Assembly (NCBI GenBank): GCA_002707835.1
Contig: PANZ01000012.1
Location: 55,340 to 98,690 of the forward strand
From: Chloroflexota bacterium
GTDB taxonomy: Bacteria; Chloroflexota; Dehalococcoidia; UBA2979
Direction: 5' to 3'
Length of the DNA: 43,351 bases
Position 1 is the first letter of the stretch; every line of letters starts with the position of its first letter. The notes under the pieces were generated by a model, which was not told the origin of the DNA, made no database searches, and saw only the letters and a list, made by a program, of their open reading frames with translations. A program made the translations under genes and the position numbers. This document shows, piece after piece, positions 1-43,351 of this stretch.

Positions 1-434
1 CCAATCAGAATCCTAGACGTATATTTATCTCCATGCCGGTCAGTTACCTCGAATTGATTTTGAGCTAACCTTCTTACACGAGCTGCAGCGACACCATCAC
101 GAAAATCAACACCTGACTTTTGTGCTTGTTCAACAAGAAAAGAATCCAACCGGCTTCGTTGAGTCATGTATGTTATAGGCTTAGAGGTATGGCGAGTAAT
201 TATTTGATTGTCACGCAATCGCAAATGTGCTCCGTAGACTACATCTTCAATTACGGGATCAAGTGAAAAAGGTAAAAGTTCATCCGTCCGTATCGTAACA
301 CCACCACCACAAGGCTTATCACGAGGAAAGCGTGATTTATCTAAAAGGAGAACTTCCCATCCCAAAGAAGATATCTCTCTAGCAGCAGTAGAACCAGCAG
401 GGCCAGCACCAATTACAATCACTTCTTTATCCAT
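1..434 (-). CDS. Geranylgeranyl reductase family FAD-dependent oxidoreductase (3' end truncated by window edge)
   Basis: Manual translation from ATG 434: MDKEVIVIGAGPAGSTAARDISSLGWEVLLLDKSRFPRDKPCGGG...; GxGxxG FAD motif plus the FPRxKxCGG motif of the GGR family; frame open to position 1. Absent from the ORF track. Confidence 0.85.
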   Translation of the reverse strand, partial: MDKEVIVIGAGPAGSTAAREISSLGWEVLLLDKSRFPRDKPCGGGVTIRTDELLPFSLDPVIEDVVYGAHLRLRDNQIITRHTSKPITYMTQRSRLDSFLVEQAQKSGVDFRDGVAAARVRRLAQNQFEVTDRHGDKYTSRILI

Positions 435-531
435 AATTAGATGCTACGACAGGCAGACTCTTCAGTCAGGTAATTATTCTCAATTTTGGAAAAGGTAATT
501 TTAAAATTTACCAATAAGTCACCATAACTAG

Positions 532-563
532 TTGACTTATTGTGCGAATCCTGATGATACTAT
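532..563 (+). promoter_or_regulatory. Putative sigma70 promoter of the ilv leader/ilvBN-leuA operon
   Basis: TTGACT at 532-537 and extended -10 TGaTACTAT at 555-563, ending 7 nt before the leader ATG at 571 (fits a leaderless transcript). Confidence 0.5.
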
Positions 564-570
564 TAGAACT

Positions 571-666
571 ATGCAGAACAACACATCAATAAGCGTTGAC
601 CGTTCCGTGGTCTTATCTGGCCTCAGCTTATTGGTGCCTTCTAACGTCTTACTAGTCCTTACATAG
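571..666 (+). CDS. Putative Leu/Val-rich attenuation leader peptide (31 aa, MQNNTSISVDRSVVLSGLSLLVPSNVLLVLT)
   Basis: ATG 571 to TAG 664-666; 7 Leu, 6 Val and 1 Ile in 31 codons, ending VLLVLT; directly upstream of ilvB and followed by hairpins. Confidence 0.75.
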   Translation: MQNNTSISVDRSVVLSGLSLLVPSNVLLVLT

Positions 667-731
667 GCGATACTGTCGTCCACCTGACGAGCAGTGTCGC
701 CTAAAAAACCCGCAAGGGTGGTTTGTCTTGC
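664..731 (+). promoter_or_regulatory. Attenuator-like RNA hairpins downstream of the leader peptide
   Basis: Long hairpin TAGGCGATACTGTCGTC-cacct-GACGA(g)CAGTGTCGCCTA (664-703), then mutually exclusive small hairpins ACCC-GCAA-GGGT (708-719) and GCAAGG/TCTTGC (712-731). Confidence 0.6.
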
Positions 732-768
732 AAATAAAAAAATCAATGAAATTCACAGGAAGAACAAA

Positions 769-2463
769 ATGAAGAAGATTACTGGAGCAGATATAGTCCT
801 TGAATCACTCAAAAAAATTGGTATCGATACTGTCTTTGGATATCCAGGCGGTGTGGTTCTTCCATTATACGATCGATGGCCTTCACATCCTGAAGTACGC
901 CATATTTTAGTTCGTCATGAACAAGGCGCTGGACATGCAGCCGAAGGATATGCAAAAGCTTCAGGAAGATTGGGTTGTGCTTTAGCTACTTCAGGTCCTG
1001 GAGCAACGAATCTCGTTACAGCTATTACTGACGCTATGATGGATAGTATCCCTGTACTTTTCATAACTGGAAATGTTGCCCGAAACCTTTTAGGAAGAGA
1101 TGGCTTTCAAGAAGCAGATATCACTGGTATTACAATGCCAATTACTAAACACAATTATCTCGTAATGCGAGCGGAAGATATCGCACCAACTTTTGCTGAG
1201 GCAGCTTATATAGCCACTACTGGCAGGCCAGGTCCAGTACATATTGATATTCCTAAGGATGTATTTATCGAAGAAGCTGATTTCGAGTGGCCAGAGCAAA
1301 TTTCTATTAGAGGATATGAACCATTTCCTTCCGTTAATGAAGATGAAATCAAGAATGCAGTTCAGCTAATTCGCAGAGCTGAGCGACCAATAATTTTTGC
1401 TGGACACGGTATTATTCAAGCAGATGCATCTAAAGAGTTAATGGAATTTGCTGAAAAATCAGGTACTCCAGTTCTCAATACCTTATTAGGTCTTGGATCA
1501 ATTCCTCAAGATCATGTTCTCTCCTATGGAATGATGGGGATGCACGGATCTTATTGGGCCAACCACGCTGCATCAAATGCAGATCTTATAATAGGATTAG
1601 GTATGCGCATGGATGATCGTGCATTAGGTCGCTTTGCCGATCTCAACCCTACGGCAAATGTCATACATGTAGACATAGATCCAGCAGAACATAACAAAAA
1701 CATAATCACCACCACGCCAATTGTAGGTAACGTCCGGGAAGTATTAAAAATACTAATCACACAATTCGAGCCATTATCACACATTGATTGGATCCATTGG
1801 ATCGATGAATTACGTAGAGATCATAAGGATTCATTTAAAGTACCTGAGGTAGATGAGCTAACTCCTCAATACATTGAATCTCGAATAGCTGAAAAAATTG
1901 GGAATGAAGGAGTTGTAGTAACAGGAGTTGGGCAGCACCAAATGTGGGCCGCACAACTAATGAATATTTCAAGGCCTCGTCAGCTAATTACTTCTGGTGG
2001 TTTAGGTACTATGGGTTTCGAGGTTCCTGCAGCGTTAGGAGCTCAAGTTGCCGAACCAAACAGAACCGTTTGGACAATTTGTGGTGATGGTGGATTTCAA
2101 ATGACTAATCAAGAAATTGCCACAATGATCGATGAAAATTTACCTGTCAAAATGGCAATCATGAACAATGGATTCTTGGGAATGGTTCGACAATGGCAAG
2201 AACTTTTTTATGGGAATAACTATGTTTCCGTCAATATGTCACAGCCAGACTTTGTTAAACTTGGTGAAGCATATGGTATAAAATCACTTCGTGTAAGCCA
2301 TAAGTCAGAAGTTGATGATGTAATTATAGAAGCAAATAATCATCCCGGTCCCGTTTTAATTGATTTCCAAGTGGAAACTGAAGGAAATGTTTGGCCGATG
2401 GTGCCAGCTGGCGCTGCACTTAGTGAAACTGTTGAAACATCAGATCAAGTTAAGGCTTTGTAG
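769..2463 (+). CDS. ilvB: Acetolactate synthase large subunit (biosynthetic)
   Basis: FGYPGG, RHEQGA, TSGPGATN, GxHQMW, SGGLGTMG and ThDP motif GDGGFQM...NN. Start moved to ATG 769 (MKKITGA) because the upstream extension overlaps the attenuator. Confidence 0.96.
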   Translation: MKKITGADIVLESLKKIGIDTVFGYPGGVVLPLYDRWPSHPEVRHILVRHEQGAGHAAEGYAKASGRLGCALATSGPGATNLVTAITDAMMDSIPVLFITGNVARNLLGRDGFQEADITGITMPITKHNYLVMRAEDIAPTFAEAAYIATTGRPGPVHIDIPKDVFIEEADFEWPEQISIRGYEPFPSVNEDEIKNAVQLIRRAERPIIFAGHGIIQADASKELMEFAEKSGTPVLNTLLGLGSIPQDHVLSYGMMGMHGSYWANHAASNADLIIGLGMRMDDRALGRFADLNPTANVIHVDIDPAEHNKNIITTTPIVGNVREVLKILITQFEPLSHIDWIHWIDELRRDHKDSFKVPEVDELTPQYIESRIAEKIGNEGVVVTGVGQHQMWAAQLMNISRPRQLITSGGLGTMGFEVPAALGAQVAEPNRTVWTICGDGGFQMTNQEIATMIDENLPVKMAIMNNGFLGMVRQWQELFYGNNYVSVNMSQPDFVKLGEAYGIKSLRVSHKSEVDDVIIEANNHPGPVLIDFQVETEGNVWPMVPAGAALSETVETSDQVKAL

Positions 2464-2487
2464 TCTTAGGTAATTTGGAGAATTAAA

Positions 2488-3063
2488 ATGAAACACACTC
2501 TAGCAGCTTTAGTTGAAAATCATCCTGGAGTTCTTAATCGCGTTGCTTCATTATTTCGAAGACGCGGTTTTAATATTGAATCTTTAGCTGTAGGAACTAC
2601 AGAACAAGAGGGCATCTCGCGGATGACTTTTGTAGTGGAAGGAGATGATAATGTAGGTGAACAAGTAGAAAAACAACTTTACAAACTAATCGACATTATT
2701 AAAGTTTCTGACCTTAGCCGTGAAGAATCAATAGTTAGAGAAATTGCACTTATTAAGGTTCGATCTGAAAAAAATAATCGTAGGGACATCCTCGACTTAG
2801 TAGAAATATTTAGGGCACAGGCAGTAGATATCACAGAATATAGTGTAGTTATACAACTTGTGGCTCATCCAGAAACTGTCGATAGCTTACTAGAAAATCT
2901 CGCAGCGTATCCCATTATTGAAATGGTAAGAACTGGGCGTATTGCCATGTTAAGAGGCCCACAAGCAATTTCTGTCCCAACTACTGAACCAGTTGAAGTT
3001 GCTAGATTTCATCAAGCATCAGGTAGACGCCCTGAGGGAGAATTACCCTACGTCTCAGAATAA
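2488..3063 (+). CDS. ilvN: Acetolactate synthase small regulatory subunit
   Basis: ACT domain MKHTLAALVENHPGVLNRVASLFRRRGFNIESL, KQLYKL, EMVRTG; follows ilvB. Confidence 0.96.
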   Translation: MKHTLAALVENHPGVLNRVASLFRRRGFNIESLAVGTTEQEGISRMTFVVEGDDNVGEQVEKQLYKLIDIIKVSDLSREESIVREIALIKVRSEKNNRRDILDLVEIFRAQAVDITEYSVVIQLVAHPETVDSLLENLAAYPIIEMVRTGRIAMLRGPQAISVPTTEPVEVARFHQASGRRPEGELPYVSE

Positions 3064-3094
3064 GTTTATGTATATAAACTAATAGGAGTTGAAA

Positions 3095-4630
3095 ATGAGT
3101 AATAGCGAAAAAGTTTATATCTTTGACACGACGCTTCGCGATGGTGAACAGTCTGCAGGTATAGGATTTACAGTAAACGAAAAACTAGAAATTGCTCGAG
3201 CACTTGCAAGATTAAATGTTGATATTATCGAAGCTGGATTTCCTATATCTTCACCAGGAGACTTAGAATCAGTTGCAGAAATTGCTAAACAAGTCAAAGG
3301 ACCAGTAATCGCAGGCCTCGCTCGAGCAGCCTTTAATGACGTAGATGCAGCTTGGGAAGCTGTAAAACATGCAGAGACTCCACGAATACATGTTTTTCTA
3401 TCTTCAAGTGATATCCATCTAGCACAACAGCTACGAAAAAATCGTGAGGATATAATGGAAATGGCCCGAGCTGCAGTTTCAAGAGCTGCAAAATATACCT
3501 CGGATGTCGAATTTTCTCCTATGGATGCTACACGATCTAGACCAGAATTCGTTTATCAACTTGTTGAAGCAGCAATCGAAGAAGGGGCAACGACAATTAA
3601 TATTCCTGATACTGTCGGATATGCTATTCCTGAAGAATTTGAAGCCTTCATACGTTCTCTTCCTGAAAATGTACCAAACATGCATAAAGCACGAATATCT
3701 GTACATTGTCAAAATGACTTAGGAATGGCAACTGCAAACTCTTTAGCAGGAATTCTTGGTGGTGCACGTCAGGTTGAAGGGACAATTAATGGAATTGGAG
3801 AAAGAGCTGGTAATGCATCTTTAGAAGAAATTATCATGTCGATACGTACACGTGACGATTTCATGAATGTACATGTAGATGCAAAGCCACAGGAAATTTA
3901 CTCAATTAGTAAATTGGTTGAACGTGCATCAGGTATGACATTACAACCACATAAAGCAATTGTTGGGAAAAATGCTTTTCGGCATTCATCAGGTATCCAT
4001 CAAGATGGTGTTCTAAAAATGAGAGAGACTTATGAAATAATGGATCCTGTTGAATTGGGTATCCCAGGTGGTTCAGCTATTGTACTGACAAAAACGTCGG
4101 GTCGGCATGGTCTGCAATCGAGATTAGAATCTCTAGGAATTGAACCCTCAGAAGATGAATTCCAAAGAATATGGGATGCGTTTTTAGATGTTGCTGATGC
4201 CAAAGATGAAGTTGATGATCGCGATCTAATGGCCATTGTCTCTGAGCAAACACAAATTCAAGTACAAGATGCCTGGACATTAGATCTTGTCCAAGTATCA
4301 ACTGGTGACCACGGTACTCCCACGGCAACAGTCCGATTAATGGATCCAGATGGCAATACCTCTGAAGATGCAGCGATAGGAACAGGACCAGTTGACGCCA
4401 TTTATAGAGCAATAAATCGTGTCACAAATACCGAAAATTCATTAACAGAATTCTCTGTGAAGTCAGTTACAGAAGGAATTGATGCACAAGGAGAAGTAAC
4501 CATTAGAGTCGAAACAGATGGTGATGCATATCAGGGCAGGGCTGCAGATACAGACATCTTAGTAGCGAGCGCCCGAGCTTACTTGCATGCGCTAAATCGA
4601 GCTATTGCTGTAAAGAACATTGCTGAATAG
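3095..4630 (+). CDS. leuA: 2-isopropylmalate synthase
   Basis: IFDTTLRDGEQ, EAGFP, NGIGERAGN, SGIHQDG and C-terminal regulatory domain GTGPVDA; AGGAG SD at 3084-3088 favours ATG 3095. Confidence 0.93.
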   Translation: MSNSEKVYIFDTTLRDGEQSAGIGFTVNEKLEIARALARLNVDIIEAGFPISSPGDLESVAEIAKQVKGPVIAGLARAAFNDVDAAWEAVKHAETPRIHVFLSSSDIHLAQQLRKNREDIMEMARAAVSRAAKYTSDVEFSPMDATRSRPEFVYQLVEAAIEEGATTINIPDTVGYAIPEEFEAFIRSLPENVPNMHKARISVHCQNDLGMATANSLAGILGGARQVEGTINGIGERAGNASLEEIIMSIRTRDDFMNVHVDAKPQEIYSISKLVERASGMTLQPHKAIVGKNAFRHSSGIHQDGVLKMRETYEIMDPVELGIPGGSAIVLTKTSGRHGLQSRLESLGIEPSEDEFQRIWDAFLDVADAKDEVDDRDLMAIVSEQTQIQVQDAWTLDLVQVSTGDHGTPTATVRLMDPDGNTSEDAAIGTGPVDAIYRAINRVTNTENSLTEFSVKSVTEGIDAQGEVTIRVETDGDAYQGRAADTDILVASARAYLHALNRAIAVKNIAE

Positions 4631-4642
4631 TCCATTGCAACT

Positions 4643-5560
4643 TTATGCATTTGCTGTAGCTAATTGTTTAAGTTTCTGAATTGCTTCAGCCTTCTTACGC
4701 GAATCATGAACAGCGCTTTCGTATGCAATATCAAAAAGTGGAGCCATATTAATTAGAACTTCGACTCGTTTGAAAAAATATGTATCCAACGAATTGTTGT
4801 AGTTAATCATGATCTTATCCAAGAACTCTTTAGGCATATCATTTAATATACCTGCAAAATCAATAGCAAAATCACTGATCATAGTGTCACCAAAGTCAAT
4901 TACACCACATAAATTATATTCAGAATCAACTAATAGATGTTCGCCACTTATATCACCATGCACAAGAACTGGAGATTGCGAAAAATTATTATCATAATGA
5001 CGAAATTTCTCTTGCAATTTTTTTAAATACGTGTACGAATATCCATCAATATCATCCTTCGCAATTTTAAGCATTGGAATATAATGATCATCCAATAAGT
5101 TTATTGTCTGTATGTCGATACTATTCAAACTATCGAGTGAAATAGTGTGTAACTGGTAAAAGAAATTAGCAATTTGAATCGCCAATGTATTAAGTTTAGA
5201 CTCCGGTATTGTAACTGAACTTAGATTTCTTCCCTCTATGAATCGGTAAATCATAGCGAAATGACCATCTTGAGATTCGACCAATTGAGCATCTTGGGGG
5301 GTAATACCTGAAACAATTATATCTTGTAGATAATTGAGTAATTTCACTTCTTGGCGAAAAGAATTAATTTCGGAATATACACATGACTTTGCTATAGATA
5401 TAGCCCAATATGTTTGTCCATCAGAAACTCGATAGACTCTTCTATTCATACCAAAGCCAATCTGTTCCACACTTTTGTACTCGATAGTTGGAAGTACTAT
5501 CTGAACAGAACGAAAAACGCTCTCCGGTAACGGAACATTATCGACATTAGCAGTCATCAA
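4643..5560 (-). CDS. Aminoglycoside phosphotransferase/choline kinase-like small-molecule kinase
   Basis: Brenner-type motif VHGDISGEHLLV and GVIDFGD; N-terminal GxG loop; start overlaps the leuD stop. Confidence 0.8.
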   Translation of the reverse strand: MMTANVDNVPLPESVFRSVQIVLPTIEYKSVEQIGFGMNRRVYRVSDGQTYWAISIAKSCVYSEINSFRQEVKLLNYLQDIIVSGITPQDAQLVESQDGHFAMIYRFIEGRNLSSVTIPESKLNTLAIQIANFFYQLHTISLDSLNSIDIQTINLLDDHYIPMLKIAKDDIDGYSYTYLKKLQEKFRHYDNNFSQSPVLVHGDISGEHLLVDSEYNLCGVIDFGDTMISDFAIDFAGILNDMPKEFLDKIMINYNNSLDTYFFKRVEVLINMAPLFDIAYESAVHDSRKKAEAIQKLKQLATANA

Positions 5561-6177
5561 TTTATCTTTAGACTATCCTGACCAGCTTGATCTGTACTTG
5601 GTAAAAAACTCGAACGTATCTCTTCAAAAGAAGAAATCTTCTGTTCATTTGCCAGTGTAATTCCTATATCATCCAAACCATTAAGTAATCGATGCTTTAC
5701 AAATTCATCAATTTTGAATTGTCGTGACCATTCTGAACCTATCATGACGGTCTGATTTTCCAAATTAATTACAATCTCTCCCTCGGGTAGTTCTTCAGCA
5801 CGAGACATTAAGTAATCAACATCATCTTGATCAAGTTGAATAGTCAGGAGTCCAACTTTAGAACAATTATTGCGAAATATATCACCAAAACTTGGAGCAA
5901 TAATTGCTTCGACACCCATATCTTCTAAAGCCCATACAGCATGTTCTCTACTAGAACCACATCCAAAGTTTTGCTGTGCAAGCATAATCGGTGCATCCTT
6001 ATATTGAATTCGATTAGTAATGAAATCATCATCTTTACGCCAATCAAAAAAAGCGAATTCACCATAACCGGTCCGCTCTATACGTTTCAAAAATTGCTTA
6101 GGAATTATTTGGTCTGTATCAACATCAGCACGATTTAAGGGAATTGCATTCCCACGAACTTGTTTAACTGCTTTCAT
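5557..6177 (-). CDS. leuD: 3-isopropylmalate dehydratase small subunit
   Basis: VDTDQIIPKQFL, NFGCGSSREHA, SFGDIF, GLDDI. Confidence 0.96.
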   Translation of the reverse strand: MKAVKQVRGNAIPLNRADVDTDQIIPKQFLKRIERTGYGEFAFFDWRKDDDFITNRIQYKDAPIMLAQQNFGCGSSREHAVWALEDMGVEAIIAPSFGDIFRNNCSKVGLLTIQLDQDDVDYLMSRAEELPEGEIVINLENQTVMIGSEWSRQFKIDEFVKHRLLNGLDDIGITLANEQKISSFEEIRSSFLPSTDQAGQDSLKIN

Positions 6178-7583
6178 CAGATTATCTCCCTAACATCTAC
6201 AAAATTACCCGCAATCGCTGCTGCTGCTGCCATTTCAGGACTAACAAGATGTGTTCTTCCACCTGCACCTTGACGTCCTTCAAAATTTCTGTTGCTTGTA
6301 GAAGCACATCTTTCTTGTGGCAATAAAATATCCGGGTTCATTCCTAAGCACATTGAGCAACCAGGTTCACGCCACTCAAAACCTGCATCTTTAAAAATTA
6401 GATCTAAACCTTCTTCTTCTGCTTGTTGTTTTACTTTACCCGAACCAGGAACAATCATTGCACTGACTGAAGAAGACACTTTTTGACCTTCTATGATAGT
6501 TGCTGCCCTTCTTAAGTCTTCTATACGTCCATTAGTACATGATCCAATAAATACTCGATCTATACCTATATCAGTAATCGCAGTTCCTGCCTCTAATCCC
6601 ATATATTTCAATGCTCTCTGCGCAGTTTCTCGTGAAGAAGCAGTCGTAGCGTCGTCAGGGTTAGGTACCACATCGCTAACTGGAACGCTTTGTGCAGGTG
6701 TAGTTCCCCAAGTCACATGTGGTGCTATGTTGTTCCCATCCAAAACAATCGATTGATCGAAAACTGCGCCCTTATCACTCACAAGCTTTCCCCAATTTTC
6801 TACCTGTTGATCCCAATCTAATCCAGAGGGTGAAAATTCTTTACCAAGTAAATATTCAAAGGTCTTTTCATCAGGAGCTATTAATCCTGCTCTGGCGCCA
6901 CCTTCAATAGTCATATTACAGACCGTCATTCTTTCTTCCATTGAGAGCTTACGAATAACATCACCACGATATTCAATTACATGACCAACACCACCATCAA
7001 CCCCTGTACGCTGAATAATGGCTAAAATTACATCCTTGGCTGTGACACCAACTCCAAGTTCACCTGTAACCTCAACCGACATCGTTTTCGGTCGACTTTG
7101 TGGTAATGTTTGTGTAGCGAGAACATGTTCAACTTCTGAAGTACCAATACCAAAAGCTAAAGCACCAAATGCACCATGCGTTGAAGTATGACTATCACCG
7201 CAAACAATGGTCATGCCAGGTTGAGTTAGCCCGTGTTCAGGGCTAATGATATGAACAATACCTTGCCTTAAATCAAATATGTCCCACAACGGGATATCAA
7301 AATCCTTGCAATTTGTTCTCAAAACTTCTATTTGCTGAGTTGATAAAGGATCAGGATTAGGTAGTGTACGATCTGTCGTAGGCACATTATGATCTACAGT
7401 TGCTAAAGTAAGATCAGGACGACGCACACTTCTGTTTGTCATTCTTAATCCATCAAATGCTTGAGGTGAGGTAACTTCATGCACTAAATGTAGATCGATA
7501 TATAAAAGGTCAGGTTTACCCTGCTCTGCATGAACAACATGTTGTTCCCAAATCTTATCTACAATTGTTTGCGGTTGAGTCAT
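6177..7583 (-). CDS. leuC: 3-isopropylmalate dehydratase large subunit
   Basis: [44 protein letters not shown]. Start set at ATG 7583 (MTQPQT), behind a GGAG SD. Confidence 0.97.
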
Positions 7584-7614
7584 TTCATACTCCATTCTAA
7601 GTATCAATTAAATT

Positions 7615-9270
7615 TCAAACACCTTGACCCCAATGAAAGAGCCAATATTCGTAAGCATCTTGTAACGCAAGCCATGATGCCCCAACAACATCCGTAGAAG
7701 CTCCAACTGTTCGCCATAAACGTATACCATCACTGGATTCAATCAGAACACGAACAGCAGCATCAGCACCAGCACCAGAATCAATAATTCGAACCTTATA
7801 ATCTACTAAGCGAACTTGAGATATTTCTGCGTGCACTTCGGACAAAGCTTTTCGCACAGCAGCATCTAAGGCAGATACAGGTCCATTCCCATCAGCAGCT
7901 ACTTGCGACAAATGATCGCCTATACGCATTTTTACCATGGCCTCTGCTTGCATTTCTGCCATATATGAATCACCGCTAATATTTCTTCCATGCTCTACAA
8001 TCAGAAAATCTTCAAGATTAAAAAGAGGTGTGTAGCCATCTTGCAAACGACGCACAAGTAGTTCAAAACTAGCTTCAGCTGACTCAAATTGGTAGCCACG
8101 TGCTTCTTGATTTTTCAAGTCAGAAAGAACTTGAGCAACTTGATTATCATTTAACTCAACTTCCACACCCTGCTCACGAAGTTTCTCTACAATATTTCTT
8201 CTACCTGACAGTTCAGAAATCAAAACTCGCTCTTTATTACCCACTAATGAAGGACTAATGTGCGTGTAAGAACCTGGTGATTTTGTAACTGCAGCAACAT
8301 GTAGCCCTGCTTTATGGGCAAATGCCCCACTGCCCACATATGGTTGCTGAGAATTAGGAGTGAAATTAGCAAGCTCTGATGCAAATAGTGCAGTTTCCGT
8401 AAGTCGTTTAAGCTGCTCTTCACCAACTACATCTAAACCTAATTTTAATTTAAGATTTGGAATCACTGAAATCATATTTGCATTACCCGTGCGCTCACCC
8501 CATCCATTTAGACAAGCCTGTATTTGCGTAGCGCCTTCTTCAACCGCTGCTAAGGTACTCGCAACAGCCATATCCGTATCATTATGACAATGAATACCGA
8601 TATCACATTCAATAAGACCACGAATTTCTGTAATAATCTGTCGTATTTGTGAAGGAATAGCTCCCCCATTTGTATCACACAATGTAACAGTAGAAGCACC
8701 GGCTTTTTGTGCTGTGAGAATACAAGCTATCGCATAATCTTTATCTTCTTTATAACCATCAAAAAAATGCTCTGCATCAAAAATGACCTCTTTACCTTTA
8801 TTTTCAAGATATTGAATTGATTCAGCAATCATTAATAAATTTTCTTCTTCTGTGGTTTCTAAAACCTCTAATACTTGGCTCTTTGACGTTTTTCCTACAA
8901 GAGTAATTGCCGCGGTACCAGCATCAAGAACGGCACGAAGTGCCTCATCTTTTTCTACTTCATTACCAGGTTTTCGTGTAGAACCAAATGCCACGAGCAC
9001 AGCACTAGATAACGATATTTCTTTTGCGCGGTTAAAAAAATCTGCATCTTTAGGATTAGACCCTGGATACCCACCTTCAATGTAGTGAATACCCAAATCA
9101 TCAAGTTTCTTTAGAATTAATAATTTGTCCTGTAAGGAAAGACTTAATCCTTCCATTCCAAGGCCATCACGCAATGTGGTGTCGTATAAGCGGATATCAG
9201 ATGCATTTGGTAAAAAAGATTTCACAGCATCAGAAGAGCCACTATCTGGGGAGTTTATATGGTCAGCCAT
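7615..9270 (-). CDS. cimA: (R)-citramalate synthase (bacterial CimA type, DRE-TIM)
   Basis: YDTTLRDG, IEGGYPGSNPKD, DAEHFFDG, CDTNGG, HCHND, ERTGNA, YQFESAEASFELL, GNGPV, DYKVRI. Confidence 0.88.
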   Translation of the reverse strand: MADHINSPDSGSSDAVKSFLPNASDIRLYDTTLRDGLGMEGLSLSLQDKLLILKKLDDLGIHYIEGGYPGSNPKDADFFNRAKEISLSSAVLVAFGSTRKPGNEVEKDEALRAVLDAGTAAITLVGKTSKSQVLEVLETTEEENLLMIAESIQYLENKGKEVIFDAEHFFDGYKEDKDYAIACILTAQKAGASTVTLCDTNGGAIPSQIRQIITEIRGLIECDIGIHCHNDTDMAVASTLAAVEEGATQIQACLNGWGERTGNANMISVIPNLKLKLGLDVVGEEQLKRLTETALFASELANFTPNSQQPYVGSGAFAHKAGLHVAAVTKSPGSYTHISPSLVGNKERVLISELSGRRNIVEKLREQGVEVELNDNQVAQVLSDLKNQEARGYQFESAEASFELLVRRLQDGYTPLFNLEDFLIVEHGRNISGDSYMAEMQAEAMVKMRIGDHLSQVAADGNGPVSALDAAVRKALSEVHAEISQVRLVDYKVRIIDSGAGADAAVRVLIESSDGIRLWRTVGASTDVVGASWLALQDAYEYWLFHWGQGV

Positions 9271-9389
9271 TTTATCCGCTCTATTAGAAATTAAGCTTAG
9301 GTACTTTTACATAAATTAATCAAACATATAAAACAAGAATTTATTCCGTTAAACTTACTACTAACGTTCAGAAAAGAAAATAAATAAAA

Positions 9390-9896
9390 ATGACCACAAT
9401 TCATAATTTAAATCCTGAAAAACGCCCCGGTGCTCGTGTACTTCTTTTCGACTGCGAAAAGAATTTGTTGCTTTTTGAAACATCTACAAATCCATCAGAT
9501 TCTAATGATGAAATTATTTGGATGACACCTGGTGGTGCCTCCGAATTAAATGAAAAACCTTCAGAGACTGCTCTAAGAGAATTGTATGAAGAAACAGGCT
9601 TTTCTCCCCCATTAAAAAAATGTGTTTGGGTGCGTGATTGGATTTGGTATCACAGTGGATATGAAAAATGGTATGACACACATGAATACTTCTATGTTGC
9701 TGAGCTCACGAGAGAATCTCCAAAAATCAAACCAACAAAAGACGATGAATTGGTTACTCTAATGTCTTATAAATGGATGAATTTAGAACAAATTTCACAA
9801 TTAAAAGAAAAAACTTCCCCTATAAAACTAAAAGAATTGTTAATTCCAATAATTACAGGTAACTACCCAGAAAAACCTTTATCAATTGGACAATAA
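9390..9896 (+). CDS. NUDIX hydrolase
   Basis: Nudix box PGGASELNEKPSETALRELYEETG. Confidence 0.88.
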   Translation: MTTIHNLNPEKRPGARVLLFDCEKNLLLFETSTNPSDSNDEIIWMTPGGASELNEKPSETALRELYEETGFSPPLKKCVWVRDWIWYHSGYEKWYDTHEYFYVAELTRESPKIKPTKDDELVTLMSYKWMNLEQISQLKEKTSPIKLKELLIPIITGNYPEKPLSIGQ

Positions 9897-9900
9897 ATAA

Positions 9901-10992
9901 TTAATTACCTAATCGAGATAAAACTTCATCGGCAATTTCAATAGTATTCAATGCATTACTTTCAGAAGTCAAATCAGCAGTTCTCAGTCCATCTTCGATT
10001 ACTTGACTAACCGCCTCTTCAATAGCTACTGCCTCTTCTTCAAGTCCACACGAGTGACGTAACATCATTGCAGTACATAAAATCATTGCTAGTGGATTGG
10101 CAATATCTTTACCAGCGATATCAGGCGCAGAACCATGTATAGGTTCATACATGCCAAAGGCAGTTCCAACTTCTCCAGGTGTAGATAAAGATGCTGAAGC
10201 GAGCATTCCCATAGATCCAATCAACATGGAAGCTTCATCTGTAATTATGTCACCAAACATATTGCCCGCAATAACCACATCAAAGTCACTAGGCCGCTTA
10301 ATCAAGTGCATAGTCATAGCGTCAACTAACACATCTTCATATTCAACTTCAGGAAATTCTTTTTGTACTTCATGCACAATTTCTCTCCATAGTCGAGATG
10401 ATTCCAATACATTAGCTTTATCAACATTGGTTAATTTATTACGTCTTTGCTGTGCAAGTTTGAATCCGAGTCTTGCAACTCTCTCAACTTCATCTTCACG
10501 GTAATAAATTGTATCAACAGCAGCGCGGAGATTATTTTCATTTCTTCTTTCTTTTGGTTCACCAAAATACGCACCACTAGTTAGCTCTCTTATAACCATA
10601 ATATCGGTACCTTCAAGAATTTCTTGTTTTATAGATGAAGAATCTAACAACGCAGGAATTGCTTTCACTGGACGTAAATTAGCCCACAATTGCAACTCCG
10701 ACCTTAATGCAAGCAAACCTTGTTCAGGACGAACAGGCGCTGTCGGATCATCCCACTTTGGTCCACCTACGGCTCCAAACAAAATTGCATCAAAATCTCG
10801 AGCATCTTGGAGAGTCTGTTCACGTATCGCAACACCAAATTTGTCTATACAGTCTCCGCCGACAGTATCATGTTTAAGGCGGAAGACATGTTCATATTGT
10901 TGTCCGATTAACTCTAAAGTCCTAACACCTTCTTTAGTAACTTCCGGACCTATTCCATCACCAGGTAACACGAGAATATCAAAACTAGCCAT
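9901..10992 (-). CDS. leuB: 3-isopropylmalate dehydrogenase
   Basis: PGDGIGPEV, GAVGGPKWD, VDKANVL, NMFGDI, YEPIHGSAPDIAGK. Start set at ATG 10992, behind AGGAG. Confidence 0.97.
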   Translation of the reverse strand: MASFDILVLPGDGIGPEVTKEGVRTLELIGQQYEHVFRLKHDTVGGDCIDKFGVAIREQTLQDARDFDAILFGAVGGPKWDDPTAPVRPEQGLLALRSELQLWANLRPVKAIPALLDSSSIKQEILEGTDIMVIRELTSGAYFGEPKERRNENNLRAAVDTIYYREDEVERVARLGFKLAQQRRNKLTNVDKANVLESSRLWREIVHEVQKEFPEVEYEDVLVDAMTMHLIKRPSDFDVVIAGNMFGDIITDEASMLIGSMGMLASASLSTPGEVGTAFGMYEPIHGSAPDIAGKDIANPLAMILCTAMMLRHSCGLEEEAVAIEEAVSQVIEDGLRTADLTSESNALNTIEIADEVLSRLGN

Positions 10993-11093
10993 GAAATTAA
11001 CTCCTAAAATTTTTAAACTAATGCGCAATATCATATAAATTAAAATTTTGATTTCAGGGCAAAATTTTGTAACAAGTCTATATTTTAAGCAAG

Positions 11094-11122
11094 TAAATCC
11101 TTTGCCAAAGGCAAAGGATTTA
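11094..11122 (-). terminator. Perfect 13-bp hairpin, probable intrinsic terminator of the riboswitch/Zn-ribbon transcript
   Basis: TAAATCCTTTGCC-aaa-GGCAAAGGATTTA, about 30 nt downstream of the 11151 stop; T-rich tail on the minus strand. Confidence 0.7.
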
Positions 11123-11150
11123 TACTTACCATTACATTATAAAGATAAAA

Positions 11151-11363
11151 TTATAAACGAAGTTTCCCATGTGATGGTTGACGACGACGCTGCTTACCAG
11201 CTAACAAACGTTCTTCTTCCTCAATATCTTTGGGATCACAACGTTCACTGTCATGCACATAGCCACATGCAATACAAGTACCGAATTTTCCATACCAATC
11301 ATCTTCAATTAACATGAGACCACGACATCGGGGACAATTCTTAGGTGGCGTACTCACTATCAT
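11151..11363 (-). CDS. Small Zn-ribbon protein (CPRC...CIACG) with basic C-terminal tail
   Basis: Two CxxC knuckles; AGGAG SD 7 nt upstream of ATG; lies between the riboswitch and a terminator. Confidence 0.8.
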   Translation of the reverse strand: MIVSTPPKNCPRCRGLMLIEDDWYGKFGTCIACGYVHDSERCDPKDIEEEERLLAGKQRRRQPSHGKLRL

Positions 11364-11409
11364 GCCTGCACTCCTATCTAGTGCTCCGGTAAATTACCGA
11401 ATTGGCCTG

Positions 11410-11540
11410 AAAATTGCTTACGAGGTTAGCTGACGGGTTCGGGTTGTCAGGACACCCGCTCTTCGCGAAGAGTTCACCCCAATTAATGGTTCCCCCGATC
11501 TCAATTATGAAATTCATAATTAAAGATTCAGCAGCTATAC
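11410..11540 (-). ncRNA. Cyclic di-AMP riboswitch (ydaO/yuaA class)
   Basis: Minus strand reads GCTGAATC...GATCGGGGGAACCA...TTGGGGTGAA...CCCGAACCCGTCAGCTAACCTCGTAAGC, the conserved blocks of the ydaO-yuaA aptamer in the correct order, with variable hairpins between them. Confidence 0.93.
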
Positions 11541-11682
11541 AACCTAGTGGTTGTGATTCTTTTAACAAGATCATACTTATCTCTGACAACATGTCAATAG
11601 AATACGCTAAAAATCTTAAATTTAAATATCCACATTCTTTCTTCTATACAAACAACAAAGTAAATTTCATAGGGAGAATAAA

Positions 11683-12765
11683 GTGGCTAAGTTATCAAAA
11701 GATCAATCTTTAATTGCTACAAATTGTGCAGCAATCTCACACATAGACACTGCAATTCAAGACAAAGTCAAAAAACAACAAGCGAAACTTACTAAACCAG
11801 AAGGATCGCTTGGTAGGCTTGAAGATTTAGCAGTTCATATAGCAGGCATAAAACAAAAAAAAGATCCCACACTGATACACAACCTTGTGGTCGTTGTAGC
11901 AGCAGATCATGGAGTTGCACAAAAAGGTGTATCTGCGTATCCACCAGAAGTAACAAAACAAATGATGGAAAATTTTATAAATGAAGGAGCTGCTATCAAT
12001 GTTCTAGGAAAATCAATAGGTGCACGTTTAGTACTTATTGATGCTGGAATCAACAATGGAAATTTTGAGGATGCTCCTGTTGTTTCGTTGAGTATTGGAA
12101 AAGGTACAGATGACTTTACTCGTGGACCAGCAATGACAAGAAAAAATGCTGAAAAAGCTGTGGCCTCTGGTATTACATTTTTTAACAATGAACTACAAAA
12201 TAATCAAATCGATATAGTTGCGTGTGGAGAAATGGGAATTGGAAACACAACATCCGCTGCTGCAATCACAGCTGCAATTACTGGAAAAAAAACCCAGATA
12301 GTTACAGGCAGAGGAACGGGTATAGACGATTTCACCTATAAGAAAAAATTATCTGCTATTGAGCGAGCTCTAAAAATCAACATTTTCGATCCAGAAGATG
12401 CAATCAGCTTACTTTCTGCCCTTGGTGGTTATGAAATTGCAGTAATGGCAGGTATCTATATAGGTGCAGCTAGAAATAGAGTCCCAATAATAATTGATGG
12501 AGTAATTTCATCAGTTGCTGCTCTAATTGCAGTTATCTTAGAACCTAAAATTAGTGAATACTTAATATCTTCCCATCTATCACCAGAGCCAGCACATCAA
12601 ATTATCCTCGACCATATGAATCTAATTCCATTATTGGATCTAGATTTGAGATTAGGTGAAGCGACCGGTGCTGCATTGGGATTATCTTTATGCATTTCTG
12701 CATGTAAGTTACTAAACGAAATGGCTACTTTTACTGACGCGCAAGTAGCTGAAAAAATTACTTAA
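11683..12765 (+). CDS. cobT: Nicotinate-nucleotide--dimethylbenzimidazole phosphoribosyltransferase
   Basis: LTKPEGSLGRLE, AADHG, GEMGIGNTT, GRGTG, LRLGE. Confidence 0.95.
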   Translation: MAKLSKDQSLIATNCAAISHIDTAIQDKVKKQQAKLTKPEGSLGRLEDLAVHIAGIKQKKDPTLIHNLVVVVAADHGVAQKGVSAYPPEVTKQMMENFINEGAAINVLGKSIGARLVLIDAGINNGNFEDAPVVSLSIGKGTDDFTRGPAMTRKNAEKAVASGITFFNNELQNNQIDIVACGEMGIGNTTSAAAITAAITGKKTQIVTGRGTGIDDFTYKKKLSAIERALKINIFDPEDAISLLSALGGYEIAVMAGIYIGAARNRVPIIIDGVISSVAALIAVILEPKISEYLISSHLSPEPAHQIILDHMNLIPLLDLDLRLGEATGAALGLSLCISACKLLNEMATFTDAQVAEKIT

Positions 12766-12774
12766 TAGGAAAAT

Positions 12775-13320
12775 ATGGGCGATCTGATCTTCATAACTGG
12801 AGGAGTACGCAGTGGGAAAAGTACTTTTGCTGAGAAATTAGCAACTGAAGAAGATATCCCAACTGTATATCTTGCGACCTTAGAGCCTTTGGACCTTGAA
12901 ATGAAAGATCGTATTAAGCAACATCAAAAAAGACGCCCCTCGCATTGGAAAACAATCGAAACAAAATTTGATATCGCAAAAGCCTATCAATCTATTCAGA
13001 ATGACCATTGCATTTTATTTGACTGCTTATCTATGTGGGTTACAAACCAACTTTTGATCTATGAAAATGATCTCACTAGTGAAAATATTGAAAAAACATA
13101 TGAAAGTCTATTTTTAGAACTAAGTTCCATTTATTCACACACAAGGAATCGCAGTGCCAAAACAATTATTGTAAGTAATGAAGTAGGTGGAGGTATTGTT
13201 CCGACATCGAAGTTGGCCAGAGTATATAGAGATATGCTTGGCACAATTAATCAATCTGTCGCTTCACATGCCAATGATGCATGGCTACTTGTTGCTGGAA
13301 GACCGATAAAACTTCCGTGA
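12775..13320 (+). CDS. cobU: Bifunctional adenosylcobinamide kinase/adenosylcobinamide-phosphate guanylyltransferase
   Basis: GGVRSGKS P-loop, EMxxRIxxH..RP..W, DCL, VSNEVG. Confidence 0.94.
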   Translation: MGDLIFITGGVRSGKSTFAEKLATEEDIPTVYLATLEPLDLEMKDRIKQHQKRRPSHWKTIETKFDIAKAYQSIQNDHCILFDCLSMWVTNQLLIYENDLTSENIEKTYESLFLELSSIYSHTRNRSAKTIIVSNEVGGGIVPTSKLARVYRDMLGTINQSVASHANDAWLLVAGRPIKLP

Positions 13321-13328
13321 AATAGCAG

Positions 13329-14615
13329 TTACTGCCACGCAATAAAGGTAACAGGTATTACAATTTCCTTAGATCCACGCAATACAGTTATATTTACTTC
13401 ATCGCCAACATCATGCTGATCAATTTTTGCAGCAAGATCAGTAAAACCTTTAACTTCGACATTATTAAATTTTATAATAATATCTTCTGCAATTATGCCA
13501 GCTTGTAATGCAGCTCCTACAGATTCAATAACAAGTACTCCTCTAACAGGATCAGGATTTTCTTCTGTGAGTATTGAGTTTAGTGGACGCCCTGTAATAC
13601 CTAATTGAGGGTGTTTTATTTTCTCACCAATTTTCATCTCAGGAAGAAATCTTTTAACTGTGTTCGAAGGAACTGCAAAACCTAAGCCAACATTTCCTCT
13701 AATCGGTCCAGAAATAGATGTATTTACACCTATTACATTTCCTGCAAGATTAAAAAGAGGCCCTCCTGAATTTCCTGGATTAATTGGAGCATCAGTCTGA
13801 ATGACATTTAAAATTTGACGATTCGTAAAACTAGACATTGTATTTCGATCTACGGCAGAAACTATCCCAGCAGTAACACTAAAATCTTCTCCAAAAGGAT
13901 TACCAATAGCAAAAACATCGTCCCCAACTAGAACTTTTGAAGAATCAGCAAATTCAACAGGTGTCAATGTCACTAGATCTGAAGAAATTCGCAAAACGGC
14001 AAGATCATTACTTGGGTCTGTTCCGATGAGTTCTGCTGATAATCTATCACCACTTAGAGTACTTACTATGATTACATTACCACCTTCAATTACATGATAG
14101 TTCGTGATTATGTGACCATAACTATCAATCACAAATCCAGTGCCTCCGCCCCTAGCGGGTCCTCTCTCCACTTCTATTACAACAACACTAGCTTTAACGC
14201 TATCAATAACAGCATGTAGATCTGTATTAAAACCTTCTATATTTCCTAATTCGTTTTTAAGAACATTAATTGTTTCATTTGTATTTAAGTAATTTTGTTC
14301 AACTTTCGAAATCAAATCCTGTGTTTTTTCGATTGCCGACTCGAGAACATCAATATTCTCTTGCGAATGAACTGAAGAAATTTCAAAGCCTTCTAAAGAT
14401 TGCTCAGTTGTTAGTAATGAATCACTTATCTGATTTAGTGCTTTTTCTGAATTAGAAAATTCCTGTTCGATAAAATTCTGCCGAGCATCAATTTCAATCA
14501 TTGTTTGCTTGATTTCAGAAAGATCGGAACCAGAATCATTGAACAATTGAGTGGCAACAAAACCACCTAAAATAGCTGATAAAAGAATAAGTAACCCAAA
14601 TCGAAAAACATTCAT
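13329..14615 (-). CDS. HtrA/DegP-family serine protease: N-terminal membrane anchor, coiled coil, trypsin domain, PDZ
   Basis: Intact triad TNYHV / DLAVL / INPGNSGGPL; C-terminal PDZ (LGI...DII.KFN). Confidence 0.93.
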   Translation of the reverse strand: MNVFRFGLLILLSAILGGFVATQLFNDSGSDLSEIKQTMIEIDARQNFIEQEFSNSEKALNQISDSLLTTEQSLEGFEISSVHSQENIDVLESAIEKTQDLISKVEQNYLNTNETINVLKNELGNIEGFNTDLHAVIDSVKASVVVIEVERGPARGGGTGFVIDSYGHIITNYHVIEGGNVIIVSTLSGDRLSAELIGTDPSNDLAVLRISSDLVTLTPVEFADSSKVLVGDDVFAIGNPFGEDFSVTAGIVSAVDRNTMSSFTNRQILNVIQTDAPINPGNSGGPLFNLAGNVIGVNTSISGPIRGNVGLGFAVPSNTVKRFLPEMKIGEKIKHPQLGITGRPLNSILTEENPDPVRGVLVIESVGAALQAGIIAEDIIIKFNNVEVKGFTDLAAKIDQHDVGDEVNITVLRGSKEIVIPVTFIAWQ

Positions 14616-14680
14616 CAGAATTCCCCTTCAGAGTATTTTATCTCGTGAAAGGCTAATCTCTGAAAAGAAAATCCATACAA

Positions 14681-15487
14681 TTATCGCCCAGTATAATTAG
14701 GTGGTCGCTTCTCCCTAAAAGCCAAAGGCCCCTCTTTAGCGTCTTCTGTAAGCTGAGAAATAGTAAATGCGTGTTGAGCAGCGTTTAATGATTCAACGAA
14801 TGAAAGACTATCAGCTCTCTTCACCAATTGCTTCCCTAATTGAATAGCTACTGGAGGACCTTTTGCAAGCTTTTGAGCATAGTCCATTACTTCATCCATT
14901 AAATTGTCATGCGGAACTACTTTCAATAAGTATCCCATTTCAAGTGCTTCTTCAGCACCAAAAATTTCACCACTCCAAATTAGATCCAAGGCTTTTTGTT
15001 TTCCAACAATTCGAGGCAATAACCAAGCTCCACCATCACCTGGGACTAGGGCAACATTTATATACGACATACCAAATCTGGCTTTATCGGAAGATATACG
15101 AATATCAGCCATCGAAGCCATATCCATACCAGCACCTACAGCTGCACCATTAATTGCAGCAATATATGGTTTATCTAATTGTTCTAAAGCATGTGGAACT
15201 CGATAAACGCTATAGCGAAGTGAATTACGTCTCTCAGCAGGACCTGCTTCTTGCATTAAAACTGTGTCTTGATCTCCTGTTGCTCTTAAGTCAGCTCCTG
15301 CGCAGAAAGCCCTTCCTGCACCAGTGACTACAACAACTCTTACAGAATCATCCTCTTGGCAACGTACAATAGCATCTGCCCACTCGCTTAATAATGCATC
15401 ACTGAAAGTATTCATACGTTCTGGACGATTTAAGGTAATTACAGCAATACCATCATTGACATCGAAAAGAATAGCTTCATAGTCCAT
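14681..15487 (-). CDS. Enoyl-CoA hydratase/isomerase (crotonase) family protein
   Basis: ITLNRPE, GRAFCAGADL, IAAINGAAVGAG, AFREKRPP. Confidence 0.93.
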   Translation of the reverse strand: MDYEAILFDVNDGIAVITLNRPERMNTFSDALLSEWADAIVRCQEDDSVRVVVVTGAGRAFCAGADLRATGDQDTVLMQEAGPAERRNSLRYSVYRVPHALEQLDKPYIAAINGAAVGAGMDMASMADIRISSDKARFGMSYINVALVPGDGGAWLLPRIVGKQKALDLIWSGEIFGAEEALEMGYLLKVVPHDNLMDEVMDYAQKLAKGPPVAIQLGKQLVKRADSLSFVESLNAAQHAFTISQLTEDAKEGPLAFREKRPPNYTGR

Positions 15488-15610
15488 TATGATTCCTTAG
15501 CACACTAATTTAGTATTATTTAGATTGAGAAAAGTTTACAGTTTCTGTAATTATGTTGCGAGAGACTTTTTATTATATTTTTGGTTAACTAATGCTGAAT
15601 TGGAGGAGTC

Positions 15611-16756
15611 ATGGATTTTTCATGGAATCACGACGAGAAAATCTTTAGAGAAGAAGTCCGCACTTTTTTTAAGGAATATTGGTCAGAAAGTACTGATACA
15701 CCAGAAAGATCAATTGAAAAAAATCATGCATTCGAAAAATTACTTGCTGAACATGGTTGGTTAACTATGGCATGGCCTACTGAATACGGTGGCAAAAATG
15801 CGACACATATTGAACAAATGATATTTAGAGAAGAAGCAACTCTTCATGAAGCCCCTACCGGTGGAATGGGGCCATCAATGATAGGCCCTTGTCTGATCGT
15901 TCATGGAACAGAGGAACAAAAGAAGGAACATCTGCCAGTAATTGCCAGGGGAGAATCACATTGGTGTCAGGGCTTTTCAGAACCAGGTTCTGGTTCAGAT
16001 CTTGCATCTTTACAAACGCGAGCCACCAGAGATGGTGATGACTGGGTAATTAATGGACAAAAAATTTGGACTTCTGGTGCACAACACGCAGATTGGATTC
16101 ATGTACTCACACGAACCGATCCTGAAGCACCAAAGCATCGTGGAATCAGTTATTTTATGCTAGATATGAAGACAGACGGTATCTCTGTGCGGCCTATTGA
16201 ACAGATGCATGGTGCTCGAGGTTTCAACGAAACATTTTTTGAAGAGGTACGTGTCCCTGATAAAAATATGATCGGCGATGAAAATAGAGGATGGTATGCG
16301 GCAACTACGACTTTAGACTTCGAAAGATCTGGTGCACATAGAGCGGCTGCAGTCCAAAGAGCATTCACGCGTAATCTTGATTTTCTTACTGCAAACAAAG
16401 AATATTCCACAAAAGGAAATAACAGAATTTTGATGGCAGAAACTGCTACAGAATTAGAAATCGGACGCTTATTTGGCTATCGTGTAGGTTGGATGCAATC
16501 AAAAGGACTAGTCCCGAATTATGAAGCATCGATGTCAAAAGTATATAATTCTGAATTAACACAAAGACAAGCACGTAGATTCATCAATATGCTTGGTTTG
16601 TATGGGAATCTTTCAAGTCACTCAGATTATTCGGCACTTAATGGATTAGCTACAAGAGAGTATATGAGTACTGTTTCTTCAACAATTGCTGCAGGGACAT
16701 CAGAAATTCAAAGAAATATTATTGCAACACGAGGATTAGGACTACCACGTGGATAA
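15611..16756 (+). CDS. Acyl-CoA dehydrogenase family protein
   Basis: WCQGFSEPGSGSDLASL, NGQKIWTS, FNETFF, IAAGTSEIQRNII. Confidence 0.94.
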   Translation: MDFSWNHDEKIFREEVRTFFKEYWSESTDTPERSIEKNHAFEKLLAEHGWLTMAWPTEYGGKNATHIEQMIFREEATLHEAPTGGMGPSMIGPCLIVHGTEEQKKEHLPVIARGESHWCQGFSEPGSGSDLASLQTRATRDGDDWVINGQKIWTSGAQHADWIHVLTRTDPEAPKHRGISYFMLDMKTDGISVRPIEQMHGARGFNETFFEEVRVPDKNMIGDENRGWYAATTTLDFERSGAHRAAAVQRAFTRNLDFLTANKEYSTKGNNRILMAETATELEIGRLFGYRVGWMQSKGLVPNYEASMSKVYNSELTQRQARRFINMLGLYGNLSSHSDYSALNGLATREYMSTVSSTIAAGTSEIQRNIIATRGLGLPRG

Positions 16757-16817
16757 GCAAAACAATGCAATCGTGCTTTGAAACTATTACGAGGAACAGC
16801 GGGTAACTTTGTTATAG

Positions 16818-18413
16818 ATGTTATTTACTAGATTATTTTTATTAACAATCAGCACACTATTATTATGTTCTTGTGCCAAGACCAGTGAACTAATCCCAGG
16901 TGGTGCAGTTCCTGACACTACAGTTGGTAACGTTCAAAAAACTCCCACACCTATAATCTTAACTCCTACGCCAGCGTCAGTATCAGACAGGACTCAAATT
17001 GATATAACAGAACAAGATCAATTGTTAGCGCAATCAGTTATAAAAGTACATGTCGAAAGTAAAAATTCCTCTATCACAAAAAATCGAACTGGCACCGGCG
17101 TAATAATTGATGGGGAAAAAGGATTAATTTTAACTTCGTATTCTCTGGTTAATCCCTACCAAATTAATGGCTCATTCTCTAATGATACAATTTATATTTC
17201 AACAGATCTGATTAACAATAAAAGTTCAATACCAGACTTCCAAGCTATTCTTATAGATGCTGAGGTCCAACTAGACCTAGCAATTTTAAAAATCAATCAG
17301 GACCAAAATGGAGACGAATTAGAAAATGAATTAGATTTACGGTCTGCAATTATAGGCGATTCTGAATTAGTTGAATTCAATGACCGACTTAGATTATTTG
17401 CCTACACACATCCAAAAGATGATCACGCTTTAACCATCACGCGAACAAAAATCAAAACAATTAGGAAAGAAAACATCCAGTCCAGCATTGAAAAGTGGGT
17501 TGTCAATGCTGAATTAGATTATTCAGCAACTGGAGGACCAGTATTTAATGGAGGTGGAGAATTAGTAGGAATTCTGATTCCTGAACAATACTCCTTAATT
17601 GCACCTGTTACACAGATAAGACCTCTAAGTGTAGTGAAGGAATTAATAGAAAGAACAATCCAATCTTCAAAAACAGAACACCATACAATTCCTTTATTTT
17701 CCGGAAGTACTCAAAAAGAAATTGATTTTACAGAGAATGCTTGGGTGGGTGCCCCTAAATTTTCTGATCAAGCAAGCTATACAGACAATGAGCTATATCT
17801 AACTAATTACCGCAATCACTTTTTGGAAGGTACTGAAAATATATACTTCGAGTACTGCCTACAAAACTTAGGGAAAAACATCCTCATAGAAGAGCGATGG
17901 TATCTCGATGATATTTTACAAGACTCATTATCGGCAAGTTACGTTTGGAATGGCGAAGCTTTTGCGATTATAAGTGACAAAATTGGCGTACCTTCTTCTT
18001 CGGGATTGCCTTCAGGAAATTGGAAATTGGAAATATGGGCAAATCGGATCCTACACTCCACAAATTCTCTAACCATTGGTAAATTCTCCGAAAGTCCTCG
18101 ATCAAACAATACAAAACTAGGAAGTGCACTATCAAAAAATGGAACGTTGATCCAAGGTGTTTCTGAGGATACCAAACAAATTTTGTTGCAATCTGAATTA
18201 TCTGAAATGGAAATGACGAAAAACTTTAGTTGGATCGTTACTCACAATGATAAACTAAAATATAGCTCTCCTACTTTGAATTGGACTGAAACACCAAATT
18301 CAGAATTTTGGGTAGGATATGCCCAAAAGGAAACTTTAGATAAAGGAAATTGGTCGTTGAAACTTTTTGTAGATGGATTAATACTGACTGAAGGAACAAT
18401 AGTAATCAATTAA
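16818..18413 (+). CDS. Lipoprotein with degenerate trypsin-like (S1C) domain and Trp-rich C-terminal beta domains
   Basis: Lipobox-like LLCSC; GTGVII, DLAILKI, IGDS and GGPVFN..GELVGI match the HtrA fold, but the His and Ser catalytic positions are substituted. Confidence 0.7.
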   Translation: MLFTRLFLLTISTLLLCSCAKTSELIPGGAVPDTTVGNVQKTPTPIILTPTPASVSDRTQIDITEQDQLLAQSVIKVHVESKNSSITKNRTGTGVIIDGEKGLILTSYSLVNPYQINGSFSNDTIYISTDLINNKSSIPDFQAILIDAEVQLDLAILKINQDQNGDELENELDLRSAIIGDSELVEFNDRLRLFAYTHPKDDHALTITRTKIKTIRKENIQSSIEKWVVNAELDYSATGGPVFNGGGELVGILIPEQYSLIAPVTQIRPLSVVKELIERTIQSSKTEHHTIPLFSGSTQKEIDFTENAWVGAPKFSDQASYTDNELYLTNYRNHFLEGTENIYFEYCLQNLGKNILIEERWYLDDILQDSLSASYVWNGEAFAIISDKIGVPSSSGLPSGNWKLEIWANRILHSTNSLTIGKFSESPRSNNTKLGSALSKNGTLIQGVSEDTKQILLQSELSEMEMTKNFSWIVTHNDKLKYSSPTLNWTETPNSEFWVGYAQKETLDKGNWSLKLFVDGLILTEGTIVIN

Positions 18414-18448
18414 TTGTCGATTTTTTAGAGATAGTGAAAGGGCTACCA

Positions 18449-19114
18449 ATGCATCGTATTGCAATAATTGGAGGGACTGGACCTGAAGGAAAGGGCCTCG
18501 CTACAAGATTTGCTATTGCAGGTCATAAAATTACAATTGGTAGTCGCAATGAAAAGCGTGGTGAAGATGTAGCATCTGAGCTTTCGGAAACTCTTTACAA
18601 GTCATTTACTCATAAATTAGATATTTCCGGAACAAATAATGAAGATGCGGCCAAAAAATCAGATATCGTTATCATCGCAGTCCCTTACGAAGCACATTTA
18701 GAAACTTTATCTGAATTAGCACCATATTTATCAGAGAAAATAATCATAGATGCAGTAGTACCTGTAAAATTTGAACGTGGCCCAAGACCTATTCATGTTG
18801 AAGCAGGTTCTGCAACTGAAGAAGCTGCGAAATTACTTAATGAGAGTTCTGTCATTGGTGCCTTTCACAATCTATCCGCTGAAAAGCTCTTAAAACCAGA
18901 CCTATCATTAGACTCTGATGTACTTATAACTGGTAATAATTCTGATGCAAAAAATATTGTCATCGATCTAGCAAATGAAATTAAAGGGGTTAGGGCTATC
19001 GACGCAGGACCATTAAGATATTCGCAATTTATAGAGAATTTAACAGTTCTGTTAATAGGTATAAATGGGCGGTATAAAATTGAATCAGGATTAAAAATTT
19101 CGGGTATCGATTAG
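18449..19114 (+). CDS. npdG: NADPH-dependent F420 reductase (Fno)
   Basis: IIGGTGPEGKGLA, IGSR, GAFHNLSA, GVRAIDAGPL, IENLT; adjacent to cofE. Start could alternatively be GTG 18434. Confidence 0.92.
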   Translation: MHRIAIIGGTGPEGKGLATRFAIAGHKITIGSRNEKRGEDVASELSETLYKSFTHKLDISGTNNEDAAKKSDIVIIAVPYEAHLETLSELAPYLSEKIIIDAVVPVKFERGPRPIHVEAGSATEEAAKLLNESSVIGAFHNLSAEKLLKPDLSLDSDVLITGNNSDAKNIVIDLANEIKGVRAIDAGPLRYSQFIENLTVLLIGINGRYKIESGLKISGID

Positions 19115-19126
19115 AAAGATATTAAG

Positions 19127-19885
19127 ATGGAAAAAAAAGAAATTCGAGTAATTCCAGTTGTTGGAATACCAATCATAAAATCTAATGACAACTTAGCTTT
19201 GCATATTCTGGAAGCAGCAAAAAATCAAAATTTAGAAATCACAGAAGACGATATCATAGTTATTACCCAAAGAATTGTTTCAAGGTCTGAAGGCCGTATT
19301 CGGCATTTAGACGAATTTATTCCTTCACCTTTTGCTTTACAATATGCCGAAAATCACCAAAAAGATCCTCGAGTAGTTGAAGCTGTATTAATGGAATCTA
19401 AAAGAGTCATTAGACAGGTAGGTGGCGTTTTGATTACAGAAACACACCATGGATTTAAGTGTGCTAATGCTGGAGTAGATGCTTCAAATGTCGGAAACTC
19501 AGAAATGATTTCACTCTTACCAATTAACCCCGATAAATCATGTACTATAATTCGAGAAAACTTCCTAAAGCTCAACGGATCTAATGTCGCTGTAATTATG
19601 ACAGATACATTCGGACGCCCTTGGAGACATGGGCAAACAAATGTTGCTATTGGCGTTGCAGGGATGTTGCCTTTCCGTGATTACGTTGGTGAAGTAGACA
19701 TGGATGGCAGAGAATTAGCAGTAACGACAATTTGTGTCGCCGATGAATTGGCCGGAATGGCAGAATTAGTCATGGGAAAAAGTGACGGAATTCCTGTCGC
19801 TGTAATAAAAGGATATCCTTTTCCTAAAGGTAATGGCTCTTCAAAGGAAATTGTTCGTGAAACTGCATTAGATCTTTTTCCTTAA
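19127..19885 (+). CDS. cofE: Coenzyme F420-0:L-glutamate ligase
   Basis: IVSRSEGR, CANAGVDASN, TDTFGRPWR.GQT.VAIG, ADELA..AELVMGK, DLF. Confidence 0.94.
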   Translation: MEKKEIRVIPVVGIPIIKSNDNLALHILEAAKNQNLEITEDDIIVITQRIVSRSEGRIRHLDEFIPSPFALQYAENHQKDPRVVEAVLMESKRVIRQVGGVLITETHHGFKCANAGVDASNVGNSEMISLLPINPDKSCTIIRENFLKLNGSNVAVIMTDTFGRPWRHGQTNVAIGVAGMLPFRDYVGEVDMDGRELAVTTICVADELAGMAELVMGKSDGIPVAVIKGYPFPKGNGSSKEIVRETALDLFP

Positions 19886-19916
19886 CAAAAATCTAGTATT
19901 ACTACTGAAGGCATTT

Positions 19917-20147
19917 ATGAGAATAAAAAACATCGAATTCTTAAAAAATACTCTAGTCAACGATGACGATCCACGTTTCCCAATCTGGCTACCTATACCA
20001 GCTCTATTTGTTACTCTTGGATGGGTTTTTTATTCTGTTACAACTAGCTCAGCAGAGTTTCTCGAAACATTAATTTGGCCTGGATCAGCCATATTTTTTT
20101 GTACCTTGATTGCCACTTGGTTAGGCTGGCAAATTGATATCGATTAG
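19917..20147 (+). CDS. Small membrane protein (2 TM), hypothetical
   Basis: Two hydrophobic segments; fills the gap between cofE and holA on the same strand. Confidence 0.7.
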   Translation: MRIKNIEFLKNTLVNDDDPRFPIWLPIPALFVTLGWVFYSVTTSSAEFLETLIWPGSAIFFCTLIATWLGWQIDID

Positions 20148-20158
20148 GCAGAAACACT

Positions 20159-21187
20159 ATGCTACATATTTTTTACGGTACTGATGAATTCCAAACATCC
20201 CAAGAATTATCTGCGTTAAAGAAGAAGCTGGATGATGGAATGTTAGATTCGAATACAACAGTACTCCAAGGGCGTAGATTAACTGCTGAAGTATTAATTC
20301 AAAATATCATGGCTGTTCCTTTTCTTTCTAACAATAGACTTGTAATTGTTGAAGACCTTATAGCGACATTAGGTTCACGAAAGGGCATATTAGAAAATTG
20401 GAGACCATTTTTAGAACTTCTCCCTACTATGCCACCATCGAATCATTTGGTTTTAATTGAGCAACCAACACAAAATCGAGAGAATACCTCGAGAAGTTCA
20501 TTATTTAAAGAAATCTCACAATTAAATGATGTACACATAATTGAATCAAAGGAACTTAAAAACTGGTCATTCCAAGGGCAATCTGAATTAGGAACTTGGA
20601 TTCAAACAAGAGCGAAAGAAAAAAACATTGATATTACCGATGATGCAATCACATCTATCACTGAATTGATGGGGACAAATTTACGTTCTATCGATAATGA
20701 ATTAGAGAAATTAAAAACTTTTGCTGCTGCGAAAAATAATAATTCGATTTCGTTGGAAGACATCGCATTATTAACACCGATGTCTAAAGATGAAAATTTA
20801 TTTACACTTGTCGATTCCATAGTTGAAGGTAATATTTCCAAATCATTTAAATTGATGAATAATATCCTAAATTCTGGAAAGGTCGCACCGAGTCGTGTCA
20901 TGTCATTAATTTCAAGACAAATTAGATTGATGATTCGTACTGCAGAGTTATTAGAACAAGGTACGCAAAAAAAAATGATAGGAGAAATAATTGGTGTTCG
21001 CTCTAACTATCCTTTGAACAAAATAATTAAACAAACACAAAAAAATGACCCAAAAAAGTCAATTTCCGATTTAAAATATTTAGAACTTACCGACTCGTAT
21101 ATTAAGCAAGGAAAAATGACAGAACAATTAGGTCTTGAGTTAATTATTTGTAATTTTGCAGCCAAGACAGCGCAAAGAAACAGTTAA
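20159..21187 (+). CDS. holA: DNA polymerase III delta subunit
   Basis: MLHIFYG.DEF, PFL...RLVIVE, NELEKL, F.LVD, D..IK.G; length typical of HolA. Confidence 0.9.
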   Translation: MLHIFYGTDEFQTSQELSALKKKLDDGMLDSNTTVLQGRRLTAEVLIQNIMAVPFLSNNRLVIVEDLIATLGSRKGILENWRPFLELLPTMPPSNHLVLIEQPTQNRENTSRSSLFKEISQLNDVHIIESKELKNWSFQGQSELGTWIQTRAKEKNIDITDDAITSITELMGTNLRSIDNELEKLKTFAAAKNNNSISLEDIALLTPMSKDENLFTLVDSIVEGNISKSFKLMNNILNSGKVAPSRVMSLISRQIRLMIRTAELLEQGTQKKMIGEIIGVRSNYPLNKIIKQTQKNDPKKSISDLKYLELTDSYIKQGKMTEQLGLELIICNFAAKTAQRNS

Positions 21188-21218
21188 ACACAATTATATA
21201 ATCAACGAAAAATCAAAC

Positions 21219-21857
21219 CTACATCGAGCGAATAGCTGTAACTACCCGACCTTGAATTTCAATATTTGCAGGGTCAACATAAATTGGACTCATAGTTGCA
21301 TTCATCGGTTGCAATCGAATTTTTTCACCTTCATGGAAAAATTTCTTCAAAGTGGTCTCATTTTCACTCTTTAACCATACAGCAACCATTTCACCATTAT
21401 CACAACTTGAAGTTGGTTCAAGGACAACAATATCACCATCATTAATTAATGCATCAATCATCGAAGTACCTTCAACCATCAATGCAAATACTTTCTTACC
21501 TTGAGTTTGATCTTCTGTAAGTTCTAACATTTCCTGGTCAGAAGACCAGACATCACTTTCTGACGGCATTGGTAATGGCACACCTGCAGCAATTTTACCT
21601 AAGATAGGAACGGGTATTGTCCGTTTACTTTGGTTACTCTCAAGGGAAATTGAACGAGAAATTTCTTTGCCACGATGGATATAACCTTTTTCTTCTAAAC
21701 GTCTCAAGTTGTAGTCAACAACAGAAGTAGATGAAATGTCACATCCATCTTGAATTTCTCTCACTGATGGTGGATATTGATTATCATCCATAAATTCGAT
21801 TAGAAATTGCAAAATTTTCTGTTGGCGTGATGATAGTTCTCCCATTTGAGAATACAT
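21219..21857 (-). CDS. lexA: SOS repressor LexA
   Basis: YPPSVREI wHTH, Ala-Gly cleavage site (IAAG), catalytic Ser (GTSM) and Lys (TLKK). Start set at ATG 21857, behind AGGAG. Confidence 0.96.
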   Translation of the reverse strand: MYSQMGELSSRQQKILQFLIEFMDDNQYPPSVREIQDGCDISSTSVVDYNLRRLEEKGYIHRGKEISRSISLESNQSKRTIPVPILGKIAAGVPLPMPSESDVWSSDQEMLELTEDQTQGKKVFALMVEGTSMIDALINDGDIVVLEPTSSCDNGEMVAVWLKSENETTLKKFFHEGEKIRLQPMNATMSPIYVDPANIEIQGRVVTAIRSM

Positions 21858-21886
21858 AGAAACTCCTAAAAATTCGATCCAAATCA

Positions 21887-21900
21887 AAAACATATGTTCT
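21887..21900 (-). promoter_or_regulatory. Putative LexA operator (GAAC-N4-GTTC type)
   Basis: Minus strand AGAAC-ATAT-GTTTT, one mismatch from GAAC-N4-GTTC, about 30 nt upstream of the lexA start. Confidence 0.7.
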
Positions 21901-21986
21901 AATTAACATACCACCAGCAAAAATATAATCAACTGATAGAATTAATAAAACATGTATGACTACAAATTTTGATTAGGTTAAAGAGA

Positions 21987-22745
21987 ATGCGAACTGGACT
22001 AGAAGATATTTTGGGAGAACAAATCTCAGGCGAACTAAATCCAGACATGGATAATGGAGAATACAAACGAGCATTAGTAATTGCAGCTCATCCTGATGAT
22101 GCAGATCTTGGAGTAGGTGGGACAATATCGAAATTATCTCTTAATGGATGGGAAATTCGATATTTAATTGTGACAGATGGAGCAAAAGGAACAAATGATA
22201 TTAAGAAAACATATGATGAAATAGTTAACATCCGCCAGAAAGAGCAAATTAGCTCAGCCGCTTGTACTGGTGTAACTGATGTAAAATTCTTGGGGTATCC
22301 TGATGGTGAATTATATTCGTCAAAAGACTTAAGACAAATTCTGGTAAAAGAAATACGTGAATTCCGTCCTTTTACAGTCTATACACACGATCCTGAACCT
22401 ATCCTCATTAATAATCAAATAGTCAACCACTCCGATCATCGAACCACCGGGTTTGAAACTATCAATGCTATCTATCCATCAATCAGGGATCCAAAATATT
22501 TTCCGGAACATTTTCATAAAGGCATTTTGCCACATAAAGTGAGAGAATTGATTCTTTGGGGAACTAATAACGTCAATTATGAAGTCGATATAACTTCAAC
22601 AATCAAAGATAAATTACGAGCACTAATTGCTCACGAAAGTCAGTTCGATTTTACATCAAAAAAACTTTCAAAAATTGCTAAAGATTGGTCAAAAAGTAAT
22701 AAGAAATTTACAGAAGCATTTCGACGAATTATCATTTCTGAATAG
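21987..22745 (+). CDS. PIG-L/LmbE family deacetylase
   Basis: AHPDD metal motif, TDGAKG, YPDG, NHSDH, H.SQ; start uncertain (21969 or 21987). Confidence 0.9.
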   Translation: MRTGLEDILGEQISGELNPDMDNGEYKRALVIAAHPDDADLGVGGTISKLSLNGWEIRYLIVTDGAKGTNDIKKTYDEIVNIRQKEQISSAACTGVTDVKFLGYPDGELYSSKDLRQILVKEIREFRPFTVYTHDPEPILINNQIVNHSDHRTTGFETINAIYPSIRDPKYFPEHFHKGILPHKVRELILWGTNNVNYEVDITSTIKDKLRALIAHESQFDFTSKKLSKIAKDWSKSNKKFTEAFRRIIISE

Positions 22746-22753
22746 AAAAAACT

Positions 22754-23257
22754 ATGAAACTAACAAGTGAGCAAATCAAATTTTGTCCTCTTTGTGGAAC
22801 GCAAATCGAAAACACTTCACCACTTGATAACCCGACATGCCCAAATAATCATTTTGTTTGGTATCAAGACCCAAAAGTAGCCGTAGGAACGTTAGTAAAA
22901 AGAAATGACAAACTATTATTTGTCAAAAGAAAATTCCCTCCACATGTTAATAAATGGTCTTATCCTTCTGGATTCGTTGATGCAGGTGAAAAAGTTGAAG
23001 ATGCTGCAAAAAGAGAAGTATTAGAAGAAACAAATATTAATATCGAAATCGACAAGCTTCTAGGTGTCTATTCAAGTACCAATAATGACACAATTTTTAT
23101 TGCATACTCTGCACGTGCGATCAATGAAAATATAGTCATCGGATCCGAATCAGTAGATGTATCTTGGTTTGAAGTCAATCATTTGCCTTCTTTAGCTTTT
23201 AAACATGACCAGAAGATATTGCAAAGATGGAAAGATCTTTACTACAAGAGTAGTTAG
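22754..23257 (+). CDS. NUDIX hydrolase with N-terminal Zn ribbon
   Basis: FCPLCG...CPNNH, Y.DPK, Nudix box PSGFVDAGEKVEDAAKREVLEET, LAF.H. Confidence 0.9.
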   Translation: MKLTSEQIKFCPLCGTQIENTSPLDNPTCPNNHFVWYQDPKVAVGTLVKRNDKLLFVKRKFPPHVNKWSYPSGFVDAGEKVEDAAKREVLEETNINIEIDKLLGVYSSTNNDTIFIAYSARAINENIVIGSESVDVSWFEVNHLPSLAFKHDQKILQRWKDLYYKSS

Positions 23258-23320
23258 ACTACACAAGCTAATAAAATTAAAAATGAATATTGAAATTCTA
23301 AAAATAGATAGGTAGCACCA

Positions 23321-24814
23321 ATGGCGGGCCATTCAAATCCAAAAAATTACACTGAACTAGAGAAAATTTTTCACCCACAAAGTGTAGCAATTGTTGGTGT
23401 CCCTTCTGGATCTGGTCAGGCAACTATGGCTAGTGGATTCCTTAATTCTCTTTTAGAACTAAAATTTCAAGAGATTCATTCTCTGTATCCAGTCAATCCA
23501 AAAATGGACGAAGTTGAAGGTTTGAAATGTTATAAAAACCTACTCGAAATCGATGGTGAAGTTGATCATGTTATTTCGATGGTACCTGCGCATGTCGTAC
23601 CACAATTAGTTGAGGATTGTGTCACTAAAAAAGTTAACTCTGTTCACTTTTATACAGCTGGCTTTTCTGAGACTGGAGATCCTGCGATGGTCGAAAAAGA
23701 GAAAGAATTAATCACAAAATTAAAAGATGCTGGTATCCGTGCAATTGGTCCCAATTGTATGGGTTTATACGTTCCTTCCGAACGAATAGGGTTTATGAAT
23801 GGATTCCCTCCTGAATCAGGCAATGTTTTCTTACTCTCACAATCTGGTGCAAATGCCGGAGACGTAGTTCATGGACTTGCAAAACGAGGTGTTCGATTTT
23901 CTAAAGCAGTTTCATTTGGCAATGGTGCTGATATTAAAGCACATCATCTTCTAAACTATGCCGCGCAAGATCCTGAAACTGAGGTGGTTGCAGCATATAT
24001 GGAAGGTGTCCAAGAAGGCCGTGATTTCTTTCAAGCTCTAAAAATGTGTGCTTCCATAAAACCTACCGTAATACTAAAAGGTGGGATTCATGCAGCTGGT
24101 GCAAGAGCAGCCAACTCGCATACAGGATCATTAGCTGGATCTATCCAAATTTTTGAAGCTGCATGCCGACAAGCTGGTGCAATGCGAGCTGAAACAATGG
24201 ATGATCTACACGATTTGATTATTACTCTAACAACAAATGCAAAATCAATAAAAAATTCAGGAGTTGCTTTAGTTTCTGGCGGAGGGGGATACGCAGTTCT
24301 TTCCTCTGATGCCATTGCTACTGCAGGGCTAGACGTACCACAAATGCCTACAGAAACAGTTGAACAGTTACGCGAGTTTATCCCTGTAGCTGGGACAAGT
24401 GTGAATAATCCAATTGACACAAATCTTTCAGATAAAGATTTACAGGTAAAAATGCTCGGGATAGTCGCGAACTCTACTGTAACCGATGTGGTCTTTACCA
24501 ATGCGCAATTTAATACACCCAGAAAGAATAAAGAACAAGAAACTCCTGCAGATAAAACAGAATCCGTTCGAAGTGAATCTCTTGAATCAGCAAACACTAT
24601 TGCATCACTCCAAAATCAAACAAAAATACCATTCATAGCAATACAAAGGACTCGTTCTTTTGGAGAATTAGCTGGTATTGCTAACGATACTTTCGCCAAT
24701 GAAGCTTACCGCAATGGGATAGCTGTGTATCCCACTGTTAGTAGAGCTGCAAGAAGTTTAGGATTAATACTTGATTGGCGAAAACGTAGAACGGGACTTC
24801 CAGAAATTTTTTGA
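23321..24814 (+). CDS. Acyl-CoA synthetase (NDP-forming) alpha-like CoA-binding protein
   Basis: P.SVAIVG, YPVNP, GFSE, GPNCMG, SQSG, phospho-His motif SHTGSLAG, NPID; no ATP-grasp domain. Confidence 0.88.
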   Translation: MAGHSNPKNYTELEKIFHPQSVAIVGVPSGSGQATMASGFLNSLLELKFQEIHSLYPVNPKMDEVEGLKCYKNLLEIDGEVDHVISMVPAHVVPQLVEDCVTKKVNSVHFYTAGFSETGDPAMVEKEKELITKLKDAGIRAIGPNCMGLYVPSERIGFMNGFPPESGNVFLLSQSGANAGDVVHGLAKRGVRFSKAVSFGNGADIKAHHLLNYAAQDPETEVVAAYMEGVQEGRDFFQALKMCASIKPTVILKGGIHAAGARAANSHTGSLAGSIQIFEAACRQAGAMRAETMDDLHDLIITLTTNAKSIKNSGVALVSGGGGYAVLSSDAIATAGLDVPQMPTETVEQLREFIPVAGTSVNNPIDTNLSDKDLQVKMLGIVANSTVTDVVFTNAQFNTPRKNKEQETPADKTESVRSESLESANTIASLQNQTKIPFIAIQRTRSFGELAGIANDTFANEAYRNGIAVYPTVSRAARSLGLILDWRKRRTGLPEIF

Positions 24815-24910
24815 TTTTGAGTATAGTGACTAGATAACCATACGTAATACAAGTATCGTGACAGTGTGATACTAAGCTAAGTTTTGATGCAGTTTCTGAA
24901 GGGGAATAAC

Positions 24911-26005
24911 ATGCAAGCAGCCGTAATGCGAAGTGGTGCCAATCAATTACAAGTAGAAAACCTAGAGCAAGCACAACCTAAATCTGGTGAAGTACTCATT
25001 CGCACAGGAGCAGCAGGACTTTGCGCGAGTGACATTCATATAATACACGGTACTGCGCAAGTTCCTTTGCCGTGTGTTCTAGGGCATGAAGGTGCTGGAA
25101 CAGTAGAAGCAATAGGTGAAGGAGTAACAAATGTAAAACCTGGAGATAGATGTGTTCTTTCTTTCGTTTCTAATTGTGGGCATTGCAGAATGTGTAGATC
25201 TGGCCATCCCCATCTATGTGATGTCAATGCACTTTCGGGTGCAAAACAATTTGATGGGACTACCAGATTAACAGACCAAAATGGGCAGGAAGTTTTTCAG
25301 ATGTCCAAATTGGGGGTTTTTTCTGAATATCAAGTAGCACCAGCACAAGCGTGTTACCCCATGCCTGATGCTGTACCTATGGAGGTAGCTGCATTAATCG
25401 GATGTTCTGTCACAACTGGTGTAGGAAGTGTAATCAATGCACCAAAAGCTCGTGCAGGTATGACTGTAGTAGTTATCGGAGCAGGTGGTGTAGGAATTAA
25501 TGCGATCCAAGGAGCACGTTTAATGAACGCATCTCGCATTATTGTAGTTGATATTGCTGAACACAAACTTGAATTTGCAACCCGTTTTGGAGCAACCGAT
25601 ATTATTGACGCGACAACCACATCAGCTACAGATGCAATTCTTGAATTAACTAATGGAGGAGTAGATTTAGCGTTAGATACTTTTGGTGGTATCGAAACAA
25701 CTCAACAAGCCATTGGGTCATTGCGTAAAAATGGAGTTGCTGTTGTAGTCGGCCTAGCAGCATTAGGTGACAAAGCAAATATTGATCTTGTTGATATAGT
25801 TAGAATGCAAAAAACTGTAACTGGTGCCTACTATGGATTAGCAAGTCCACATGAAACTTTTCGTACGATGATTGAACTTTACCTAAAAGGAGATTTATTA
25901 ATTGATGAAATAATTGAACGCCGCTACAACCTTGAAGAAATAAATGAAGGTTTTGAAGCTCTTGAACGAGGTGAAAACGGTAGAGGTGTTCTTGTTTTCA
26001 ATTAA
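24911..26005 (+). CDS. Zn-dependent alcohol dehydrogenase (class III/formaldehyde dehydrogenase-like MDR)
   Basis: GLCASD, GHEGAG, structural Zn CGHCRMC...C, GCSVTTG, GAGGVG. ATG 24911 behind GAAGGGG. Confidence 0.93.
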   Translation: MQAAVMRSGANQLQVENLEQAQPKSGEVLIRTGAAGLCASDIHIIHGTAQVPLPCVLGHEGAGTVEAIGEGVTNVKPGDRCVLSFVSNCGHCRMCRSGHPHLCDVNALSGAKQFDGTTRLTDQNGQEVFQMSKLGVFSEYQVAPAQACYPMPDAVPMEVAALIGCSVTTGVGSVINAPKARAGMTVVVIGAGGVGINAIQGARLMNASRIIVVDIAEHKLEFATRFGATDIIDATTTSATDAILELTNGGVDLALDTFGGIETTQQAIGSLRKNGVAVVVGLAALGDKANIDLVDIVRMQKTVTGAYYGLASPHETFRTMIELYLKGDLLIDEIIERRYNLEEINEGFEALERGENGRGVLVFN

Positions 26006-26018
26006 GGAAATATAATTC

Positions 26019-27050
26019 ATGAAATCTCCTGCTTTTGGATTGAACAGATTCGACTTTTCAACTCCAAATTTATTTGCTGAAGATGTCAAACGTGCTGAAG
26101 ATCTAGGGTGGGATTATGCTTTTGTCCCTGATTCACAGTTACGTCGACATGATACGTACGTATTACTAGCATCTGCAGCTTCTAAGACTTCCAAAATTAA
26201 TCTCGGTACTCTGCTCGCAAACCCAATCACAAGACACTTAACAGTCACTGCGGGATCAATAGCGACTGTAGATGAAGTTTCAAACGGAAGAGCACTATTA
26301 GGTCTTGGAATAGGAGATACAGCTGTTCGATTAGCAGGATTAAGTCCAGCAAAAGTCACAACTCTTGAAAAAAGCACAAAATCAATTCGTGCTCTTCTTA
26401 GAGGCAAAGAAATCGAACTTGGAGCAGTAAAACCATCACATCTTCCACATCACCGCCCTGTTCCAGTATGGATAGCTGCTGCAGGACCTCGAACCTTGCG
26501 AGCAGCAGGACGAGTAGCAGATGGTGTTTTTATTCGTGTCGGAATGCATCTTGAAAATATAAAATCGTCAATTGAACAAATATTCTCTGGTGCACGTGAA
26601 GCAGGTAGAGATCCTAACGAAATCAAATTAGGATTGGTAGTCCACACAATCTTAGAAGATAATATTGATAAAGCAGTACTAATGGGTAAATCCATGGCAG
26701 CTGGATATTATGAATATTCTCCATTTCTCTTCGATAAACCTTCCATTCCATGGGAAGGTCCTGACGTTGAACATCTTAAAACTAAGATACATCCTGATTT
26801 TCACCATCATACAGATCTTGTTGAGTCAGGTGGCTTAGTCAATTTCTTACCTGATAGTGCAGCATATTCTTTTGCCGCACTGGGATCGGCAGAAGATATA
26901 ACACAACAATTTCAGACCGTACTCTCACAAGGAATAGAATTTGATATCGTTGTACCACATCCTGTTCCTAATCCAAGGACAAAATCAAATGTTAAAAAAC
27001 AAACTTACATGGAAATTATGGGCAAAGAAGTCCTCCCCAAATTAAAGTGA
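26019..27050 (+). CDS. LLM-class (luciferase-like) oxidoreductase, probably F420-dependent (Mer-like)
   Basis: AE.LGWD...PDS, NPITRH, S.GR..LGLG.GD, PVWIAAAGPRTL..AG.VADG. Confidence 0.88.
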   Translation: MKSPAFGLNRFDFSTPNLFAEDVKRAEDLGWDYAFVPDSQLRRHDTYVLLASAASKTSKINLGTLLANPITRHLTVTAGSIATVDEVSNGRALLGLGIGDTAVRLAGLSPAKVTTLEKSTKSIRALLRGKEIELGAVKPSHLPHHRPVPVWIAAAGPRTLRAAGRVADGVFIRVGMHLENIKSSIEQIFSGAREAGRDPNEIKLGLVVHTILEDNIDKAVLMGKSMAAGYYEYSPFLFDKPSIPWEGPDVEHLKTKIHPDFHHHTDLVESGGLVNFLPDSAAYSFAALGSAEDITQQFQTVLSQGIEFDIVVPHPVPNPRTKSNVKKQTYMEIMGKEVLPKLK

Positions 27051-27075
27051 TTAGAAATAGACTATTGGAGTAATC

Positions 27076-27411
27076 ATGGAAATAAAATTAACTTTGACTG
27101 AAAGAGGTAATGACCATCACGAGGCAGTACGACTATTATTACAGGAAGCAATGGCGGAGGCTGGAGTTTCATCAACAACTATTGATGAAACAATCATACG
27201 TAGCGACGAAGAAGCCATCAATATAAAATGCTTAGGTTCACCAACTATAAGAATTAATGGATTAGATATTGAATATCGCGAGAGAGAACCTGAAGAAACT
27301 ACAGCAGGTGTTCGTTACTATAATACTCCTGCTGGTTGGAAATCTATCCCGGAAAAAGGTTTAATTATACGAGCTTTAGAAAGAGCATTAACAGATGAAG
27401 AAAATATCTAG
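27076..27411 (+). CDS. Small thioredoxin-fold protein (DUF2703/alkylmercury-lyase N-terminal-like)
   Basis: EEA....LGSPTIRINGLD and RYY.T..G...IP motifs; GGAG SD. Confidence 0.7.
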   Translation: MEIKLTLTERGNDHHEAVRLLLQEAMAEAGVSSTTIDETIIRSDEEAINIKCLGSPTIRINGLDIEYREREPEETTAGVRYYNTPAGWKSIPEKGLIIRALERALTDEENI

Positions 27412-27426
27412 AGAATTAGTCTACGC

Positions 27427-27777
27427 ATGAAAAAATCAAAAAAAAATCTCTTTACATCTCGTATCAAAAAAATTTCAGAAAGTGTACGAGAAAACGCAAA
27501 AGAGTTTACTGACCAAAATATTGAGTACACGCAATATAATAATGCGCTTGAAAACGCAAAGAAAAAAATTTCCCCCCGTCTTAAAAGTGCTGCAAAAAAA
27601 ACCGAAAATTATATTAAAGAACATGAGGAAGAAATTACTGAAAACACCCAAAAGAGTGGAAAATTTATTGCTCAGCAAGCATTACGAATGGCAACACCAC
27701 CTATACTAAGGCCTGCTATTGACGCGATGAAGGAAGAATTGAATAAGAAAGAGAATAATTCTGACAACAAAGATTAA
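27427..27777 (+). CDS. Hypothetical charged helical protein
   Basis: 116-aa Lys/Glu-rich ORF filling the gap; stop overlaps the convergent gene. Confidence 0.65.
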   Translation: MKKSKKNLFTSRIKKISESVRENAKEFTDQNIEYTQYNNALENAKKKISPRLKSAAKKTENYIKEHEEEITENTQKSGKFIAQQALRMATPPILRPAIDAMKEELNKKENNSDNKD

Positions 27778-29021
27778 TTTGTAAGATCCAATCCTAAGAC
27801 TTGACTCATCTCTAAAATAGCAGAAGCACCCATTTTAGAAGAAATCTCATCAGCAACAATTAGAGTAGATATATCTCTTAGTGCATCAATCGCTAAGGGA
27901 GTATTCAAGTCATCATCCATAGCATCCATAAAAACATTTCGTAAAGATTGCAGTTTTATAAGACCCTTACTTTCAGTATGATTATTTTTGACAGCATTCT
28001 TAAAAAGTTTTATATCGCTGTGCGCTTGGCTTAACTGGTCTTTCGAAAAATCCCTGTCATCTCTATAATGCTCCATAAGCAAACTTAATCTAATTGCATT
28101 ACCTGTAAAACCATCGTTGAGAAGTTCATGTACTTTTACTAAATTGCCAAGTGACTTGGACATTTTTTCACCGTTTAATTGCATAGTCCCATTATGCACC
28201 CAATATGAAACAGCAGGTTTAGCACCTGTTAAAGATTCAGTCTGTACAATTTCAGAATCATGATGAGGATAAGCTAAATCTTTACCACCACCGTGAATAT
28301 CAATTTGATCGCCTATATTAGAACGTGCCATTACAGAACATTCTATATGCCAACCTGGGCGACCTTTTCCCCAAGGGGAATCATACATTGCTTCAGGGTG
28401 TTGAGAAGGTTGCCACAATAGAAAATCAGAACTGTTTACCTTTAGATGTTCAGGTTCATCTGGCATCGTATCAGTGCGAGGCATAGTCGATAATTTATCA
28501 AAACTATATCCTGATAAAATTCCAAATGATCTTGTATTTGACGTATTGAAAAACACATAACCATCAACATTATATGCAAATCCTTGCTGTTCAAGAATAA
28601 TGATACTTTGAACAATGTCTTGAATATAATCTGAAACAAGTGGAAATTTATCAGGGCGCATCACATTTAATGCATCCATTTCTTCTAAATAAATTGAATG
28701 ATTTTTTTCAGTTAAATCTGCTATCGATATATCCAATTCAACAGATTTACGAATCATATCATCATCAATATCAGTAATGTTTTGTATATGGGTTACTTCA
28801 TAACCTGAAAAATCTAACCAACGATGCAAGGTGTCTTGCACAGAATAAACTAGTGCATGCCCCAAATGACCCACATCGTAAGGGGTAATTCCACAAACAT
28901 ACATTGTTGCTTTACCTTCATCTAAAGGAATAAAAAGCTCTTTAGTACGTGTTTTTGAATTGTATAATTTAAAGCCATCCATATGACGTGGTTGCAAGTC
29001 TAAATTTAAGCCATCGACCAA
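27774..29021 (-). CDS. CysRS paralog, MshC-like cysteine ligase
   Basis: CGITPYD..HLGH (MshC-type rather than CGPTVY), GRPGWHIEC, KMSKS, DDLNTP; ends at 415 aa with no CysRS anticodon-binding domain. Confidence 0.8.
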   Translation of the reverse strand: MVDGLNLDLQPRHMDGFKLYNSKTRTKELFIPLDEGKATMYVCGITPYDVGHLGHALVYSVQDTLHRWLDFSGYEVTHIQNITDIDDDMIRKSVELDISIADLTEKNHSIYLEEMDALNVMRPDKFPLVSDYIQDIVQSIIILEQQGFAYNVDGYVFFNTSNTRSFGILSGYSFDKLSTMPRTDTMPDEPEHLKVNSSDFLLWQPSQHPEAMYDSPWGKGRPGWHIECSVMARSNIGDQIDIHGGGKDLAYPHHDSEIVQTESLTGAKPAVSYWVHNGTMQLNGEKMSKSLGNLVKVHELLNDGFTGNAIRLSLLMEHYRDDRDFSKDQLSQAHSDIKLFKNAVKNNHTESKGLIKLQSLRNVFMDAMDDDLNTPLAIDALRDISTLIVADEISSKMGASAILEMSQVLGLDLTN

Positions 29022-29100
29022 GAGGCACCTCGCTCAAACAAGTAGAATATGCTAAAAAAAGCTCTTTGCATATTGATTTTTATCAATCTTAACAATCCAA

Positions 29101-29538
29101 TCACTGATCCCAAATTATCCGTCTAGCAAAACAATGGTCACATAAAACTGCTGATATTTTTTGAGAATTGCCCATCCCAAATTCTATGATATCCGCAATT
29201 TTCAAATGCAATTTACAAAAAAGATACTGACACCTATTACATTGTATTTCCATAACTGAATCACAATTCTCAATAGCACAAATTTGTTCTTCATTCGCAA
29301 CTTTTACTCGAAGCTTCCATTGCAAATGCATTTCTACATCTGTTTTTTTAGCCAAACATCCATTTCTATTACAAACTTCTAAATAGTTTGGGCCGACTAC
29401 CCCATGACTCTCACAAAATCGGAAATTGCAGTAAACACACTGACCTACTGAATCAACTCGACATTTCCTACGGAAAATACTTTCACGCCAATTACAAAAA
29501 TCTGGTGATCGTTTTATAAAATTTAAATAATTTTTAAT
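29101..29538 (-). CDS. Tandem Cys/His Zn-finger protein (AN1/B-box-like); true start upstream of the ORF-track call
   Basis: Frame is open from 29538 to 29101 and encodes two copies of C-x7-C-x2-C-x3-F-C-x2-H; the only canonical start (TTG 29355) lies between the two repeats. Confidence 0.7.
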   Translation of the reverse strand: MKNYLNFIKRSPDFCNWRESIFRRKCRVDSVGQCVYCNFRFCESHGVVGPNYLEVCNRNGCLAKKTDVEMHLQWKLRVKVANEEQICAIENCDSVMEIQCNRCQYLFCKLHLKIADIIEFGMGNSQKISAVLCDHCFARRIIWDQ

Positions 29539-30693
29539 TTAATTGCTACTCTCAATTCTAATTGACACGATTGTAATATTCTCCTTATCGACATCAGGTT
29601 CAATTGAGAGAATACCGTTATAACCTAAATTAGTATTTTGAAAACCTAATAAACTAGATGATTCTCGAGACATATCTTCAACCAATTCCCATCCTTGAGT
29701 ATTTAGTAACTCGCGGTACAAATCTGCTATTGCCGAGACTGTCTCATTAGACTGTAATGAACTTTGAAAATTTGTAGCGCCTTGATCTACAGACCAATTA
29801 AGATCGGTAACCACTGAACCTTCTAGAAAAAGAAATTTAGCAGGAAATTTTTTAGGAATAGGGCGTGATATGGATTGTACTGTTGTTCTTATATCAAATT
29901 CCATATCCGATTCAATATCTAACCGATACATTACGGATGATTTTGCAGAAGTAATTTCATCTAAATTGGCCATAACATTATCAAGATCATTTATTGATTC
30001 AATTTTATTACCTTCAATTGATGCAATTATGTCACCATTAATCAAGTTGGCATGATATCCCGAATCTGTTACGACTAGCGCATTACCTTCTTCTTCGTAA
30101 GTCAAACTGAGAAATGGTGCAATGCTTCCACGAGGGAATTCCACCAAAACTGATTCCTTATCACGTAAGATTTCCATATCAATCTTTAATGTGGGAGGTA
30201 AAGCCTGTATGGTCGCTAAACCTGTAATAGCTGGACTTTCAGTATTCCTAAAGGAAACAACCGAAAAAGTACTGCTTGATTGTCCACCGTCCAATTGCCA
30301 TGGACTAATATTCAATTGCTTTTGAATATCCTCTTCAACTCTTACAGCATTATCAAGAACATCGAAAATTAACCATACTACATGTGAACCATTCTGCTTT
30401 AAGACATGATAGGAAGTTAATAATTCTCCTTCTGGGTGAACAGGGAGCGCCATAGGTTCTTCACGAGTTTGATAAGTTGTTGAGTTTAATAAATATGATA
30501 AGTACGGAGGTAAGCTTTTTTCAAAATAAAATACCTGACTGTCTGTATCACTACCTTCAAACAAACGAAAATATTGATCAGATCCATTGGAAAAATTTGA
30601 TAAATCTTTTGAATCTTCTCTATCGACAAAACAAGATAAACCAAGACACGCAATAATAGTTATTAAAAAATAAATTCTTTTTGACATAGACAC
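29539..30693 (-). CDS. Hypothetical lipoprotein with a central PDZ-like segment
   Basis: Signal peptide with lipobox LGLSC; L..GDII.SIEG.KI.S..DL resembles PDZ; C-terminal Y...L...GW motif. Confidence 0.65.
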   Translation of the reverse strand: MSMSKRIYFLITIIACLGLSCFVDREDSKDLSNFSNGSDQYFRLFEGSDTDSQVFYFEKSLPPYLSYLLNSTTYQTREEPMALPVHPEGELLTSYHVLKQNGSHVVWLIFDVLDNAVRVEEDIQKQLNISPWQLDGGQSSSTFSVVSFRNTESPAITGLATIQALPPTLKIDMEILRDKESVLVEFPRGSIAPFLSLTYEEEGNALVVTDSGYHANLINGDIIASIEGNKIESINDLDNVMANLDEITSAKSSVMYRLDIESDMEFDIRTTVQSISRPIPKKFPAKFLFLEGSVVTDLNWSVDQGATNFQSSLQSNETVSAIADLYRELLNTQGWELVEDMSRESSSLLGFQNTNLGYNGILSIEPDVDKENITIVSIRIESSN

Positions 30694-30700
30694 TCATAAA

Positions 30701-30777
30701 TGGGGTGGATGATGGGATTTGAACCCACGGTCTCCTGGGCCACAACCAGGCGCTTTAACCACTAAGCTACACCCACC
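30701..30777 (-). tRNA. tRNA-His (GUG)
   Basis: Cloverleaf GGTGGGTGTAGCTTAGTGGTTAAAGCGCCTGGTTGTGGCCCAGG...GGTTCAAATCCCATCATCCACCCCA; GTG anticodon, encoded G-1:C73 and CCA. Confidence 0.97.
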
Positions 30778-30862
30778 ATGTAAATCACTATCAATGAAAT
30801 GATCGTAACATTTAGTTAGCAAGAGATCCCATTATGCTACTAATAAACAAAATAAAATACTG

Positions 30863-31366
30863 CTATTCAGCTTCCTTCGCAAGTTTTCGATATCGACCTT
30901 TGAAAAATAAAAGCGGATCAACAGATGAGTCATTTGAGGAAAAATCGACAACCTCACCCACAACTATAGTATGATCTCCACCAGGAAATTGATCACGCAC
31001 CTTACATTCAGCAAATGCTACGCAATCATCTAAAATAGGAGTCCCTAAAATACCCGCATGATAAGGAGTTCCGCCAAGAGGCTCTTCCATTCGTCCATGT
31101 TTGGCAAATAGAGTAGAAATGCCTTCTTGATTTTCACCCAGTATGTTAACTGCAAATGAACTCGTCTCCGATAGTGCTTCATGCATTGAAGCAGTTTTGG
31201 CAACACAAATTAATAGCAATGGTGGATCTAAGGATAATGAAGAAAATGCATTGGCAGTCATTCCATATAGCTCTTTAGATTCTAGAGTAACAACAGTCAC
31301 TCCTGTAGCAAAAATTCCCATCGTGTCTCGAAATGATCTGGAATCTCCTGATTTTTCTTCACTCAT
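30863..31366 (-). CDS. Flavin reductase family protein (HpaC/RutF-like)
   Basis: FR..MG.FATGVTVVT, GMTANAFSSLSLDPPL, GDH.I..GEV, PLLF..G.Y. Confidence 0.93.
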   Translation of the reverse strand: MSEEKSGDSRSFRDTMGIFATGVTVVTLESKELYGMTANAFSSLSLDPPLLLICVAKTASMHEALSETSSFAVNILGENQEGISTLFAKHGRMEEPLGGTPYHAGILGTPILDDCVAFAECKVRDQFPGGDHTIVVGEVVDFSSNDSSVDPLLFFKGRYRKLAKEAE

Positions 31367-31397
31367 TCAACACCTCAGATTCAAAATAATCACTAGT

Positions 31398-31494
31398 TGG
31401 CGGGAGTGCGTGGGAGTCGAACCCACCCAGGACTACGACGTAGCCCCGCAACGGTTTTGAAGACCGCGAACACCACCAGGCACTATCCACTCCC
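31398..31494 (-). tRNA. selC: tRNA-Sec (UCA)
   Basis: 97 nt; anticodon loop CTTCAAA; 6-bp D stem with TGGT loop; long variable arm CGGGGCTAC/GTAGTCCTG; 8/5 acceptor/T-stem register; G73 and CCA. Confidence 0.96.
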
Positions 31495-31585
31495 ACACAC
31501 ATCATACTTATAGATTAGGAATTGGAGTATCACTAATCATGTATTATTATGCATAAAGATAATTATATAAGAGCAGGTAAAAAAA

Positions 31586-32089
31586 TTGACAATCGAACAA
31601 CCTTCAGAAGACGATCTTTCGCAAGCTTCACCAGACAATATCAATAAGATGCGCAAGTTTGTTAATAATTTTGCAGAAAAAAGTGGTAGCTTTTTACACC
31701 CACAATCTGAGATTACAGAATTTCTAGTAATCGGTTTAGCAAAAAATATTGATGAGGTAGGACGACCTCTTTGCCCATGTATGTTTTTTGAAGACAAGGA
31801 AGAAGAGATCGAAAAGAAATTTTGGATTTGCCCTTGTGAAGAAATGCAGAGATGGAAATATTGCCACTGACTACTCTTTTGCGACGAGGAAGGTCTTCCC
31901 GTCACAGAACATTTACCAGAAGATCATGAAGGCCGAGAAGCTTATGGTCATCGCAAAGACCCAGACCCTAGTAAAGGTAGGGCTTTAGGAAAGCTTGAAG
32001 AAAAACAAGGTAGGTCACTTAAAAAAGGACAGCGAGCCAGTGAAGACTCCGATCAAACTGAAAATCAAAATCCGAAAAATGTTATTTAG
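31586..32089 (+). CDS. Selenocysteine-containing ferredoxin:thioredoxin reductase catalytic subunit (167 aa, Sec at codon 95)
   Basis: C63PC65...C82PC84...C93-H-[TGA 31868-31870]-LLF has the spacing of the FTR CPC/CPC/CHC motif; frame continues 72 codons to TAG 32087-32089; SECIS-like hairpin follows; tRNA-Sec adjacent. Confidence 0.9.
31877..31909 (+). promoter_or_regulatory. Bacterial SECIS element
   Basis: TTTTG-c-GACG-a-GGAA-[GGTC]-TTCC-CGTC-a-CAGAA hairpin; G-initiated apical loop 21 nt after the UGA. Confidence 0.8.
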
Positions 32090-32409
32090 AGTACCGCATC
32101 TATATGCTTGGCAAGTTCACTTTTTGGACGAAATCCTATAACTTGACCAACATTTTCACCACCTTTGAAAAGTAATAATGTTGGGATAGAACGAATTCCA
32201 TACTTACCTGATACTTGAGGATTCTCATCAGTATTTAGCTTCACAAATTTAACTTGTCCATCGTAGTCATCAGATAATTCTTCTACAACTGGAGCCACCA
32301 TCCTGCAAGGTCCACACCAGGGAGCCCAAAAATCTACCAAAACAGGTAGTTCAGAATTTAAAACATCAACTTCAAATGTTGAATCTGTAGTATCCGTAGG
32401 ATGTGCCAT
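32086..32409 (-). CDS. trxA: Thioredoxin
   Basis: [15 protein letters not shown]. Confidence 0.97.
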
Positions 32410-32497
32410 TTTTCACCCGCTCTCTCTTCTCTTACTAGTATAATATAGTACGCAACGTAGCACTTGTTGGCCAGTTTTAACTTATAAACAAATATAA

Positions 32498-33496
32498 TTA
32501 AGTATATCGCGAAGAAATTATTGATTGAACTTGCTGGTGTATACCTAATTGATCTGTTTGGGCGGCATTTATTATCGCATTACTGACTGCGATAGCATCA
32601 CCACGACCATGGCCAATGAAAACTGCTCCCTCCACACCTAATAAAGGTGCAGCACCATATCTACGATAATCCAAATTAGATCGTACTTCACGAAGAGCTG
32701 GTAAAAGTAAAGCTCCTCCTAGACGAGAACGAAAAGATTTACGAGCTGTTGACCTCATGACATCAAACATCATAGAAACTGTCCCTTCCATAATTTTTAG
32801 GGCATTATTCCCAGTAAAACCATCTGTGACAATTACTTGGCAAGATCCCGTTACTATGTCACGTCCTTCGATGTTACCCACAAAATTTATAAATGAATCA
32901 TTTTCTAACTTTGCATAAGCTTCCTGAATGAGAGTTGAACCTTTTGAGGCTTCCTCACCAATAGACAAAAGACCAACTTTAGGTGAATCAAATCCATGAA
33001 TCATTTTCATATATACTGTACCCATATCAGCAAATTGAACTAAATGTGATGCTCGCGATTCAGCATTAGCACCTCCATCAATCAATAAAGATGGCCCACC
33101 TGGCGTAGGCAAAACTATTGCAAGTCCAGGACGTTCTACTCCTGGAAGTCTTCCTAGGTGAAGAAGAGCTGCAGCCAACATTGCACCTGTATTACCCATC
33201 GAAACAAATGCATCAGCTTTTTTACTTTTTACCAAGTCCATTCCAGTCCATATTGAAGATTCTGTACGATTACGTATCTGCATGCCCACATGTTCTTCCA
33301 TAGTAATTACATCAGAAGCATGTACTATCTCTAATGAGCTAGGAAAATCTCCCAACTTATTTATTTCTTGTTCCAATATGCGTTGATTGCCAATCAATAT
33401 AATCTGAACACCTTCATTAGCAGCTAATAAAGCACCTGCAACAGCAGATTCAGGTGCAGCATCACCTCCCATCCCATCAACAGCAATAACACTCAA
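32498..33496 (-). CDS. plsX: Phosphate acyltransferase PlsX
   Basis: IAVDGMGGD.AP, S.GNTGA, GVERP, IGEEASKG, DGFTGN, YGAAPLLG, HGR. Confidence 0.95.
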   Translation of the reverse strand: MSVIAVDGMGGDAAPESAVAGALLAANEGVQIILIGNQRILEQEINKLGDFPSSLEIVHASDVITMEEHVGMQIRNRTESSIWTGMDLVKSKKADAFVSMGNTGAMLAAALLHLGRLPGVERPGLAIVLPTPGGPSLLIDGGANAESRASHLVQFADMGTVYMKMIHGFDSPKVGLLSIGEEASKGSTLIQEAYAKLENDSFINFVGNIEGRDIVTGSCQVIVTDGFTGNNALKIMEGTVSMMFDVMRSTARKSFRSRLGGALLLPALREVRSNLDYRRYGAAPLLGVEGAVFIGHGRGDAIAVSNAIINAAQTDQLGIHQQVQSIISSRYT

Positions 33497-33517
33497 TTAA
33501 AAAACCCTCCGAAAAAT

Positions 33518-34348
33518 CTAAATATCGTTAGAAAAGACTAGAATCATCCTCTCCGATTCCTCACAAAAAACTCCATAATCATAATCGCCCCAAACATTTT
33601 CAATCTTTAAGCCTGCCATCTGGGCTACAAGGCTTAGCTCAGAAAAACTGAAGGAACGTAACTCAAACTGTGTACTCATTCTTCTAAGATAACCACTAGC
33701 TTCTTGTGTATCAAAATGCCAAGTTACATCCCGCAAAGAATGCACCGGATCATTAACAACACTCACCCATTTAGTGACTTGATATGTTAGATCATTCTTA
33801 ACATACTCCCTTGTCCAGTGTTCCAATACCGGTTGTATTCCTGCAACAGAAAGTTCTGGGTTGGTGCTTTCGATATCAATAATTAGACGACCATTTTTGT
33901 TTAAGTGCTGTTTGATATTTTTAAAAATTAAAACAACATCTTCTATATCAACTACATGTTGAAGCCCACCTAAAGGAATTAAAATGACAGAAAATTTTTC
34001 TTTAAATCGGAAATTTTTAAACTCAGCTAAGTGCAATTCAAGATCGATATTAGCAAGTCGATTTTTAGCGATTTCCAGCATAGATACACTATTATCAATC
34101 CCTACCAAATTTACATCAAGATCTATCAACGCCTCTAAGACACGTCCTGTACCACACCCTAGCTCAAGTACACTTCCAGAGTAATCTTGTACAAACTGCC
34201 TATAAAAGAAAAGATCATCCACGTATCCATCTAAATCTAGGTCATAAAATTGAGCAATATCAGCAAAAGGATCCTTCAAAAACGAATTTGTAATAATAGT
34301 TACTCCCAAAACAAAATTTTGCGTGATTACACAGCAATAATCGTTCAA
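33518..34348 (-). CDS. Class I SAM-dependent methyltransferase
   Basis: A.FYD, VLELGCGTGRV, GID.S.SML, L...G.LIID; true start probably near 34297-34278. Confidence 0.9.
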   Translation of the reverse strand: MNDYCCVITQNFVLGVTIITNSFLKDPFADIAQFYDLDLDGYVDDLFFYRQFVQDYSGSVLELGCGTGRVLEALIDLDVNLVGIDNSVSMLEIAKNRLANIDLELHLAEFKNFRFKEKFSVILIPLGGLQHVVDIEDVVLIFKNIKQHLNKNGRLIIDIESTNPELSVAGIQPVLEHWTREYVKNDLTYQVTKWVSVVNDPVHSLRDVTWHFDTQEASGYLRRMSTQFELRSFSFSELSLVAQMAGLKIENVWGDYDYGVFCEESERMILVFSNDI

Positions 34349-34455
34349 TATGTAAAATAGTCAATAACTCACATTACGCAATAATTAATATAACATTGTG
34401 TACACCTAAATAATTTTTACTGACAACAAAATTAAGAAAGAGCACGTCATCCAAA

Positions 34456-35370
34456 ATGGACTCTACTGGTAGTGAATCGACCTTATTTGATGAGTATTAT
34501 CACATTCGTAATATGACTAGTTTACGCGAAATAGAGTCAGAAATATCAAATGACCGTTCATTTTCAGCCTATGCACTAGGACACTTAGAAAAAGAGCTAT
34601 TCGAAAAATCAAAATTCTATTTATCAGAAAGTACAAACAGTAGAGGTATAGTTATGCATTCTACTGGATTAGGAAACACATCAATTACGATTGGGGATTC
34701 TAAGGCAATCTCTGCAATCCTTTCCATTTATCCCGGAAATAGACATTCGTATTTGGTAACAGGAGCTGAAGAACATCTGCCAATTTTGAGAAAATATTAT
34801 CACGTCGAAAAAATAACTTATTTGCAAAGAATGATGGTGAACCCTCAACATTTTTCACCTCAAAATGGACAAGTTGAAAGATTATCAGGTACGCACATTA
34901 ATGCACTCAATAATCTATATTTACCAGGCGGGGGACCATATTTTTCACAATCTAAAACTGTAGAACAGGCTGTATATTTTGGAATATTCAACAATGGAAT
35001 CCTTGTAGCAGCTGGCGGATCTCATGTGGTCGCACCTAATCAACAAATTGCTGTAGTCGGTAACATCTTTACAGATTTCAATTTTCGCGGGAAAGGCTAT
35101 GCTACGAATATTACCTCTGCCATTACACAACAACTACTAGACTACGGTTGTACTGATGTAATTCTAAGTGTGGACCCTGAAAATAAGCCCGCTGTGCTAG
35201 CTTATAAAAAATTAGGATTTCGTTTTAAATCTTATGTGACAGAAGCAAAATTAAAAAGGAAAGATTCTATTGGATTAAGAGTGAATATTCGTCGACAATT
35301 GGCTAAACGAAAAGGTCATACTTATCTAAAGTCCAAATCAACATTCTTGGTTCCCCTAAATAATAGCTAA
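34456..35370 (+). CDS. GNAT family N-acetyltransferase
   Basis: GNIFT...FRGKGYA, L.V...N.PA..AYKKLGF in the C-terminal half. Confidence 0.88.
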
Positions 35371-35411
35371 TAATAGTATGGCAGTTAAGGACGTCAGCGA
35401 AGGAGGCCGTA

Positions 35412-36683
35412 ATGAATAGCAAATCCTATCAGGGCGATATCAAAGATCCATCATTGATCGACCAAGGAATTCAAAGAATTAATTGGGCAGCTAGAGAAAT
35501 GCCAGTTCTCCAAAAAATTAGAAATAGATTTCAAACAGAACTACCATTAAAAAATATTCGTATCGCTGGATGTCTACATGTTACCTCTGAAACTGCGAAT
35601 TTAATGATTACTCTTAAGGCGGCTGGTGCAGATATACAATTGGCAGCTTCAAATCCCTTGTCCACACAAGACGACATCGCAGCTGCTCTTAGCCTGGAGT
35701 ACGATGTCCCGACATATGCTATTAGAGGAGAGGATAATGATACTTACCATCAACACCTCGAGAAAATATTAGATTTCAAGCCTCAACTTACAATGGATGA
35801 TGGAGCTGATCTAGTAGCTTTATTACATTCAAAAGATCCAAAAGAAAGTGTTGGTGTAGTTGGAGGTACTGAAGAAACGACTACAGGTGTAATACGGCTA
35901 AGAGCTTTGGCAAGTGAAGGAAATCTTCGTTACCCCATAATTGCAGTAAATGATGCAAATACTAAGCATTTTTTTGATAATCGATATGGTACTGGTCAGT
36001 CAACATTAGATGGGATAATTCGCGCAACCAATATATTGCTTGCTGGAAAAACTTTAGTAGTTTCTGGGTATGGATGGTGTGGAAAAGGCCTTGCCCTAAG
36101 AGGTAAGGGAATGGGGGCACGCGTAATTATAACTGAAGTTAATCCTTTACGTGCATTAGAAGCAGTCATGGATGGTTTCCAAGTACTTCCGATGCACAAT
36201 GCAGCACAAGAAGGAGATATTTTTGTAACAGTTACAGGTGATATTAATGTGTTGGACTATAGTTCATTTCAATTGATGAAATCTGGAGCAATACTTGCGA
36301 ATTCAGGACATTTTGATTCAGAAATAAATTTACCAGTCTTAAATAACATTTCTGAATCAAAACATAAATTAAGCGAATTCATGGAAGAATATACTCTCCC
36401 AGATGGAAGACAATTAATTGTTTTAGCAGAGGGACGTTTAGTTAATCTTGGCGCGGCTGAAGGTCATCCTGCCTCAGTCATGGATATGTCTTTTGCAAAT
36501 CAAGCATTAAGTTTGGAATATATGGCACAAGAGCACAAGAAATTAAAACCAAATGTTTACGAAGTTCCTTCTGCAATAGATGATGAAATAGCAAAACTGA
36601 AACTTGATGCTATGGGAATTAACATAGACAGTCTAACTGAAGAACAAGAAAATTATCTGAATTCATGGACTCTGGGTACTTAA
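35412..36683 (+). CDS. ahcY: Adenosylhomocysteinase
   Basis: [55 protein letters not shown]. Confidence 0.97.
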
Positions 36684-36716
36684 AATTGTATTCAATTTCG
36701 AAAGGATTATCCTAAT

Positions 36717-37925
36717 TTGAGCATCACTTTTATGACTGCACCATCTTTACTCTTTACAAGTGAATCCGTAACAGAAGGACATCCTGATAAATTATGCGAT
36801 CAAATTTCAGACGCAATTTTGGATGAATTTATAAAAAATGATCCTTCAGCAAGAGTCGCATGTGAGACTGCTACTACTAAAAATGCTGTTTTCGTAATGG
36901 GCGAAATCACAAGTAATGCCAAGGTCAATATAGAAAAAATTGTCCGCAAAACAATAGTAGATATCGGTTATACAGACGAATCAATAGGTATCAATGGCAA
37001 TACCTGTGATATAACCATAAAACTTAAAGAACAATCACCAGACATAGCAATCGGAGTTAACAAGTCCTTCGAAGTAAGAAATCAAACCTTAGAGTCTGAT
37101 CCCTACAATTTAGCAGGTGCTGGAGATCAGGGGATGATGATCGGATTTGCTTGTATTGAAACGCCTGATTTAATGCCATTAACTATTTCACTATCACATC
37201 AAATAACAAAAAAATTATCAGAATTGCGCCATGCTGCGATTTTGCCTTATCTATGCCCAGATGGAAAAGCACAGGTGACAATCGAATATAGCTACGGGAA
37301 ACCTAAACATATCTCTGCAATAGTAATTTCTTCCCAACATTTACCATCTGTTAGTGATCAGTTATTACGAGATGATTTATTAAAATATGTTGTAACTCCA
37401 ATCTGCCCACCTGAACTAATGGACAAAAACACAAAAATATTTATCAATCCCACTGGAAGGTTCGTCACAGGTGGACCTTTAGGCGATGCAGGTCTGACAG
37501 GAAGAAAAATTATCGTTGATACTTACGGAGGAGTTGCAAGGCATGGGGGGGGAGCATTCAGTGGAAAAGATCCCTCCAAAGTAGACCGATCTGCGGCATA
37601 TGCTGCACGACATCTTGCAAAAAATATTGTGGCAGCAAAAATTGCAGAGCGCTTCGAAGTACAAATTTCATATGCAATTGGTATGGCACAACCTACTTCA
37701 ATCGATTTTGAAACTTTTGGTACTGAAACAATCTCACGTGAAAAAATAACAAAATTAATAAGTGAACAATTCGACCTCAGACCCGCAGCAATAATTGATA
37801 GGTTCAAGCTTCAAAGACCTTTATATCTACAAACTGCATCATACGGTCACTTTGGAAGATCTGATCTAAATCTTCCTTGGGAAGATATTTCAGTTGCAGC
37901 GTCTCTAAAACACCTGTTGAATTAG
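36717..37925 (+). CDS. metK: S-adenosylmethionine synthetase
   Basis: [42 protein letters not shown]. Confidence 0.98.
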
Positions 37926-37931
37926 AGGTGA

Positions 37932-39371
37932 TTGTTGTCAACAATACGTTTTGGAACAGATGGTTGGCGAGCAATAATAGGTGAAGATTTCACTTTTACT
38001 AACGTAAGACTTTTAACACAAGCACTAGTTAAGTACTTATCTAAAGAACAACTCATTTCGAATGTTGTGGTAGGTTATGACACACGTTTTCTATCTTTTG
38101 AATTCGCAAAAACAGTTGCTGTTATAATTGCGCAAAACAACATTCCCGTGACAATGACATCATCTTTTGTACCAACTCCAGCGCTGTCATATTGCATCAC
38201 AGAATTGGGAGCAGACGCAGGCGTAATGGTTACTTCTAGCCATAACCCCTTTAATTGGAATGGAATAAAAATAAAAACCAGTGAAGGCATTAGTTTCCCT
38301 GATAGCGAAACCGCAATAATAGAATCTTATATCGACGATTCACGAATTTTTGATGTAAATGAACGTGAACTATTCGAGAAAAATCTTTCTGAAGGTCTCA
38401 TTAGATGGTACGACCCCCAACCTTCTTATATAAAAAACTTAGAAAATTTGGTAAATATAGAATCTATAAAACATTCAAACTTAAGAATTCTAATAGACCC
38501 CATGCATGGTTCTGCGCAAGGTTGGATGTTAAAAATCTTAGAAAAATCTACAATTGTACCCACTGAAATTCATGGGGATATCAATCCATCTTTCCCTTCA
38601 TTACACGCACCTGAACCTATAGCGCAAAATTTAACAGACTCTTTTAAACTGATGCATAATAACGAATATGATGTTTGTTTATCAACTGATGGAGATGGTG
38701 ACAGATTTGGCATCATCGACGACAAAGGTAATTTTATCAATCAATTAGAAGCTTTCGCTCTGCTGGTTTACTACTATTTTGAAATTAAGGAACTACAAGG
38801 TCCTCTCATAAGGTCAGTCACGATGAGTCGGATGATCGATAAATTAGGAGAAAAATATAATTCTCCAGTATTCGAAACTCCTGTTGGTTTCAAACACTTA
38901 AGTCAAAAAATGCTAGAAACCAAGGCATTACTAGCTGGAGAGGAATCAGGAGGTGCAGCTTTTATTGGCCATATTCCAGAGCGAGATGGAATACTAGCAG
39001 GATTAATTATCCTTGATTTAATTACAAGTACAGGTGAAAAAATTTCTGATTTACTGAGTGAGTTATACAAAATAGTAGGTCCCCACTCCTACCATCGCCT
39101 CGACATACCATTCGACAATACAAGAAGAGATGAAATACTTGATCGTCTAGAAAATATGCAACCCAATGATATCGCAGGATTCAAAATACTAAAAAAAGAC
39201 AATCCAGATGGTTACAGATTCACACTTACCGATGATTGGTGGCTATTAATCAGAATTAGTGGCACTGAACCATTAATAAGGATTTATGCCGAGATGCCAA
39301 ATAGCAATCTTGTAAAAAGGGCCTTGGATGAAGGTCAAAAATTATTATTTAATAATAATTTTCAAGATTAA
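37932..39371 (+). CDS. Phosphoglucomutase/phosphomannomutase family protein
   Basis: FGTDGWR, TSSHNP, DGDGDR, GEESGG, R.SGTEP. Confidence 0.94.
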   Translation: MLSTIRFGTDGWRAIIGEDFTFTNVRLLTQALVKYLSKEQLISNVVVGYDTRFLSFEFAKTVAVIIAQNNIPVTMTSSFVPTPALSYCITELGADAGVMVTSSHNPFNWNGIKIKTSEGISFPDSETAIIESYIDDSRIFDVNERELFEKNLSEGLIRWYDPQPSYIKNLENLVNIESIKHSNLRILIDPMHGSAQGWMLKILEKSTIVPTEIHGDINPSFPSLHAPEPIAQNLTDSFKLMHNNEYDVCLSTDGDGDRFGIIDDKGNFINQLEAFALLVYYYFEIKELQGPLIRSVTMSRMIDKLGEKYNSPVFETPVGFKHLSQKMLETKALLAGEESGGAAFIGHIPERDGILAGLIILDLITSTGEKISDLLSELYKIVGPHSYHRLDIPFDNTRRDEILDRLENMQPNDIAGFKILKKDNPDGYRFTLTDDWWLLIRISGTEPLIRIYAEMPNSNLVKRALDEGQKLLFNNNFQD

Positions 39372-39375
39372 ATCA

Positions 39376-39774
39376 CTATCGTTTTGTAAATTGTGGAGCT
39401 TTTCGAGCACGCTTCAGTCCAGGTTTTTTACGTTCCTTAACCCGTGCATCTCGAGTAAGTAAACCTTCTGCACGTAAAAGCGCCTTATTAGTGTCATTAT
39501 AAACAACAAGTGCGCGTGAAACTCCATGACTTATAGCACCAGCCCAACCTGAAACACCACCGCCTTCAACACGTACTTGAATATTAAAGTTGTTTACATT
39601 ATCAGTTGCTACTAAAGGACGCAGAATCTCATTACGTAAAGACTCACGAGGAATAACTTCTTCCATTGGTTTACCATTTACTACAACTGTTCCCTCACCG
39701 GGATAAAGGCGAACTCGTGCAATTGCAGATTTGCGACGTCCTAATCCATAAAAGTATCTTTGCTCAGTAGTCAT
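39376..39774 (-). CDS. rpsI: 30S ribosomal protein S9
   Basis: GRRK.AIARV, GGG.SG, LTRDARVKERKKPGL..ARKAPQFTKR; ATG 39774 lies just after the rplM stop. Confidence 0.97.
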   Translation of the reverse strand: MTTEQRYFYGLGRRKSAIARVRLYPGEGTVVVNGKPMEEVIPRESLRNEILRPLVATDNVNNFNIQVRVEGGGVSGWAGAISHGVSRALVVYNDTNKALLRAEGLLTRDARVKERKKPGLKRARKAPQFTKR

Positions 39775-39775
39775 A

Positions 39776-40465
39776 TTAATCCTCAACTATCTGGGGGTGC
39801 TGCTCATAATATTCATTAATTGCAGATACTACATCACCTTTTTTCCAGCCTGTTAAAATATCTATCCCAATTCTTTTAGCTTCCGTATCTAATTCTGCAC
39901 GCTTATATCTATTTAATGAGCCTGTCAGTCTATCACCAACCACTATTTTTTCTTCATCTGTTTTTATTACTGTAGTTGAATCAACAGACTCTGTAACAAC
40001 ATTATTTTCCTGGCGAACTCTTTTTCTGGCTCTTTCACCAGTACCCTCATTAAGCTGTGCTTGATGAGGGTGATCTCCTCCAGAATAGACATTCAAATGA
40101 CGGAAAAGCTCTCTACCTCGTGCGTTATGAGGAAGCATACCCTTAATGGCTTGTTCGACAACTTTTGTAGAATCTCTTTCCATTTGCTCTGAAAATGATC
40201 TCGCACGTAATCCGCCTGGATACCCTGAATGCCGATAGTAAGTTTTGTCTCTTGTTTTTGTACCAGTAACTACAATTTCATCAGTATTGATTATTACGAC
40301 AAAATCTCCCATTGGTAAGAAAGGTTCATAATTTGGTTTATGTTTACCTAACAATAATTTTGCAGCTTCACTTGCAATTCTACCAAGAGGTATACCTTTT
40401 GCATCAATAAGGCGCCAACTCCTATCCATGGATTTGCCGCTAAGCCTAAAAGTTTTAGAAGTCAT
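39776..40465 (-). CDS. rplM: 50S ribosomal protein L13 with C-terminal extension
   Basis: W.LIDA....LGR.AS, GKHKP, GDFVVIIN, YYRHSGYPGG, GMLP, HPH.AQ; about 90 extra residues follow. Confidence 0.95.
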   Translation of the reverse strand: MTSKTFRLSGKSMDRSWRLIDAKGIPLGRIASEAAKLLLGKHKPNYEPFLPMGDFVVIINTDEIVVTGTKTRDKTYYRHSGYPGGLRARSFSEQMERDSTKVVEQAIKGMLPHNARGRELFRHLNVYSGGDHPHQAQLNEGTGERARKRVRQENNVVTESVDSTTVIKTDEEKIVVGDRLTGSLNRYKRAELDTEAKRIGIDILTGWKKGDVVSAINEYYEQHPQIVED

Positions 40466-41268
40466 AATACATCCCTGTTTTTATTATTATCCCAATCAAT
40501 TATTGATGATTCATACTTAACGTCTAATAAGGTTAATCCATGGGCTGGTGCAGTCGGACCTGCACTTCCGGGACCTTGATCTAAAAAACCAACATATTGT
40601 TGAGGCGTAATTGCGCCACAACCTACTTTTTCTAAAGCTCCCACCATTCTTCTCACCTGATGAGGAAGAAAACCACTAGCTTCAACGGTAACGGACACTT
40701 GATTAGGGGCAACTCTTTTCACATCATAACCATACAATTTTCGAATTGTAGAATACCCTTCAGGCACAGGCCCCCCAAAAGCCGACCAGTCATATTCACA
40801 AAGTGGTAGTGCGCTAGCAGCTTTGGTCATAGAAGATACATCAAGAGTTTGTTGCCGAAACCACATATAACCTCTGTTGATAGGTGACCGTACTCCTCCA
40901 TCCTTAATTTTATATCGATAAATTCGAGACCTTGCATGGCGCCTAATATCCATCTTCAATGGAATATCAATCATAGAAAGAACAGCTATATCTTCAGGTA
41001 AAAAATGATTCAATGCTGAAATCGAGCTTTGCATATCGTATTTTTTCTCTGTCTCAAAGGTTGCAACCTGACCCAATGCATGAACACCTGAATCGGTACG
41101 GCCAGCAAAGTTTGCTCTAGAACGTTCATTAGTAAAATTCCACCATGCTTGTTCTAGTTCGCCTTGAATTGTCCTCAGCCCTTTTTGTAATTGAGATCCT
41201 GAAAATAACGTTCCATCGTACTCCAACTGCAAGGCTACGCGTCGTAATGCCACATTCGCTCCCCTCAA
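40462..41268 (-). CDS. truA: tRNA pseudouridine(38-40) synthase
   Basis: EYDGT.F.G.Q.Q, AGRTDSGVHA.GQ, FL.HQVR.MVG, TAPA.GL; start may be GTG 41253. Confidence 0.95.
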   Translation of the reverse strand: MRGANVALRRVALQLEYDGTLFSGSQLQKGLRTIQGELEQAWWNFTNERSRANFAGRTDSGVHALGQVATFETEKKYDMQSSISALNHFLPEDIAVLSMIDIPLKMDIRRHARSRIYRYKIKDGGVRSPINRGYMWFRQQTLDVSSMTKAASALPLCEYDWSAFGGPVPEGYSTIRKLYGYDVKRVAPNQVSVTVEASGFLPHQVRRMVGALEKVGCGAITPQQYVGFLDQGPGSAGPTAPAHGLTLLDVKYESSIIDWDNNKNRDVL

Positions 41269-41615
41269 ACCAATTCAATTCTTGCAATACGAGAACCATC
41301 ACCTTTACGACGACCAAGCTTTATTACTCGTGTATATCCACCAGGTCGTTCTGAATATCGTTCAGCAAGTTCGCTAAATACTGTAGCTACAACATCTGGA
41401 TCATAAACAAACGCAAGTGCACGACGACGATCGTGTAAAGAACCACGCTTGCCTAATGTAATCATTTTCTCGACAAAAGATCTTAATTCTTTAGCACGTG
41501 CTTCCGTAGTCTGCACATAACCATCTCGTAAAACGTCCGTAGTTAAGTTTCTGAACATCGCACGCCTTTGAGATGTAGGCATATCAAAACGTCTTCCACC
41601 TCGTCTATGCCTCAT
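41265..41615 (-). CDS. rplQ: 50S ribosomal protein L17
   Basis: MRH, TT..RAKE, R.GGYTR, R.GD, IELV. Confidence 0.97.
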   Translation of the reverse strand: MRHRRGGRRFDMPTSQRRAMFRNLTTDVLRDGYVQTTEARAKELRSFVEKMITLGKRGSLHDRRRALAFVYDPDVVATVFSELAERYSERPGGYTRVIKLGRRKGDGSRIARIELV

Positions 41616-41648
41616 GTCTACCTCCTCAACAACCTAAAATACAATCGC

Positions 41649-42749
41649 TTAGTTATCTGATTCGCGACCAGCTTGCTTCAAGGCCTCAACTAATGCTGCA
41701 CCTAAGGCACCCACTTCATCAGTGTTAGTGTTTGCAACATTCTCTGATGCAGAAGTAGAAGAATTATCAATACCAATTGGGGTCGCCGGATCTTCCCAAC
41801 TATCATTTCGATCTCTATATGAATCGATACGTGGAGGTGGGAAACCAGAATTAATTAGCTTATCACGTAGCTCGAAATATGATTTCTCACCAAAATTTCT
41901 AAGAGCTAATAATTCTTCCTCAGACTTTTCTAAAACCATTGCAACAGTCATTAAGCCAGATCTTCTTAGACAATTATAAGCCCGAACTGATAGCTGTAGC
42001 TGCTCAATAGGCATTTCAGTCCTATCTGGTTCTACAGGTTCTTCTATTTCAATAACTTCTTCTTCAACAGGAGTAATTAGCAATTGGAATGTGGAAAATT
42101 GTTCTCGCAGTATATCTGAGGCATGTGTAACAGCTTGCTGGCCATCCATAGTGCCATCAGTCCAAATTTCTAAGTCTAAACGATCGTAATTTGTATCTTG
42201 ACCAACTCTAGTATTAGAAACACGGAAGTTGACTCTTCGGATAGGTGTAAAAATCGCATCAACAGGAATCATTCCAATAGGTAAGCCTTCAGAAACTGTC
42301 GCAGGAACATATCCACGACCAGTTTCAACATTTAAATCAGCAACTAAAGATGTATCTGCACCTTCTAAATTAGCTAGAACAAAATCAGGATTTACTATCT
42401 CATAATCAGCAGTTACCTCAATTTGACCAGCAGTAATGGGGCCTTCACCAGAAACTTCCAAAAAAAGTCTGGCAGGTCTATCAGAGAATGCGCGGAGACG
42501 CACTTCTTTTAGATTAAGAAGAAATTCTGTCATATCTTCTTTCATTCCATCTTTAGTGGAAAATTCATGATCAATTCCATCAATACGGACTGAAGTTATA
42601 GCCGCTCCTGGCAATGAAGCCAATAAAACACGTCGAAGGGCATTACCTACAGTATTACCAAACCCTTTTTCTAACGGTTCAGCAACTATGTGTACGTAGT
42701 CCAATCCTTCAGATTCAACTCGTATTTCAGGTTTTAGTAAATCAAACAA
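41649..42749 (-). CDS. rpoA: RNA polymerase alpha subunit with C-terminal tail
   Basis: EPLE.GFG.T.GNALRR.LL, HEFST, GRGYV, DAIF.P, alphaCTD LSVRAYNCL...RNFGEKS. Confidence 0.97.
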   Translation of the reverse strand: MFDLLKPEIRVESEGLDYVHIVAEPLEKGFGNTVGNALRRVLLASLPGAAITSVRIDGIDHEFSTKDGMKEDMTEFLLNLKEVRLRAFSDRPARLFLEVSGEGPITAGQIEVTADYEIVNPDFVLANLEGADTSLVADLNVETGRGYVPATVSEGLPIGMIPVDAIFTPIRRVNFRVSNTRVGQDTNYDRLDLEIWTDGTMDGQQAVTHASDILREQFSTFQLLITPVEEEVIEIEEPVEPDRTEMPIEQLQLSVRAYNCLRRSGLMTVAMVLEKSEEELLALRNFGEKSYFELRDKLINSGFPPPRIDSYRDRNDSWEDPATPIGIDNSSTSASENVANTNTDEVGALGAALVEALKQAGRESDN

Positions 42750-42805
42750 GAGTCACCTCTTTCCCACAGTCCTCCTATGAGAACTCCAGCATTACAAATC
42801 TTAAA

Positions 42806-43351
42806 TTAGCGAGAATAATACTCAACTACAGCACTCGGTACAAAATGAGAATCCCAATCACCCATTCCAGGTTGTGAAATCATACGACCTTTCAATGATT
42901 CACGATCCAGATCTATCCAGCCTGGAATATCACGTGCACCAATCTGCTCTTTTAAAATAGAATGGTATTCAGATCGCTCACCACGTTCTGTAAATCCTAT
43001 TTCTTGACCAATTCTTACACGTGCACTAGGAACATCTAACTTCGCACCATTTACTGAGATATGACCATGTGTCACCAACTGACGTGCCTGTGGTCTAGTC
43101 TCTGCAAATCCCATTCGAAAAACAATATTATCCAAACGCTCTTCGAGCATTTGCATCAGATTATCACCTGTTACACCTGATCTTCTAGAGGCATGCTCGT
43201 ACAAACGTCGAAATTGTTTCTCCATCAATCCATATGCAAAACGAACCTTTTGCTTTTCAATTAACTGTTGCCCACGATCAGAAATTTTTCTTCTTCGTAT
43301 AGGTCTTGGCCCAGGTGGATAAGCTCGCCGCATTGATTTTGGATTACCCCA
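42806..43351 (-). CDS. rpsD: 30S ribosomal protein S4 (5' end truncated by window edge)
   Basis: QL.EKQK.R..YG..EKQF, LE.RLDNIVFR.GF, ARQLV.HGH, VVEYYSR; frame open to the window edge (WGNPKSMRR...). Confidence 0.96.
   Translation of the reverse strand, partial: WGNPKSMRRAYPPGPRPIRRRKISDRGQQLIEKQKVRFAYGLMEKQFRRLYEHASRRSGVTGDNLMQMLEERLDNIVFRMGFAETRPQARQLVTHGHISVNGAKLDVPSARVRIGQEIGFTERGERSEYHSILKEQIGARDIPGWIDLDRESLKGRMISQPGMGDWDSHFVPSAVVEYYSR

Follow-up and report, generated by a model that had tools for sequence, protein, structure and literature searches.

A probable selenoprotein of the ferredoxin:thioredoxin reductase family in marine Dehalococcoidia

Homologues of the catalytic subunit of ferredoxin:thioredoxin reductase (FTR) were described as a new selenoprotein family in the Global Ocean Sampling metagenome (Zhang and Gladyshev 2008, PMC2398784); that paper reports two sequences, one of them with two selenocysteines (Sec) at both redox-active Cys positions, and a predicted SECIS. 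In two later reviews the family appears as 'Ferredoxin-thioredoxin reductase, COG4802, CxU', also given as 'FtrB, CxU' (2022, PMC9312934), and under NF041072, with two Sec (2026, PMC13188914). The open-access literature that we searched held no biochemical work on any Sec-FTR and nothing on FTR in Chloroflexi.

The chemistry of interest is that of the Cys-containing enzyme. As Dai et al. are said to have established in 2000 and 2007, FTR residues 55, 74, 76 and 85 bind a [4Fe-4S] cluster, the redox-active disulfide is formed by 57 and 87, and residue 87 binds cluster iron in the one-electron intermediate.

Here we describe a gene of this family in a 43,351-nucleotide stretch of DNA from a Dehalococcoidia genome (the window). 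It is very probably a genuine selenoprotein gene: a single-subunit homologue of the FTR catalytic subunit in which the UGA at codon 95 is decoded as Sec by way of a hairpin. The case is carried by coding continuity past the UGA, by the hairpin and the Sec machinery, and by the fold and the equivalence of position with the last active-site Cys of FTR. What is new is the clade-wide extent of Sec-FTR in Dehalococcoidia, the conserved hairpin and the adjacency of both selC and trxA, together with a variable subunit that was not found, an association with a further Cys (Cys99) and the systematic truncation of these genes at 94 aa in public records.

Reading frame, protein and the UGA codon

Under translation table 11 the open reading frame at 31586–31870 (+) ends ...KYCH, followed by TGA. 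When TGA is translated as U the frame yields C63, C65, C82, C84, C93 and U95, then LLF, and continues for 72 further codons to a TAG at 32087–32089; between 31586 and 32089 (+) this is the one in-frame TGA. The original prediction had drawn attention to the ending at ...KYCH, to LLF and to the open stretch of 72 codons, all of which are present in the sequence, and to the gap before trxA, which measures 215 nt without read-through and becomes a 4-nt overlap with it. Coordinates of the features are given in Table 1.

Table 1. Features of the Sec-FTR-like locus, in window coordinates.
Feature	Position	Strand	Basis or detail
tRNA-Sec gene (selC), divergent, 91 bp upstream of FTR start	31398..31494	-	ARAGORN tRNA-SeC, anticodon tca
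FTR-like gene, probably Sec-containing, complete	31586..32089	+	167 aa, TTG start, TAG stop, TGA=U translation
Five Cys codons of CPC...CPC...CH(U) (C63, C65, C82, C84, C93)	31772..31864	+	translation
In-frame UGA (probable Sec95), equivalent of Synechocystis FTR Cys87 (last Cys of CHC)	31868..31870	+	gapless 1dj7_A alignment
Cys99 codon (TGC), four residues after Sec	31880..31882	+	goes with Sec clade
SECIS-type hairpin: 4 bp, bulged A (31887), 4 bp, loop GGUC (31892-31895)	31883..31903	+	single-sequence fold and covariation
trxA, convergent (tail-to-tail), 4-nt overlap with FTR stop	32086..32409	-	PF00085 115.9 bits

The translated product matches the Pfam family of FTR catalytic chains (PF02943, FeThRed_B) with 83.1 bits against a gathering score of 22, over residues 19–103, so that the match spans the TGA. 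A phmmer search of PDB sequences places residues 19–100, without a gap, on residues 11–92 of the Synechocystis FTR catalytic chain (1dj7_A): at this offset of 8 the six motif residues fall on 55, 57, 74, 76, 85 and 87, and the CPC-X16-CPC-X8-CHC spacing is identical, with U for the last C in the window protein. The TGA thus lies where the original prediction had put it, at the last Cys of CPC/CPC/CHC, and its partner in 1DJ7, residue 87, is what we take to be the cluster-interacting Cys of the redox-active pair. The five Cys columns of the motif are invariant in alignments of 26 and of 103 homologues.

The fold agrees with this assignment. An AF2 model of the window protein (103 homologues) reaches a mean pLDDT of 90.3 and a pTM of 0.82, with block means of 96–98 over residues 100–140, order to ∼148 and disorder only from 151. 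Its core superimposes on 1dj7_A with an rmsd of 1.0 Å over 88 columns (TMt 0.78), and weaker matches are found to 4tpu (FDR) and 7pwe_B (a Grx/FDR fusion), with TMt of 0.36–0.39 and 23–26% identity. Beyond the core lies a conserved C-terminal extension of ∼50 residues, not present in solved FTRs. The window protein is a single-subunit, C-terminally extended FTR-like enzyme of a non-photosynthetic bacterium.

A TGA at such a position could in principle be a TGC or TGT altered by faulty sequencing or assembly. This explanation is refuted, its residual probability being vanishingly small: positions 31868–31870 are covered without a difference by contigs of four runs from four studies, two of DNA and two of RNA libraries (the latter may contain DNA, and so show presence of the codon, not translation), and 16 further genomes of the family likewise have TGA at this codon. 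The original prediction had named TGC or TGT in the reads as refuting; the contigs show TGA. Nor is TGA reassigned genome-wide, since it terminates 7 of the 37 long open reading frames of the window; no other convincing selenoprotein context emerged when the remaining TGA-interrupted frames of the window were scanned.

Among 41 related genomes (that of the window included) 23 have a match, and 17 of these have a copy with one internal TGA; all 17 belong to the window's own family. A scan of one genome per species gave 80 loci, the best of 568 ranked by likeness to the Sec-form query, and all 80 are named Dehalococcoidia or Chloroflexota MAGs. Both sets together contain 99 true gene rows, 90 with TGA and nine with TGC at the motif; an extra TGC row on the minus strand of locus L059 is spurious and was left out, and in one locus (L031) the scan of both sets did not find the motif. 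With identical sequences removed there remain 77 distinct TGA forms and eight TGC forms, with the difference at the same codon. This 77:8 ratio is not a prevalence, since the 80 loci were chosen out of 568 for their resemblance to the Sec-form query, and the 77 are not as many independent observations, being close kin on a tree that needs only two Sec/Cys changes.

Public collections offer a different picture, in which the gene ends at the TGA. A word-indexed protein search gave 1541 proteins at E ≤ 0.001 among 1586 candidates; four of the 120 matches listed end at 94 aa, exactly at ...CH, and one of these is a cluster (P0059) of 43 members, 99% identical to the window protein. Named NCBI examples of these genes are 94 aa long, and the 94-aa products (clusters P0059, P0070, P0079, P0122 and P0045) are called 'ferredoxin-thioredoxin reductase catalytic domain-containing protein' or 'hypothetical protein'. 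Taken at face value, such records would mean a 94-residue product or a decaying pseudogene, behind which the frame is open by chance. We hold this to be very improbable: gene callers yield 94-aa records of this kind for any selenoprotein gene, a 94-aa product would stop short of the final residue of the active site, and 77 distinct sequences all have the TGA at one and the same codon. Moreover, the 50 downstream codons are conserved with the Cys forms and are under strong purifying selection, and the region they encode is predicted to be folded (pLDDT 96–98). The best full-length matches (147–161 aa, 60–71% identical) have CHC and then the same ∼50-residue sequence as follows U95; homologues thus carry Cys at the U95 position and are conserved beyond it, as the original prediction had expected, and do not end there. 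For the 48 codons after the TGA, comparison with the closest relative (locus L013) gives dN 0.018, dS 0.934 and dN/dS 0.019; for the 12 other pairs of 13 dN is 0.13–0.31 and dN/dS is not given, because dS is saturated.

The preferred reading – a UGA decoded as Sec within a longer gene – has a practical corollary. Because public records cut these genes at 94 residues, annotations across a Dehalococcoidia clade lack the residue that completes the active site as well as a conserved ∼50-residue domain.

The hairpin and the selenocysteine machinery

The SECIS-like hairpin that the original prediction had placed after the TGA is present and is conserved with covariation. It begins 12 nt after the UGA and its loop, with G as the first base, begins 21 nt after the UGA; a weaker lower stem pairs 31877–31881 with 31905–31909. 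Spacing and G-first loop presumably agree with the rules for bacterial SECIS elements known from the bSECISearch literature, and the layout of stem, bulge and tetraloop appears to resemble that of the E. coli fdhF element.

Folded alone, the window sequence does no better than chance would readily allow (z = −1.31, a fold equalled by 20 of 200 shuffles). Across the 77 TGA forms 95.1% of the 616 cells of the named hairpin are paired, three of its eight pairs vary on both sides (36 double-change cells), none of 500 shuffles matches its pairing or covariation score, and sliding the 3′ arm by 1–3 columns brings pairing to 63% or less – controls that overstate the case somewhat, as the 77 forms are closely related and one of them supplied the structure. 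The hairpin also sits in a conserved coding stretch, so that protein constraint explains part of its conservation. Third codon positions are informative here: numbered from the T of TGA, those at +24, +27 and +30 fall inside the upper stem and loop, and 75–76 of the 77 TGA forms share one base at each of them. TGC forms are mixed at these positions, and variation is free at the nearby third positions +39, +42, +45 and +48. The folding energy of the local 30-nt stretch has a median of −8.1 kcal/mol in TGA forms (range −10.8 to −5.2) as against −4.05 kcal/mol in TGC forms (−8.1 to −1.2), the two distributions overlapping.

RNAalifold, applied to the alignment of 77 sequences, returned a different, weak consensus (−4.43 kcal/mol) without compensatory changes; this structure was set aside in favour of the named hairpin, which is paired in 95% of cells and which no slid or shuffled control equals. 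A search of 31800–32000 against Rfam at E up to 10 found no SECIS family, the three matches being at chance level and to unrelated families.

The genome encodes the machinery for Sec insertion. The tRNA-Sec gene that lies divergently upstream of the FTR-like gene scores 74 bits with Rfam RF01852 (gathering score 47), and selA (506.8 bits), selB (313.1 bits) and selD (359.3 bits), all above curated cut-offs, are found on other contigs. The original prediction had named selA, selB and selD as genes to look for: all are present, with tRNA-Sec in addition. Elsewhere, tRNA-Sec lies inside 12 of 60 related loci scanned, and all 12 are among the nearer relatives.

Two observations stand beside these. 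The selD of the genome is itself a selenoprotein gene, with one in-frame TGA, within a Sec-type motif, in the N-terminal active-site loop (L009, G000:C4, position 1531); a comparison of the FTR hairpin with the region after the selD TGA supports no claim of a common motif, a small selD hairpin being possible with a loop that differs. In the related locus L041, a 98-nt 'tRNA-Trp' called by ARAGORN at the gene end was dropped, as it had no Rfam tRNA support.

Sec and Cys forms and the Cys99 position

The relationship between Sec and Cys forms was analysed by FastTree on 218 rows (78 Sec, 140 Cys) with the Sec/Cys position masked. The Sec/Cys label changes only twice on this tree, which is unrooted; the directions of change given here are therefore readings, not results. 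One group, with support of 96, unites 77 Sec rows with four Cys rows. The four cluster together inside the group, three of them retain Cys at the position four residues after Sec (+4), and they look like a single reversal from Sec to Cys. A mixture of the two forms is seen at close range in cluster P0045 (90% identity), which holds both 148-aa Cys forms and 94-aa truncated forms.

The sole Sec row outside the main group (L026, 1609–1671, −) sits among Cys forms and has Val at +4. Its hairpin also differs, with 5 bp, a 5-nt loop and −6.8 kcal/mol. Its placement suggests a second, independent switch from Cys to Sec. Separately, one related genome (G003; contigs C61, C57 and C31) contains a Cys-form as well as a TGA-form copy, so the two types can coexist as paralogues.

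The +4 position, Cys99 in the window protein, follows the same division: C occupies it in 73 of the 77 TGA forms, whereas all eight TGC loci, like 109 of the 115 Cys forms from the database, have V. This association amounts in essence to a single event, because the Sec forms are nearly one clade and provide only two independent pairs. It is conceivable, and in our estimation unlikely, that this new Cys (U-x-x-x-C) was acquired together with Sec95 in the main clade as a third redox-active chalcogen, parking Sec or relaying electrons. The idea that Cys99 is required for Sec function is weakened by the Val of L026 and by the four of 77 TGA forms that have no Cys. A reason at the level of RNA is possible, if weak, since 73 of the 77 sequences have the second base of this codon, a G, paired within the lower stem. 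Residues 95–99 are extended and non-helical in the AF2 model. Were the redox reading of Cys99 true, it would provide a protective selenenylsulfide or an electron relay, and an active site unlike that of canonical FTR; the flow from ferredoxin to thioredoxin in an abundant marine Dehalococcoidia lineage would then be selenium-dependent, by way of an Fe–Se intermediate, given that the gene is the sole one of FTR type in the genome.

The middle motif varies as well. At codons 82–84 (window 31829–31837) TGA forms have CPC in 56 of 77 and CAC in 21 of 77; all eight TGC loci, like 77 of the 115 Cys forms from the database, have CAC, and classical enzymes have CPC.

Thioredoxin, mechanism and comparison with known systems

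The genome is 1.64 Mb in size and 94.36% complete (the window has 37.8% G+C), and its one PF02943 gene is that at 31586–32089. As the sole FTR-type gene, it would tie part of the lineage's thioredoxin system to selenium supply. The gene is found in marine metagenomes of about a dozen studies: the stretch occurs, among the matches listed, in 20 marine-water runs from 12 studies, and the source sample may be among these runs.

What the enzyme reduces is suggested by its neighbour. The tail-to-tail gene is a thioredoxin (TIGR01068, 132.2 bits against a cut-off of 96.8), and in 40 of 89 TGA locus rows, as against none of nine TGC rows, the FTR-like gene is followed directly by a convergent trxA homologue. 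This thioredoxin is the likely substrate of the FTR-like enzyme. The FTR variable subunit (PF02941) was not found in the genome, at 94.36% completeness, by a search that matched in the Synechococcus elongatus control genome; the enzyme does not appear to be a classical heterodimeric FTR, and ferredoxin dependence and thioredoxin specificity are assumed. The genome also has a TrxB-like gene (281 bits, below the 343-bit cut-off), so that thioredoxin reduction need not rely on the Sec-FTR-like enzyme.

These facts leave room for another function, in which the UGA is read through and the enzyme uses ferredoxin electrons to reduce some other disulfide or a small molecule, in the manner of the FTR-like reductases of methanogens and Desulfotalea, with Sec serving that chemistry. 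The negative search for a variable subunit and a conserved C-terminal extension foreign to solved FTRs are in keeping with it, as are the existence of the TrxB-like gene, the 49 of 89 TGA locus rows in which trxA is not adjacent, and the presence of 4tpu and 7pwe_B among the structure matches. The last are, however, weaker than those to FTR: the best matches in both sequence and structure are true FTR catalytic chains (TMt 0.78 against 0.36–0.39), and the present locus, like 40 of the 89 rows, has trxA next to the gene in convergent orientation. On balance we consider a substrate other than thioredoxin improbable, and retain thioredoxin reduction as the preferred reading.

The following sequence of events can be proposed. 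SelB and tRNA-Sec would decode the UGA at codon 95, directed by the hairpin that starts 12 nt later. By analogy with the mechanism of the cyanobacterial enzyme, C63, C82, C84 and C93 would hold the [4Fe-4S] cluster, and C65 and U95 would form the redox-active selenenylsulfide beside it. On arrival of the first electron from ferredoxin the Se of U95 would bind cluster iron, and C65 would attack the disulfide of thioredoxin; with the second electron U95 would resolve the mixed disulfide and reduced thioredoxin would be released. The selenenylsulfide and the transient Fe–Se bond at U95 are suggested by position and by homology with the cyanobacterial enzyme. A natural Sec at a residue presumed to ligate the cluster at the one-electron stage would offer a spectroscopic handle (77Se) and a natural comparison of Sec with Cys on a much-studied mechanism.

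The remaining neighbours in the window are of housekeeping type: plsX, cysS and genes for a methyltransferase and a flavin reductase. Between tRNA-His and cysS lies a 384-aa open reading frame (29539–30693, −) with no Pfam family at E ≤ 1e-5, the N-terminus of which resembles, by eye, a lipoprotein signal. Further away, the window contains a c-di-AMP (ydaO-type) riboswitch (Rfam RF00379, 83.6 bits) at 11400–11543 (−). The next long open reading frame downstream, at 9901–11034 (−) and ∼365 nt away, encodes an isocitrate/isopropylmalate dehydrogenase; this would be an unusual riboswitch target, and a small gene may exist between the two.

Among known systems, the FTR of cyanobacteria and chloroplasts (1DJ7, 2PVO, 7BZK) has the same six-residue CPC/CPC/CHC spacing and the same core fold as the window protein, and shares with it a thioredoxin gene as neighbour. 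The window protein differs in having Sec for the last Cys and a C-terminal extension of ∼50 residues; its host is a non-photosynthetic member of the Dehalococcoidia, in whose genome the variable subunit gene was not found. Methanosarcina acetivorans FDR (4TPU) and the Desulfotalea Grx/FDR fusion (7PWE) resemble the window protein in having an FTR-like Fe-S core without a variable subunit; in contrast, they include rubredoxin or glutaredoxin domains, their entries report no Sec, and their similarity to the window protein is much weaker. Mammalian thioredoxin reductase also reduces thioredoxin with a Cys–Sec selenenylsulfide, but is an unrelated NADPH-dependent flavoprotein in fold, and its Sec does not lie beside an Fe-S cluster.

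The closest relatives are the marine sequences already reported, and here the original prediction was right in stating that Sec-FTR had been predicted bioinformatically before (PMC2398784). The sequences of that paper and the window protein have in common membership of COG4802/FtrB, marine origin, CxU, a predicted bacterial SECIS and Sec at a redox-active Cys position; the window protein has one Sec (U95) and retains Cys65, whereas one of the two reads of PMC2398784 is double-Sec. Against NCBIfam NF041072 (FtrB family double-selenoprotein) the window protein, with TGT at codon 65, scores 48.3 bits, which is below the cut-off of 160 and means that it is not the double-Sec equivalog; matches above that cut-off occur in none of 201 Chloroflexota genomes. 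The window protein is a single-Sec relative. The Sec-FTR family is already catalogued, and the window gene adds a member to it.
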